Assembly (NCBI GenBank): GCA_027923505.1
Contig: BROI01000010.1
Span: 744,001 to 808,000 of the forward strand
Direction: 5' to 3'
Source: Mayamaea pseudoterrestris
Lineage: Eukaryota
Length of the DNA: 64,000 nucleotides
This document shows, piece after piece, positions 1 through 64,000 of this stretch (positions within the stretch are counted from its first letter, which is position 1; every line of letters begins with the position of its first letter). Below the pieces are notes generated by a model. The model worked only from the letters and a program-made list of their open reading frames with translations, searched no databases and was not told where the DNA came from. The translations under genes and the position numbers were made by a program.

Positions 1-317
1 TGATGCTGCTGGGTGAGAGTAATGAATGCGACGGATGGCGCAACCTGCTTGAAGGTTTGAATGGTCCAATCTTCGTCAGCCGAAAGCGGTTTTATCGCTG
101 ACACCCCAAAGGGTGTACGGGATCGGAGTGAATGCGATTCATTGAGACGTGCAACAAGATCACTCTTCTCGAGGCAGTCGCGAAAGTCGACTCCTCGTTC
201 CGAAAGCAATTGCTTGAGCTCAGTAACACTCAATGATGAAAGGCTGGATGAGGAAGCAAAAGCAACAACACTTTGTGCAAGAATCGTGATCTGCAGGACC
301 AAGTAAACTACCTTCAT
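1..317 (-). CDS. 5' part of a probable plastid-targeted Deg/HtrA serine protease with an N-terminal SAP-like motif; runs off the window edge
   Basis: Not in the ORF track. My translation from ATG 317 is MKVVYLVLQITILAQSVVAFASSS (signal peptide + AF motif), LSVTELKQLLSERGVDFRDCLEKSDLV (SAP-like), LSADEDWTIQTFKQVAPSVAFIT (resembles the helix + PSVV.I that opens Deg1-type protease domains). The catalytic triad is not visible. Confidence 0.6.
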   Translation of the reverse strand, partial: MKVVYLVLQITILAQSVVAFASSSSLSSLSVTELKQLLSERGVDFRDCLEKSDLVARLNESHSLRSRTPFGVSAIKPLSADEDWTIQTFKQVAPSVAFITLTQQH

Positions 318-452
318 GGCTAACAGAAAAGACGCGAAGCAAGAATTGAACGAAACAAGTGTGAAGTGTGACACGATCATGCGTTTGGGCTGCGCGTTCG
401 AAGCAAAATTGTGACGCAGTCGTACCGGTATAAGCGCGAACAATGCAACAAT

Positions 453-575
453 TACTATTGCCAGTCACGAAGTGTCATTATATACTATTGCCTAGTCAAG
501 ATTTCATGAAGTCAAATACCATTACTATTGCCTGTGAACGTTTTCAAAAGTAGTACAGTTGTACTTAGTATTGCC
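453..575 (+). promoter_or_regulatory. Four copies of TA(C/G)TATTGCC in a divergent promoter
   Basis: TACTATTGCC at 453, 483 and 523; TAGTATTGCC at 566. They lie between the divergent starts at 317 (-) and 893 (+). Confidence 0.5.
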
Positions 576-892
576 TGGCAAGAACTTCTTTATTGGTGCG
601 ACTTTTTCTGATAGCTTGAGCTTCCGCGTGATGTCTTGCACCATGGTCGTGGTGCCTCCACTTTCCATTCACTCGTCGATCATCATCATCCAGTTGCTAC
701 AATACTTACAACATCAACCGTTTCCATAGTTACCAAAATTCGAATTGAAGTCGGCCCTTTGGCTGTCGAAGTAAAATTGAAATCTGTTTGTTGCGTCGCG
801 GCAGAAGTTTACACACTATATTCTCTACTCATACTTGTACGATTGTTTTTCGGTGTACCATTTGGCAACAGTCTCTGCGCAGACTTTTCAAC

Positions 893-2377
893 ATGCCCAA
901 ATTGGCGATCTTTCGAGCAACGAAAGAAGGTTTAGAGCAGGGCCTACGTGAGAAGGACCACTCCCAAACAACCACGGAAGCATATCTGTTCCGTTTCCAA
1001 GAGTACTCAACCGAGTGCTTGTGCCATGCATATGCAAGTGGCGCTGCTGTTCTTCGTGTGGACTCTACGGGCGCATTAAGTTCTTCTCTAACAGAAGATG
1101 TCGTATCACTCTGTTATTTGCAATGGACTGCACTCCGTGACTATAGCAGTACGAACAGATCCTGCAACGAGCAATCGCTAGTGCTCTCCGGTATGCTTCA
1201 CGTTGTCCGGACGATGCGAGTCATGCACCAAAGTAAACTTTCTTTGCATTGGACAACGTTGATGGACTGCTGTCGCGCTGCTAATGACTTCATTCGCATG
1301 GCTGATAAACTGGAAGTATTGTGGTGTAAGTTATGCGTTCAGCATCCATACCTTCAAGCACCATCGGCGCGGAAGCTCCTACAGGACACTGGCATTGACG
1401 CAGACACTGCCAATACAACACTTTTCGATGAATGGAATAATTTCATTTGCATCTTGTCGTGCGACGCAGTGGCGTGTGCCGAGCGAGCACAAGTGTTCAT
1501 GTTACGACACCTGGCCAATCAAACAACGATTGGAACCGATTTTTTCTCGTCGTCCTGGGAGAAAGACTTGACGGACAATCAAGTTATGATAAGATTGATT
1601 AAAGTCATTGATGCTTATTTGGCTGATTTGAAACACTTTCTTGCCAGTGAACACTTGTGGTGTAAGGCTTTGCTGACCACGTGCAAGGCGGTTGTGTGTC
1701 TATATGTGCGCTGCCTCGTGGAAAGGGCGGATGTTGTGACGGGACGTCGGCGCAACCACAACCGTCGGGCTGGAACTAAAAGCGACCGCAAACCGTTCTC
1801 TCACGCGGATCGTGCACTCCGACGCATGCGCGACGATGTTTCCATGCTGCGTGACTTTTTTCTCGTCGAGGCAAACGGCAATCCGGCATTGTCGCGAATA
1901 TTGTCCGATGAGTTACGCATATTGGAAGTGATTCATGAATGCTTGAATGCTGATGATGCCAGTTCTATTGAGTCATTTGTCGTTGTTATTCACAAGCGAA
2001 CTGGCGTGGATATACTGGTGACACGATGTTTTCTTTCGGACTTGTGGATGCTGGTCGCGCATCGACCAGGCAAGCAGGACATTGAAAGAGTGCTTGCCTC
2101 GTTAGAGACCGATCTACAGCTCGTTTCGACTCGTGTGCAGGAGCAGTGCACGTTGGACAAGAAGTCTGCTCGAAATGACATGTCGTTTGTGCGACTGGAC
2201 GATATGCTTCGCGTCATGTATGAGGATCGCATTGTACAGGGAATGCTGCCCGCTTGTTGGACATGTGTTCCCAAGATGGAGACAGAAGACAGCAAGGTAG
2301 CAATTCATGGCATTCGTCATTTGATGCGAAAGCTAGACGAGTTTCGATGGAACAAGGCATCGGCGTGGGCTAGGTAG
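893..2377 (+). CDS. Helical protein resembling the C-terminal region of exocyst subunit Sec6/EXOC3
   Basis: Long ORF; first ATG at 893 (MPKLAIF). The segment FFSSSWEKDLTDNQVMIRLIKVIDAYLADLKHFL...CLYVRCLV resembles Sec6-family helices. Motif recognition only. Confidence 0.45.
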   Translation: MPKLAIFRATKEGLEQGLREKDHSQTTTEAYLFRFQEYSTECLCHAYASGAAVLRVDSTGALSSSLTEDVVSLCYLQWTALRDYSSTNRSCNEQSLVLSGMLHVVRTMRVMHQSKLSLHWTTLMDCCRAANDFIRMADKLEVLWCKLCVQHPYLQAPSARKLLQDTGIDADTANTTLFDEWNNFICILSCDAVACAERAQVFMLRHLANQTTIGTDFFSSSWEKDLTDNQVMIRLIKVIDAYLADLKHFLASEHLWCKALLTTCKAVVCLYVRCLVERADVVTGRRRNHNRRAGTKSDRKPFSHADRALRRMRDDVSMLRDFFLVEANGNPALSRILSDELRILEVIHECLNADDASSIESFVVVIHKRTGVDILVTRCFLSDLWMLVAHRPGKQDIERVLASLETDLQLVSTRVQEQCTLDKKSARNDMSFVRLDDMLRVMYEDRIVQGMLPACWTCVPKMETEDSKVAIHGIRHLMRKLDEFRWNKASAWAR

Positions 2378-2524
2378 TTTTTCAGTAGTTCGATGGGTGC
2401 AAACAACCTTTACATAGTACTTGTTAAATATGGCGACTAGCAGTAACTTGCGGCTATACCACCATTGATTGGAAAGAACTTTTATTTATAGAAACAGTTG
2501 TCAAGTTTAGAGACAAAAAATCAT

Positions 2525-2608
2525 TGTCTCAGACCGGAGTCGAACCGATGCCCAACGAATTGGACTAGCACCTGAAGCTAGCGCCTTAGACCACTCGGCC
2601 ACTGAGAC
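2525..2608 (-). tRNA. tRNA-Leu(CAG)
   Basis: Reverse complement has acceptor stem GTCTCAG/CTGAGAC, D arm TGGCCGAGTGGTCTAAGGC, anticodon arm CTAGC-TTCAGGT-GCTAG, a long variable arm and T arm ATCGG-TTCGACT-CCGGT. Confidence 0.95.
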
Positions 2609-2805
2609 ACAACCTATTGAACGACATTGACAAATTTTCATGTGCGATATTTCTTGAATCGTCACTATCAAAGATCGATGAATACTCCTATCATATTGGC
2701 GAGATCCCGTTGGACGGGCAGCACGTCAGCATAGTATTACATTTGGAAACCGAAAAAAAGCAAGATCTACCGTAGGAACTGCAACATCAGAGGAGTGGCG
2801 CCAGC

Positions 2806-5800
2806 ATGAAGGATGGCGAGGAGAAGACGTCCGCTCCGCAAGCGAGCGTTCGCGATGTCTTTTCGTTTGCCAAAACCCGTCGTATTCGTCTCTGCATTGC
2901 TGGATCTTTTACAGCAGCCTGTGTATCAGGTGCATGTCTTCCAGCGATTGCCTTTTACTTTGCCAAAGCTTTTATGGATTTGGCACGATCAACGTCGAGC
3001 GATGTATTTTTGAGCTCGGTCCGAAGCATTGCCTTCGTCTTTATGAGTTTGGGTGTCATCCTCATGACGTCCATGACGATTCAAGCGACCCTTCAAGAAA
3101 CGGCGGCGGCGGAAATGACAAAGGCTTTCAAGAAGAGCTGGTTTCGAGCACTCTTACGACAGGACATGGCTTACTATGACATAGAGGATGTTGCTGGGCA
3201 AGCAACCACGATTTCTTCCAATGGAAACAAATTCAAGAGTAGGTTAACCTTGCACTTGACTGCTCTGCATTCATTCATGCACCCAATCATCTTACGTTTT
3301 GTTCTATATCCTATGTCCTTTTTCTTAGAGGGCGTTGGACGCAAATTGAGCGAAGCAGTCCAGTTTACAATTACATTTTTTGGAGCCTTGGGATACGCTT
3401 TTTATGCAACTTGGCAACTTTCTCTAGCCGTTTTGGCTGCATCTCCACTATTGGCATACAGTATCTACACGGCGATTAATCTCATACCGACGGAAAAGTC
3501 ACGAGCAAATGCCTTGTACGCCAAGGCCGGAGCTGTTGTCACGCGAACCGTTTCCAATATTCGAACCATTCTTTCCTTTAACGCCGTCCAGCGGATGGTG
3601 GATGACTACGAGCAGGCTACAAAACAAGCCATGAAGGGTGCGATTTCAAACTCGTGGCTGGTCGGTTTGGCGACGGGTGCCATTTACGCCACTTCCAACA
3701 TTGCTTACATTATCGTGACTCTTCTTGGAGCATGGCTACTGTACTCTCAGGTGGAAATTGATGGGTGTGATCCGTCTGGAACAGTGGAAGGCGTCGCAGC
3801 GTGTAATCCACAGGGTATGGACATGATGGGAGCACTCATGGGAGTATCATTTGCCGCTGGAGTCTTTCCGCAAGTTTCAGTTGCCATTGAAAGCATGTCT
3901 GGAGCACGAGCTGCATGCTATCCGGCATTACTGGCTATGCGCCGAAAGCTGGCAATAGACAAATGCGAAAGTTGCCCAGACAAGGATGTGGAGAGCCAAG
4001 ACGAGGAAAGTGGCGGTGCGCACGCGAAGGGTGAAAAGATTGGAAGTAATGAATTGGACGCGAATAAAACCAACCTTGCGCATGGAAGGTTGCCGAAATA
4101 TGTAATTGATTCTTCGTCGGAAGAAGGAATCAAGTTGACGAACGTCAAGGGCGATATTCAGTTTCGGAATGTTACTTTTGCCTTTCCAACGCGCAAGGAG
4201 AGCACCGTACTGTCTGACTTTAATCTACGAGCGGAATCTGGAATGACGATAGCTATATGCGGGCAAAGCGGCTGTGGAAAGAGCAGTGCATTGTCCTTAA
4301 TCGAGCGGTTCTATGATCCCAGCAATGGGACAATGACGCTCGATGGTGTTGACCTGAGACAGTTAAATGTGCGCTGGCTGCGAGAACAAATTGGCCTCGT
4401 TCTACAGGAACCCAAGCTTTTTGCGAAATCAGTAAAAGAGAACATTGCGATAGGGTGTCCGTCGGCAACAATGCAAGAGATTGAAGAAGCTGCGCGCATG
4501 GCAAATGCTTACGACTTCATCATGTCGTTCCCAAAAGGTTTTGACACTCAAGTCGGAGACGTGGGCGCTCAACTTTCTGGGGGACAGCGACACAAGTTGG
4601 CTATTGCCAGGGTGCTTTTAAAGAAGCCGAAGGTGCTTTTGCTGGACGAAGGTACTTCCAATTTGGACTCTGCGTCTGAAGCTGCGGTGCAAGAAGCTTT
4701 GGACAAGGTGATGCGCCTGAAGAAAGTCACAACATTTGTTGTCGCCCATCGTTTATCAACGATCCGCAACGCTGAGATGATCGTAGTTATGGATCAGGGC
4801 AAGATCATTGAAACGGGCACACATGATAGTTTGCTTGCGAATGCGGGGACGTACTACAATCTTGTGCAGGCTCAGAAGACCCGACAGAATTTGGAGTCTG
4901 ATATCTTGGCCGAAGCAGTTAACCAAGCTAGCAATCCCCCCAATGTGAGCTTGATTGATACTAGTACAACAATTGACAGCGAACTCGGACGGCGCGTGGC
5001 GATTCGTTTTTCCGATGTTACGTTTAGGTATCCTGCTCGTCCCGAGGCGGAGGTGTTGCGTAACTTAAATCTGACTGTATACGAAGGCGAAACCCTTGCT
5101 TTAGTTGGAGCCAGTGGTTCAGGTAAATCTTCTATTATGCAGCTCATTGAAGGTTTCTACCGGCCGACCGCCGGCATTGTCGAGTTTTATGGTGAAGATG
5201 TGAAGAATGTCAACATGCAATGGCTTCGTGACGAGATTGGATTTGTGAGTCAAGAACCAGCATTGTTCGAAGGAACTATTGCGGACAATATCAAGTTTGG
5301 ATTTCCAAAAGCCACTGATATGGAAGTCGTCGAAGCGGCCAAACAGGCGAATTGTCACGAGTTTGTAACTGAATTTCCTCACGGGTACGAGACAATGGTA
5401 CGAGATAGTGGGACGCTATCTGTTGGACAAAAACAACGCATTGCGATCGCGCGCGCTTTGATTAAACAGCCGAAGGTCCTTCTGCTTGACGAATTCACAT
5501 CAGCACTCGACTCTCTTAGCGAAAAGGTAGTACAAGCGGCGTTAGAGAAGATCATGGCGCGCAAGGACCAAACATGCATCGTGATTGCACATCGCCTCTC
5601 AACCGTAAGGGACGCCGATCGAATTGGTGTTATTGACAATGGCACAGTCGTCGAGATTGGGACGCATGATGAGCTCATGTCGAAGCCTGAGGGTAGGTAT
5701 CGACAGCTGCAGGCCATGCAAGATCTCACTATGGGTACCTTGACTCCTTCGAGTAATACTGATAATTATGCAAAAATTCTGTCTCCTGAAGGAGCCAAGT

Positions 5801-7141
5801 TGCTGCCCAACGTGGCAAACGAAAAGTACAAATTAAAAGTGGAAACATCTGGAACGGAGGCAGCAGTAAATGGCGAGCGAGCCTAGCTTATGGGTGTTGT
5901 GGACTGGCCTTATCTAGCAATCGGTACAGCAGGAGCACTGGTTGCCGGTCTTCAGTTTCCTGCCATGGGTTGGGTTTGGGCGTACATGATTGAACTGCTT
6001 TATCGACCGGTAGTAACTTGCCAAGTAGCAGCGGATTTACTTGGATTCAAAGACTGTAATGCGTACCATGACGACGTCGCGAACGATATGAAGCACCTGT
6101 CATATCTTCTTACGTACGGCTTTATCGGACTCACTGTCGCTTCCTTAGCTGGCCTTTGCGTCACGTATTGGGGATTTGGATCAGCGGCGGAAAGAATGAG
6201 TAAGCGAGTTCGAGATGCTGCATTTGTCAGCATTGTTCGCCAGGAGGTGGCGTGGCACGATTTGCAATCGCCTGGCGAACTATCGTCTCAGTTGGCGGAC
6301 GACACCTCCATGTTGCAAGCCTTTGCAGGTAAGTACGTTATGAGCGGCCACTATGCACGTGCCAACGATCATAGCTAATCTCCCAAGTTGCTAAAGGCGA
6401 GCCGATCCGAAGTTTGGTTATTAGTGTATCAAGCGTTGTGGTCGGTCTCATCATTTCTTTTGTGTATATGTGGCCGTTTGCCTTGTTGATCCTTTTTATT
6501 TTGCCATTCTTGGTAAGTTGCTGTGGCCATCGGACTTCTTTTGGATATTGCCACCTGCTTGTCATAAATATCACGCTTGCCATTATACCATTTAGGCGAT
6601 TGGTGCCATGATTGAGATGAAAAGCTACATTGCTGATGATGCTAATGTGGAAGTGCCCAAAAATGAGAGTTCTCCTGGCGGCATTGTCATTGAGACGCTT
6701 GCCAATATCCGGACAGTGGCATCATTGACACTGGAAGACCATCAAGCTCTCGAGTATGATCGAGCGCTCGAACGTGAAGATCCGTGCCCATTGTGGTCGA
6801 ACTTCGTGAAGGGTGCCGCAACTCCACTGCGCTAATGTTTTGGTGGGGAGGGTTTTTAATGTCGCGGTATTCCGGATCATTCACGTATCGGGGATACGTA
6901 AGTTGTGCTCTTGTGCGTTTCGAATGTTGTCGCTTGTTCATTCTCCAGCTCACCTTCGCTTCGTCACTTACAGCTAATTGCTATGTTCGCGTTATTCATG
7001 TCAGTGCAAGGGTTGGCACTTGTTGGTCAAGGAACTGTCGACAAGGTGAAGGCAAAGGCGGCAGCTGCTCGCATATTTGCTGTTATGGACCGCCAGAGCC
7101 TTATCGACCCGCTTAGTACGGACGGCAAAGTGTTGTATTAG
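2806..7141 (+). pseudogene. ABCB (MDR/P-glycoprotein-like) transporter locus, order TMD-NBD-NBD-TMD; last TMD preceded by a TAG and broken by a frameshift (pseudogene, or intact truncated TMD-NBD-NBD product 2806-5886)
   Basis: NBD1: GQSGCGKS / LSGGQ / VLLLDE. NBD2: GASGSGKS / LSVGQ / VLLLDE. Predicted introns 3239-3328, 6329-6396, 6513-6595, 6898-6973. In-frame TAG at 5884-5886; frame change near 6820-6832. Confidence 0.7.
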
Positions 7142-7199
7142 ACACATTTTTTCATCGTTCTTAATGTAGTAACTATCTATTTACAACTATGCACTCATA

Positions 7200-8834
7200 T
7201 TATGAACTTGCTTCGTTTTCCACCATGCGATCAAGTGGCAAAACAAACGGCGGTTCATCAATCATCGTCATTCCAATATCATCCGTCCATTCATTTTCCA
7301 AAATGCCCACGTCTCGAAAATCCTTCCAATTTGGACACGCACACAAGTGGCGTTCAGATTGTTCGTTCACATTAACGACGATGTTTTTCAAAGCCGTCGT
7401 AATCGTGTAGTTGGCCAACATGGGAACGCGTAAGGTTGCTTCCGCATCAACGTACAAAACGAGCTTGCCCCGATAATACTCCGCGACCAAACCAAGTGCA
7501 TCCCATTTATCGGGCGCCAGGTGCGCAACAATGAGCAAATCGGAAATAGCCATGGGTGCAGCGACCATGGGAGGAATGTCATACGTCCCAACAAAGGCGC
7601 CATTGTGCGTAAAGCTGCCCATACCGTGGTCGAGCGCGAGCGCAAACTTGTTGGGATTTGAGACAGACACCAAAATTTCAAAATCCGCCGTGGCCTTCAA
7701 GGCGGTAAGGCTGTTAATGAGACTTGACCATGCGACAGCATCGTTGCATACATTGTAGCTCGGGATCTTGGGATAGTACAAGATGGCACCAATTCCGCAA
7801 CCCAGAATAGTCATGAGCGTGAGAACGTAGAAAAGGCGACAATAATTAAACATGCGCTGCATGTGGCGCGGCACAAAGTGTCGATGGCGCTGCATGAGCA
7901 ATGGAGTGGTCCATTGGTGGTGGTGGTTGTTGTTGTTGCCGTCGGCAACGTTGACTTCATTGTCAACGGCGTACTCCTCCTCCTCGTGATCGCTGTCCTG
8001 ACCCAATTGAACGTACTGCGTCGCACCTTCCTCAACAGCATTCTCGGCTGTCGCGACTGGAGTAGAGGGAAGACTCGCCACTGGTGACTGGTGGAGGAGA
8101 GGACGTCTCAATGCAGCGTCACGTAATGGATGAGTATCATCGCGAGCATCGTCATAGACAGCTACCAAATCATCGTAGGCTCCCTTGACGCCCGACGAAA
8201 AGCAAAAGCAAAGACTTGCGCAGCAAACACACGACAAAATTAACCCCATTAGAACCATGAGAGGCAAGAAACTGATCTGCGAAAGACTCATTGCGACTTG
8301 ATCTATGAATGAATGCGTTGCGTTCTTTGGTATCAATGATTCTGGTTCTCGGCGCATGCATCTCTCGTTCGAATAGCAGTCTACACCAGCCACACATCCA
8401 TAGACGCTGCCAATGGCGTGACAGGCATTATCATGAGCGCACCAATGACACTTGAAGCTGCTGCAGGATGCGCAAGAGTCCAAGGCGGCGCATGAATCGT
8501 TGGAAGGCGGCGGAGGTGGCGGAGGCGGCAAACAGTCTGATCCGCGCATGCAGCCATGAATCGAACCAATCGCGTGACAAGCGTTGTCGAATTCGCACCA
8601 GTGACACCAATTGGCGTCATTGCAGGAGTTACAGGAGTTATAAGAATAACAGGAGTGCGAATCAGACTCATTCTTGGTATTTGCAGGTGTCGTATTGTTG
8701 CCTGATGGGTGCCACCATGAGAAATTGGCGTTGAGAATTGAAACGTCGTCTCGGCCTGCTTCCTGCTCCCCCGAAGAGAAACCAGCAGTCAGTGCCGCAA
8801 TAACAATGAGTCGAACGAGAACCTTTATAATCAT
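7200..8834 (-). CDS. Membrane protein: signal peptide, two PSI-like Cys-rich repeats, two TM helices, C-terminal LEA_2-like domain
   Basis: Two repeats of C..C...CHWC..DNACHAIGS..GC..G.DC separated by poly-Pro. Two hydrophobic segments follow, then FEILVSVSNPNKFALALDHGMGSFTHNG (LEA_2/HIN1-like). Confidence 0.7.
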   Translation of the reverse strand: MIIKVLVRLIVIAALTAGFSSGEQEAGRDDVSILNANFSWWHPSGNNTTPANTKNESDSHSCYSYNSCNSCNDANWCHWCEFDNACHAIGSIHGCMRGSDCLPPPPPPPPSNDSCAALDSCASCSSFKCHWCAHDNACHAIGSVYGCVAGVDCYSNERCMRREPESLIPKNATHSFIDQVAMSLSQISFLPLMVLMGLILSCVCCASLCFCFSSGVKGAYDDLVAVYDDARDDTHPLRDAALRRPLLHQSPVASLPSTPVATAENAVEEGATQYVQLGQDSDHEEEEYAVDNEVNVADGNNNNHHHQWTTPLLMQRHRHFVPRHMQRMFNYCRLFYVLTLMTILGCGIGAILYYPKIPSYNVCNDAVAWSSLINSLTALKATADFEILVSVSNPNKFALALDHGMGSFTHNGAFVGTYDIPPMVAAPMAISDLLIVAHLAPDKWDALGLVAEYYRGKLVLYVDAEATLRVPMLANYTITTALKNIVVNVNEQSERHLCACPNWKDFRDVGILENEWTDDIGMTMIDEPPFVLPLDRMVENEASS

Positions 8835-9201
8835 GGCTATTTATAAGATACGTAGATTGACAGTAAAGGTGTAAGTGGTGATTTCTCGGATTTGACTCGG
8901 AACGGGCATCGCATCATCGCATCATACGAGTAGTGGTGACATCGTCGCAGCGTTTCATCGAAGCCGAAAGATCGGAACTCGTACCGGGACTCACAGTATC
9001 GCGCACGATATTGAGAGAGTTAAGAAATGTTTATATTCATACTGCTATAGGTACTGTATGTACAAGTACGCAGTCACATTGACAGATTGGTCGCCAGCAG
9101 AAGTCGCTCAAATGTAGTATTTACAACATTGCTGAACATGTTATGTCAAGACCAGGGCAGTGGCGCGGCCGCTGGTTCAATAGTCAGTGCACGATCTTTG
9201 C

Positions 9202-11451
9202 TCACGATTGTTCGACCGTCCACTGTACGTAGTCTAAGAGCAACGCCTGAAATTTTTTGTTGGCCAAAATTTCACGATGCTCAGCTCCTTCAATTTCGTT
9301 CACCTGCACGTTACAGGTCGGACTGGCCCAACTTCGCACATGCTGCAAGCTCCAGTAGGGCACCGTTCCATCCCCGGATCGACGGATCGTGGTTGATCCG
9401 TCCATGCAAAACGGGGTGGTTTTAGTTTCGAATATTATCCCATTCATCACTCTATGTGACGCCCTTGGCACAAGTCGGGCTGACGCATCGAGAACGTGCA
9501 ACGATGTGAGGTGATTGTTTATTAGCATGCGCGTGGCTGGTTTGTAGACTGCGCCGACTTCTGTGTCCAAATTTACGCCGTAAATGGCCTTCACGCGGCG
9601 GACGGGAGGAGCTTCCATGGAACTGACAGTTCGCGGCCCGAGCTCGTCGTTGCTGTACAAGTATCGGCATAAGGCCAACACTTGATCTAATCCTTCCGCC
9701 ATTAACAGCTCGTCACCACGTAGCGCTCGATAGTGCGACTTGCCGTCCTTGCAATATAAATCGAGGTTTTGTGCTGTTTGCAGCGAGTAATTCGCAACTG
9801 GCTGTATTAACGGTGAATATGCCGCAATGCGATCGACACTTAAATGTGGCATCCATTGTCCAGACATTGTTGTCGATGCTGTCCGCAACTCACCAAAGGA
9901 ACTGCAGGAGGCGCGTCGCTGGTATGGTTGAATATGTACGAGCACCACTTCAGCAACTGCTGCCGCATTAGTCTCAGTACTGCTGAAGAGCTTGTGTAGC
10001 GCCATCGGCGGGCTCGAGGCGAGCGTTGCGTACCCGCCAGCCGCTTCGACCGTCCGATCGGCCGTCCAGACGGTCACCTCTCTGACAGTTCCAAGTATGT
10101 CGCGGAAAATGGTGCATGGCAGGAGCAACGTGTATTGAATAAAGCAACAAATCAGCTTCAATAAAGCGCGCATTGGACAGAAACCAACGGAATAGAGTAC
10201 TCCAGCACGTAATTCTTTTTCGTTTTTGGGTAGTCCTCGTTCCTGCAAATGCAGCGCAATGATTGCAGCAGGCATACCCCCATTCTCGCCGAGTGGAACT
10301 GCAAACTGAAAGCTATCAGGAAACTCAAGAAGAAGCCCACGAGATGGTAGCATAGTGAAAGCTGCCGATAGGACCTTTTTCTTCTTCGTCTCGTTGATCG
10401 TCACTTCAATGGTCAGCCGAAATCGTGACGACGACAAGTCTCCTTCTCGTGCTTGAAGCAATACTTGACAGTCAATGGGAGACACTTTCAATTGTAATAT
10501 TCCCATTGGCCTCAAAAAGGCATTCGCTGGCGCACCTGCTGGTAGATGCCCAGGAAATAGCCAGGCTCCACTTCCAAAGGACCGACCCAGCACCAAGCCT
10601 TCCTCGTCGCTTAAAAATGCATCTAGTCCCATTTTGTCTCCTGACACCATGGCACGTAGTGCCTTTGGGGCTCCCAAGTGCGGGGCGCCGACCGGCATAT
10701 AAGTGTGAATGTATCTGTCAATCCAAGCTTGACCTCGGTGGTGCAAGCAGAAGTTGAGAAAGTAGTGTGCCGTCCTACATCCAAGAGAGTGACAAAGGAG
10801 AACAACCGGTATCTCATTATTCCTCTTGTATAGCTGTTCAACTTTGTTCATAGTGTTGGTGAAGTATCCATCGCGTCGCTCCAATTCGCTCGGAGGAAGC
10901 CGCCAATCATAAGGTGCAGCATCAATGTTGATGGATTCCTTGTAACCAATACTTTGTAGCGACGAAATAACGGGCCCGAAAACGTAGCTTAATAGGTTTG
11001 TGAAAGGTCCCGGCGTCAAGTAGTCGACCGCTTTGAGTCCCTGTAGCGGTCGAACTTTGATGCCCTCTCGCTCTGTTTGAAGGTCGCTTGAAAGGCTGAC
11101 GTGATGCACCCACCGACTCTTGCAGGCAAGTTGCGTTTGATACTCTGCATGCAATTTCTGTGAAAACCCGGTTTGAAACGATTCATTTGTAATTTCCAAC
11201 AATTGTTCATTCTGCACTAGCGCCGATCCTCCATGCAGACTCTGAAATCCGAGGGCCGAAAGGTTGATCCAGACACGCTTTCCAATCCATGAGGGATGAG
11301 CTTTCGATTCTTGAACCTCAAGAGCCGAAGACATGAAGCCTGGAATGATGAGAATCGGTAATAGCAGCTTTGTTTGTGACTGATTGAACTTATTTTGCGC
11401 TTCGATTGAATCCAAATCATCACTGAGTTTGTCGTCGTTCGTCGTCGTCAT
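9202..11451 (-). CDS. LCAT/PDAT-family acyltransferase or phospholipase
   Basis: PILIIPGFMSSAL, APYDWRL, nucleophile elbow CHSLG, GDGTVP, and EHREIL (catalytic His). Confidence 0.88.
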   Translation of the reverse strand: MTTTNDDKLSDDLDSIEAQNKFNQSQTKLLLPILIIPGFMSSALEVQESKAHPSWIGKRVWINLSALGFQSLHGGSALVQNEQLLEITNESFQTGFSQKLHAEYQTQLACKSRWVHHVSLSSDLQTEREGIKVRPLQGLKAVDYLTPGPFTNLLSYVFGPVISSLQSIGYKESINIDAAPYDWRLPPSELERRDGYFTNTMNKVEQLYKRNNEIPVVLLCHSLGCRTAHYFLNFCLHHRGQAWIDRYIHTYMPVGAPHLGAPKALRAMVSGDKMGLDAFLSDEEGLVLGRSFGSGAWLFPGHLPAGAPANAFLRPMGILQLKVSPIDCQVLLQAREGDLSSSRFRLTIEVTINETKKKKVLSAAFTMLPSRGLLLEFPDSFQFAVPLGENGGMPAAIIALHLQERGLPKNEKELRAGVLYSVGFCPMRALLKLICCFIQYTLLLPCTIFRDILGTVREVTVWTADRTVEAAGGYATLASSPPMALHKLFSSTETNAAAVAEVVLVHIQPYQRRASCSSFGELRTASTTMSGQWMPHLSVDRIAAYSPLIQPVANYSLQTAQNLDLYCKDGKSHYRALRGDELLMAEGLDQVLALCRYLYSNDELGPRTVSSMEAPPVRRVKAIYGVNLDTEVGAVYKPATRMLINNHLTSLHVLDASARLVPRASHRVMNGIIFETKTTPFCMDGSTTIRRSGDGTVPYWSLQHVRSWASPTCNVQVNEIEGAEHREILANKKFQALLLDYVQWTVEQS

Positions 11452-11761
11452 CGTTCATCGCCAGCTTCACGTTTTTGAGAAATAAATAATGTCCCAGAAT
11501 CAGCTCTACAGTCAACAAGTATCCATTAACTACTACAAGCAAGATGGTTGAAAATGGTTGGCAGGGCCTTAAGAGCTTACGAGTAGAATACCATCGACAT
11601 CGACAACAATTTTGTCTTGTGCTCACATTCGATCTTTCGCGTCCGCAGCGACAAGAACCGCTGTGACTAAGACCGGTATTCGGTCGGACCAACTACGGTA
11701 GTCGTCACTCGTCGACCATGGGAAAGAGCGACAGACGAATCCATGTATCAGAGTCTCATGA

Positions 11762-14700
11762 ATGACAAGCCAAAGCATGTGGAAGGAAGTCAGTCGACGT
11801 GGCGCTACTAGAGCAGCAGTATCGAGTCGGTTCTCTCAGCAACGACCTCAACATCTTCGTGGAAGCTTTCGAAACTTGGCGTCTGCGTCGCGCGGAAACG
11901 ACAAGAAACGACTGCACAGCAACGATTATCAGCAGCAAAATACCTCTACCTTCGAGAAAGCAGCAACAGTAATTGCCAAGGAGCGTGCTGCTACCTCCGT
12001 TATGCTGAATGATACACCAGCAGCTGCAAGCACATTTCACCCGGTCAAGGCTCGCGTCGTCTTGAACCAGTTCATGGAGTCGCTGCATGAGATACAGCAG
12101 CATCTACACCATCAATGCAAACCCTTGCCACCCGTTTGGACAGACACGACGCAGGACGATCACAAGGCTTGTCTGGAAAGCAGGAACTCGGCGCGCCAAA
12201 AAGTTAAGCGAGTCGTCCAGCAGCTTTGCGACTACACGAAAACAAAGCCTTCCGTCATTTTAAACCACTCTCACGAATTAACGACATTGCTGGGCCGCGT
12301 CCTTCAACTCTACGCACAGTCATACACGTCAGACGGTTTGTCGTACAAGGACGCTCTGCGCATTTTGCAGCTCATGACAGACTGGAACTTGGACTTGCAG
12401 CAAAGTCACTGCGATCATGCCATGGAAATTGCAGCCCGCTCCGGTCGATGGAAGGAAGCCGGAACCATTTTTTGGCACTACATTGACCCTGATCATGCCG
12501 GCTATCGGCCCTTTAACGTTAGTGTAACCCATCCAGTGGGACTGTATGAGGTGGCGCGGGCAGCACAGGAATTGAACAAGGAGCCAGTCGAAGCTATCAT
12601 GGATGCGGTCTTGAAAATGACAATGGTATCTCCATGTGACCAGGAGAAATGTACGTGAAAGTAAAACTATCCATTCGGACGTACCCACATGACTAATTCC
12701 ACATCTTGCTTTTTCGCAGATATCATGGCCGCAGGAGCTGCACTTGGTTTAGCCGGAGAGTGGAAAGCATTGGTACATTATCTGCAGGCGAGCTATAGTG
12801 AAGGTCAAATGGGCCAAGTAGGTAATACGGGCGACGCCGGGGAATATATTGATGGACTGCGACACATCCTTACATGCCCTTGTTATACCGAACGACACAG
12901 AGCCTTGTTGCTGCCGCAATGAGTGCATGCTTGCAATGCAATCGTCCTGAAGAGGCAATACGTGTGTTTGATGACTTTGTCGGGAGCGACCTGGCAATTG
13001 CCGACGAGTGGCAATGGCGCGGAGGCCAGGTTCATCGTGATCCTCGTTGCAGAAAGCTGGCAATTCAAGCCCTATCCTGTTTAGGAGGCATTGGGGCTTC
13101 CGAAGCGGCTTACAAGCTGTTTGAGCAGGCAAATGAATGTGGAGATGGAGTCGATATGGACACCCTTATCCACATTTTCAAAGCTTTTGAAAACCAAGGC
13201 CGTTGGAAGGATGCGGTATTTCTATTTTTTAACATGCTCGATACGCAACAAGCCGAGCTCCTATCTAAGGATGAAGCCGACTACCATCATACCCATCTGC
13301 TCCCTGTTCTCGAATCAGTAATAAGATGCTGCAACGGTGCTAATCAGTTCGGCTCGGCGATTTTGGCGATGCGGATACACCAGCTGGCCACGAGCCTACC
13401 ATCTCACCAGGACGATCAAGAAAATGGCACCGTCGTGCATGCCTTTGCAGAATCGATTTGCCTCGCTCCAAACAGAAGCAGCTTACTAAAAGCGGCCTTG
13501 ATGTCTCTCGCCGGACTCGGGTTGTTTGGGGAGGCTTTGAAGCTGCTTGATGTTGTCATAGGTCAATCGGCTGAAGCAGCGTCTGACGAGATTGCTGATT
13601 TTAGGAAGTTTTTGATGCAGAAATTATTGACTACCAGAGGCAATCTTTATTCTCTTTCTCCTTGGAATGGGTTATACCGCGAAATACTTTGCGTTACAGC
13701 TGGTGGACATGAACGAAAGTTCGCGGAAAACACTTTTAGAAACCCACACTTATTTTCGGTGGCGCTGGGAAACGCCATATATGCATGCAACTTGGCCTCG
13801 CAACCTGAAATGGGATTGATGCTGATTCATTGGATGCGACTTCCCATTCTTGGGCTGGCGAAGAATGAAACTTTAGTGAAGCGACTACCTGATTTAAACG
13901 AATCTTTTGTGGTTACGGATCGCTTTCTCGCCTCGCTTATGAATGCACACACGCTCATTGGTAGCGTTCATTGTGCGAATGCCCTGTACGAATCAAATGT
14001 GAAGAATGGGCGTTTTGTATTATCTGATTGGCTATCAAGTTCGACAGCTGAGATCCATGCATTGTTTGCGTTGGATCTCCAAAATGAGGCCATGGCACTC
14101 TTTCATAAAACTTTGACCGACTGCCGAAATCCCGACTTGTGTAGTATAACTGCAAGAGGACTTCTTGAGGCCAATCTGCACCAACAAGTGTATGATGTGT
14201 TTCGACTTGCTTTGACTTTTAACTGTCTTTCGGAGGACCTTGTCGTCACCTCCATGCAAGCGGTAGATGCGATATCCGGCGATCAGACAAATTTGCAATT
14301 GCAACTCATGGTCAATGAAGTGAGCCAACTTAACGGTGTTTCGGCGAAGACGTGGCTGGAATCTCATTATTGGGCACTCAAGCGGCTATTGAAACGATCC
14401 AGTTTGAACTTTCTCATGTGTTGGCGCTCAGAGACCTGGCACCTCGATGAGCTCGATTATGCGTTGACCATGCTTGAAACGAGTTCCTTCAATGGCCTTA
14501 CTCCGAACGATGAGGTGTTACGACTCATTATCAAACGAGCGCAATTATTCCATCCTGGTTATGTTTCCAAAGACAGAACTTGGATTGCTCGCGTGCCCCG
14601 AGACAGGGAAGGCTGGATTACTTTAGTTGACAGAGTCCTCCAAGAGGCGCAAAACACAGAATTAATTTCAAACGATAATTTTATAAGCGACGTATCTCGT

Positions 14701-14871
14701 GCTTACGAGGCGTTGCGTTGCGAAAAAGAGTCCGATTTGCTTGTAAGATTTGCATACATAAAAGATGTATCGGCTAACACTGATACGCGAATGCTTGTCA
14801 ACCCCGACAGTGCTGGAGTAGGTGGCGCAACTACCGGCAGGTCGGAGAACATTATAATAGATGACCCATAG
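11762..14871 (+). CDS. Large helical-repeat (PPR-like) protein, possibly mitochondrial; 3 exons
   Basis: ORFs join through GT-AG introns 12651-12719 and 12818-12900. PPR-like segments include AAMSACLQCNRPEEAIRVFD and IFKAFENQGRWKDAVFLF. Arg/Ser-rich N-terminus. Confidence 0.6.
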
Positions 14872-16681
14872 AAGATATGGCGCCGTCAAAAATTTATCAA
14901 GCAAATAATATGTAACTGAAATATCTGGCTACGCGCAACTGCAAATCGCATTTCAAACTAGATCAATATCCATCGTCGATCTGTACACCAAAGTATTCAT
15001 CGAGCATCCTGTCTATATTGCCGTTTTTGCGACGGCCATATAACGTATTTACACTTTGCGAACGCAACGTCCTTGTCTTGCAACACTCCAAGTCGCACTA
15101 GATTGATCATCTCTTTCTTTTGAAATATTTGGATCGTCAGAAGGAATGCACGAAGTCATCCTATCAACAAAATCAAAAGATTTCAAATGCACTTCCAAGT
15201 ACTAGACCGCCTTCGTTGCCTCATAAGTCTCAAGGGAATGCTGTTCCGGTACATGGTGACCACGTGGGCTGCTGGAATAATTGATAGAGTGTCGGCAGCT
15301 CTTGATTGCAGCAACATCTGCTACCAATGTTATGACGAAACTCAAGGACTGCAGTGCTGTCCTAACCCTTAGAACGGACGGATACATGTGCAGGTATGAG
15401 AGCATTTCAACTTGTTTGCAGTTAATCGCCTCATCATCCATGCAGCCTTAATTCCGCACCGACTCGTTCATAATTCTGTGATGATCCAATGCTAGCGGCC
15501 AGGCAGAAACAGCAGGCTGAAAACATGTCGACGATGTGACGGTTTTTCCTTGTGTGATATCGTCATCGCCGTGTCGTCAAATGCATGATCGCTTCCGTTG
15601 CATCATGACCGGCACGCCTCACACGTTTCATGCCGTACACCTTCCGTTCGAATGTCGCATAGACCATGATCTGGGTCTGCCTTTGAACACAGTCTCCGTA
15701 GCGGACCGCGACCTTTTGTCAATCAGGACGCGTCTGCAGCAATTGCCAAAATGCAACGCCTTCTTCGTTCCGTCTTAGTGGCGGCCAGTGCGACGACGCC
15801 CAAACTGGCTTCAGAGCAGGAGTAGCGACGTCTTTGTCGTCCACAAATCGTGCGTTTCAATGTACCTAGCATTGTCGACCCGAGTTTAGAACTGAGGCGT
15901 CCGAGTTGCAATTGCGATGCACGATCCGACCCTCAATCAGCGTCCTCAAGATGCCAGGAAACTTCTTATAAGTGACGAAATACATTATATAGATAAATGG
16001 CTGAGTATTCATTTCGCGTCAATCATTGATGAACATTCCCATGCCACTATTCCCATCTTTGCGTCTCACATCGCAGCCAAATTTGTCCCAACGATTTTCC
16101 AAAAGAAAGTAGACCATACTTTCGAATCACTAGAATGTGCAATAATTTGAAACGTTTATGGCATAGTGATGCGCATGTCTGCCCTTTTTGTTCAATGAAA
16201 GGGTTGTTCTACTTGCATCGGCCCTCGCAATCGCAACTACGGCTGCCATCTGCCATCTGCCATGAGCCACGGCAAGTCAGAGGTGAGAGGAAATAGGAAA
16301 CCCAATATCCCAATCGATTCAAGATTGCGCAAAATGCGATGTGTTCTGCCATGTAACATGGCTACCGGTAGTACCATGATAAGGCTGCCATTTTGCGGTG
16401 GGTCGCTTATCGTGAGATGTGGTGCCTGCGGCGCCAATTTCGTCAGAAATTGGAAATTGAAAACACGAGCCAAATGCCTGTCAAAAACGTCAACGTTAAG
16501 TCACGAAACGCACCTCAGTTCAGCTGGTAAACTTGTTCGGGTCTTTTAGTTAGTCCTGGTCCGACATCGATTGATGGTTCCGTTTCGTTCGAGTACGGAC
16601 GAAATAATCTCTCATCGCCGACCCACTCCGGCAGAGGAGCAACAAGTTTCGCATGCAGTCACCATACGAAGTCCATCAACC

Positions 16682-18918
16682 ATGAGCACTATCCATCAAT
16701 TTCTGCAGAACCATAAGGCAACTCGCGTCCGCGGACGTTCCGGAAAGGTTGAGATTGCAGACGAAGCGGCGCATCCAAGCAAGCGCAAGATCACGTCGTC
16801 CATTGTACTTCAAGGGAGGCAGGACTTTGACATTTTTGATTTGAATGCTCGTGCGATTGTTTTGTACGAGAAAGGAGATTTCAAGCTCGCTTTTAATGCA
16901 TTTCAGCAGGCTGTTGCGATGCGTAATAATAACTTTATAGCCGATTTGACTACGGCAGCAGCGGAATTGGCATGCATGTCTCCTCCACCGACAACCTCCT
17001 ACATTTACCAGCGCGTTGACTTTGATGAAGGCATGAAAGTTTACGAAAAGACACAACCTATTCAACGAGATGATCATCTGACTGCAATGGAGGCAACTCT
17101 TTTATTCAATGCAGGCCAGGCGAAGCGGCGATTGGAGGATTTTGCGCAAGCTTGGCACTACTATAGACTTGCGATTGGAATATTGCTTCCACTGACTGTT
17201 AAGCAAGGTAATTATATTTATCTCCCTCCAACTGTGCGGACGATTCATGCGATTGTCATTCCTTTATTGCATAATTTAGGACAGCTTGCGTATCGTGAAG
17301 GCAATCTTACGCAGGCGATGGAACTTTATGAGTCGGCGCTGGTTCATGCGAAGGCAATAGAGGGCAACAAGGATTTTTCTGTTGGTACTACGCTTAATTG
17401 TATCGGTGTTTTATACTATCATCAATCATCTAACGAATCGCTCCGAGCTAAGGCTTGCTTTAAGGACGCTTTGGAAATTCTGAAAGCAACTTGCGGTGAA
17501 GAGTCTAAAGCAGTAGCTACGACGCTCAACAACTTTGGTCGTGTCATGGTGCAGCAAGAGGACTTCGACACGGCATTGAAGCACTATGAGCATGCACTAG
17601 ACATTCGCCGCCGAACGCTTGGCGTAGACGACATTGATTACGCCGCCACGGCATTTAACGCTGGTCAAAGCTTGCACCAACGAGGCATGTTCGATAACGC
17701 TCTAGTGCTTTATCGAGAGTTTTTGCGCGTCGCACTTGACAAACTTTCCAAGGATCATCGCGATATTGCCGTCGTTCTGAGCGCGATTGCACAGATCTTG
17801 CAGGAGAAGAAAGAATACGTTGAAGCTTTGGAGCTTTATCGCGAGAGCTTGCGTGTCGGTCGGGCTGCCCTTGGTAGCGAGCACGCCGAAGTTGCTATGC
17901 TTTTGAATCGTCTTGGAAATTTCTACTTTGAACGCGAAGAATTCGGCAGTGCCTTGGAAGCGTACAAGGAAGGATTAGTCATTGAACGGAAGGTGGTACG
18001 TCTATACCAGGCTATTTAGGTGAAAGGTGCGTGTGCTTTCTATTGTCACCAACCACTTTGCCCTTTTCATCATCACAGCTGGACAGCGGCCATCCAAATG
18101 TTATCGTCACGTTGTCAAACATTGCAGAGATACAACGACAGAAGGGAAAGTACGCCAAGGCCATTCGCTATTATCGCGAAGCTATGGATTTGATGACGGA
18201 ACGATACGGACCTTCGAGCAGCGAAGTTGCTGGCGCTCTCAACGTGATTGGCTTGATCCATGATCAAATGGGACTGCCTGTACATGCTTTAAGGTATATG
18301 CAAGAAGCGCTGGTGATGCGCCGCAGCGTTTTGGGGGACAATCATTTAGAAGTCGGCAATACTCTTACTGGTTTGGGAACCATATTTTACCGTCGCTCCA
18401 TGATTTCCACGGCCCTGCAGCTCTTTACCGAGTCTTACCGCATTCGCTTTACACATTTGGGGCCAGACGACCGAGACACTTCCTTTACGTTGTACAATGT
18501 TGGACTCTGTCATCAGCTAACTGGTAATACCACGTCAGCGATTGCATGCTTTTGTGAAACGCTTCGTGTTGAGAAGCTGGTGCTTGGTCATAAGCACAAG
18601 GACATTTCTTTGACTTTGTACAAACTCGGAGAGGTCTACAATGCGGATGGGGATTTGGACAAAGCGTTGTCCTGCTTTAAAGACGCGTTAGAGATAGAAC
18701 GCAATTTGCTCAGCAAGGAGGACCCGGCAAATGTTGCACGAACGATGAACGAGATTGGAAATATTCACTTGGCACGAAACGAAATCATTGAGATGATGGA
18801 AGCCTTTACGGAATCGGCTCGCCTTTTCCGTGAAGCAGGTATGTCAATTCACACTGTTACTGTCACTGGGCTAAGAATACATGCCGCTGAATTCACACCT
18901 GCTGCGGCTTCCGCCTAA
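16682..18918 (+). CDS. Tetratricopeptide-repeat protein (kinesin-light-chain/TPR_12-like repeats); 2 exons
   Basis: Many ~42-aa TPR units (e.g. VATTLNNFGRVMVQQEDFDTALKHYEHALDIRRRTLG). Intron 17996-18078 joins the two ORFs. Start uncertain: 16574 or 16682. Confidence 0.85.
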
Positions 18919-19020
18919 TTTTGAAATTCTGCAATTGCTAATCAGCTATGTACACACTAATGAGTCGGTCATTCCATGCTTGTCTTCTAGTTAACTTGTA
19001 TACTACGAGTATATCTCGTG

Positions 19021-21186
19021 CTAATCAATGATAAATTGGCGCAGTGAGACACCTTCACACAACCTGGTGCGAAGAACACGAAACAGCGATGTAGCAACTT
19101 TCCTATCCCGAACGATGTCCTTCAAAGGGTCGATGGTCTCGTCATCTGGCGACATACTAAGGAAGATATAGCGTCGATGACTATTTAGTGCCGTGGCAGC
19201 CAACTGACGCGAAGTGTCGGGCTTGGCTAAATAACATTTCCGACCCATCGTGTCAACAAAAATGACGCGGTGCCAAGAAACACTATGTAAGACAGTTAGC
19301 TGCTTGGTTTGCCGACAGGCTTGCGAGGAGTCCCGCCTTTGCAACCACCCTTCGCCGTCGCCACGAGTCTGGTTGACAACATGTCCGCATTCATCGATGG
19401 AATAGCTCACATCCGCCGCTTTCAATGCGTCAAATGTCGTCAAAACTACCCCATACTTCGTCAACTTGGTGGCAGTCGAAATGCTTTTGCGTTGCCTGAC
19501 CGGTAATGTGAGAAAATCTAGCACTGAGAATGGTGAACCTTCGCGAAAAGTTGAGCTCCATGCGGCAACTGTCGCCTTATCTCGTACAACAACAAGCGTC
19601 TGCCCCTGTAATGACATCGTGGTCATAGAACACTGCGATTCTGAGCGGCTTTGGGAGGGAAGCATTGGCAGACTTAGCAGCAACAGCTTTAAAGCCACAT
19701 CCGGGACATGTTTTTCCATTACAGAAATGACAACAGCTCGGGCAACTTCGTCAACATTCAAATCGCGGCGATGAAGCTTCTCAAAGACGTTGTCAAGGCG
19801 CCGGCCATGGCTGCCCTCAAAAACAGCAAGCGGATCGGGGAATGTGCGCGGAGCCGCTGATCTGTTTGTGGTCGTTTCCAGTGCCTTATAGTGATAGATG
19901 ACTCCAGTCTTGAGTATCACATCGTGTAGGGACGATTCGTTTAAAAGGTGCCTATCTTTCCGCGACGAGTCCCAGCACGTCTCTTTCAGTGTTTCGTGTG
20001 CCGAGGCTTCGGAAGTGCTGCTGTTGGTGTCTGACTGATGGTCGCAGCTATCATGGAGAGGCACCATGGGCACATCACTGTCCGAGTAATTGGCACCCGA
20101 AAGCGTGCCTCTGGGGCTGATTGGGGACAGCGATGCTGCAAAAATGTTGCCTTTTATTGGAGACATTTTTCGCAAAGGGCTTCCATAAGAAAGATCATCA
20201 CTTGGTGAAGTGCCGTGGGAATCGCCGCCAGTTCTTATCCTACTCTGGTCAGCGCCACGCTTCCCACTCATGGATGCCATACGTTTTCGGTGAACAGCGG
20301 CTGGCAAATTCTGAACTAGTTGAGCCCTTGTTTCTTCGACGGATGTTGTCGAGGAGTATAAAGAGTCTGATCGCTCGACGAAACTGCCGGAGAACCGGAC
20401 GTAAGACGCTGGGGTTTTTGGGGATGCGATTTGAAGTTTGACTGGCGGCGAGAATAAGATCATCGACCGGTCGTGTACATTTTCGAGCCTCGTTTCGTCA
20501 GCGTTCATTCCAACACCTTGTTCACTGTCACTGTTCAATTGAGCCGCATCTCCTGACTGACTCGTAAAAGCCTTTTCGCTATTACTGCTGTCATCGTCGT
20601 TGACGTTCATAACCATTCCACGAGGACCCAAGCGAGATAATAGGTTCATGACGCGTTGCTGCTCCATTAGTTTCACCGATGTTGACTGTGAGCGATAGTC
20701 ATTAAAATGGTCTGGATATCTAGCTCGGCCTTGGTCGATCCATTGCGTGTGTTTCGATGCATACTTTTGACGGTAAAACGCTTCATTTGGCCCCATTGCC
20801 CGATTTCGAGCTTGTTCACCCAAAGGGCGGCACGGAAGAGAGTCCTCTGTAATCGATCGAGTAAGCTGAAGGGTTTGCGGCACCGTTACGCTGCAATTGT
20901 CTTCATTGCCATCGAAAGCTGTTTCGCTCGTCGACTTATCCATTATCACGCTATTGCTTCGTCCAACTGTTTTCATACTGCCTTTCTGTTCAATACTCAT
21001 AGCTTGAAGTGCTTCTTCCAGCATTGTCCCCGACAATGTTGTATCATTCATAAAATCAGTGGGATCTTCGCCGCATGCATGACTCATTATGGTGTTGTTG
21101 AATTGTTGCTGTTGCTGTCCGCTAAGGGTTGTGTCGCGAGCCTTCATGAATGACTCGCCTGATTCGACATTAATCAATGTCGGCAT
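19021..21186 (-). CDS. Low-complexity protein with a degenerate SNF2-ATPase-like C-terminal fragment
   Basis: ATG 21186 (MPTLIN). C-terminal GQTLVVV..., YGVVLTTFDAL and LHSVSWHRVIFVD resemble SNF2_N motifs, but Walker A and DEAH are absent. Confidence 0.55.
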   Translation of the reverse strand: MPTLINVESGESFMKARDTTLSGQQQQQFNNTIMSHACGEDPTDFMNDTTLSGTMLEEALQAMSIEQKGSMKTVGRSNSVIMDKSTSETAFDGNEDNCSVTVPQTLQLTRSITEDSLPCRPLGEQARNRAMGPNEAFYRQKYASKHTQWIDQGRARYPDHFNDYRSQSTSVKLMEQQRVMNLLSRLGPRGMVMNVNDDDSSNSEKAFTSQSGDAAQLNSDSEQGVGMNADETRLENVHDRSMILFSPPVKLQIASPKTPASYVRFSGSFVERSDSLYSSTTSVEETRAQLVQNLPAAVHRKRMASMSGKRGADQSRIRTGGDSHGTSPSDDLSYGSPLRKMSPIKGNIFAASLSPISPRGTLSGANYSDSDVPMVPLHDSCDHQSDTNSSTSEASAHETLKETCWDSSRKDRHLLNESSLHDVILKTGVIYHYKALETTTNRSAAPRTFPDPLAVFEGSHGRRLDNVFEKLHRRDLNVDEVARAVVISVMEKHVPDVALKLLLLSLPMLPSQSRSESQCSMTTMSLQGQTLVVVRDKATVAAWSSTFREGSPFSVLDFLTLPVRQRKSISTATKLTKYGVVLTTFDALKAADVSYSIDECGHVVNQTRGDGEGWLQRRDSSQACRQTKQLTVLHSVSWHRVIFVDTMGRKCYLAKPDTSRQLAATALNSHRRYIFLSMSPDDETIDPLKDIVRDRKVATSLFRVLRTRLCEGVSLRQFIID

Positions 21187-21335
21187 GTTTTTAGAGCTGT
21201 AAAGTATCAATAGAAGTGCGAGCCCGAACAGTACAAAACTCAATTGTATTTATAAGTGATCGTTGGAATGAAGATGGTCCATGGTCAGTGTCGCCGGCGT
21301 CGGGTTTATTCCCCATGCGTTCTGGTACGATTTCG

Positions 21336-21709
21336 TGACGCAGTTTTCACTGGTACTTTGTTTCACAATATTGCCTTGTGACGCAGTTTTCACTAGCACT
21401 CGTTTCACGATACTGCCTCATGACGTAATTGACACTGGCACTCGTTTCACAGAATTGCCTTGTGACGTAGTTTTCATCGGCTTTTGTTTCACAGTATTGC
21501 CTTGTGACGTAGTTTTCACTGGCACTCGTTTCACAAGCCTGTGTCGAAGTTTTCACTGGCAGTCGTTTTACAGTATTGCCTAGTGACGTAGTTTTCACTG
21601 GCACTCGTTTTTCAATATTGCCTCGTCGCGCAGTTTTCACTGGCACTTGTTTCGCAATATTGCCTCATGACGCAGTTTTCACTGGCACTTGTTTCACAGT
21701 ATTGCCTTA
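21336..21709. repeat. Minisatellite, 9 tandem copies of a ~42-bp unit
   Basis: Consensus TGACGYAGTTTTCACTGGCACTYGTTTCACARTATTGCCTYR. Unit starts at 21336, 21379, 21421, 21463, 21505, ~21544, 21584, 21626, 21668. Confidence 0.95.
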
Positions 21710-21858
21710 CTGTTTCCTTTTGCTGCTGTCAGTCCGTTACTCGCGTTTATCTTCTTGCGTCTGTCGCCTGCCATTTGAGACGCTTCCATTCCTTGTGCGG
21801 TTGCTCCTTCGCCTTCACTGTCAGTCAGAATCTGTCAATTTTTGGGTAATTGTTTCAA

Positions 21859-22216
21859 ATGGGACTATCTGCAATGCTACTTGGCGGGACAGTTGGCTGG
21901 GGTGCTCAACTGTTCAGCAATTCCATCAAGAAGGTTCCGAAATCGCGACGTACGTATTTGACAATCAGTTACAATTACATTGAGCATAGTCTCTCCTTAT
22001 TCACTCACACATCTAAAACCTGCAAATCATGCCTATACAGAGCCTTGGATGCACGTTGGAATGTTTATTTTGGGAGCGTATGTTGGACAACGATATGTTG
22101 ACCTGGAGGATCGACTGGTGGAGGAAATAAACGTCAGTCGGGCTTCCCGAGGCATGCCGCCATTGATAGGGACAGCTGCCTGGATTCGTTACGCCGAGCC
22201 TGCTGTTGAAAAATAG
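21859..22216 (+). CDS. Mitochondrial complex I accessory subunit B14.5b/NDUFC2-like; 2 exons
   Basis: Intron 21950-22040 gives MGLSAMLLGGTVGWGAQLFSNSIKKVPKSRQPWMHVGMFILGAYVGQRY..., which matches the plant-type B14.5b pattern (G.G.Q.YSNA.RKLP..R.PW.HV). Confidence 0.8.
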
Positions 22217-22747
22217 GTTGTTGCGCAAGTGGCCGGTTGCAATTATGATTGAAGAATTGTCGGGTGTCAGGTGCGGACGTACAATGATCTAGATATACAA
22301 AGGATCTTAAAATTCCGACATTTTAGAACCCTATCATCTCTATGATACCGGTACTATGTAGGAGTGCTCATTATCTAAGAGGGGCGTACGGTTAGAGTCG
22401 AGCAATGAGGAAGTTGCAAGTTTCACTGCCCGTCTTTCTACCACATGAAGCTTTCCCGTATATTTTCTTGTCACTAATTAAACGTGATATAACATTTTGT
22501 TGTTTAGCAAATGATCATGTTGCATGTATGGCTATGGGTGCCCATATTTCCAAACGATCCCTCGGCTAGCGCCTTTCGTTACCTAACCATAGCTGCAGGG
22601 TTTTGTCTTTCCGGTTCTTGATGAGTCGGAACGAGTGGTGGACGGTCGGTTGCAGCACACGCTCCGCAACCACGAACTTAAAATCAGGCCACAACAATAC
22701 AACACATCGACGATAACGACAGTAGCACCGACCTAATTACCTTCGTC

Positions 22748-23974
22748 ATGGCATGGGCTAGCAAGCTGGAAAGAAAACTCTTATCGTTAACAGAAGCATC
22801 GAGCCCCGAATCAATTGCCACCGTCGCAAAATGGATTTGCTTCAATCGAAAACAAGCGGCAAGCTTTTGTCAAGTTCTTAGCGGGACGCTTGCTGCATCA
22901 GATCGTCAAGTTCTCCTCCTTGAATTGATTAGTTTAGTCTTGCTGAACGACAAGGAAAGTAGTGCATGGGATCGAGGCGCAGATCTTCGTCGCGTCATGG
23001 GAGAGACCGTCCTCCTACCAAACATTGACAAGCTGAACGCTTCTTCGCGCGATAAGCTCCTCGGATTGACCGAAATTTGGGACGAGGCAAATGTCTTTGG
23101 AGGCCCTACAATTATTCATCAGATTCGCAAGCTCCAGCAATCAGGATCTTTGTCTGTTTTAGAGACGGGTGCCAGGGAACTTGACACCGAGACGAAACCT
23201 GCGGCTGCAGAATCTGCACATGATTTGCCCAAAAAACGACCATCGACTCCTACAAAGCTTTCCCGTGACGATGAGTATGATGCATTTATAACTCAAGAAG
23301 ACGATTTTGATTTGGCTCCACTGATGAAGAAACCTCGTGCGACGGCGTCGGCTTTAATGACTGCTGCCATAGACACTGTTCCCTACGATTTTGAATCCAC
23401 CGGCATTTCTTTTGTCAAAACGGAGCCATATCAATTACTAGAATCTTGCGGACAAGTTGCCAACCTTCAAATTGCTCGCGACATCCGAAATGACAGCGCC
23501 ATACAGCTTAATAGCCTCTTTACGGCTCTCCCTGAGGATGTGCGACGGTCCTGCGCCGAAGCTGCGGAAACTGACGGCGCATATGCGTTGGCGGACAATG
23601 ACACGGCTCGGGATTACAGCATTCGAATGAATCAGTCTCTGATTGATATGGACATGAATGAGCAACTTTTGAATTTATATCAGCTTCGAAAACTTATTGA
23701 GCAGCAGCAAGAAGCGAGGCAAAACGCGCGCAAACTTTTGCTGCAGTCACGCTGCCAGTTTGGGTCGGACGAAGCCGCCGCTGCCTTTTACACTGCTAAT
23801 CGAGGACAAGGCGAACTCGCGAGTCGGCGTCAAATTATGTTGGATGCCATGGAGTTAGAAGGTTGTGGTCTGGAGGAAAACGAACAGGCCGATGTCCAGT
23901 TAGATACCGCTAACCAAGACGATCTGGAACCACTGATTTGGTACAAGCCCGATGCATTTGTGGACGCAAGTTGA
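22748..23974 (+). CDS. CID (Pol II CTD-interacting) domain protein, RPRD/Rtt103-like
   Basis: The N-terminus LERKLLSLTEASSPESIATVAKWICFNRK...IWDEANVFG is typical of CID domains, followed by a coiled-coil region. Confidence 0.7.
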   Translation: MAWASKLERKLLSLTEASSPESIATVAKWICFNRKQAASFCQVLSGTLAASDRQVLLLELISLVLLNDKESSAWDRGADLRRVMGETVLLPNIDKLNASSRDKLLGLTEIWDEANVFGGPTIIHQIRKLQQSGSLSVLETGARELDTETKPAAAESAHDLPKKRPSTPTKLSRDDEYDAFITQEDDFDLAPLMKKPRATASALMTAAIDTVPYDFESTGISFVKTEPYQLLESCGQVANLQIARDIRNDSAIQLNSLFTALPEDVRRSCAEAAETDGAYALADNDTARDYSIRMNQSLIDMDMNEQLLNLYQLRKLIEQQQEARQNARKLLLQSRCQFGSDEAAAAFYTANRGQGELASRRQIMLDAMELEGCGLEENEQADVQLDTANQDDLEPLIWYKPDAFVDAS

Positions 23975-24017
23975 AGTTGGTGGCAGATTAGTCGGTACGT
24001 ACAAAAAAGTCCACGCC

Positions 24018-24119
24018 AATATTCCTGATGACGAACTTAGCTTTATAATCACAATCATTCATGCGTGTCAACTGACTGCTGGTGCAGCTTGATCTCAACA
24101 AAGCGAACTGAGGAATATT
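24018..24119 (+). ncRNA. Box C/D snoRNA, SNORD10/mgU6-77-like
   Basis: Terminal stem AATATTCC/GGAATATT. Box C TGATGA 24026-24031; D' CTGA 24072-24075; CTGC-TGGT-GCAG stem; C'-like TGATCT; box D CTGA 24108-24111. The guide CATTCATGCGTGTCA is complementary to conserved LSU rRNA UGACGCGCAUGAAUG and to U6 UGACACGCA. Confidence 0.88.
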
Positions 24120-24277
24120 TGTTGTTCTTTAGAGATGCTGAGAAGTGAATCTTCATAATCTCAAATGTATTGTTGTTCTACATTGATTCAGTGCACGAAC
24201 TGTTCTACAGTTCCACTAATTGCTCCGCCCTGCGTTGCCATCAGGTCAGTAATATTTACAATAAACGTGCTAGTGAG

Positions 24278-24386
24278 AGAGCCGTTGATGACGAAACATC
24301 ATAGACCTGTTCTTAACGCCACGGGGCACCGAAAGGTGTCCACCGGCCATGTGTCGACAAAATGATGCACCACCAGCTGAGGCTTT
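24278..24386 (+). ncRNA. Double-guide box C/D snoRNA (U33/snR55-like D guide + U25/snR56-like D' guide)
   Basis: Stem AGAGCC/GGCTTT. Box C TGATGA 24286-24291; box D CTGA 24377-24380. D guide ATGCACCACCA pairs with 18S UGGUGGUGCAU. Internal guide CATCATAGACCTGTT pairs with 18S AACAGGUCUGUGAUG, before a degenerate D' (CTTA). Confidence 0.88.
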
Positions 24387-24670
24387 TGCATCGATGTTTG
24401 CTGTCTATGCCTTTTTGCGAAAGAGACTTACACTATGAGTTTTATTTGTTTTCAAAGCTCCCAATCGCAAGTTCCGCCTCTAGCCAACACCACAGCGCGC
24501 TCTATGGGCGAACTCTGGATAATGTTTGCGACAGAGTCGTTTACATCTAACGTTTTATATATTATTTATTAGCGAGAACATAATTATTGATCGTTTTCGT
24601 CAGACTCTGCAACAGCATTAGCGCCGTAAACTTTAGTCCAGCATTGCGACAGATGCGCGATATAGGTGGG

Positions 24671-26575
24671 TCAATTATAAGCACCTGCGCCTGAATCCCA
24701 TTCAGCGTCATTCACGATGTCAAGGTTGATCGGCATATCCCAACTCGCGTCGAACTCAACTGTATCCGTTTCGCGCGACTGACCAGCTGCTTCCGCTTTT
24801 GCTGCTGCTCCGCGCATAGCATCACGTGCGTCCATGTGACGCTCGGCCATTTCCACGAGTTGGTCATTGTGTTCTTGTCGACCCTCGAGAGCTGCAATCA
24901 TATCATCTTCCAAAATCATATTCATACAAAGGTCCAGCTTGAGGTCGATATCATGCTCCCTTGCAGCAATCATCATGGCCGCTAACGCATCGGCCGCTCC
25001 ATGATCAAGCGAGCAATGACGAAGACCAAGCTGAATACTTAGTTCCCTTGTCGTGTGTCCGTGCTTGTCGAGTTCATCGAGAAATGCATTTGCCAATGCC
25101 TTGGCACCACATCGCCACGTGGGACTTGCTAAACCACCTGCAACTCTCATGGCGTCTTCCTCTTCATCATCGCTCTCACCGGACACTACTCCTAAGGCAG
25201 TGTCCATTCCAACTTCCTTGAAACCTTTCTTAAGAAAGCCCATCCCTTGCGACATGTACGACACAGCCGTTGCGCTAGCGTGGCTCTTGAGCCGACCGGC
25301 TGAATACTTTCCGCCATCTTTCTTAGACTTTCCAAGCAAAATGCCAATTGGATTGCCACTCAGATCAATTTCTAGGCGTCCACTATTGACGCACATCGCC
25401 TTGCCAATGGCCGCGGCTCCATCGGCTTGCACGTGACAACTTCGTAGTTCCAGATATCGCAGTTTACCAGTCGAAATCGCCTCCGCCAATCCGATTGCGC
25501 CTCTATCCCCAATTTTACCGTTTCCACTCAATATCAGCTTGCCTATACAGGGGCAGCTTGACTGCGCAATAACTCTTCCCAATGTCACGGCGCCGTTATC
25601 GGAAATTGCATTGGCGCCGAAATCTAATTCCTCGACGCAAAGTCGATTGTTCGCCTTCTCCATGGCCATGGCGAAAGCATCAACTCCAATGTCTTTCAAA
25701 CTGCAGCCACATAGATCAAGTCGTTGAAAAATAGGGTACTGCATTTTGTTCACTGTGTCCTTGGTGACGAGAATAGTTCGAATTGCAGCAGCCAAAGCTG
25801 ATAAGCCTGCGTCACCAACCTTCGAATTTCCCGAAAGGGAGAGCGAAAGTGGCTGAAACTGCAGCTCAGTCTTAGTCACGCCATCAAGTGATTCTTCGGT
25901 GTCATGTTTTGGATTTATATCGCAAAAGCTGTCGTTATTTGGACTGCTGACGCGATGCATTAGACCCTTGGCAATGGCGCGACAGACGGACGGTCCAATT
26001 CCTGACCTATCTAGTCGCAGTACCTTCGGACAAACTTCCACATTCCTTATGAGTAATTCGAGTGCCTGACAAAAGGCTTGCGATCCTGGTGCGTCATGTC
26101 CAAGGCGATTCCAGCCAATGTCAAGGACGTCAACCTTCTGGCGCCGGCGATGGATCCTGTTTGGACGTTCGGCTCCACCGTCATCATCGTTTTTGCTGCG
26201 TTTGCTCCTAGCGGATTGCGTAAGAATTTGATCTATCAGTTGGCTGACGCCTTGGGCTGTAAGCCGATTACAACGAGCCACGAGGTGGATGGGACCTGCG
26301 GCCATTGTAGCGTCATCCATCAAGTTTGTCAAATTATTGTCGCGCAGTGACGAAGAACTCACGTCAATCTCGACGATATGACTTGATTCATCTACACTCT
26401 GATCTTGTATAAGCTTATGAATTGTTTCGATAAGAACGTTCTCGCGCAAATGACTTGTGTAGGAAAGATCTATTTGTGTAGAGCTTGGCGGTGCGAATTG
26501 TTCTGTCTTGTAGTAAAATGCTGAAGCACCAACGGGCGACAAACAGATAAACACCAATGGCCGAACAAACTGCAT
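24671..26575 (-). CDS. Leucine-rich repeat (RNI-like) protein with predicted signal peptide
   Basis: Repeated L..LDL..N.IGD.GA..LA units; N-terminus MQFVRPLVFICLSPVGASAF. Confidence 0.8.
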   Translation of the reverse strand: MQFVRPLVFICLSPVGASAFYYKTEQFAPPSSTQIDLSYTSHLRENVLIETIHKLIQDQSVDESSHIVEIDVSSSSLRDNNLTNLMDDATMAAGPIHLVARCNRLTAQGVSQLIDQILTQSARSKRSKNDDDGGAERPNRIHRRRQKVDVLDIGWNRLGHDAPGSQAFCQALELLIRNVEVCPKVLRLDRSGIGPSVCRAIAKGLMHRVSSPNNDSFCDINPKHDTEESLDGVTKTELQFQPLSLSLSGNSKVGDAGLSALAAAIRTILVTKDTVNKMQYPIFQRLDLCGCSLKDIGVDAFAMAMEKANNRLCVEELDFGANAISDNGAVTLGRVIAQSSCPCIGKLILSGNGKIGDRGAIGLAEAISTGKLRYLELRSCHVQADGAAAIGKAMCVNSGRLEIDLSGNPIGILLGKSKKDGGKYSAGRLKSHASATAVSYMSQGMGFLKKGFKEVGMDTALGVVSGESDDEEEDAMRVAGGLASPTWRCGAKALANAFLDELDKHGHTTRELSIQLGLRHCSLDHGAADALAAMMIAAREHDIDLKLDLCMNMILEDDMIAALEGRQEHNDQLVEMAERHMDARDAMRGAAAKAEAAGQSRETDTVEFDASWDMPINLDIVNDAEWDSGAGAYN

Positions 26576-27270
26576 TCGATTTTGACTGTATGTGATGTGT
26601 GATTGATCAAGTTAAACAATGGTCGTCGCAGTGTAGGCAGTAGGCGTGGGTGGGAGGGGAAGGGTTAACGGGTAATGAAAAGGCAACAACTCGAATTTCC
26701 AAGCCCCTTGCTTTTTCAATCACACAGTCGTATTGAATTGAATTTGATTCGCTATAAATTATATCAATGACCAACGCCTCGATTGGAATGACTACAGCAC
26801 AATGACCTATCCTTTCTTTCGCTCGACTATGCGAATCCGGGCATGTAGTTCAACTTCTTATACCGTCAACGGTATGTGAAGTAACGGTTTGCAGAGCCTT
26901 ATATCATCCCGCAGTCGGGCGCAAACTGTATCGTGACTTCCAGTTCCAATTTCCAATGCCGAGGCTAAACTCCTTGCTTTTCACGACGAGCGACTACAAT
27001 TACCAACCGTAGCCTTGTCATCGATCATGACGCCTTCAGCAAGACTATAATTATAGTTGGAGGCGCTTACAGTCGATAGATGTCCCTTGTTATTGGTGAC
27101 TGCAGCCTCGCTTGCTGCTTTATCGCACTGTTTTCAACAAAGAACATGTGTTGCGTCTGTAGGCAAATTACGCATCGCGATGCCTTCGAGACGAAAACTT
27201 GAGCACTATAATCTATATTACAAGGAAAGTAGAAATGATGCTTGTATCCACAACACTATCAGACAGCCCC

Positions 27271-30009
27271 TTACACTTCCTCCGTATCGATTTCGCACAC
27301 GCTATCATCGTCATGGTAATCGTTGTCATTGAGCCGTTCATGAACGCTCCATTTGAGGCCAAGCTCGTTGAGCTTGTCCACGTATTCCTGCTTAAGCTTC
27401 TTTTTCGCATACGCAGACCGCTGACGGTTAATCCATCGCCCAAGTGCTCGTGGTGGGTCGTCCGTCGTGCGATAATGCGTGCTAACGTTGCCATCCCATG
27501 GGTTCCCGTCTTTTGTGCATTCCGCAACAAACTGCTGCAGTGATTCAAACATTGATTCCCATGAAACAATCAGAAGCATGCTCCATCGTAAGCCAATTTG
27601 CTCAAGCTTCACTTGCCGGTCCTTTTTAAGTCGGCCGGCTTGATACAAACTACGTTGCCGGTTCACCCAACGACCCAGCAGCAGATCCTCGCCTTCCTTC
27701 ACCTTTTTATTGGTCCGTTTGATTTGGTAGGACGCAGGAACATTGCCGTTCCATTTGCTATTCTGTGCTTTTTGCTCAGCAATGTAAATGCGCAGTTCTT
27801 CAAACATTTCGTCCCACTGGTTAGACGTAACGACACTCCACTTTAAACCAGCCGCAACGAGACGATCTTCACGATCCTCCTTCAAAGTGCCCTTTGCTTT
27901 AGACGACCGCTGGTTGTTAACCCACCGACCAAGTGCCTTCTCACCTCTCTTGTAGTTGGTTGGAACATGACCGTCCCAAACCCATGATGCGGCTTGCTCT
28001 GGTGTCAAGTTACATATTCCTTCCGTCCGACGCTCCTCTGCAAACTCCAACAAGCAATTGTACATTTCGTCCCACTTAAGGTCCGCTGCTGAACCGTTCT
28101 TAGCAGAGCTTCCTTTTTGGTTATTCGTCGATGCCACATCATTGGTAGAATGAACCGCTATGGGAAGCATGTCTTCCTCCTCGTCGTACTGGTTCCGTTT
28201 GTTTCTATTGGAAATCTTTGGGGTGGCATGACAAAGACTCACCGAAAGTGGAGCTACATCCGGCAAGGAAGTTTTGCGCCGACCTCGTTTCTTAAGTGGC
28301 TGGGCTGATGGATCGTGAGCAGGGTTTGAGCTGGCATGTAGATTGGCGCGTGTTCGCTCACGAATATCATCAATCTCTCGCTCGCTCAAAGAAGCCCCCT
28401 GCATAAAATTTTGCACGGAAGTCGATTGTTGAACAGCACTCTCCGCCCGACTGCGCTTTAACGGAAGCTTCCGCTGCGTATTGCGTATCCGCGAGCGTTC
28501 CGTACTGTGCCGAGACTGTACACTCATAGCGGCTGCATCTGCTTGCGCAATCGAGGCTGACGATGAAATGTCCGCCAAGTTTATGCCCGCAGACGCTGCT
28601 TGTGCAGCATCAACTGCAGCCTGAACGGCATCCAAATCCACGGATATCATGCCTGATCCAGTGCTCCAGCTGCGTAGTCGACCCCGCCGATGCGCGTCAG
28701 ACGTTGCTCCAATCATCATTAAATTACTCACGACGCTACTTGATTCCGTTGCAGCTTCGTCATCTTCGTGTTCTGCCCGATGATTAATCGCAACATTCAT
28801 ATCTTCATTTTCGCTGTCAGGCCCAGCCGCTGATTCAACAGCACCCGCTAGTTCTGCCAATTGGTCGCCCATACTTGCCACTGCCGCCGCAACGTAAGCC
28901 TGTAGCTCTGCGCCACTGACAGCAAATTCTCCGTCTGTAAACAAAGGAATATTAAAAGCGGATACTTCGGAAAGTGAGGCAATAGAGAACTCTCGATCGC
29001 GTGTTAATGCAATGCGTGAAGGAATGGATCCAGCGCTGGTGGCAGCTGCCTCTGGATGTTGCGTGTCGTGTTCCTCGTCCAATGTCAAGGCAAAGCCGCC
29101 TCGATCCGATGGGTGATTAATTGCTGAGTAGTGTGGTCGATGCTGTGCATGCGAGGATGTTGATCCGGTCTGATGATGGCTAAGATGTTGTTGATTATGA
29201 AGCATAGCGGAATCCGCATGGGGCATGGAAATATCGCTCATGCCGCCCCAAGATTCGAGTCTATCTCGCCGGGCCGACATGTAATGCGATGATAATCGAT
29301 GGTCATTGCCGCACTGGCTATCCGACTGCGAGGCCATCATTATGGCTTCCAGCAGCAATCGCTGTCCACTACTCGCAATGGTGGCTGAGCTGGAATTGTC
29401 GTCGACCGAGTCTTTTCGTTTCGTAGAATTTGCAATTGCTGCATGATTTCCTGTTGCAGCTGCAGCAGTCGGAGGTAATTCTGGGTTCACTTCCACTTCT
29501 TTAGCGGAAGCAGCAGCCGCAGCGGGTTCAAGAGCATCCAAATGATCAAGAGCCGAAGTTGGCAGCGACGGCAAGTGGTGCGCATTGCTTCCTCCCCCTC
29601 CATGGTACGAAACGTCTTGATTCTTGGGCGAATGAAAGAGTTCCTCCAATGTTTTCAGACCGGAGCTTGTATCCGATAATTTCCGTGAAGAAGCGATACT
29701 GGTATCCAAAAGAAATGTGGAATCAACGGACTCCTTATGAGGAAGTCGTTGCAGTAAAAGACTCGAAGCGTCATGATCAGTCGCCGACGAAGCTGCCAAT
29801 GTAGGAATACCCGCTACAGCAAACTTGGCAGAATAATCATGTGATCCTTTGCGTTTTTTGGAAGGAAGTCTAGACATGTCTCGCGTTGTTGTTGTTGCAT
29901 TGCTTCCAACGGTGCCTCCTTCGCGGTGTGTCGTTGTTGTACTGCTAGCATTGGACGCCTTGCGTTTTTTGGCGGGGAGAGATGACATGTGATTAACCGC
30001 CGAGGCCAT
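27271..30009 (-). CDS. Protein with three C-terminal helicase-associated (HA) repeats after a long disordered region; likely nuclear regulator
   Basis: Three W..M...L..F/Y.....WDG.VP..Y...LGRWVN.QR...L...R...L...GL.W units; NLS-like PAKKRK/PSKKRK at the N-terminus. Confidence 0.85.
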   Translation of the reverse strand: MASAVNHMSSLPAKKRKASNASSTTTTHREGGTVGSNATTTTRDMSRLPSKKRKGSHDYSAKFAVAGIPTLAASSATDHDASSLLLQRLPHKESVDSTFLLDTSIASSRKLSDTSSGLKTLEELFHSPKNQDVSYHGGGGSNAHHLPSLPTSALDHLDALEPAAAAASAKEVEVNPELPPTAAAATGNHAAIANSTKRKDSVDDNSSSATIASSGQRLLLEAIMMASQSDSQCGNDHRLSSHYMSARRDRLESWGGMSDISMPHADSAMLHNQQHLSHHQTGSTSSHAQHRPHYSAINHPSDRGGFALTLDEEHDTQHPEAAATSAGSIPSRIALTRDREFSIASLSEVSAFNIPLFTDGEFAVSGAELQAYVAAAVASMGDQLAELAGAVESAAGPDSENEDMNVAINHRAEHEDDEAATESSSVVSNLMMIGATSDAHRRGRLRSWSTGSGMISVDLDAVQAAVDAAQAASAGINLADISSSASIAQADAAAMSVQSRHSTERSRIRNTQRKLPLKRSRAESAVQQSTSVQNFMQGASLSEREIDDIRERTRANLHASSNPAHDPSAQPLKKRGRRKTSLPDVAPLSVSLCHATPKISNRNKRNQYDEEEDMLPIAVHSTNDVASTNNQKGSSAKNGSAADLKWDEMYNCLLEFAEERRTEGICNLTPEQAASWVWDGHVPTNYKRGEKALGRWVNNQRSSKAKGTLKEDREDRLVAAGLKWSVVTSNQWDEMFEELRIYIAEQKAQNSKWNGNVPASYQIKRTNKKVKEGEDLLLGRWVNRQRSLYQAGRLKKDRQVKLEQIGLRWSMLLIVSWESMFESLQQFVAECTKDGNPWDGNVSTHYRTTDDPPRALGRWINRQRSAYAKKKLKQEYVDKLNELGLKWSVHERLNDNDYHDDDSVCEIDTEEV

Positions 30010-30266
30010 GTTTTCCTACTGGTAGTTATTGAATAGGATAGCCGAACTGATTAACTTTATCTGTAACAAAAGATGCGAATATGGTTGCTAATCTCAACGA
30101 TGCAATCGGCGGCAGGCATTATTTTTTGTCCTCATGGTCGACGTCCCGATGGTTCTTTCATTCTCACTTTTCCTGCGGATCGACTGGCACGCGAATAGGT
30201 CATGAGGGTCACTAGTATTGTAGCCATGAAGTATAGAAGATTGCACCCTTCGATAACAGCGTAAAA

Positions 30267-30340
30267 GCTCGTGTAGCTCAGTTGGTTAGAGCGTGGGTCT
30301 AATAAACCCAAGGTCGCCGGTTCGATCCCGGTCTCGAGTA
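30267..30340 (+). tRNA. tRNA-Ile(AAT)
   Basis: GCTCGTG-TAGCTCAGTTGGTTAGAGC; anticodon arm TGGGT-CTAATAA-ACCCA; T arm GCCGG-TTCGATC-CCGGT; 3' CTCGAGTA. Confidence 0.95.
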
Positions 30341-30691
30341 CAATATTTTTGGATCATTGACATGAGAACGTTTACGTTCATCACAACTGCTCTTATAGCG
30401 TGTTTTTTGTGTTTTGGATGTAAAGCTACTGTAAAGATCAATGAGTTGCTGGAATGGATGCATTTCCATTGTCACATTGCAACTTTAGTCGTTGGTGCGC
30501 TGAAAGGAGAGGCATTGGCGGAACGAGCTATGCTACAGTGCTTTTGCTTCTTTTAACAGAGTATAACATTCATAGTATGCCTACATTTGAGCCTAGCTTA
30601 AGTTTACAAGCCGGTACATACGATTGCTTGACGTACCCTTGCTGCCAAAAGTCAGAATAAAGCACGGTTTATTTTGCAAGTCTTCGTCTGC

Positions 30692-31339
30692 TCAAACAGC
30701 ATATGCCTGAACCACAATGAGATCCTCCTCCTTGGGAGTATGCACCTCCTTGTTAATTTGATCAATCCCTCCTCTCGCGTCTGCTCCGATCGACTTCAAT
30801 TTAGGGAGCACCTTGCGCAGATCATGCGCTTCAATCGTATCCTTGCCCCGACAAACCTTGACCAAGTCTTGCTCTGTTGTGTCTTCAAAGCATGCGGCTA
30901 TACCAATGGTTTCGAACAAGTGACGGACAATATTATCAGCTTTGGCTTGCGCAAACGCCAATCCACCAAGTGTTTTTGGTAGAGTGCACACTTCAATCGC
31001 TTTTTGGCACATTAGAAATGCAACTGCGGTTCCGGCGCTTTCGACAAGTTCAATATCAGCTGGTGCAAGGAAATGATAGACTTCCAAACCTTCTTCTTCT
31101 TCTTGCTTTTCGCGAATTGCTTTCTTGGTCAACATAAGATTTGCATAGAGTGTTGGTAAATCAGATGCTGCTCGAAGTTGCTCCAAGTAATGGAATAGCG
31201 CAGGATCACTGGTTATGACAGCTGCTGTTCGTTTCGCCTCGTCATCATCTTCGGTGCTGTTGGAATGCTGACCTCGCCTCTTCTTTTTATTCGAGACCGC
31301 AACGTCCCGTTCGCGCTGGTTGCGGCGGGCGGAAGACAT
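30692..31339 (-). CDS. Hypothetical protein with a basic NLS-like N-terminus
   Basis: 215-aa ATG ORF with protein-like composition and KKKRR. No family recognised. Confidence 0.6.
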   Translation of the reverse strand: MSSARRNQRERDVAVSNKKKRRGQHSNSTEDDDEAKRTAAVITSDPALFHYLEQLRAASDLPTLYANLMLTKKAIREKQEEEEGLEVYHFLAPADIELVESAGTAVAFLMCQKAIEVCTLPKTLGGLAFAQAKADNIVRHLFETIGIAACFEDTTEQDLVKVCRGKDTIEAHDLRKVLPKLKSIGADARGGIDQINKEVHTPKEEDLIVVQAYAV

Positions 31340-31769
31340 GTTGCGAGTAAGGAGAAGCTGGATGGACCAAGCGTCGAACGATGAAACGCGGAATTGTGTT
31401 GGGTCCTTCTGCCATCAAATTTTAAGTATGAGCTTTAAAGTAGGCTTCATCCGTGCGAAAAATTCGGTTTCACTTAACCCATGAATGAATTTCTCTGCCA
31501 GTCTACGTTATAGAGTACTTTCAATACTTAGCCCTTGCGGAAGCGCCGTGCAGTGTTGGCTAGAAAGTAAATTTTCAGATGCAAGTCACGCAAGCCGGGC
31601 CTGCGACATCTATGGCGCTTCCGTCCACCAAGACGGGTCGATCGAAGTGCCCGACGTCGTTCGTTCTACGTCCTGTACAGTAAATAGAGTCGTTACCATT
31701 CAAAAGGATGACTTCCACGTCAATGTAATGTATCTGCCGTCAAAATAGCTTGCTATTGAAATAACATTC

Positions 31770-33470
31770 ATGTGGTGGCGGAAAGAAGACACGACCCAGA
31801 CTTCCGAATCCGCAGCTGCGGTTCCTGGCAGCAGTTCGAAACGATCAGCCGTTTCCATGCTGTTGAGCAACAGTCGGTCCGCTCAAATGCGCAAGCAACT
31901 TATTCAGAAGCCAAACGCTGCTGTTGCTGCATTAACTACCGATACGCAAGCGGAGGAACCTGTCATGCATGTTTCTGAGACTGGTTCTGGCATTGAAGTC
32001 TCCTTTTCAGACGATCTCATTTCGTTACCCGAGCAATTGGCTGATGCGACCTCGCCGGCGAAACAAAACCCTGACAAGCGGAACAAAATAGTAGCAGCAG
32101 GTATAGTGAATCCAGGCCGTGGACGACAGCAGAGACTAGAGCAGGAGGGTGTAGTGTCGCTTCAAAGTCAATTATGGCATTGTCAAGCGGTTCATCAGGC
32201 GCAATTCAGCTATTCAACGCCGACAACCACAACAACGACAACTGCATCTATCAATACTGCGTATACGGGTATAGCATCATTACGAACAGAAGCAAATATG
32301 GAACATGTCCCTGATTATTTTACGTCGCGAGAGCATCGGGTTGGCTTGTTTGGAAGCGAGACTCAGCAATCGTCGTTCAAATTTGATGATGTGCTGTTCT
32401 TGCTGCGATCACATGAAATAATTGATGAAGCTACCTGTGTAGACGAGGAGCTGTCCCGGCTTGCCTCTGAGATTGATGCATTGCTGCAGGATCGAGCGGA
32501 TCTTCAAGCCAAGACCAGGGCGCTGCGTTTGGTGGGCGTTCATGATGAGGATGCAGATGCACAGATGCAGCAACCAACTACACCAGCGACCCCCACCTTG
32601 TTCGACGTGTACCGACTATTGGCGCACAGTTCAAGCAACCTCTCCCACACGGAGCGGACGCGTCTTCAGACACTGCGTGGGCTCCATCTGACTTTGTCGC
32701 TTCATAACCAACTAGCCCGTGATGCTTTTCTCTCCAAGTGCGGCGCTACGAGTTCAGTCTTTAAGCAGAATAAGAAGAAGTATCAAAACATTGTGGAGAT
32801 TTCACCAGACAATTGTCGCGACGGAGGAGCCGGAGCAACTATTCAGCACGTATCTTTGTTAAAATCATCCTTGACTGACGTAGCTTCCTTTTTTGTGAGC
32901 AAGGACAAGGGCAAAGCTTTTAGTTTCGGACACTTGCCGGAAAAGCTTTTTGACCGCTTAAAAAAGGCTGGTCATGATCCGAGCGACATCTTATACCTGG
33001 CGACTGGTCCGCTGGGAACCTACTATGCCGAATACAGAAGTGGCGAAAGCTGGTGGGGTTCACTAAGCGAGGATGAGCAATTTCATGCCATATGCAGCAA
33101 TCCAGCCTGGAATATCCATCGTGTTGCGTTTGGACCACTTTTCGCAATATACGACAAGATGGGCGGTAAGCGCTATTTCACATCGTGGATTATACTTGGC
33201 CGCGATGGCCGCGCTGCCTGGAGAAATATTCCAACGAGACTGCAACATCTTTTGGAGCATCGACTAGCGAATGCCCCTGCGTGCTGCGAAGTGACCCTGG
33301 GGTGCGGTGGAGCATACTTTGTTCGGTTCTTGGATGGAAAGACTGACTACTGCTTACCAGCTGCCGCTGCAGGGGCATGTCGTACGTTGGAGATGCGAGG
33401 GGCATCCATCATGTCTATAACGCTGCATCCGGAGCTCGCCCATGACTTTGTCATTAGGAGTAATGGCTAA
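31770..33470 (+). CDS. Hypothetical protein: coiled coil plus C-terminal repeated beta-rich modules
   Basis: 566-aa ORF with a repeated h.hG..G.Yhh....G...W..hP..L-like pattern in the C-terminal third. Confidence 0.7.
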   Translation: MWWRKEDTTQTSESAAAVPGSSSKRSAVSMLLSNSRSAQMRKQLIQKPNAAVAALTTDTQAEEPVMHVSETGSGIEVSFSDDLISLPEQLADATSPAKQNPDKRNKIVAAGIVNPGRGRQQRLEQEGVVSLQSQLWHCQAVHQAQFSYSTPTTTTTTTASINTAYTGIASLRTEANMEHVPDYFTSREHRVGLFGSETQQSSFKFDDVLFLLRSHEIIDEATCVDEELSRLASEIDALLQDRADLQAKTRALRLVGVHDEDADAQMQQPTTPATPTLFDVYRLLAHSSSNLSHTERTRLQTLRGLHLTLSLHNQLARDAFLSKCGATSSVFKQNKKKYQNIVEISPDNCRDGGAGATIQHVSLLKSSLTDVASFFVSKDKGKAFSFGHLPEKLFDRLKKAGHDPSDILYLATGPLGTYYAEYRSGESWWGSLSEDEQFHAICSNPAWNIHRVAFGPLFAIYDKMGGKRYFTSWIILGRDGRAAWRNIPTRLQHLLEHRLANAPACCEVTLGCGGAYFVRFLDGKTDYCLPAAAAGACRTLEMRGASIMSITLHPELAHDFVIRSNG

Positions 33471-33539
33471 GAGGCTTTGTAATTAATGCTACGAGTAATT
33501 TAAAACATCCTGTGTTACTGTAAAGAATGAATTTGACAA

Positions 33540-35702
33540 TTATTTGTTGTGCTTTGCCTTTAGGCTTTGGACAATCGCACTCAGGGCCTTGGCCCCAGAA
33601 GCATGCTTTACCAATTCGCAGGCAACATCAGGCGCCGCAGATTTTGACACAGACGGACGCCCCCGTTGCTTCTTGCGACGGCGAGATTGCTCCTTCAAGA
33701 TCTTCAGCATGCCTGCCGTCTTTTTAAAGTTGCTGTCTGTCTGATCAATTCCAAACTTATCATCCGCTCCATCTAAGACAGCCTGGAACCGACTATCACT
33801 AACATCAACGTCGAAAGCGGTGCCTACAACAGCATCGGCGCGTTCCATCTCCTTCCGTTTGCGAGACCCTTTTAAAGTTTTTCCTGCGTTCTTTTCTAGG
33901 CGCTGCAGCTCACGCATACTGAAGTCCGTTTGCGAGTCGTCGTTTTCCTCGCCTGCAACGAGCAACTCGAGAGCCGCTCGGTTATTCTCCGCGCCACTTT
34001 CTCGGCCATTATCATCACTGGCGCTGCCATCCGACGTCACGACGGTTCGTTTACCTCTTGATGTCAGCCGGCGCTCCTGGCGCTTCTTCTTCCTCTTCTC
34101 CTTATATTTCTCCCAAGGTGTCAGCTCTCCAGACACTTTTGAAGCAGCCAACTTCTCGTGTATCATCTCGGTCAAATCCCCTTTCGTAGTACCAGGAATA
34201 AACTTGACTTCCTTCTCGTATTGCACCGATTCGTGAAAACCTCCATCGTCATTTTTAGTTAAACCATAGTTTTCTCTTACACTGCAATCATTCGGATCCT
34301 CCAAATCGTCGCTGTCGCTATCCAGTCCAAGATTTTTGCGCAGTTGCATAGCCTTGTCACCATCTTCCTCCTCGTCACTAGATGCATCTGATGCCAAGTA
34401 GGCTTTTAAGTCTTCACTCTCGGCAATGGCACGCCAATGTTCGCCCGAGTTATACTTTGTTAAGGTTCGCTCACGATCTGGATCAGGCAAATCCCAGGTG
34501 CAAGTAACATTCGTCTGCTGTAGAGCCGCAACAATAAAGTCTGGAGGCGAATAATTGCTTGGAAGAGACGACGCTTCGTCTCGTAATAGACGGTCTGTAA
34601 TGATAGATTCCAAGTCAACTTCCGGAATTGCTCGTAGGTCAATTTCAGCCGATGAATGCTCAAACTCCATCCCATCGACTTCGCGATACGCCTTCTCGGC
34701 TGACTCGACGCTCGCAAATTCAGCAATCGCAAAGTAATATCGCAGTTTAGATGCCTCATAATTCCGAAGCTTCTCTCGGTCAAAATCAGACTCGACCTTT
34801 GCGGCCGCCGTAGGCCGAATGTCGTCGTATCCGTCGCTGCTTAAATCATCGTCGTCAGCAGCAGATTCGATCTCGTACCCAGCCCCTTCGTTCTCATTTT
34901 CTTCACTGGCTGCAGAAGTACTATTTTTCCAAACACCGGAAGGTCCAAATCGCTCCAGATCGGCAAGCTTCTCTTGACCAAAATCTGATACAAAAACGCT
35001 CACTTGACGTACACTGCCAGCTGGACAAAACGAGGAAAGGAGCGCGTATATATCGAGGGCGCGAACACTAGTCCAGTCCATATTTGTAACCGCAAGATAT
35101 CTCGTCGATTCCTCCGTGATTTCAATCTCCTGCTCATCATCGTTGCTCCTATCGAATACGCCGCCAGCATCCGCTTCGATCTGATCGGAGCCGCCATTAG
35201 AGCCATCATCGTCGCTCGAGGACGAGTCTGAATCTCCCGAGCTGTCATCATCGGACGATGACGACGATACATCAAGTTGTCCACGTGAAAGCGCCTTCAA
35301 ATATGCAATGCGGGAGGCAGATCCAGGCTTATCATCGTCGTCGGTCGATGCATCGTCTTCATTCTGATTTCGGCTGTATTTCTTGACTGTTTGTGTTTTC
35401 CTGTCTCTTAGATTGTCAAGATTATCTTGATCCACAACGGTATAAAAAGCACTGAGTTCTTCCTTTGCAGAATTGTTCTTTTTGTTCGCTTTGCGCCCAT
35501 ACTTGTCTTGGACCTGCAACTGGAAGCGGTCGTCCGTCAGCACCGAGGCGAAGCGCTCATCGAGAACCACCTTTGAGGATGCCTTGGCGGGAGCTCGAAA
35601 TTGCGGACCGGACGTGTCAAACCGTTTACTATCGACACTACTGGAGTCTTCATTATTGTCATTGCTGGACGGCGGCTTTGTTGTATTGGGTCGTTGCGCC
35701 AT
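33540..35702 (-). CDS. ESF1: Pre-rRNA-processing protein ESF1
   Basis: LDERFASV...DKYGR, TRYLAVTNMDW..VRA.D, LRNYEASKLRYYFAI, NUC153-like DSRFQAV...FGID.T.SNFKKT. Confidence 0.93.
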   Translation of the reverse strand: MAQRPNTTKPPSSNDNNEDSSSVDSKRFDTSGPQFRAPAKASSKVVLDERFASVLTDDRFQLQVQDKYGRKANKKNNSAKEELSAFYTVVDQDNLDNLRDRKTQTVKKYSRNQNEDDASTDDDDKPGSASRIAYLKALSRGQLDVSSSSSDDDSSGDSDSSSSDDDGSNGGSDQIEADAGGVFDRSNDDEQEIEITEESTRYLAVTNMDWTSVRALDIYALLSSFCPAGSVRQVSVFVSDFGQEKLADLERFGPSGVWKNSTSAASEENENEGAGYEIESAADDDDLSSDGYDDIRPTAAAKVESDFDREKLRNYEASKLRYYFAIAEFASVESAEKAYREVDGMEFEHSSAEIDLRAIPEVDLESIITDRLLRDEASSLPSNYSPPDFIVAALQQTNVTCTWDLPDPDRERTLTKYNSGEHWRAIAESEDLKAYLASDASSDEEEDGDKAMQLRKNLGLDSDSDDLEDPNDCSVRENYGLTKNDDGGFHESVQYEKEVKFIPGTTKGDLTEMIHEKLAASKVSGELTPWEKYKEKRKKKRQERRLTSRGKRTVVTSDGSASDDNGRESGAENNRAALELLVAGEENDDSQTDFSMRELQRLEKNAGKTLKGSRKRKEMERADAVVGTAFDVDVSDSRFQAVLDGADDKFGIDQTDSNFKKTAGMLKILKEQSRRRKKQRGRPSVSKSAAPDVACELVKHASGAKALSAIVQSLKAKHNK

Positions 35703-35998
35703 AGTCGAGCTGTTGCGCCTATTGTATGGAAAGAAAATGTGAGCAATTCCGGTGGCTGCAATCGTGTCGCGGTGAGACAGCTATGTACTGTGCATCCGAC
35801 TACAGTACGGTATAGTTTACTCATCAGCAATGTACAAGTACACCGGTAGACTTGCAAAAGTAAGTCATTGCGAAGCACAATCCTTCCTCCACCGGCATTG
35901 TAAATTCGTTGAGACTCTCTCTACGTTGCTATCGCCAAGCAAGAAAACATTCGACAAGTATAAACGGCCGCAACGTATTGACTACATCGAAAGTCAAT

Positions 35999-37117
35999 TT
36001 ACCCAAGGGCTTCATCGCATCTTCCAGCTACCAAACCCATGGGAGAGTGGTCACCGACTGAGCAGAAATTCTTTCCAAACGTTGATGTTGGTAGACTGGC
36101 TACAACGATGCAGTAGTGCCGCATGATGAGCATCCACTCCTCCACCTCATCCAAAAACTCGCATCGATTCGCGTGCTGCCGCTGTGTTGGCGTCAAGACC
36201 GTCTCAAAGGCGACCCACATGTCGCAACCTGCCGCGCAAGAAATGCCACTCTGAACAAGGTTGTCAATGTGTTGACTCAAAGTTCTAGTTTGCACCAATG
36301 TGGATGCGTCACTGACGACGCCAGCTCGCGTAAGATTCGTCTCCATGACTTGTCCAAATTGATCCGTCCCAAGTATTGGTTCATACAAGAAGATGCATGC
36401 GTCAGTGCAGACCGTCGCGATTTCTTCGAGCAGTCGACGGGTTGCCACTTCGGGCAGGTACATCAAGCAGCATTCCAGAATGACTAGCGTCGGTGCCGAT
36501 GCGTCAAAGCTACACGCCGTCAAACCGGCAATCAGTGTACCGATATCGCCTCGTAAATCATGTGCAACTAGATGATATCGGCCCTTCCATGGAACTTCCT
36601 CTCCTTCCTCACTGTCAATGAAGTCCATGGTGACGCCACCTTGATTGTTTGTGTGCGCAGCTAGTGTTCGAAAGAGTCGTTCTGACCGTTTGATCGTCTC
36701 CAACTTGGCCGAGATGACAGCTTGATAGTCAACATCAAACCAGTGACAGTCTCTCTGCGTTAACACTCCGCTAATGAGTCCGGCTTGCAGGCGAAAAAAC
36801 GTTGTATCGTTTCCAGCGCCAAGCACTACCACTTGCGGCGGCTTGGTCGTTTCATGCTTGCTAAAAAGGTTTAAGAAACTGACAAGCGCACGTTCAACAC
36901 ATGCAACCCGAGCAAAGCTTCCTCGCTTGATAATGGGCTGGACAGTTGGTGGAGCATCATGGTTGTTGTTGCGATTGGATGCTGCTGCGAAAGCTGCCAC
37001 GAATGGATCCTTGTAGTAGCCAGCCTTGACAGCAGCGGCCTTGGCGCGAACAGCATCATGCGCCGTCGACTGGATCCTACTGTCCATGCTTATACTACTA
37101 CGTGTTTCACTTGTCAT
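35999..37117 (-). CDS. LCMT1: Leucine carboxyl methyltransferase (LCMT1/PPM1-like)
   Basis: K..AV..GYYKDPF, PIIKRGSFARV, QVVVLGAGNDT, PTLVILECCLMYL, FLDEVEEWMLIMRHYC. Confidence 0.92.
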   Translation of the reverse strand: MTSETRSSISMDSRIQSTAHDAVRAKAAAVKAGYYKDPFVAAFAAASNRNNNHDAPPTVQPIIKRGSFARVACVERALVSFLNLFSKHETTKPPQVVVLGAGNDTTFFRLQAGLISGVLTQRDCHWFDVDYQAVISAKLETIKRSERLFRTLAAHTNNQGGVTMDFIDSEEGEEVPWKGRYHLVAHDLRGDIGTLIAGLTACSFDASAPTLVILECCLMYLPEVATRRLLEEIATVCTDACIFLYEPILGTDQFGQVMETNLTRAGVVSDASTLVQTRTLSQHIDNLVQSGISCAAGCDMWVAFETVLTPTQRQHANRCEFLDEVEEWMLIMRHYCIVVASLPTSTFGKNFCSVGDHSPMGLVAGRCDEALG

Positions 37118-37496
37118 AGTATCGAGGTATATGTGAAACTTGGATGGTTAGATGAGGTGTTGATATATGGAATCGGATTCGAATGATGGCGCGCCACATT
37201 TCTTTTACCTGGTACCGGTGCGATGTGCCGGTAAGACATCGCAAAGTGCCTACGGTAGTAGTGCAGTTCAAGTACAAGTACTGCACCTTACATCGACCAA
37301 TACTACTCAACACCGTGCTTGTACATAGTAGCATTGATGTACCGGTAGCTAATTCGACGCAGCACTGGATAGCTCTGACCAAAAGCCATCAAGGGAAGCT
37401 ACAAATCGTTTTCGCAAAAAGTATCTTATCAGTGGAGTGGCCGAAATGATTTCTGCTTATATTCATACATATAAAAACATGTTACACATTCTGGTG

Positions 37497-39044
37497 TTAA
37501 GCTACCGATAGTCGCTCAATCATAAAAAGCTCCTGGCCGCTTGATATTCCCGTCTCGATTAAGGTTTGACCTGCATTCTCTGCAGACAACGACAAGACTC
37601 TCCTAGGATACCGTGTCACCAACTGGAAGCAAGGTTCATTTGTAATGGTGCATGCAAATGCAAATAAATCAGATAATGTGGATGTCGTCAGGTCGAAACG
37701 CCGTCGTCCATTAATGCCTTCAGCTCCTCGAATTTGAACATGACAAACATTTGCAGCATCCGCAGGTGGTTCCGGTAACAACTGCACGTTGTAATCATTA
37801 TGAGCGGTACCATACGCGATAGTCGCAGCAGATTGTGCATTGTCATGTCGACTCGCGTCATTCAATGTTCTGCCCCCTGCTCCTGCCCCAGCCGCAGCAT
37901 CCGCAGACAATCCACCCCGCTGCTCATCGTTCGTATCATCGCTGTTGCTACTGCTACCAGTAGAACCAAATTCAACTTCCAAGTCCGTGTTAAGCGAAAG
38001 CACTGCCCGATATGTCGATGGCCGTACCGCCGAGACATTTAGCTCGAACTTTAATCCTCGATGCCAGCCTGCAACGGTGTCGCCAACAGTCAGCGTCGCG
38101 CGCGTCCGCACTAGCGACTGCTCCAAGACGAGCTTTACATCGTCTAAATGATAGAATCCGTTTCGAATGGCTTTGTGTGTTGGAACCAACATGACGCCCC
38201 GTCCCTTGGGAAGTTTAACAAGTGTAATCTCAATGGGCATGTTCGGCAAGTCAAATGCTCCCCACGCGAGGTGACCAGGAGTCTTTTCGTCCCCGTCAAT
38301 AGCATCCTCCAAGCCAGTATCTATCAATTGTTGCTGTACTTCTGCCTTGTCGAGAGTGGCAGCGGCCGAGTCGACGGTTCGAAACGTTGGAATGGAGGGA
38401 CGATTTTGTCGTTGTTCTTGTTGTTGCGTGTGATTAGCCATTTTGAGTAGCGCAATAGCAATTGGCTCCGGTAAACCCACGCGGCCTTCCTCCTGTGTGA
38501 ATTCAACCACTGTTGCATGCGTGTAAGCCAAATACTTGTAGTCCAGTTCATCCAAGAATGCAAATGCTGCTTCGCTCATCTCATCGTCGTCCGAATCGTC
38601 ATCAAGATGACCATCATCATCGAGCATTTTCAAAGCCTTCATAGCTGGTGACGCCGGAAAAGTGTAGTTTGGATCGCAAATGCCGACGCGGAAGGTCCAA
38701 GGCGTAGAATCGGATGACGACGCAGATGATGAATTATCAGCCATTGTCAGCTGCTCCAAAACGCTGGGCGGCATGGCAATCTTGTCTCCGTGCCCGTAAA
38801 TTGATGTTGGAGTCAACGAACTCAAGTACCTGGAACCCAATTTCATCTCGTTCCGTAAAACGTATTTACGCATATACTCAGCTTGCCGCTTGTCTTGCTC
38901 GCGTTGAGCAGTCATGGCGGTTTGCTGATTTCGACGACTTTCGGCCTCGCGCTTTGCTTGGGCTGACAATTCAACTGGACGCCGACTGCGATTTTGATTG
39001 CTCTGATCGCGTGCGAGACGCTTGGCGGCAATGGTAAAGTCCAT
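37497..39044 (-). CDS. UFD1-domain protein with C-terminal UBX domain
   Basis: GDKIAMPPSVLEQL, THATVVEFTQEEG.VGLP, LPKG..V.L.P, LNTDLEVEF (UFD1). C-terminal QIRG...RRF...FQLVTRYPRR (UBX). Confidence 0.88.
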   Translation of the reverse strand: MDFTIAAKRLARDQSNQNRSRRPVELSAQAKREAESRRNQQTAMTAQREQDKRQAEYMRKYVLRNEMKLGSRYLSSLTPTSIYGHGDKIAMPPSVLEQLTMADNSSSASSSDSTPWTFRVGICDPNYTFPASPAMKALKMLDDDGHLDDDSDDDEMSEAAFAFLDELDYKYLAYTHATVVEFTQEEGRVGLPEPIAIALLKMANHTQQQEQRQNRPSIPTFRTVDSAAATLDKAEVQQQLIDTGLEDAIDGDEKTPGHLAWGAFDLPNMPIEITLVKLPKGRGVMLVPTHKAIRNGFYHLDDVKLVLEQSLVRTRATLTVGDTVAGWHRGLKFELNVSAVRPSTYRAVLSLNTDLEVEFGSTGSSSNSDDTNDEQRGGLSADAAAGAGAGGRTLNDASRHDNAQSAATIAYGTAHNDYNVQLLPEPPADAANVCHVQIRGAEGINGRRRFDLTTSTLSDLFAFACTITNEPCFQLVTRYPRRVLSLSAENAGQTLIETGISSGQELFMIERLSVA

Positions 39045-39367
39045 GTTAAAAAAGGTGTAGTGTGAAATCGAATCACTTTATGAGAAAACAGGAGCAACCT
39101 TGCTTGTTCGATGGCATTCGACCGACGCCGCGACGTGCGGCTTAACCGGTGTGACGCCCGAACCCGGCTCAGTCAAAGATATCAATGGCGTCATCATCCT
39201 TTGTCGCGGACCCATTAAAAACAGCTACAAGTACAAGCACTCGTAACATCATGCAGACACAGGAGGTTACCATGGAATCAGCTTCCGTTACATTACACAT
39301 GTATGTATCGTATTAGATGCACTTCAGTTCTTCCCAAACTTGAAGTTAAAGCCAAAAGTATGCAAAA

Positions 39368-39449
39368 CGACATGAGCAGGATTCGAACCTACGAGGGAAA
39401 ATCCCAACAGATTTCGAGTCTGTCGCCTTAACCGCTCGGCCACCATGTC
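39368..39449 (-). tRNA. tRNA-Ser(CGA)
   Basis: Reverse complement GACATGG-TGGCCGAGCGGTTAAGGCG; anticodon arm ACAGA-CTCGAAA-TCTGT; long variable arm; GTAGG-TTCGAAT-CCTGC; TCATGTCG. Confidence 0.95.
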
Positions 39450-40016
39450 GTGAAACAAATGCCAAGCTATTAGCTATAAGAATCCACCAGGGAATTAATA
39501 ACGCGAGTGACTCGGGGTAGCCGAGAATGATTGCCGGCCTTCAAGGTGGTACAACATGTTCATCGGACTGTTCCAAAAGCACTGATGACGGCGCTGCGGG
39601 AGCGACTATAGCGCCGCATATGCTGCTGTGTTGATAGCTAACTTAGTTTATGCTTGGCTTGCGAGACTTTACAGTTATTGCATTTTGTAACTTGGAACGA
39701 GTAGTAGACTGCGGGCAGGAAATATTGCACAGGACATTGGCTATCATATTTATATTAGCCATATGATTCATGGCCTGGATGATACATGTGCTATTACTGT
39801 ACCAAAAAACCTCGTCACTTGCAGCTGTCGCAAAAGTAGTCGCACCGGTTCTAACTTCGCGTGGTTTCGGATGTTGCGTGGATCTCACTTCCACACGCGC
39901 CGACCTGCATGTACCTTCTTCCTTTCTCGAGGTACAAGTAGCTCGACTCGCTAGCCATCTATCCTCTCTTGCCTGCAGCTGTCAACTATACTGCTCAAGA
40001 TCTCTGTGATCTGATC

Positions 40017-41950
40017 ATGTCATCCAACAGATTCCTGGCTCCCACCATGGCCGGCCAGTCCAGCCGAAACTTTTCGCTTGCCAATACTGGACGACGGGTC
40101 TCCAGCTGGGAGCTGAAAGGAAACGAGTTCGCGTCGCGCGTCAATGATCAAAAGACACCAAGTGCTCTGCAGGGACGACTCGAAGAGAATTTGGTGTTTG
40201 AGCTCGACGAATTCGGGTGAGTACTGCTGTAATCTGTGATTCCTATAGCTCCTGAAGAAGAATGTGTGACGCTATTGTTCTTGACCCTCTGCGTGTCCTG
40301 ATTGATTCACCTTTTTACTGTGTGCACCTACAGACAGACGCAGTATCATCATATGAGCGTTAGGGCCCTTTACAAGTATGTCTTGGCGGCAATCACCAAA
40401 CCCCTTCATCCGCCAAAGGAGACTCAACTCCTGTCGCTACGTGTCAGCGGCAGCGGCGGCGACGACAAGGACGCCAAAAACATGACTGCAACAAGTACAG
40501 TCTCAGTTGGCGAACAAGAGAAGCAAGTATCATTTGATCCATTTGCTGTTGACGATCGCAGAGCGGCTATTCTACAAGCCGAAGCCGCAGCGGCCGCTCG
40601 ATTGATTGAGCACGAGGGCGACATTTCATATCGCGAGCGGCTGGGTGGCTGGCTCCATCCACGCGACATGCGTCGGTTGGTGACTCCCTTCTCGGCTTCT
40701 AATGAGCCAGGCATTATTGTACGAAGACACGTCATGCTACTGAACTTTGATCCGCTGCGCGCCATTATTCTGCGCAACTGCCTGCTCGTATTGTAAGCTC
40801 ATCTTTGTATTTTGGTACGATCGTTGCTCCAGCGAGTCAAACACTCTAACGGTCACTTTTGTTCTACAGGGTGCCAGAAGGTGCGGACTCGATTCTGATT
40901 CAATTGGAGCGGCGAATTCGGGGTGGGTCCATGGAGGTGGAAAATTCCATCTTTGGCAGCGAGTGTGGTGATGGGTCAGGGGAGGATGAGCTCGCATCCG
41001 CCGAAGGATCATCGTCGTACAAGGCACTGCTAGAGAAGGAGAAGGATAAGAAACCCGGGGGTATGGACAATGTTGCGTCGAAAGGTAGCCCTCATGGTTC
41101 CTCGCGCTCCAGCAACTTGGACGAAAGCACACAAGGCAAAAAGACGACGAAACGTAATGGCTCGACGCGACATGACACTGATGCGGCCACGTCTGTTGCT
41201 GAGAGCGACACCAACTCGGAATGGGACGAGATGCAAGCCAACGATTGGACAGATTTGCCATTTGAGCTACAGGCCGCCGACTCTGTCCTCTACGTTGTAT
41301 GTTCTATTCTTTCTCAAGACGCCTATCAGCTACAGGAAGACACGCTTGGATATATTCACGAAATTTTGAATAGTCATTCGGGTCTACAGGACGATCCATT
41401 GAATAGCATTCGGCACATTAAGGATTCGGTTCGCGAGATGAGTTCGAGAATCAAAGGCTTTGTCCAGTCGATGAATAGAGTTTTGGATGATGATGAGGAC
41501 ATGGCGCTTATGAATTTGTCCAGACTGCGAACACACCCGCATCGCTTTCTCAAGCCAGTGACAAAGGAGATACTGGATGAGGAAGCAGATGAGCCTGAGT
41601 TGATAATGGAAGCGCATTTACAGATTGGTTTGACATTACAGAATGCTCTCGATCTGATTCAGGGACAAATCGACACTGCGTCCGAGCTTGTCGATCAAAA
41701 GCTTGATGCTTCCCGCAATCGCCTGCTATTTACGAACATGGTGTTGAACTTGCTGACCCTTTGTGTAACAATGGGCACTTTTATTGTCGGTGCGTTTGGG
41801 ATGAATCTGACTAATTTTTATGAAAACTCGCCCTTTGCATTTGGACAGATTGTGTGGGGCACAACAGGCGGAATGATGTTGTGTTTGGTGCTCATGCTTG
41901 GGGGCCTTGTTTGGTTGGGGATTGTGCCGCGAGCTATCTTTCACGTTTAG
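40017..41950 (+). CDS. CorA/MRS2-family Mg2+ transporter; 3 exons
   Basis: LHPRDMRRL, LPFELQ, LDDDEDMALMNL, LDASRNRLL, and GAFGMNL (GMN motif) followed by a second TM. Introns 40217-40333 and 40793-40869. Confidence 0.92.
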
Positions 41951-42089
41951 TGTAATGGCGTGTGAGCTTGGAAATGAGGGTATCAACTCAGGTAGTACGG
42001 CTGCATTTTCCAGATAAGATAACTGTATAAATGAAATACTATCGTAATGTGCCTAGGAGTCAGCAAGGCATATACAAGCCTTACAGGCA

Positions 42090-43508
42090 TCAACCCATGA
42101 AGCCCACCGTCAAACGACTCAGTTCGTTGGCTCCTTCCAATTTGACCGACGACGTGACGACGCGGTAATTCCGCCTCCGAACCAATTCACACGCGGCTTT
42201 TAACCTGAACAATTTCATAAGAAAGCAAGCGCCGGGCATGAGTCTTACGCGCCAAGGCCACTGTAATTCACTGCGTGACGTGTATTCCTATATCGCGCAT
42301 CGCACTTACAAAAAGTCGTTTCGCAGCTGGCATCGCTCCAACGCGAGTCCTTGACCAGCCCACAATGTGGCCGGCGCTTGAAGTTTCAGAACAAAAGCCG
42401 TTGAAGATGAATCTCGAGAGACGCTCCCATCCCATGCGAATCCGTTAATGACAAAGAGCTTGACCAGTTGGGTCAGCGCATCGAGAAGCTGGTCTGCGTA
42501 AAAATATTCAACGAGAGTTGAGACTCGTTAACCATAAAAATGTCTTGTTTTTCACTAGGTGATTTCTTACCTACATCGGCATCTCCTTTTATAGCATTGT
42601 TCCACTGTGGCAACGAAATAGGAGTATTTCCGTAGACTTCCTCGAAACGATCAATGATGCTGGCCCCGACGATTTGTGCATGTTTGCTCGCGAGCAAGTC
42701 GTTGGTAATAACCGGATTACGCTTGACAAGTTCATCAGAGAACTGTTGCAAACCATTCTCGTCGCCTCCTTGCGTTTGAATCGGTTGCTTCTCAATAAAG
42801 ACGGAAGGAGGATCCTTTGTGATTTCTCGGTTGATGGTTTGGTATTGTGCAAACGAAATGAAATCAAAGTAATATGGGTCGGTCAAGTCCCCTTGCTGGA
42901 CGATGCCTGGACCGAGTGCGTTGACATATGGTTCGTACTCGGCTGTGTAAAGAAGAGGGAATGGTGAGTTTAAGCGTCAGTCTTGCGTCTTGGATCTTGG
43001 ACACTGTGACAACTGCAATCGCTAATGGACGCCTTGCTCCGTAGATATTACAACAAGTACACGTACCTTGACGAATAAGAAAGAAATCACGTTGGAACTG
43101 ATCCATGGCGACACAATCTATTTCATCGAGGGCATTATAGCTTGATCGCATAAGTAAAACGGCAAAGTCTAGCTGTAGCTTGGGTCGTAGCGCCCGGATC
43201 GGCTTGGGGCGAGCTGCTCGCAATAACCTCGCGGACGCACTATGGGTTTCAGCTTGAGTGATTGGAGCAGCCGCTCGGGATGATTGAGTGAGTGACAAGA
43301 ATGGTGTCATAAATCCAACGTTTTGAATGAGTTTCCTTCGTGTAAAATGTATGGTAGAATCGTCAACCGATGAGTATGTTAAAAGTTCCTCTGTATGAGG
43401 TATAATTGCAAGTGAATGCACACTTGCACAAAGGATTGCCAAGATCAGTACTCTTTTCTTGCGCCGCATCCTTTTCCCCCATTGTTCTTTGAGCATGTTT
43501 GCTGCCAT
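42090..43508 (-). CDS. Multi-exon algal-type hypothetical protein, possibly thylakoid-lumen targeted
   Basis: Signal peptide, then TRRKL...SRA (Tat-like), then FAVLLMRSSYNALDEIDCVAMDQFQRDFFLIRQ and DLTDPYYFDFISFAQY. Final exon reads LKAACELVRR...GFMG* with stop at 42090-42092. Start and internal exon edges are approximate. Confidence 0.65.
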
Positions 43509-43656
43509 TACTCTTGTCCGACTTGTCCAATCTCCATGGTTTGGGTGGGGCGCGACGCAATGAAGATTTAGTCACGGTCCGACAAATTATTATTTTTGCG
43601 CCGGCACGGTTACATCATTATCATCCTACCGGTACTTACATTCGCTCTGGCGCACC

Positions 43657-45372
43657 ATGGTAGAACTGCATTTCACATTTCACACATTAATCACACTATT
43701 TACTATTCCAAAACGCTTCACAGTCGAACACCAAGTGATGACAGACCACCAAGAGACGCATATAGACTCAAGAGTAATAGAGTCAGTCCAGCAGCGACGT
43801 TTTCGGCAGCGAAAACGGCCTCTGTCTCTTCACCATTCCAACGACAGTCTCGTCGTCACTGCAAAGGTTGTTCCGCTAGTGTTTCCTGACAACAATGATG
43901 ATGAATCCTCTGCTTGTCCACGCAGTTTGGTTCGCGTCGTTGAGCCATACCCATGGTCTTTTTCGACGCACGCCAAGCAGCGATGGATCGGCCGTCCACT
44001 TGTCCATGTATACTCGACCGACTTTGGCGCCTATCCTGCCTCATACTACGAAATGGCAATACTTCAGGGACGCATTCTTGTCAACGATACCAAAGTTGAT
44101 CCAAACTACTTGGTAAAGGATCGAGACGTTCTTTCGCACTGCGTCCACCGACATGAACCAGCCGTTGGCGTTTACAATGAAGACACCCTCGTTAATGTTG
44201 TACAGGAAACGGATCTGCTTCTTGTCGTCGACAAGCCACCAAACATGCCCATCCATCCTTGTGGAGCATATCACAAGAACACTCTTGTTGATATCTTGGA
44301 TACAACTCGAAACACTAAGCATTATACCATACATCGACTCGATCGACTTACCTCGGGATTGGTGCTTGTTGGCAAGACGAGCGAGGCAGCAAGAAAGTAT
44401 GTGTCAGTCATGCAGGAGCATCAAAGTCAACGAATCGATGAGAATGTAGTATCTTCGTGCGAAAAAATTTACTTGGCAAGAGTGAAAGGGCGGTTCGCGG
44501 CGAGCCTTCCCGATGGTCTGCCTCGCATTCGCCATGAGCAGCTACCAATCCGGGGAGAGTGGATGGGCAAGCAAGGGCGTGACCGCAACGCATATGGGTA
44601 CTGGCTATCCAATTTTGATGATGAGTTATGTACTCTATCGGTGCAACAGTTCGGTCAACAGGAGGGCTCGGTGGATGACTGGCTGAGATGTCTTGGAAGA
44701 AGATTCACTTCGGTCAGCAAAGAAATTACACCAGATGCCGGTTCACGTTATTGGTTCCATGTGGCATGTCCGATGCGAGTCGAGCAGCACAAGAATGGCG
44801 TCTGCGTATGCGGTTGTTTTCAATCACTCGATAATGATTCTTACAAGCGCACCGTCAAGTCAGCATCAACGTCCTTTGCATTGATTCACTACGACGGAGC
44901 TACCGACTCGACTCTCGTGCTATGCCGTCCGACGACGGGAAGGACCCATCAAATACGACTGCACTTGCAGCTTCTTGGCAATCCTATTGTTAACGACCCA
45001 AACTATGGCGGAAACATGTGGTGGAACAATCCGCGCGGCGAGAGTGGTGGCCGGCAAGCTCAGATTTTGCTTGAAGCGATGAATCGTGCCTCCACGTCGG
45101 TGCCGAGTGCATCGCACCATACACCAGCGACGCAGCAGGAGGTGGAGGAGCTCAATGTGCATTTACAATCGAGCGACGAGCCTTTAGATGACTTCATCCG
45201 GAGAACATGTGTTTGGTGCAAGCGGGGTCAAGGTAGCAACACTGATCGATCAGTAATGGAGTACATGTCGCGAAGCCCCATGATATACTTGCATGCGCTC
45301 CAGTACTCGATGCGGAATGCCGACGAAGTTGCAAGTTTTCGGACGGATTTTCCTGCATGGGCTAGATTCTAA
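43657..45372 (+). CDS. RluA-family pseudouridine synthase (RIB2/PUS9/RPUSD2-like)
   Basis: VVDKPPNMPIHPCG, HRLDRLTSG (catalytic Asp), TGRTHQIRLHL, IYLHA. Start may be 43738. Confidence 0.93.
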   Translation: MVELHFTFHTLITLFTIPKRFTVEHQVMTDHQETHIDSRVIESVQQRRFRQRKRPLSLHHSNDSLVVTAKVVPLVFPDNNDDESSACPRSLVRVVEPYPWSFSTHAKQRWIGRPLVHVYSTDFGAYPASYYEMAILQGRILVNDTKVDPNYLVKDRDVLSHCVHRHEPAVGVYNEDTLVNVVQETDLLLVVDKPPNMPIHPCGAYHKNTLVDILDTTRNTKHYTIHRLDRLTSGLVLVGKTSEAARKYVSVMQEHQSQRIDENVVSSCEKIYLARVKGRFAASLPDGLPRIRHEQLPIRGEWMGKQGRDRNAYGYWLSNFDDELCTLSVQQFGQQEGSVDDWLRCLGRRFTSVSKEITPDAGSRYWFHVACPMRVEQHKNGVCVCGCFQSLDNDSYKRTVKSASTSFALIHYDGATDSTLVLCRPTTGRTHQIRLHLQLLGNPIVNDPNYGGNMWWNNPRGESGGRQAQILLEAMNRASTSVPSASHHTPATQQEVEELNVHLQSSDEPLDDFIRRTCVWCKRGQGSNTDRSVMEYMSRSPMIYLHALQYSMRNADEVASFRTDFPAWARF

Positions 45373-45465
45373 AAGTTGCTCATGTATGGTTTTTTAATAA
45401 AGACAATATAACTAAATCGAAAATTTGTCTCATGTAACCAAATGAATTCGAAAACCAGTCGTTAA

Positions 45466-48400
45466 TTAAAGGTCGGTAAGATCGTCTTGGTCAGTCAACT
45501 GGCGCATCATGTCCCCAACACTATACTTGATGTTCGAAAAAAGACGGCGGAAGTGCACTTCAAGTGCCGCGTACTTGCCGTGGGGCTGCTGAATGTTATT
45601 GTGAGCAATCTGACAAATGTAACCGAGCCGAATAATACGATTCTTCAATTCATTACGCTCTTCGCGGCTCTGCTCATCAGTGAAACCTTTTTGCTTGGAC
45701 ACCAACATTTCATAGACACTTCTATCGAGCGCTGGCCCAGCATCGCCCTCACTGGCACCAGGAGGCAACACTAAATGCATCTTGTCTTTCTCTTCTTGAA
45801 GAATATCCAACTTCTCAATCGTATCCCTCGCTTCGCGAAGCGCCGCTTCAGTCTCCAGCCACATGCTTTTGGCATCCTCGCTGAGCGAACGTCCGTCAGG
45901 AGCAGGCGAGACGCGTAGCACCTGCTGTAGCGACTCTTCTCCTTCCTTGGCGGCAACACGGTCAACGACGTGAAGAAGAACAGAAATGAATTCGTTCTGC
46001 GTCGAATCACTCTCCTTATAACTTTTCGTTTTATTGAAACAAAACCGAATGTACAACTGCTCGAGCGCAGCGCAGAGGTGAACCGATTCTGGTAAGAAGT
46101 CGTGCATTTCCCACACCATGGACAGCACATTGTGATCCATCGCCAACGACAAGTCGTCGTGAACGTAACCTAGACCTGTCAGCACCTTGACGGACGTGTC
46201 CATGTAGTCCGACGAAACACCGTTGCAGAAGTCCTCCAAAGTAGTGTTGCACATCCACTGCATTTGATTCTCCGACACTGTAGGAAAGCAGTGCTGAAAC
46301 TTCTGGATTCGCTTAAGGGCGACAGCAAATTCATTCTCGTGCGCAAAATGTCTTGTGTCGTCAGGATCGTTTGAAGCGGCGAGCGCCTGCTGCAGAACCA
46401 TGGTGGGGTAGCGAGGCTCCTTTCCTGTCACATGGCTTATAGAACCAAGCATCAAGTTTTCGATATAAGGCCAGTCCATGCCCAAGTAAATGACGTTGCC
46501 TTGAACGTCAAGCCCTCTGCGGCCTGCTCGACCCTGCATCTGCTGCGCAATCAACGGCGTCAGCGCATCGCCCATGTCCCCGCAAAAAACACATGAACGG
46601 AACGGCATGTTGACACCGTATGCAAGAGCGTCGTCAGAAAAAACGACAGCCAAACGGCCCTTCTGCGCCAACATCTGGACCTGGCGTCGGTAACAAGAGA
46701 AGCCAACTTCGTTTGTGTAAATGGCGATACCACGACGAAGACCACGAATCAGTGCATGCCCAATGGAAACATTCTCGCCCGACTTCTTCATGTCGCTAAT
46801 TATATCCTCAACTTCATTGTAATTCAAGCGCTTGCCGGCAGCAGAAAGAACATACTTGTCGTGAGGCTTGGTCGTGTCTTCCTGCACCAAAGACTCGTCA
46901 GCGAAACCCGACTTGGCGTCTTCCTCCGCTTCGGCAGCGTTCTCACGACTTGCTCGTCCGGCAGCAACCTTACGCATCTGGGCCTTTTCGCGCGCCACTT
47001 TTATCAAGTCCTTGCGATAGGTTGGAAACTCTGTCATCTGCTCGCTCTCGAGGCGACTAAGGAGCGCTTTGAACATGCCAAATGCGCCATATGTATCAAG
47101 CTGGAAAGCAACCGCTGGAAGCAGATCCGACTCTTTCAGCTGCCAAACGGCATCGTAAATCCAATCGCCAACATCCGTCGTTGCCTGCAACGGAGGTGGA
47201 ACTTGCGCCTTGCGGAGTCTTTCGTATAAATCCGAATGCGAAATCGAAAGTTCCGCAAGACGTTTCTTCAAATGCTTCTCGTATTCTCTCGTCTGGTCCA
47301 ATGTAACTCGTTTGCTCTCGCCGCAGGCCAACGCGAAAAACTTTTCTGGATCGTCGAGGTCAAGCAAGACAGTCCCTGGAAAGATGGCTCTCATGCGTTT
47401 CCACAGATCCATCAAATCGCTTGGCGTCATGGAGAGTGCATCAATCAGCTCCGTCTGGTCCCGGAGCCTCTCAGCCGTCATGGCAGCGACCGGATGTAGC
47501 TTGCTAAGCTTCATCTTCTTTCGTCCGTCCTTCCCTTCAACCTCCGTCGTAACATAGCGCTGCAAGTTTATAAATCGGGCACTATGCTCCTTAAGTAAGA
47601 CCTCCTCGGGCTTTTCGGGAACGTCAACAACTGTTGCTTCAACGTGCTCGCGACGCACGTCAGCAAACCAATCCCTCAACTGTGAAGCGTTTCCAATCGT
47701 AGCACTTAGCGCAAGAAACGGGCAGTTACAAGCCTTTATAATACGCTGTAGTGCATCTCCTTCTGGGCCATCCAGTGTGTGAACTTCATCAAGCACCAAA
47801 TAATCAAATTGATGGAACCCGCCATCCAAAACCATAAACTCGCGCTCACCCTTCGTCATCTCCTCTCCGGCTGCACCGCGTACTTTGCTAATGCTGCGCT
47901 CTAAAGCCCTAGGCGTACCGATATAAACTTGCGCATCACCAGAGACTTCCTGAAAAGTAATTTGATCAGTACAAACGGTAACATTACCCTTGAAGAATTG
48001 GTAGTAGGTAGACGCAACCTGCCAGACCAGCACCTCGCTCGGCAAGACAAAAAGCACCGTCCCTTTGGCATTCTTACAAGTGTACGTGCTAAGAAGAGTC
48101 TTTCCTGAAGACGTTGGAGCACAGACCACCGCCGACTGACGTTGATCGATAGATTGAAGAATCGCGCACTGCCATTCCTCAAGTTGGAAGACGCGATTGT
48201 AGCGTGAAAGTGGCGGCAACCGATCCGGCATGTCCGTGAGCTGAAACGAAATCAAATTTTTTTTGCTGGACATGATCTTGCGAGCATACTTTAGCGAGTC
48301 TTTGTAACTTCCGCGTGAGTCGCCACCGTCCTTGTAAAGTGTCTTGAGCGCACTTGCATCAGCGCTAAGGACAACCTTTTCCTCTTTGGCGTCCTTGTCC

Positions 48401-49301
48401 TTCTTAGTCGCCTTTTTATCCTTCAAAACGTCCTTCTTCTTAACATCTTTGCTCTTGTCAGTCTTATCTTTCGTGGACTCCTTCTTGGCTGCCTTTTCCG
48501 ATGACAATTCGCCGTCCGCGATTTTAAATGGTTCCATGTCTTCCAGTGCCCAAAGAATGTCAAGAACTTCGGCCTCGCTCGAGTTAACAGATCCCTGTCG
48601 AAGATCTGAAACTGCCAAATGAAGCATCTTGATCATGCGATGAATCTTGCCAACGCTCGTCGCACAAGTCGTCTCCTGCAAAGATTTGAGCGTCTTGAGA
48701 TTAGACAGTTTTTGCAAGTCTCGGTCAAGATCTTTCTTTAGTTTTTCAACTTGATTCGTCTCCTTAATGGAATCAGCGGCAGACTTCTTCTTCTCAGCGC
48801 CTTTCTTGCCTCCCTTTTTGATCTTTTCCTTCTCAGCCGCTTCCAAGGCAGCGGCAGCAGAATCAGCCAAGCGACGGCGCTCTCGTTCCTCGTCCCATTT
48901 CTTGGCTGGATCAAAAATGGATCCTTCCGGCGGCGCCATATCGCGGAGAATAATGGGAATGGATGATCGCTGCTTAACGTAGATGAAGGCCTTGCGGGTT
49001 TCCTTGTCAAATGTCTGTCATATAACCAAGAATATGAATTAGGTGAGCGACATAACATTGCTGCGCAAATCAAAATTAACGCGGAGACATTTCGTACCTT
49101 GGTGATCCCATCCTTGTACATCAATGCCTTTTTCTCGATCCAAAATACATCATAAGATCGTGTCTTGAAGGTCAGTTCCCATTCCGAAGCGCCTTCCGGC
49201 GTCGGAGTAGTGGAGGTAGGCGCAGCAGAGGCGACAGCATTATTATTGCTATTGGCGCTTGAGGAGGCACCGGCCTGCTGTGGAGCAGGAACAAACGACA
49301 T
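45466..49301 (-). CDS. Ski2-like DExH RNA helicase, DDX60-like; 2 exons
   Basis: SAVVCAPTSSGKT, LDEVH, CPFLALSATIGN, GVNMPFRSCVF, QMQGRAGRRGLD. Exon 1 (ATG 49301 to ...GITK) splices through an intron at ~49015-49097 to TFDKETRK..., which is in frame with the 1157-aa ORF. Confidence 0.88.
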
Positions 49302-49623
49302 ACACTAAGCGGCTAGACTTTTTGACTCCTGTTTGTACCTCAGAGTATAAATCAAACGATGACACTTGACAAACGTTTGACAATGGCAGACTTCCTTGAT
49401 TGATTCGTCCGCGTCGATGGTGCTCCGCGACTTGCTCGCGTCGGAGCAATGCGAATGTGTGGCGGTCACCGAATGTCCTTGCGTCGCATCGTTACTCAAG
49501 CTACCCAGCTGCGGCGAAGTGTACGTAGTTGATTACGACGTAGGTCGAAGACGAGACCACAGGTTTAGAGACAAGGATGCAAATACATCTAACTATTCGC
49601 TGCTGCATCAATTTTGCATTTGA

Positions 49624-51299
49624 CTAGAGCTCTGCCGTTGTCTCGTCTCCAGTAAAGTCTCTCCCACCGCGACTCACTAGTAATCCCACGATCGCGTGAT
49701 CCTCCCCTAGCAACTCCTTGGCCAATTTCACCATGGAAGGGCCGCTCTGGTCTTGAAGGACCTGGGCATTCACTTCAGATCCACGATTCAGAAGCAGCTC
49801 AACAACCTCTATCTTGCCTGAACGTATGCCTTCCGCCAACGGCGTCCATCCATTCTTGTCGCGATGCTCCACAACCTCAGGGTGCTCGTCCAAGTACCGC
49901 GATAGGGATGCAAGGTCTCCGAACTGCGCTAACTCGTGCGCCTCCGTTGATCCCGTCGTAAATTGTCGCTGACCAAAAAGGACATGGCCGTTCGGGTTGC
50001 TGGTTCGCCATCTTGGCTCTTCCTCACTGCCAGGAATGAGGTAAGGTGGCAAGTCACCATCGACAAGAACGGCACCGTCAATGGGGCCAATGGGCTGCGT
50101 TATTGAGCGTTTATCCGTTTGCGTGCACTGAGAAACGATAATGATACAACATAACAAAATATCACAATGCCACATTGACATACATACCTCAAAGTGAATG
50201 AATATATTCGCCATAAAGCGCCCCTTGAGCGGAAACTGGCGTCCATGAATGATAGAATGACTTTCGTACAAGACCAAATCTCCAGGCTCCATGGTTATGT
50301 TGTAGGCGATACCGTCATGTCCAATCACTTCCAACGGCCATGGTTCGTCAACGTCCTGATCGACATTAATGATTGCAGAACTGACTAAAGGATTCCTATC
50401 TACGTGTGGAGCCAACATGGCGCTTTCAGTCTGCAAAATAGATTGAAGGAAGGATGTATGAGCAACTTGCACAAATCGACATGCGTACGCCGCTGAAACA
50501 TCTATATACAGCAGACATACAAACACGTACATATATTCGAATGCCATACAAAGAACATTCAGCAAGCTTGTGTCCTGTCCACTCTTGAATAGTATCTCGT
50601 GCCGCGTTCCAAACATGCTGCTTCAAGACATAGCCGCCACCTTCCAAATCTGTATCCTCGACCGAAACCATGTATGACGGCGACAACCAATGGTTTGTGT
50701 AAATGTTTCCGGTCGTCCAACGTTCCGGCTTTTTCTTGTGTTTGTTCTTGTCCCAGAATGTTTTGAGCAACTGGAAGACATGGTCAGGTGCGCGCATCTT
50801 CATAAAGCCAGTCTTTGTATAATTGTACATGCACTTTGGCTGCCTCAGTGTCATGGTAAGGCGATCATTTTCCGTGTCCCAGCAACGCTGACCCTTGCCT
50901 CGCGTCTTGTCGTAGTAGTCTACGCAGCTTTGCATGAAGTCTTCATAGTCCTTTTGTTTGTTTCCAAGTGGTTGAATCGGCATGCCCTTGTACTCGTCGG
51001 GGACTGGCAGAGTAGGGTCAAGATTGTGAGGAAGCCATGGATAATTAGTACTGACACGTCCGTAATGCATTGGCCATGACTAGAAATAGAAAGACGATAC
51101 AGAGATGAGTCATCAATTCATGTTTAATGTACTACACGAGATGGGCATTTGACAATGACCGATGGAAGATTGACATCTCGAGATTGGCACATACAGTATC
51201 CACTCCATATTTCACTGGAATAGCCGTCGTATTACTAGCGAGGCATTGTACTAATAGTGTGATGCTCAAACATGCAACAAGTAGTCGTCGATGCGTCAT
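49624..51299 (-). CDS. Secreted/ER 2OG-Fe(II) oxygenase-like protein with C-terminal ankyrin repeats (paralog A); 4 exons
   Basis: Signal peptide MTHRRLLVACLSITLLVQCLAS; HVD...YESHSIIHGR...NIFIHFE; ankyrin DKNGWTPLAEG; ends TAEL. Introns ~51080-51194, 50431-50530, 50095-50187. Confidence 0.85.
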
Positions 51300-51552
51300 G
51301 TCAATTGCGTTGGTTCGCGCGAAAGCGAAGGATGGATTGTCATGGTCGCTAGCGAAGTCGAAGGACGTCCCTCCGCGATGACTCGCCATTTAATGCCGCT
51401 TTCTGCCATTCAATGCCGCTTCGTCTATCGCAATCATGCGATCTTTTCCGTGGCGCAGCTGGGCGATCGATTGATCGTGCGAGATCACGCATGCGAAAGT
51501 CAATAGTACATTATATTCGAGTGGTCTCTCATCTCTTTCTGCGAATTGCATC

Positions 51553-52203
51553 ATGGACGTCAATAAACAAGATGAAGCGCTACTTGGGAGTGCAGTAGTA
51601 GCTCCGGCAATTGTCCCAATCCGATTCACATCAGTCACGACCAAAGGTTTCGGTCGAGAATCCTCCGAGCTGGGAATTCCTACGGCTAATTTGGATAGAG
51701 TGCTGACAGAAACACATCCCAAAATTCAGTTTGAAGACTTGCCATGTGGAATCTATTGGGGTTTCTGTCGCATTCTCAGCAGAAAGCGAAGTGGCGCAGA
51801 GCAAGTGCAGGATGACGACGACGACGACGATGACGAAGCAGAGAGTAGTAATTGCAACTCCGATTCGAAAATTGCCTTCACCACTTGCACGGCTGCCATA
51901 TCCATCGGTTACAACCCTACCTATGGCAATGAATTTAAAACAGTGGAGCCGCACATTATTGCACCACCCATGCATCAGCAAAGACATGCATCCTCGTGCG
52001 GAGAAACAATTTTTTCGCAAGACCTTTACGACCGACCGATTCGATTGTCGGTCGTTGGCTATCTGCGACCAGAACTGCCGTTCGAAGGCATAGACAAGTT
52101 GATTGATGCTATCAAGCAAGATATTGTACATTCCGAACGACTTGCAGAGTCACTGGATGAAGACGTCTTGATGGAAAGAGCATGGGTAGACGTAAACGAT
52201 TGA
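51553..52203 (+). CDS. RFK: Riboflavin kinase
   Basis: KGFGRESSELGIPTANL, SIGYNPTYGN..KTVEPH, VVGYLRPELPF..ID.LI.AI.QDI. Confidence 0.93.
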   Translation: MDVNKQDEALLGSAVVAPAIVPIRFTSVTTKGFGRESSELGIPTANLDRVLTETHPKIQFEDLPCGIYWGFCRILSRKRSGAEQVQDDDDDDDDEAESSNCNSDSKIAFTTCTAAISIGYNPTYGNEFKTVEPHIIAPPMHQQRHASSCGETIFSQDLYDRPIRLSVVGYLRPELPFEGIDKLIDAIKQDIVHSERLAESLDEDVLMERAWVDVND

Positions 52204-53770
52204 TGGCTCACAAGAAAAGCCATTTACTCGTAAAAGCATTGAACTTAAGAAAGGTTTGTTATCAACTTGCCTGTATAAATCGCATTTGACACGAAATTGA
52301 CATACATAGTTGATTTTGCGAGGTCGAAACGGCCGTCCCGGTGCTCTAACTGTAAGTGCGGAATGCTGCATGTTGCCTGCCATTTATTTGTACTAGCTTT
52401 GACTTGGCCGCATAGGTTTGCAGCAAGCGCGATTCCATTCGCATAACATGCATCCTTGTCAAAGAAGGCGATCATGACAGATTGCGAGCAGTGAGCAAAC
52501 GTCAGGTACTTTTACCACTCACCGAAGACCGCCGTCGTATGTGCTGCAAGGCTCCCATTAAAACAAATCAATGCCATGCTAAAAGCATGATACGTTGTTT
52601 GTGTTTGTTTTGGCGTACGTGATCATTTCATTGCTGCTCGCCATGCGAAAAGCCAGTCAGCCTTCACGTGCATCCACTAGTTGAGCAATGGATGAATGAT
52701 CTTAGTCCGCGTCAAACTTTTGAATTCATATTGTCGACTCGGTTTTCAATTGCTGAACGTCTTGGAAAGTAAAACAGTGCTTCGGTGAAGGGTTCGCCGC
52801 AAGGCAATCCCCAATGTTTGCGTCGTCTTGTAGACCAGCACACGTGCAACGTTCTCCTCCAGTTAGCTTGCATTGAACCGCTGCCATCTTCCGAACAAGA
52901 GACTTGTGTCAATGCAAATATGTTTCAAAACGAAAGGCAAGTGATGTTAATCGCATCCGTAGGGGGAATGGAAAATCTACCACATGAACCATGCATGTTG
53001 ATTGTTTCAGCAGCAACGCCGACGTTAGATTGGTGAAGCGCCAAACAGCGTGACACTAATGCAGCGTTCGTTGGCAAGTCGCAATAATGCAAGAGGGGAT
53101 TGAGGTGAATGGAGTGTTCAATGTTCAATTCCGTCATTTCATAGTCGCACATTCCTGCACACAAAATGGCTCTAGATTCTAAATCAGATAGGAATCATGA
53201 ATTTCTCAAATGCGGTAACATGGCCGAGTCACTTACCAATCATAGAAGCGTACTTTGTCCAACTATTGGAGAGGGCGCGGGGCGCAAGCTGCAACAATTG
53301 TTACTCCGTCGGCGGAATGGTATGGATACCAGTACGCATCCTTTGCTACCGATTGTCAATCTAAGGACTTAAAATAAATCTCCGCTTGCATTGTATTAGC
53401 AGTTTTTGCAAACGTCTCCGAGGAGTACTTGTACTCGTAGCAACAACAATCCTGTGATGAGATGAATTTTGCGCATCGTCATGGTCGACGGAATGAGTGA
53501 CAAACGCGTGTCGTACCGTGTGAGGCATAAATATTCAATTTTCGTGAAAGCAAATCTGCCTTGATATGCCCCTTGACCAAACCCGGAAACCGTGACGCGC
53601 CGTTGGATCGCGGAACCACGTCGTCGCCGATGCGTGCTGATTGATGCATGGTGCTTGACAAGAATGCTTTTGGACCGAGGAGGAAGACGGAGAAAACGAA
53701 GGAAGAAACAGCAGCAGCAGCAGACAGCAAGTGAGTTTGAGTAGAGATCAGGAGTAAAGCAAACGCATTT

Positions 53771-55474
53771 ATGCGAGGAAATAAACAGACACCGTCGTCC
53801 AAGGACGACAATTATTATTGCGATAGCAATAGCAGAAGTGATCATAGTGGAACAAGTATCATGGATGCACACGGAGGAATGATTCGTCTCGGCCGCTTCC
53901 GGATTCGCCTTCCTTCCAAGCAGCGCAAAACGTTACGAGCAGAGGATGCTAGTGTTCCGTCGACGGCATCCATGACGAGTTGGTCGTCGCAGCAGACGTG
54001 TAGTCATGCTGAATTTTGTCACAAGCGGCCCTCTATTGTGGTTCAGACGAAGCAGCAGCAGCATTTAGAAAACATTGACGAAACGGATTCATACTCACCG
54101 TTGAATCGAAGCATGACTCTCTATCGCGACGCACCAGAGTCACTGTCAGAGGCGCTTGGCGACTGGCTATCCGCTTCAGAGACTTTGCTAAGATCGGAGG
54201 AATTGCATCAATTTGTCGTGGCGACTTGTCACGTGATTGGAGGCATGGGAGACTTGGCCTTTCGAACAGCTTTGCTTCCAATTACTTTGCCAATACATGT
54301 TGCTTGCTCAACCACCAATTTGGTCGTTGGAGGGACGGTGCATGTACTTTCAACGGCAGGATCTGTGATTGGATCAACCATTTGGAGTTTGACAACCACG
54401 AAGCAATCGTTAAACGAAGAAGATTCGCCTTCACGACGAAAGTCTTTTACTTGCGTCAAGCAACAAGAGTATGATGTCAACAAGATACATTACCTCGAGC
54501 GACTTCGACTTGATTACACGCCGCAAGAGTCCCAATATGAACCAAGCACCACACGTATTAAGCACATCAAGACGGTTGTTCCAAAGAGCGACTTTCTCCT
54601 TCGCGTAGCTGATTTAAAAGTTTCTACTTTAGATGACAAGGGTCAAAAAGTCGTGGTCCAATATGTTGATCTCAGCTGCTGCAATTCGTCATCGCCAGAC
54701 CTGGTACAAACGGCGCTCGATCGACTTTACTATACTGGCCTTTCATTGCTCGCCAAGCATCCCACGGTCAGACTCAACAAGCCCTACATTTCATCAGATC
54801 ATTTGATTGACTGGAAGGCCGAGTCGGCGACTGCAAAGCTGCTGCGCGAAATGACCAAGCTGTCGAGCATAGAGCGACTTCATCTGCTGCAAAAACAAGT
54901 TCTTGTTTGGTCAGGCAAATTTTGCAATGAACGCAACCGCAACGCACTGCCAGCATTTTTGGCGAGAGGCATTGTGGAAAAGAGTCCTCGCGAGTTTATG
55001 GAGCTGCTATGGGACAACTCGAGGACGGGCAAATACAATCAATATTGTGTTTCGCGAACCAATGCTCTCGTGTTGAGCGACAAGGTGCTCGAAGGCGCGG
55101 CAAATGGGACAAAGGTGGTGCAGTCGGAAACACGGGTACCGTTCACGAGTCTTACAGTCAAGGCCAAGTGCTTGATGCATGTTCGGCCACTGGAGGCGCC
55201 TGATGTCGGTTTTGTCATTCTCAGTAGGAGTCTTGACTCTGGTGACGCTGGATTGCACATTGATGCAGCGCATGTGCACGCGGGAAGCAAAAATGAGATT
55301 TTGTGGGGGATTAATGTGTTTCGCGCCGTCCCAAGCCATCCGCATTTGACCGACTTGACGAGCCTTAGCCAAGTGAGTTCGTCTCTTGTGCCGACTTTTA
55401 TGGCGAACCGGATCGGACTCATGGGTGTTGAGGACTTCTTTAAGAATGTGCGGACGCGCAAGCGTCAACTTTAA
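53771..55474 (+). CDS. Protein with C-terminal START/SRPBCC-like lipid-binding domain
   Basis: ARGIVEKSPREFMELLWDNSRTGKYN...VILSRS...EILWGINVFRAV...TDLTSLSQV...VP.FMA. Confidence 0.7.
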   Translation: MRGNKQTPSSKDDNYYCDSNSRSDHSGTSIMDAHGGMIRLGRFRIRLPSKQRKTLRAEDASVPSTASMTSWSSQQTCSHAEFCHKRPSIVVQTKQQQHLENIDETDSYSPLNRSMTLYRDAPESLSEALGDWLSASETLLRSEELHQFVVATCHVIGGMGDLAFRTALLPITLPIHVACSTTNLVVGGTVHVLSTAGSVIGSTIWSLTTTKQSLNEEDSPSRRKSFTCVKQQEYDVNKIHYLERLRLDYTPQESQYEPSTTRIKHIKTVVPKSDFLLRVADLKVSTLDDKGQKVVVQYVDLSCCNSSSPDLVQTALDRLYYTGLSLLAKHPTVRLNKPYISSDHLIDWKAESATAKLLREMTKLSSIERLHLLQKQVLVWSGKFCNERNRNALPAFLARGIVEKSPREFMELLWDNSRTGKYNQYCVSRTNALVLSDKVLEGAANGTKVVQSETRVPFTSLTVKAKCLMHVRPLEAPDVGFVILSRSLDSGDAGLHIDAAHVHAGSKNEILWGINVFRAVPSHPHLTDLTSLSQVSSSLVPTFMANRIGLMGVEDFFKNVRTRKRQL

Positions 55475-55791
55475 ATGTGCGTGTGACTTTCATCGTTGCA
55501 AGCGCAATGTGCGCCTTGACGAAGTATTACATGTGTTCATGTCTCTCTGCATGCTTCTCCTTTAGTAGGAGACGAAAGTAGATAATTAATTAATATCAAT
55601 GCAGTTACTAATTCTTTCGAACCTGTATTTTTGCTCTCGAGTAACTGATTGGTGGCGGGTCAGCGACCCACCTACCGGTACATCCAACTAATCGACCTAC
55701 CTTAATGGGCACGAACATTATGTACTTGTCATCAGCAGCCAGCCTAAACCTTACATCAGTGACTACTAATCATATGCGCTGCATATTCCAT

Positions 55792-57379
55792 TTACAACTC
55801 TGGACCAGCTTCCAGTGCACCTAGGCTTTCCAAAAACTCAATGACGGGATGGTCCTCCTCATGGGTCTGCTTGGCCCACCACAAGGCCGTCGCTCCACTC
55901 CCATAGCTCGTGACATTGACATCAGCACCGTTTTCCACCAACAGCTTTACCGCCTCCAAATGGCCACCGCGCACACTTTCAATTAGCGGCGTCCATCCAT
56001 TGGCATCGCGTGCGTTCACTGCATCCTTATTTTGTGCAATGTATGCCGCCAAATCCTTGACGCGACCAAGCGCTGCGTGGCGATGCGCGGGTGTTGATCC
56101 CGTTGTGAATGATTCCTCCTGCTCGTCTTCTTCCTCATCGTGGTTCGTCTTGTCTGGGTGCTGCGCGCGCCAGTGAGATTCCTCTGGGCTGTTTGGAAGA
56201 ATGTAAGACGGAAGGCCTTTGTGTTCATGCTCGTGACCAGCCTGTGAATTTGCCAATGACCTTCTATACTTCTGATCGACCGTCAAGTCGGCTTCGTCTG
56301 TCATGCCCGCATTGTGCCGAATAGTATGTCCCAAAGGTTCAAAGTGAACAAAAATGTTTGCCATAAATCTACCCTTGAGCGGAAAGGGGCGTCCATGCAG
56401 CACCGAATGACTCTCATACAGGACCATGTCTCCAGGTTCCATGGTGACATTGTACGCCTTGCCGTCATGTCCAATAACTTCAAGTGGCCACGGCTCATCA
56501 AGATCTTGATCAATATTGATAATGGCCGAGCTAACGAGAGGCAATCGATCCACATGCGTTGCCAGAATGGCGCCCTCGTGATAGACGCGAATCCCATACA
56601 GCGAGCACTGCGTCAGTTCCTGACCCGTCCATTCGCTAATAACATCATGCGCCTCGTGCCAAAGCTTTTGTTTCAAACCGTACCCTCCGCCGCGAAGCTT
56701 GGCGTCTTCGACTGAAACAAAGGTCGATTCCGATACCCAATTATTTGCTGTTAGGAAGAAAAGACACAGGGACGCAAATAACGACAATGAGCCATGTAAT
56801 TAGGTTGGACAGACTTACACTCGCCTTTTCTCTCTGTTACTCACTATACGTATTTCCGACGCCCCATTTCTCTAGAGTTGCTTTATCCTTGTTGGCAATC
56901 CAAAAGGGTTCCAGAAGATTCCACAGTTTCGCTGGCGTCTTAATCTTTTTAAAGCCCAGCGTCGTGTAATTCTGCATGCTCTGCGGCTGCCTCAAGCTCA
57001 TTTCAATCCGATCCTGCTCAGTTTGAAGGCAGGCTTTACCGCGCTTGCCAAACTTCTTGACACACCCATTGATAAAGTCATCGTATCGCTCCTGCACGCC
57101 TGGGAGCGGCGTTACTGGCATGTCTCGATACTCATCGGGAACTGGAATGGATGAATCAACATTATGCGGAAGCCAAGCATAATTGTTGGAAATGGTCGCA
57201 TGATGGATTGGAAAGCTCACATCGACTCCATAGGGAATTGTGCTTGTGATTGCTGCTTCCGATTTGTCTCCATCGGTTGCAAGCACTTCTGCTCCTCCTT
57301 GACTGCTCCAGAGCGCAACTGCTGGAGAGACTGCAACCACAGCAAAAGACGCTAGTAGTGCGAAAGACGTCCTTTTCAT
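55792..57379 (-). CDS. Secreted/ER 2OG-Fe(II) oxygenase-like protein with C-terminal ankyrin repeats (paralog B); 2 exons
   Basis: Signal peptide MKRTSFALLASFAVVAVSPAVA; YGVDVSFPIHH; THVDRLPLVSSAII...YESHSVLHGRPFP; ankyrins; ends GPEL. Intron 56748-56844. Confidence 0.87.
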
Positions 57380-57743
57380 GGTGCCAAATAGTGTAATGTT
57401 GTAAAGAAGGCGACGCCTTGACCTGGTCTCGTCGCAAACGCAATGGGCAGGGCCGTGGCGTCTCGCCTGCTTCGCCCTCCAGCGAGGCACGCGCGTGTTC
57501 ATGAAAACGGATGACGAGGAAGAGTCATTATGACCTTCACCTTTCACTATATTGCCCTTTAGCTATGTAGGAGTAAGTAATTACTTCACGCTTGTGCCCA
57601 GTTTCCTATGCAAAACAGATTATGTGCGATTACCGGACGCTTTCTGACACACAACATAAAGATGATTGCAAGAGTCGAACATGCTACGTCAAAAAACGTT
57701 CAAGCGATATTTAGCAGGTTTACTTGGGCACATTATTTCGTGA

Positions 57744-58973
57744 TTATCCAGTGTAGCGAAGCAAGAGTCCGTTGCTGCCTAGCGCCCAACCCATGTTGCC
57801 ATACTCGGGGAAGAACTTGACGTTGTACAAGTTGCCTGGAATATCATTGGCGCTGGAATCAAATTTGAACTTTTTGCCTCCGTCAAAGCTTACGAACATG
57901 ACATTGGATCCACCAACGGCCCACACCTCATTATCCGCTCGCCAAGCAAGGTCAGTAATACCGTATCCACCCGTTTTAATGTCGGCTTCCACAAAGTCGA
58001 ACGCATCCTGCGTCAAATCAGGCGTTTCCTTGCTTATAAACACCTTACCGCCGTTCAAAGTCATCCAGAGCCCCTTGTTGATCTTGCCTTCGACGAAACC
58101 CATATTTTGGATCCGACGAGGAGTGCCACGATTGTGTGGAATCCAGAAATCCTGGCCTGGTTCCCACGTAAGGAAAAAGTTGCCGCGACTTGATACGGCC
58201 AGGTACGCACCCTTGTCATCGCGCACTTGGTTGATGATGCTTCCGGTAAAGTATGAAGCTCCACTGACACCACTACTACTGATACGATTGAGTGTAGCGT
58301 CAATAGTTTCCTTTACTTGTGCCTTCCAGTTGCGTCCCGCATTTTCGGTCACGTATACAGCTCCGCTGCTAGTGGTCATTTCCGCCTTGCTTGGACCAAG
58401 TGCGAAGATGGAGGATGGCTCACCTGGAAGCTTGGGTGAAAGGGGAATGCGCTCCCATGACTTGCCGCCATCAGCCGTGTGCAGCATGAGTGTTGGCTTG
58501 CCGAGCACCCATCCTTCATTGCCGGTGAAGGAAACAATCTGGAATCTATAAGTGATCTCTTCCTCCGCGTCAAGGTTAGAAAATGAACGAGCTTCCCATG
58601 TCTTTCCTCCGTCCGTTGTCTCGGCAAATGAGCCACGAGCACCAACAATGTATCCATGCGTGGGGCTGTTAAAATCAATGTCGTAAACAGTGTCTTCAAA
58701 CGGCAATGAAACTTGCGTCCATCGCTTCTCTGGCGCAGCTTCAACTGAAGCTGGAAGACCTCCTGTCGCTGTCGCAATGGATACTGCCGCTGCAGCAGTT
58801 GCTGAGTTGCCAATGAAGGCTCTCCTGTCTTCGACTCCGTCGTTTCTTGACATGAGGAGTTTTGACGGCAAAATGCATGTTGATGTCTTGGATGCCGATG
58901 GAATAAGGTGTCTTGGCGCAAAGGCAGTCACGCTGCCGACTGCAAGAACAAAACAAGCGCTCCTCAGATTCAT
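57744..58973 (-). CDS. HCF136: Photosystem II assembly factor HCF136/Ycf48
   Basis: Tripartite targeting: signal peptide, VTA-FAP, DRRAF...VEA. BNR repeats T.DGGK.W; ISSSGVSGASYFTG; AVSSRGNFFLTWEPGQ..W.PHNR...RRIQNMG. Confidence 0.95.
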   Translation of the reverse strand: MNLRSACFVLAVGSVTAFAPRHLIPSASKTSTCILPSKLLMSRNDGVEDRRAFIGNSATAAAAVSIATATGGLPASVEAAPEKRWTQVSLPFEDTVYDIDFNSPTHGYIVGARGSFAETTDGGKTWEARSFSNLDAEEEITYRFQIVSFTGNEGWVLGKPTLMLHTADGGKSWERIPLSPKLPGEPSSIFALGPSKAEMTTSSGAVYVTENAGRNWKAQVKETIDATLNRISSSGVSGASYFTGSIINQVRDDKGAYLAVSSRGNFFLTWEPGQDFWIPHNRGTPRRIQNMGFVEGKINKGLWMTLNGGKVFISKETPDLTQDAFDFVEADIKTGGYGITDLAWRADNEVWAVGGSNVMFVSFDGGKKFKFDSSANDIPGNLYNVKFFPEYGNMGWALGSNGLLLRYTG

Positions 58974-59286
58974 CTTGCTAGCTTTGATTAACGTACAGTA
59001 TTGTATGTAGATGCAACCAGGGCCAAAATAATGTATGTAATGATGATTCACATCACCATCGTCAGGTCCAAATCCTTGCTCTCAAAGATCGCCCACACCG
59101 ACATGGCATACACTCTGACTCACAGTCGTACGTCAGTGCGTCAGAACCGCTACGACGACTTGGAAACCACCGCGACATAATTGCCGTGCATTAATCCATC
59201 ACCATGGAAGCGTGACAATCAGCCTACTACTCCTACCGGTAACAATCATTCAATAATATCATCTGTTACGCTTGTTTTTTGAACGA

Positions 59287-60900
59287 ATGAGGCATGCATT
59301 GCATTCGACAAGCAAATATTTGAAGTTTGACATTGTTGGAAGAAAGCGATTACAGCGCATACTACCTTGGCCTTGGTTCACGACGGTGTCTCGCATACTA
59401 ATGCTTCAACTACTAGTTACTGTCAAGGCTTTTGCTGGACGACGGACATGCGCCGCTTCCGTGCACAGAATGTCGTTGTCGTCGATAAATCTATCGTATA
59501 CCGGTGATACTGATTTGAATATCGCTCCGAGCACTGCATACCAACGTCGAATGCGACTGCTCCAAGATTCATCGAAACTTTCACTTGCGCCCATGATGGA
59601 CTACACGGATCGACATTTCCGCTATTTAGTACGTCTCATCAGTCAAAGGACTCTTGTCTACACTGAAATGGTTGCTGCCAATGCAATTGCACACGAGCGA
59701 AGGGAAGCCATGGAAAAGAAACGGTTTGAACACCCCAATCGTCCCGAAAGTCGTAGTTCCTACGACGACCAATTTCTTCAACGATACCTTTCACAGGCAC
59801 CTTTTGGAGAAGGACCATCGGTTTTGCAGCTCGGCGGATCAAGTCCAGTACAGCTCTTTGAGTCGGCGCAAGCAGTCATGGACATGGAAGATCGAGGTTA
59901 CTGCAACTATACAGCCATAAATTTGAATTGCGGTTGTCCAAGTCCAAAAGTGGCTGGCAAGGGATCCTTTGGGGCATCTCTTATGGATGATGCCAACCTT
60001 GTGGCGCAGCTGACAAGCGCCATGTATCAGGGCTGCGACGGCCGCATGCCAATCACCGTCAAGTGCCGGATTGGGACGGAGACGCAGTCTCCCTACACGC
60101 ACCTTTCGTACGTTCAAACAGATCCAGAACAAGAGTACCGCAAGCTTGCCAACTTTATCAGAACAGTGGCACGCAACGGCGTCGTTACGGACTTTCAGGT
60201 TCATGCGCGCATTGCCGTTCTTTCAAAATCCTTCTCGCCGGCCGACAATCGGAAAGTGCCGCCACTGAAATACGATTTGGTGAGACGGCTGGTACAAGAT
60301 TTCCCAGAATTGACATTTAGCTTGAATGGCGGTATTGACAGTATCTCACAGGCGCTGAATGAGTTTCAACGTTGCCCTGGCTTGATGGGTGTCATGGTGG
60401 GGCGTGCCTTTGCTGCATCGCCCTGGAATTTTGCCATGGCCGATCAGCTGATGTATGGAGACAATGGTGCGAGCGACGAGCAACATCGACCAATGAATCG
60501 TTTGCAGATACTCGAGGCGTATGGGAAGCACGCCGACTATGAAGAGTCGATATGGGATCCTGTCAAAATTCGTCGGTTCATTGTCAAGGCTATCACGCCC
60601 TTGTTCGCGGGTGAACCAAATGCAAAGAAATACCGCATTGCTTTGGAAAGGGTAGCTGGCTCTGCCAAGGCGCTACACTTGCAAGGCAAGACTACAAACT
60701 CTCAGCCGCCACTGTCGGAACTCATATTGACGACAGCCATGGAACACTTGACGGACGAGACCTTGTTACGATCGCCTCAGGAGTCGTATGAGCGGTTGCT
60801 CTTTGAGGATGGCAAGCAACTAACGGGTATCGCCAGCTCGATGCATGCCACATCGGAGTGGCAAGACGAAAGAAAAAATATATGCAACAACTCTGATTAA
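59287..60900 (+). CDS. tRNA-dihydrouridine synthase, DusA-like
   Basis: SLAPMMDYTDRHFRYLVRLIS...YTEMV, LQLGGS, INLNCGCPS.KV, VKCRIG, VHAR, NR.VPPLKY, NGGI, VMVGRA. Start is 59287 or 59401. Confidence 0.92.
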   Translation: MRHALHSTSKYLKFDIVGRKRLQRILPWPWFTTVSRILMLQLLVTVKAFAGRRTCAASVHRMSLSSINLSYTGDTDLNIAPSTAYQRRMRLLQDSSKLSLAPMMDYTDRHFRYLVRLISQRTLVYTEMVAANAIAHERREAMEKKRFEHPNRPESRSSYDDQFLQRYLSQAPFGEGPSVLQLGGSSPVQLFESAQAVMDMEDRGYCNYTAINLNCGCPSPKVAGKGSFGASLMDDANLVAQLTSAMYQGCDGRMPITVKCRIGTETQSPYTHLSYVQTDPEQEYRKLANFIRTVARNGVVTDFQVHARIAVLSKSFSPADNRKVPPLKYDLVRRLVQDFPELTFSLNGGIDSISQALNEFQRCPGLMGVMVGRAFAASPWNFAMADQLMYGDNGASDEQHRPMNRLQILEAYGKHADYEESIWDPVKIRRFIVKAITPLFAGEPNAKKYRIALERVAGSAKALHLQGKTTNSQPPLSELILTTAMEHLTDETLLRSPQESYERLLFEDGKQLTGIASSMHATSEWQDERKNICNNSD

Positions 60901-60943
60901 ATGCTACAATTGAGTCTAACAAAGATGGAGATCGGTCATAATA

Positions 60944-60998
60944 TTTATCGAACATCAGGCTTAGTTCCCACGAAACTTTACCGTCATTCTCGACAAAA
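60944..60998 (-). promoter_or_regulatory. Candidate SECIS element in the thioredoxin reductase 3' UTR
   Basis: mRNA UUUGUCGAG-A-AUGAC-GGUAAAGUUUC-GUG-GGAACUAAGCC-UGAU-G-UUCGAUAAA shows helix I, a UGAN/NGAN core and an 11-nt helix II. It lacks the apical AAR. Confidence 0.5.
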
Positions 60999-61095
60999 CC
61001 ACGTCATCTTGCTTCAATTTATCAATATGACAAGAGAGCCCTTCGAGGTCCAAACGTGCTTCCTAAAGGATGCAGCGCTTTGCGCCTCGAAGGGC

Positions 61096-63306
61096 TTAGC
61101 CTCAGCATCCTCCGGCGGCAGCGTCTTCGCCCCCGCTTTTTGTGATCGCCAGAGTAACAATCTCCTCGGCGCTGGTTGGATGAATACCGACAGTATCTAC
61201 TAACGTTTTGTAAGATAAACCATTTTTCATTGCTGCACCAAAGCCTTGCATAACTTCTCCAGCGTTTGGGCCAACATAATGAATACCTAGAACCTTTTCA
61301 TCTGGTGTCTTGTCAACAACAGCCTTACAAAACGCCGTATTATGACTCCGGCTCGCGGAAAGAGACCACTCAAGAGGCTGAAACTCGCGATGGTATACTT
61401 CAATATTTGATTCGCCGAACTGTGCAATGGCATCTTCCTCTGAGATACCCACACAAGCGTACTCGATCGGAGTAAAGACCGTCGTGCAGATATTCACATA
61501 ATCCATCGGTTCCTTGGATCCGCCAAAGAGACGTCGTGCCAAAGCAACGCCTGCTTGAATCGCAACAGGAGTTAGCTCCGGTGTATTCTGTGTTAATGAT
61601 AGGTAAGGTGAGAATTGGACGGTTGACAGCACTGAATGCGGACGCTCCACGTACATCAAGCACATCGCCCACGGCGTATATGTTTGGACAGGATGATTGT
61701 TCAAGCTTGCCAACAACTTTTCTGTTTTTCGGATTCGTTACAACGCCAGTGTTTTCAAGCCCCAACTTGGCAGTGTCGGCAGTACGGCCAACGGCTACCA
61801 ACACGGTATTGTACGTGTCGATAGAACCATCCGACAAGGTTGCTTTAATTAGGCCGTCCGCCTCCTTTTCCAACTTTAAAACAGTAACCTCTCGCTTGAA
61901 CTTGACGCCATGATTGCTCATGTACGTATCGATACGGTCGGCGCATTCTCTATCAAACCCACGCAATAAAATACTTCGAACGGCCACAGTGACATCCAGT
62001 CCAAGACCAGCCAAGAATCCAGCACACTCCAGACTGATGTAAGAGGCACCGACGCATAGAGTCTTTCCAGGGCTCTCTTCTAAAGAAAAAACATCGTCAG
62101 ACGAAATAGCAAGCTCGCCGCCTTCACATTCCAAAGGGGATGGGCGGCCACCAGTCGCAATCAAAAAGCGCGATGATGTGATAGTAGTCGTCTGCCCCTT
62201 GCGATCCGTCGCTTCAATGGTATGCGGATCAATGAATTTCGCAAGCTTGTTTAGATAAGTAACATTCTTTTCTCGCAGCCGCACTCTATATTTAAAGTTA
62301 AGTCCACGTATGTAGTTTTGTATATTTTCGCGTACAATTGACCACGCCACGCGCGTCTTGATTTCATTGTTTCCGTCATGGTCGCCACCTGTCTCGGCTC
62401 CAAACATGATCCCATACCCGGGCATGTCGGCATGTATTGATTCTCTGAGAAGTGCGCCGGCATGAAGAAGCTTCTTTGGGATGCACCCTGCAGGAGGAAA
62501 ACAAAATGTGAGTGGTAGTTGTGCAGTGTCAAGCAGCAACACCTCCAACGTACCAACATTAACGCAGGTACCACCCAAGCCCCAAGTGGTCCCATGTGGA
62601 CTGGGTCGCACAAAGTCCAAGCAAGCCACCTTGGCGCCTAGCGCAGCCGCCTCCTTTGACGCTGCCATGCCACCCGAGCCGCCTCCTATGACGACGAAGT
62701 CATAGTCGTAATTATGGTTTGGCGCGTGTCCATCGTCGACCATTGTAGCCGTCACTTCTTTTTCCTTGTCGGATGGAGCAAGAAAGGTTCGACACCAGTC
62801 GCTGTAAAGTGCAAGTGAAAAGTAGCCAGAGAGCCAATCAGTCAGTCAGCAGTCAGATGCCATGCGACGGACCGGTTCATCCTACTAAACTTACAGAGTA
62901 TCATCATGCCCACCAAGGAAGGAGTGAATCTCGTCCTTGACAAGGCCGTCGCTCTCCGACTTTGTAAACCAGCACATTGGTGATGTTGAATGTGTCTGCG
63001 CCAACGGATCGGTAAAGCATGTCCGAAAGCCATCATCACCAAGCAGCCAGGCTCGATACGTCGCTCGATCCTCAAAGGTATGCGGAATCACCTTGATACG
63101 ATGCGGAAATAAGATGGCAACGGATCGAAGAACGCTCACGGCCCTTGTGAAGAACCCACCTGCGACTCAGCGAAACGTGGATGAGTAAAAGGTCGAGCGT
63201 TTTGGTAAGAAGGCAAGTAGCCTTGACGCTCCGTTGCATTCAAATTTTAAATCTACTTACAGCTGTCATAGCCTGCTACATGGAGAACCTTTCGAGGGCC
63301 CGCCAT
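61096..63306 (-). CDS. Selenoprotein thioredoxin reductase with N-terminal glutaredoxin-like domain (TGR-like); 5 exons; Sec codon TGA at 61102-61104
   Basis: VIGGGSGG, CVNVGC (split by intron 62488-62553), GASYISLECAG, HPT.AE, and tail GGA TGC TGA GGC TAA = G-C-U-G-stop. Introns 63160-63260 and 62802-62894 add MAGPRKVLHVAGYDSCGFFTRA...TSP...FLGGHDDTLDW. Further intron 61588-61654. Confidence 0.9.
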
Positions 63307-64000
63307 GGTGATTCGCGTCGGTCGCCTCAACTCGTCTCGTCTCGCCTCACCTTCGCTGTCAATGGTCCGTGGACGCGAATGCGACGGACGTCCTTCATGG
63401 CGCGCCTCGAGGGACATACCGGTCCGATATGTACACAAAACGCCACAGTTCACTTGAACCAAGAAATAAATGCAATACTCGTACAATAATAGACGATTTT
63501 CCCTGCCAGGGATAATCTTTGTATTCTTTGCCTCATTGGCAAATGTGCCATGCCATGTTGATCTTTCGTTCCAGGCAATAACTACAAACTCTACCTAGGT
63601 TTCTCGTTTTGACAGCTCGGAGTTTTCATTGACATGAACAGAGCTCAAACGCGGCGGATTGGATGGACGGATGAAATAGCACAGGAATTTACAGGCTGCG
63701 GGCAATGATATGACTGTAGCAAGCGTCTGGAAGAGTTGTCGAGGATCTGCCAGAAGCTTGTGCGAACGGATCGACCGAGTCTTTTGTTCTTCCCGCTCTA
63801 CTCACTGCCAAACATATGGATAGCTATCGTACGAGCACACATTCATGTATCAACACGATATAATATATATATTAATCAACTGTATCATCTCTCCCGTATG
63901 AATCGCCACAGAGTCATTTCAAAAGAATTCATCCTTGTCAATGCGTGGACGCAACTTTTCGTATTGGTCCTTTGTCGGCGGCCCATATTTGGGCGGATGA

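Follow-up and report, generated by a model that had tools for sequence, protein, structure and literature searches.

The diatom sequence analyzed here, a window of 64,000 nucleotides, very probably harbors a genuine box C/D snoRNA at positions 24018-24119 that guides the modification of a conserved LSU rRNA cytidine, and on balance we favor the view that the same guide serves U6 in the diatom as well. The latter judgment weighs the share of U6 genes that carry the matching 9-mer, the precedent of the human snoRNA and the existence of fused forms against the exception found in Ostreococcus tauri and the shortness of the U6 duplex.

In the mechanism that we propose, a cluster of two snoRNAs that closely follows a CID-domain gene in a pennate-type diatom would give rise to a box C/D snoRNA of ~102 nt, which would associate with fibrillarin, Nop56, Nop58 and Snu13 (core proteins expected from the class). 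The guide preceding the D' box would then direct 2'-O-methylation of the nucleotide opposite its fifth base. In the LSU, the predicted target is the cytidine of UGAC within the conserved stretch UGACGCGCAUGAAUG; it lies at the helix 71 base and corresponds to human 28S Cm3787. Most likely, the same guide would also methylate the U6 cytidine equivalent to human Cm77, as does vertebrate SNORD10/mgU6-77, since guide position 6 is a U and a perfect duplex of 9-10 bp can therefore form with the usual U6 UGACACGCA too. For the diatom itself, we infer expression, methylation and the usual U6 sequence.

Structure and genomic setting of the snoRNA

The original prediction had described a full C-D'-C'-D layout closed by an 8-bp terminal stem, and this was confirmed from the sequence (Table 1). 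The base before UGAUGA is a C and not the purine of the class consensus RUGAUGA; otherwise, the C and D boxes and the stem conform to the class, and internal D' and C' boxes are present together with a 15-nt guide that ends one base before D', within the class expectation of at least 10 nt and a spacer of one or two bases. We scanned both strands of the window for TGATGA...CTGA pairs closed by a stem, which returned one candidate with a stem of at least 8 bp and two with a stem of at least 7 bp, the second being the neighboring snoRNA of the cluster. By comparison, 100 Markov-simulated windows contained on average 0.07 and 0.23 such candidates, respectively. The terminal stem was present in both the MFE and the centroid folds. 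The overall fold energy was no better than that of shuffled sequences (z of -0.08), as is usual for C/D snoRNAs.

Table 1. Features of the 64-kb window and of three metagenome loci with a related guide
Feature	Position	Strand	Remarks
tRNA gene	2525-2608	-	by Rfam
CID-domain gene, upstream	22748..23974	+	Pfam CID, E 6.9e-10; stop codon 44 nt before the snoRNA; linkage conserved
GGTACGT, 5' splice site-like	23995-24001	+	between CID stop codon and first snoRNA
Whole snoRNA	24018-24119	+	~102 nt; boxes and terminal stem read from the sequence
Terminal stem, 5' strand, AATATTCC	24018..24025	+	pairs with 24112-24119, 8 Watson-Crick bp
C box TGATGA	24026..24031	+	preceding base C, hence CUGAUGA
D' guide CATTCATGCGTGTCA	24056..24070	+	15 nt, inside the block identical in L123
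Spacer A (24071) and D' box CTGA (24072-24075)	24071..24075	+	spacing as in SNORD10 consensus
D'-C' spacer CTGCTGGTGCAGCT	24076..24089	+	potential 4-bp hairpin CTGC/GCAG, read from the sequence
Degenerate C' box TGATCT	24090..24095	+	TGATCT in L123 and L100; TGATCG or TGATTA in other homologues
Second guide position CAACAAAGCGAA, 5' of D box	24096..24107	+	target search negative
D box CTGA	24108..24111	+	
Terminal stem, 3' strand, GGAATATT	24112..24119	+	partner of 24018-24025
Second box C/D snoRNA of the cluster	24277-24387	+	C box, D box, 7-bp stem including a G-U
LRR protein ORF	ends 24671	opposite strand	far side of the 696-nt gap
tRNA gene	30267-30340	+	by Rfam
tRNA gene	39368-39449	-	by Rfam
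C/D-like box pair with long G-U-rich stem	58223-58295	+	inside overlapping long ORFs
Putative double U6 guide, locus L165	295-398	+	metagenome
Putative double U6 guide, locus L166	233-342	-	metagenome
Putative double U6 guide, locus L110	194-283	-	metagenome

In L123 and L100, two metagenome loci with related snoRNAs, the stretch CAACAAAGCGAA ahead of the D box shows little conservation. Its best anchored match to the SSU, 5.8S and LSU of one eukaryote was just 9 bp with one G-U, in the SSU, and it gave no match to eight U6 loci; it is treated here as a putative orphan or non-guide. We infer, tentatively, a hairpin in the D'-C' spacer; L123 carries ATTA...TAAT at the equivalent place.

The snoRNA is located in a 696-nt gap that separates two convergent ORFs. 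The second snoRNA of the cluster lies ~160 nt from the first and is conserved in the metagenome loci L123 and L105, and it has no Rfam match. Its D guide, GCACCACCAG, forms 11 bp with GGUGGUGGUGC of the SSU, with D+5 on a U, and its D' guide, CATCATAGACCTGTT, which is followed by a degenerate D' box (CTTA; in L123 and L105 it reads CTGA), fits the SSU around AACAG.UCUGUGAUG with one mismatch, as judged with a single SSU. Between the stop codon of the CID gene and the first snoRNA, we noted the sequence GGTACGT, and L123 has GGTAGGT on the reverse strand ~18 nt after the stop codon, again before the snoRNA. Given their resemblance to 5' splice sites, an intron in the 3'-UTR of the CID gene may harbor both snoRNAs. 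The named relatives of the Dus protein encoded in the window are from pennate diatoms (Bacillariaceae sp., Cylindrotheca, Pseudo-nitzschia and Nitzschia; 61-64% identity), and the CID protein has a single named relative, from Thalassiosira profunda; a diatom as the host is thus supported.

Locus L123 is orthologous to the snoRNA cluster of the window and stems from a related organism. The end of the ORF upstream of its snoRNA shares 44% identity with the C terminus of the window CID protein (54 amino acids, E 1e-12), and both snoRNAs of the cluster follow this CID homologue in the same order as in the window. The block comprising the guide and the D' box, ATCATTCATGCGTGTCAACTGA, is identical at 22 of 22 positions and the C' box TGATCT is kept, whereas roughly half of the remaining positions of the first snoRNA are identical. 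In the terminal stem, ATCCT/AGGAT replaces AATATTCC/GGAATATT, which is a compensatory change; L123 thus has the conserved boxes and guide and the covarying stem that characterize the class. Six further stem sequences found in other lineages, including GTTAACC/GGTTAAC, TTGGCAATA/TGTTGCCAA, GTCAGAC/GTCTGAC, TGCTGTAT/ATACAGCA and AAATTTGC/GCAAATTT, are all complementary.

The stems were compared using a per-locus stem table and not the eight-sequence alignment A2, in which the C box is invariant apart from a 3-column shift of the window row introduced by MAFFT that misplaces the window C box. In the cross-locus null of this table, 5% of the pairs reached 8 bp, a figure that is inflated by related loci. 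A simple search found no convincing D box plus stem in L090, L092, L141, L168, L171 and L190; the D box of L171 is CCGA, as in O. tauri, which is outside the forms allowed in that search.

Pairing of the guide with LSU rRNA and U6

To define the LSU target, we turned to the Rfam consensus and to a single eukaryotic locus (L220; RF02543) from a contaminated MAG. The consensus reads agUGACGCGCAUGAAUGgAuUAAC, with the target stretch in upper case, and the locus reads the same. The Rfam U6 consensus reads GGAUGACACgca, in which the 'gca' part of the target is in lower case and hence less conserved. The LSU and U6 target strings that the original prediction had given are identical to these consensus sequences. 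Actual U6 genes were retrieved from genome contigs with an 18-nt probe published in the supplement of PMC4247016, which lies outside the target region. Among the 24 loci obtained, 17 had an intact U6 core (12 distinct sequences), 5 were not U6, 1 was truncated and 1 was a decayed copy. All 17 intact loci read TGACACGCA, and the 9-mer matching the guide was present in each of the 12 distinct sequences, which are from other eukaryotes.

Pairing was evaluated by a script that used D'+5 as its anchor; this position, five bases ahead of D', is G24067. With the LSU, both consensus and locus L220, the guide formed 15-16 bp, in agreement with the predicted 15-bp duplex with one G-U; the 16-bp run contains two G-U pairs, one at guide position 6 and a terminal one contributed by T24055. 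The 9 perfect base pairs predicted with U6 were recovered as an uninterrupted run of 9-10 bp with the Rfam consensus and in 8 of 8 loci tried, and they extend to all 12 distinct U6 genes retrieved. G24067 is guide position 5 and faced the C of UGAC in every target tried, LSU and U6 alike, exactly as had been proposed. The neighboring T24066, guide position 6, acts as a G-U/A-U switch, as it pairs with G in the LSU (UGACGCGCA) and with A in U6 (UGACACGCA); the claim that the G-U pair falls precisely where U6 and rRNA differ is therefore correct.

In the LSU, both in the Rfam consensus and in the eukaryotic locus L220, D'+5 coincides with the cytidine that corresponds to human 28S C3787, a correspondence that rests on the guide shared with SNORD10 and on the available text of PMC5027482. 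According to the same text, human 28S C3787 is fully methylated under guidance of snoRD10 with the same G-U, and its pairing partner at the foot of helix 71 is Gm3771. On U6, the D'+5 rule selects the counterpart of human C77 in the Rfam consensus and in all 12 distinct genes retrieved from other eukaryotes, whereas the U6 of O. tauri differs. Human U6 Cm77 is assigned to SNORD10/mgU6-77 in the accessible parts of PMC7960923 and PMC5855946. The vertebrate SNORD10 sites named by the original prediction (U6 C77 and 28S C3787) were thus found assigned in the sections of PMC7960923 and PMC5027482 available to us.

For diatom U6, the papers on CRISPR in diatoms give U6 promoter coordinates or a 3' primer, with no sequence over the target, and the P. 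tricornutum small-RNA paper gives, in its available parts, an 18-nt U6 probe that covers ACAGAGA-AGC only (PMC4247016). Literature matches to the 10-mer of the U6 target came mostly from papers with human primers. The text-readable supplements of PMC4247016 did not contain the strings of the window snoRNA. A scan of viral contigs gave no matches to the snoRNA guide or to the T. pseudonana U6 primer; the LSU/guide 15-mer occurred there at 85 loci, none of them rRNA, and the U6 probe at 6 loci, none of them U6. A MAG titled Hyphomicrobiales (G001) contains, on contigs C9 and C10 (L220, L228, L196 and L202), a full eukaryotic rDNA unit with SSU, 5.8S and LSU by Rfam, as well as at least five U6 genes, and is therefore contaminated with eukaryotic DNA. 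In five MAGs with contaminating eukaryotic U6 genes, there was no copy of the guide pattern.

Related guides in vertebrates, green algae and metagenomes

The snoRNA of the window is probably a homologue of SNORD10/mgU6-77, judging from shared sequence features. Vertebrate SNORD10 (Rfam RF01290) belongs to the same box C/D class and has the guide core CAUGCGUGUCA, a one-base spacer and a CUGA box; the guide of the Rfam consensus, CAUGCGUGUCAuCUGA, equals CAUGCGUGUCAACUGA of the window with the same spacing. The two also share their predicted targets, U6 Cm77 and the LSU cytidine at the foot of helix 71 (Cm3787 in human), and the G-U towards rRNA at guide position 6. However, membership of the Rfam family was not borne out: the covariance model gave 17.6 bits versus a cut-off of 37 (E 0.49 in 1.5 kb), and at the gathering threshold a search of the whole window returned no match for the snoRNA. 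At a relaxed threshold, SNORD10 was the best Rfam match of the region, in an alignment that mis-registers the boxes. The two RNAs also differ in length (102 nt versus a model of 139 positions), in the distance from the C box to the CATGCG core (28 nt in the window, or 24 nt to the 15-nt guide, versus 4 nt in the model), in LSU complementarity (15-16 bp versus ~11 from the consensus) and in setting, as the window snoRNA belongs to a cluster that follows a CID gene and is either intergenic or part of a 3'-UTR.

Outside animals, the described RNA that comes closest is Ot-CDsno85 of the green alga O. tauri (Bousquet et al. 2020, PMC7671301). According to the available parts of that article, it has the same guide, ..CAATCATTCATGCGTGTCA, followed by 1 nt and CTGA, and it is similar in being short (81 nt) and clustered and in having a TGAT-type C' box after a short spacer, whereas its D box is CCGA and its C box TGACGA. 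It is described there as intergenic, uncapped and expressed at ~50 TPM. Its only published target is 25S.C2147, and in the same parts of the article it is grouped as specific to Mamiellophyceae, with no human, yeast or plant orthologue listed. The O. tauri U6 given in PMC7671301 reads GGATGACACTCAAC, one base off the usual UGACACGCA (UGACACUCA), and this mismatch leaves only 6 contiguous pairs with Ot-CDsno85, of which position 6 is still a U.

The same guide is present in many unrelated eukaryotic metagenome contigs. Our scan, for which the pattern was TGATGA, a gap of 2-32 and CATGCGYGTCANCTGA, returned 110 loci, with T at guide position 6 in 66 and C in 44. Credible snoRNA forms comprise, apart from the window and L123, those of L100 (4 loci) and L105; an 88-nt form on many contigs (L087 and others); L171, a close variant of the 88-nt form that is by eye ~91% identical to Ot-CDsno85; L090 and L168; a 74-nt AT-rich form (L107 and others); a 135-165-nt form (L095 and others); L141 and L142; and L145, which at 89.5 bits was the sole one of 20 representatives to reach the Rfam SNORD10 threshold. 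A final credible form is an AT-rich family with C at position 6 (L089, L091, L108, L109, L124, L128, L140, L144, L151, L155, L161, L173, L175, L176, L185, L189), in which the guide is perfect for the LSU and mismatched for U6. Rfam catalogues SNORD10 essentially for vertebrates, and the scan shows that, as far as can be judged from guide sequences, guides of this type are far more widespread than catalogued.

Many matches with C and some with T were set aside because they were coding-like or had no D box and stem. These include L093, L117, L125 and L130 (one family with both T and C), L099, L133 and L195, a 7-copy family represented by L118, and L102, L106, L111, L116, L122, L137, L138, L147, L149, L154, L177, L180, L181, L186, L188 and L194. 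In the AT-rich family with C at position 6, we also noted a second element, ..TCATCCATTCAT.., before the D box. It is complementary to the adjacent LSU sequence AUGAAUGGAU, out of methylation register, and may provide extra LSU pairing.

Three distinct metagenome snoRNAs (L110, L165 and L166) combine a D' guide of the SNORD10 type with a D guide that forms 11-13 bp with AGAGAAGAUUAGC of U6 and is aimed at the final A of ACAGAGA, which in human is the Am47 site according to the accessible parts of PMC5855946. The D' guide is of the T type and keeps the LSU-specific extension ATTCA. As the D guide is aimed at U6, the RNA is tied to U6 in those lineages. Each of the three clearly looks like a single RNA with two U6 guides, the D' guide of which would still fit the LSU, and the fusion appears to be the best indirect support for a dual use of the guide outside animals. 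The partner is of the kind known from mgU6-47/SNORD7, which likewise methylates U6 (PMC5855946, available text); in contrast, the window snoRNA has no such second guide, and no target for its D-side sequence turned up among the RNAs tested. By Rfam, a SNORD24 neighbor accompanies L165, L166 and L168.

One or two targets of the guide

The most serious alternative is that the RNA is a real box C/D snoRNA for the LSU cytidine only, the U6 complementarity being an inherited or incidental by-product of the tolerated G-U that is not used in the diatom. Its main support comes from O. tauri, since Ot-CDsno85 has a U at position 6 but is assigned, in the available text of PMC7671301, to 25S.C2147 alone, and the U6 of this alga carries a mismatch inside the duplex. 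Because Ot-CDsno85 keeps the U although the U6 is mismatched, a wobble U alone is no proof of U6 targeting. In the same direction point the lengths of the duplexes, 15-16 bp with the LSU and a much shorter 9-10 bp with U6, and the conservation of the LSU-specific extension ATCATT between the window and L123. Furthermore, the AT-rich family with C at position 6, being perfect for the LSU and mismatched for U6, indicates that LSU-only versions exist.

Data from Arabidopsis have also been considered in this respect. The RiboMeth-seq lists in the accessible portion of PMC8053127 contain no Nm between 25S C2294 and A2322, and they do not include the U6 C at the corresponding place, an equivalence that is based on our own offset count. 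As neither site figures in these tables, the two sites are apparently absent together in Arabidopsis. In the few organisms with data, the LSU and U6 sites thus seem to be present or absent together, as far as the consulted parts of the sources go.

Several observations speak against an exclusive use for the LSU. Each of the 12 distinct U6 sequences carries the matching 9-mer, both sites are served by the human snoRNA, which has this wobble as well (PMC7960923 and PMC5027482, available sections), and the fused L110, L165 and L166 link the guide to U6. In addition, T prevails over C at position 6 among the 76 distinct sequences of the scan (45 T versus 31 C) and among those with a terminal stem of at least 5 (20 T versus 15 C), and the C forms belong, by eye, mostly to one family. 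We consider a guide for the LSU alone a reading of real but limited probability, and retain the dual use of the guide as the favored one.

The possibility that the locus is not a functional gene, that is, a chance arrangement of boxes or a decayed snoRNA copy, is very slight. It would account for the absence of an Rfam match at the gathering threshold, the degenerate C' box and the orphan second guide. However, 0.07 candidates were expected per window and one was seen, with a second snoRNA 160 nt away; the guide block is identical at 22 of 22 positions in a relative whose neighboring protein end is just 44% identical; the terminal stem shows a compensatory change; and the layout is common to an expressed, published algal snoRNA (~50 TPM; PMC7671301, available parts). 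Slighter still is the chance of a scaRNA-type guide for U6 only with an incidental rRNA match, as might be suggested by the perfect U6 duplex and by an LSU duplex that needs a G-U adjoining the target pair, because the guide continues to match the LSU for six bases past the U6 duplex (CATTCA, along with ATC across a one-base bulge), and conservation of these extra bases extends from the window to L123, L087, L090, L168 and the O. tauri type.

The original prediction had further concluded that dual targeting is retained in a stramenopile and is likely ancient. The wide occurrence of the guide fits an old origin; the wobble U by itself, as the case of O. tauri illustrates, does not prove that U6 is targeted. 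Tentatively, at slightly less than even confidence, we put forward the possibility that a single guide for the ribosome (base of LSU helix 71) and the spliceosome (3' region of U6) is no peculiarity of vertebrates, that it was in place before diatoms, green algae and animals diverged, and that individual lineages modified it later. If the guide were indeed ancient, some lineages would have fused it with a U6-A47 guide into a double U6 guide (L110, L165 and L166), others would have hardened it to the LSU only by a C at position 6, and O. tauri would have kept the wobble as a relic after its U6 had changed.

Among the best-ranked full-text literature matches, there was no catalogue of box C/D snoRNAs from diatoms or stramenopiles, which does not prove that none exists. 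The locus described here offers an anchored diatom example with a testable pair of targets, and the wide spread of the guide opens the way to asking directly whether rRNA and U6 methylation have been linked through one guide since early eukaryotes. This spread and the fusion to a U6-A47 guide in some lineages should interest snoRNA specialists to a moderate degree; for an ordinary housekeeping RNA such as this, the practical value is modest.

Elsewhere in the window, we noted a C/D-like box pair with a long G-U-rich stem inside overlapping long ORFs, which is probably a chance arrangement. Three tRNA genes were identified by Rfam, two of which have a long variable arm.

Follow-up and report, generated by a model that had tools for sequence, protein, structure and literature searches.

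A probable intron-encoded box C/D snoRNA of a diatom with U33/snR55-type and U25/snR56-type 18S guides on a single RNA

Two nucleotides of 18S rRNA, a uridine and a guanosine, are given in PMC8817022 as methylation sites conserved in yeast, human, Arabidopsis, and Dictyostelium. According to Table 1 of that paper, the uridine is Um1269 in yeast (guided by snR55), Um1326 in human (U33), Um1270 in Arabidopsis (AtsnoR34), and Um1264 in Dictyostelium (CD29), and the guanosine is Gm1428 (snR56), Gm1490 (U25), Gm1431 (AtsnoR19), and Gm1506 (CD1), respectively. The two sites are thus served by separate snoRNAs in each of these four organisms. Separate RNAs are likewise described for Plasmodium (PFS1 and PFS10; PMC2656528) and for Neurospora, where CD34 serves one site and CD19 together with CD41 the other (PMC2780460). 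The U33/snR55 and U25/snR56 guide families are placed among the deeply conserved ones in the relevant part of PMC3511168.

The U25/snR56-type guide is found with different partners in different lineages. Neurospora crassa CD41 is a double-guide intronic snoRNA with a snR56/U25-type D' guide, and its other guide targets 26S rRNA (U49 type), which indicates that the snR56/U25-type guide re-pairs between lineages (PMC2780460). Dictyostelium DdR1 (RF01559) is presumably the CD1 of PMC8817022, where the DdR-x RNAs are renamed CDx; it is a dual-guide RNA in which the same guide is joined to another 18S guide, of the U61 type. Guide re-pairing between lineages is common and routine. Both yeast RNAs also have a further property: in the sections of van Nues et al. 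2011 that concern them, snR55 and snR56 are among eleven yeast snoRNAs with complementarity flanking the methylation site, this extra pairing aids methylation, its overlap with guide targets is discussed, and divergent C'/D' motifs supported methylation (PMC3116282).

Here we describe an element on the + strand of a 64,000-nt diatom window, by which we mean the whole stretch of DNA analysed; all coordinates are positions in this window. Its parts, within 24277-24387, are as follows, with the basis of each assignment in parentheses.

24277-24283, + strand: terminal stem, 5' strand, GAGAGCC (stem scan and folding)
24285-24291, + strand: C box TTGATGA, core TGATGA at 24286-24291, with T at the R position of RUGAUGA (sequence)
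24297-24311, + strand: D' guide CATCATAGACCTGTT, antisense to 18S AACAGGTCTGTGATG, fifth base C24307
24312-24315, + strand: D' box CTTA, degenerate (sequence)
24324-24341, + strand: internal hairpin GGGCACC/GAAA/GGTGTCC, 7 bp with one G-U (sequence and folding)
24344-24351, + strand: accessory antisense element CGGCCATG, which pairs with 18S CATGGCCG, the segment immediately 3' of the D-guide target
24349-24357, + strand: alternative candidate C' box ATGTGTCGA, predicted from consensus lines and alignment, located where SNORD33-like RNAs have their C' box
24363-24368, + strand: candidate C' box TGATGC, overlapping the D guide (predicted from sequence)
24365-24376, + strand: D guide ATGCACCACCAG, antisense to 18S GTGGTGGTGCAT, fifth base A24372
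24377-24380, + strand: D box CTGA (sequence)
24381-24387, + strand: terminal stem, 3' strand, GGCTTTT (stem scan and folding)

The D guide with its CTGA, the D' guide with its CTTA, the hairpin, and CGGCCATG, as reported in an initial annotation of this DNA, are all present on the + strand where that annotation placed them. The element has the C box near its 5' end, the D box near its 3' end, and a terminal stem, as box C/D snoRNAs do, and it carries two antisense stretches of the class type, each at least about 10 bases long, ending at the D or D' box and placing its target nucleotide opposite the fifth base in the 18S fragment used for comparison. The terminal stem (24277-24283 with 24381-24387) has 7 bp, 5 of them Watson-Crick, and is followed by three unpaired bases (24284-24286) before the GA of the C box, a spacing that we take to be K-turn geometry. 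Both strands of the window were scanned for TGATGA...CTGA enclosed by a stem of 4 bp or more; among the 17 rows returned, a stem of at least 7 bp with at least 5 Watson-Crick pairs around about 100 nt was present only in this element and in a neighbour at 24018-24119. Folding keeps the terminal stem and the hairpin, and the fold as a whole is unexceptional (MFE -33.3 kcal/mol, z -1.86). We judge the element to be very probably a genuine box C/D snoRNA, with a predicted length of about 105-111 nt.

Across the whole window, the Rfam gathering thresholds returned three tRNAs and no snoRNA. The tRNA genes lie at 2525-2608 (- strand), 30267-30340 (+ strand), and 39368-39449 (- strand), and two of them have long variable arms. 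A cmscan comparison, which the initial annotation had proposed as a check, therefore placed the element in no family at threshold: snosnR55 scored 15.4 bits against a threshold of 50 (E 3.7) and DdR1 (RF01559) 12.9 bits against 70 (E 8.6), and SNORD25 (RF00054) and snR56 (RF01188) gave no match in 24150-24500 at E up to 10, in a permissive scan that suppressed overlapping matches of the same clan. The same scan did support the predicted registers. The D guide and D box align column for column and without a gap to the Rfam snR55 consensus, and the 5' half of the element, that is, C box, spacer, guide (..AGACCUG..), and D' box, aligns without a gap and in the same register to the DdR1 consensus. 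Because both alignments to the consensus lines are gapless, the guide registers are those of the families. Since no Rfam family reaches its threshold, we assign the element to the box C/D class and regard it as corresponding to U33/snR55 and U25/snR56 at the level of its guides, not as a scored member of either family. Two minus-strand matches over 24241-24307, SNORD21 (16.2 bits, E 3.8) and sn668 (14.8 bits, E 4), are at chance level and cross a 5' splice site, and were rejected.

Pairing with 18S rRNA was scored against the 912-nt 18S part of an rDNA fragment, L001, which is another eukaryote's and not the diatom's own 18S. A search of viral contigs with a conserved 18S motif had returned two misfiled eukaryotic rDNA fragments, of which L001 is one; it scores 534 bits on SSU_rRNA_eukarya (RF01960). 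Its 18S-like stretch, at 1775-2686, spans Rfam model positions 1-1831 in 912 bases and has an AT-rich insertion, and is probably a chimeric or degenerate rDNA copy; we used only its two conserved target segments. Against AACAGGTCTGTGATG, the D' guide forms 15 of 15 possible pairs (14 Watson-Crick and one G-U), a result matched by none of 2000 shuffles. The D guide forms 11 of 12 pairs with GTGGTGGTGCAT (matched by 5 of 2000 shuffles), and the one mismatch, in both 18S fragments compared, is the base adjacent to the D box, G24376. C24307, the fifth base upstream of the D' box, faces the G of AACAG in the L001 18S, and A24372, the fifth base upstream of the D box, faces the second U of GTGGT, so the two guides share the same +5 register, as the initial annotation had said. 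Its assignment of the D guide to the U33/snR55 type agrees with the snR55 alignment, with the U in GTGGT, and with the sites in Table 1 of PMC8817022; likewise, the assignment of the D' guide to the U25/snR56 type is borne out by the complete pairing, the DdR1 register, the G in AACAG, and the same table, which also has the two guides on separate RNAs in yeast and human. We therefore describe the D guide as the predicted guide for the 18S uridine equivalent to yeast U1269/human U1326, and the D' guide as the predicted guide for the 18S guanosine equivalent to yeast G1428/human G1490.

The accessory element pairs with CATGGCCG of L001 at 8 of 8 positions (matched by 13 of 2000 shuffles). Its target overlaps that of the 12-base D guide by 3 bases and is exactly contiguous with the target of a 9-base guide, 24368-24376. 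The complementarity that the initial annotation had noted is thus real and adjoins the D-guide target, but it is not new, as extra pairing by snR55 and snR56 is part of the set in PMC3116282. Like the RNAs of that set, the diatom RNA can pair with rRNA beside the methylation site through an internal element located between D' and C', and the element is kept in the one relative compared. Unlike them, the diatom element is 8 bases long and, if TGATG is the C' box, would continue the guide helix without overlap, with C' looped out. In the consensus lines of the U33 clan (CL00054) we read a corresponding motif as GCCauGG in snR55 and ACcAUGA in SNORD33. Because a matching motif is present in both of these lines and the extra pairing of snR55 has been in the literature since 2011, we regard the accessory element as a retained family trait and not as a diatom invention.

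In other respects the element both resembles and departs from its closest counterparts. With U33/SNORD33, snR55, and AtsnoR34 it shares the predicted 18S uridine target, the gapless D guide and D box, and a short element complementary to 18S bases adjoining the target, at a similar distance upstream of the guide; it is also intron-located, and U33/snR55 genes are intron-encoded in human and Neurospora (PMC2656528, PMC2780460). It differs from that clan in its low score (15.4 bits versus 50), in a second guide from another family, in an inserted GAAA hairpin, and in a C'-like TGATG abutting the guide. With U25/SNORD25, snR56, and AtsnoR19 (clan CL00049) it shares the predicted 18S guanosine target, and like CD19 and CD41 of Neurospora (PMC2780460) it carries this guide on the D' side, but it has no Rfam match to that clan at E up to 10, its D' box is CTTA, and its 3' half is U33-type. 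The partner guide also sets it apart from the two dual-guide RNAs: in CD41 the partner targets 26S rRNA and the snR55-type guide is separate, on CD34, and in DdR1, presumably CD1, the partner is U61-type according to PMC8817022 and the D' box is CUGA.

The C'/D' side is the less regular part of the element. In the D' box, CTTA, the G of the CUGA consensus is missing. The first three bases of the D guide (ATG) fall within the C'-like TGATGC, and this candidate C' box, if used, leaves only 8-9 guide bases; the other candidate, ATGTGTCGA, lacks GA and sits where relatives have AUGAG..GA. With TGATGC and CTTA, all K-loop contacts except one would presumably be possible.

The element lies downstream of a protein-coding ORF, in an intron of its 3'UTR, and the preceding intron holds the neighbouring snoRNA candidate. 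The features are as follows.

22748-23974, + strand: host coding region, an ORF of 408 aa in a single exon, encoding a CID (Pol II CTD-interacting) domain (PF04818, 39.6 bits)
23995-24191, + strand: 3'UTR intron A, GT..AG, 197 nt, holding the neighbouring snoRNA; X5 record 7 joins 23993 to 24191 (cut +1); 5' splice site GTACGT
24018-24119, + strand: neighbouring box C/D snoRNA candidate, with perfect 8-bp stem AATATTCC/GGAATATT, C box 24026-24031, internal CTGA 24072-24075, and D box 24108-24111
24245-24457, + strand: 3'UTR intron B, GT..AG, 213 nt, holding the element; X5 record 7 joins 24242 to 24456 (cut +2); CAG|GTCAGT and AAAG|CT

Homologues of the host ORF cover 98-100% of its length, and its stop codon is at 23972-23974. 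The introns were located with contigs of two runs, X4 and X5, aligned to 22700-25200. X5 record 7 matches the window in three blocks, 23735-23993, 24191-24242, and 24456-24545, and because the joints in the X4 and X5 contigs are GT..AG, we take these contigs to derive from spliced RNA. Their cover has gaps over the snoRNA bodies, which has no bearing either way on the snoRNAs. In intron B, 32 nt separate the 5' splice site from the element and 70 nt separate the element from the 3' splice site; the corresponding distance from the neighbour to the acceptor of intron A is 72 nt. There is thus one snoRNA per 3'UTR intron, the neighbour lying about 160 nt upstream of the element on the same strand, and both candidates sit between convergent ORFs. 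By motif reading, CTTAC at 24427-24431 would place the branch A 43 nt after the snoRNA.

In the host mRNA (window 23975-24545, + strand), two introns follow the stop codon, and the second exon junction is about 73 nt past the stop in the spliced RNA. A transcript with this layout is usually a target of nonsense-mediated decay, as are those of vertebrate snoRNA host genes. Proteins of the CID-domain family are connected with Pol II termination. In X4 record 3, an alternative acceptor, GTGCAG|C, is used within the neighbouring snoRNA (joint 23993 to 24087), so that only 93 nt are skipped and the remainder of intron A is retained. As for targets of the neighbour, it has no Watson-Crick complement of at least 8 bases in the partial 18S of L001, and a scan of viral contigs for large-subunit rDNA that might contain its target gave 85 loci, none of which was rDNA by the context filter. 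Elsewhere in the same 64 kb are ORFs with RNA-maturation domains, namely ESF1 RRM/NUC153 (33540-35702, - strand), pseudouridine synthase (43657-45372, + strand), and dihydrouridine synthase (59272-60900, + strand), with no link to the snoRNAs shown, and a Ycf48-like ORF (57744-59051) whose named matches are only diatom proteins at 73-80% identity, e.g., from Chaetoceros, and which therefore identifies the window as diatom DNA.

Conservation was assessed with run X6, from another study, in which the matches of three short contigs are confined to part of the CID ORF and the bodies of the two snoRNAs. Record 11 matches the element over 24275-24380 only, with 9 differences in 106 bases and no gap (about 91% identical), and its flanks of 200 and 78 bases do not match the window. 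Record 10 behaves in the same way for the neighbouring snoRNA, matching 24022-24113 only (3 differences, 1 gap; likewise about 91% identical) between unmatched flanks. The 30 bases before the X6 match to the element begin with GTTAGT, where the window has the 5' splice site GTCAGT, which suggests that the snoRNA occupies the same intronic position in the X6 relative. Four differences within the element are listed, at 24320 (C>T), 24323 (G>A), 24342 (A>G), and 24350 (T>A). The stretch 24306-24319, which includes the last bases of the D' guide and CTTA, is free of listed differences, as is the hairpin stem. The other 5 of the 9 differences fall, at unlisted positions, in 24275-24304 and 24351-24380, stretches that hold the boxes, parts of both guides, and the C' candidate. 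The initial annotation had made the retention of the D' guide and its degenerate box in relatives decisive for its proposal; in X6, CTTA and the adjoining guide bases are free of listed changes, and the 5' part of the D' guide lies in one of the stretches with unlisted positions. In the accessory element, 7 of 8 bases are unchanged, the exception being T24350>A. Its conservation across a very large evolutionary distance, from diatom to the snR55 family, supports the snR55-type accessory pairing being ancient. No covariation was seen in the hairpin, for which there is one relative and no change within the stem. At the foot of the hairpin, the facing bases 24323 and 24342 are a G and an A in the window and the reverse in X6, so that a purine-purine mismatch is kept; this swap is a single instance and may have arisen by chance. 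A further run, X2, matches almost perfectly throughout this stretch and may be where the DNA itself comes from, and it is therefore not counted as independent support.

We consider it rather probable that the element is an intron-encoded box C/D snoRNA with both guides acting and with CGGCCATG aiding the D guide. The RNA would be released by splicing of 3'UTR intron B of the CID-domain gene, trimmed back to its terminal stem, and packaged with the usual core proteins of the class (fibrillarin, Nop56, Nop58, and Snu13), to accumulate as a mature RNA. The D guide would then direct 2'-O-methylation of the uridine equivalent to yeast U1269/human U1326, helped by pairing of CGGCCATG with the adjoining 18S bases, and the D' guide would direct methylation of the guanosine equivalent to yeast G1428/human G1490.

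The most serious competing explanation is that the snoRNA is real and only its U33/snR55-type D guide is active, the D' stretch being a decaying or inactive remnant whose CTTA could not take part in a working C'/D' motif, and the G site being methylated through a separate U25-like snoRNA from elsewhere in the genome. The irregularities of the C'/D' side point this way, as CTTA is without the consensus G and neither C' candidate is clean, one overlapping the D guide and the other being without GA. So does the use of a separate RNA for the G site in all six organisms compared, and in the yeast experiments described in PMC3116282 the 'inactive' C'/D' motif of snR39 directed no methylation. However, most of the divergent C'/D' motifs tested in the same work were active, and a dead guide should decay, yet all 15 pairs of this D' guide are intact and correctly placed in register. 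Moreover, the differences listed for X6 spare CTTA and the guide bases beside it, despite intron flanks that cannot be aligned. We therefore regard loss of the D' activity as rather unlikely, and activity of both guides as somewhat probable on the present sequence comparisons.

The extent of the complementarity to 18S, with three segments of 15, 9-12, and 8 bases totalling more than 30 bp, would also suit an RNA that acts mainly as a tether or chaperone, holding two distant segments of the 18S 3' major domain during folding, with methylation secondary or absent. The accessory element and a short guide together cover 17 contiguous target bases, exceeding the 10 bp that PMC8162545, in the passage concerned, gives as fitting the C/D particle. 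Nevertheless, both guides stand in exact fifth-base register with known conserved methylation sites, and the extra pairing treated in PMC3116282 was shown to aid methylation and not to replace it, making a primarily tethering role very improbable. That there is no functional RNA at all, the motifs and complementarities having arisen in the intron by chance, could be argued from the missing Rfam family at threshold; against it, the boxes, the stem, two in-register guides, the intron position, a snoRNA in the preceding intron, and selective conservation of the snoRNA bodies all coincide, and we give this explanation almost no weight.

The two guide types are carried on separate RNAs in six organisms, and the predicted presence of U33/snR55-type and U25/snR56-type guides on one RNA is therefore a new combination. 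The initial annotation had gone further in calling it lineage-specific; lineage specificity is not established by comparison with one relative. As guide re-pairing between lineages is routine, the element represents ordinary variation. A metagenome scan with a query of C box, a 50-80 base gap, D guide, and D box returned 60 loci, mostly noise, among which the architecture of the element was found in none, and no further relative was recovered. GACCTG was present in 3 of the 60 (one repeated sequence, not beside a box) and GGCCA in 2. Eight of these loci were passed through cmscan, giving five SNORD33 matches below threshold (24.4-36.7 bits versus 44) and none for L035, L038, and L005; the SNORD33-like loci have the U33-type guide with other 5' halves. 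A scan of viral contigs for both guides together gave no loci. The metagenome loci contain other RNA genes as well. In L003, from a marine metagenome eukaryote, a SNORD33-like snoRNA (393-485; 36.7 bits versus 44) is followed, about 190 nt downstream, by an RNase MRP RNA gene (671-879; about 64 bits versus 50), and L037, from a marine metagenome, has the same arrangement and spacing (49-141, 36.2 bits versus 44; 326-535, about 64 versus 50). In L055, a SNORD33-like snoRNA (396-478; 29.8 bits) is about 250 nt upstream of a snR61-family snoRNA (724-800; 50.9 bits versus 45), forming a snoRNA cluster.

A more ambitious proposal, which we think unlikely, is that diatoms or a subgroup of them merged the U33- and U25-type guides and that the D-side pairing is split around a looped-out C' box, the 9-base guide and the 8-base accessory element together forming 17 contiguous pairs. 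If this were true, K-loop formation by the C' box would alternate with extended rRNA pairing, and the RNA would clamp together two segments that lie far apart in the 3' major domain of 18S, methylating them in an ordered way.

The understanding of snoRNAs in general is unchanged by this element, which is of use mainly for the annotation of diatom snoRNAs. Our literature search found no diatom snoRNA catalogue; PMC7671301 does not contain the names U33, U25, snoR34, snoR19, snR55, or snR56, and PMC4247016 mentions a snoRNA only as a qPCR reference. For this reason, the element and its neighbour would be useful seed annotations for diatom snoRNAs. They provide an example of one snoRNA per 3'UTR intron with a vertebrate-like spacing of about 70 nt to the acceptor, and the element itself appears to be a case of two very old 18S guides re-paired onto one RNA.
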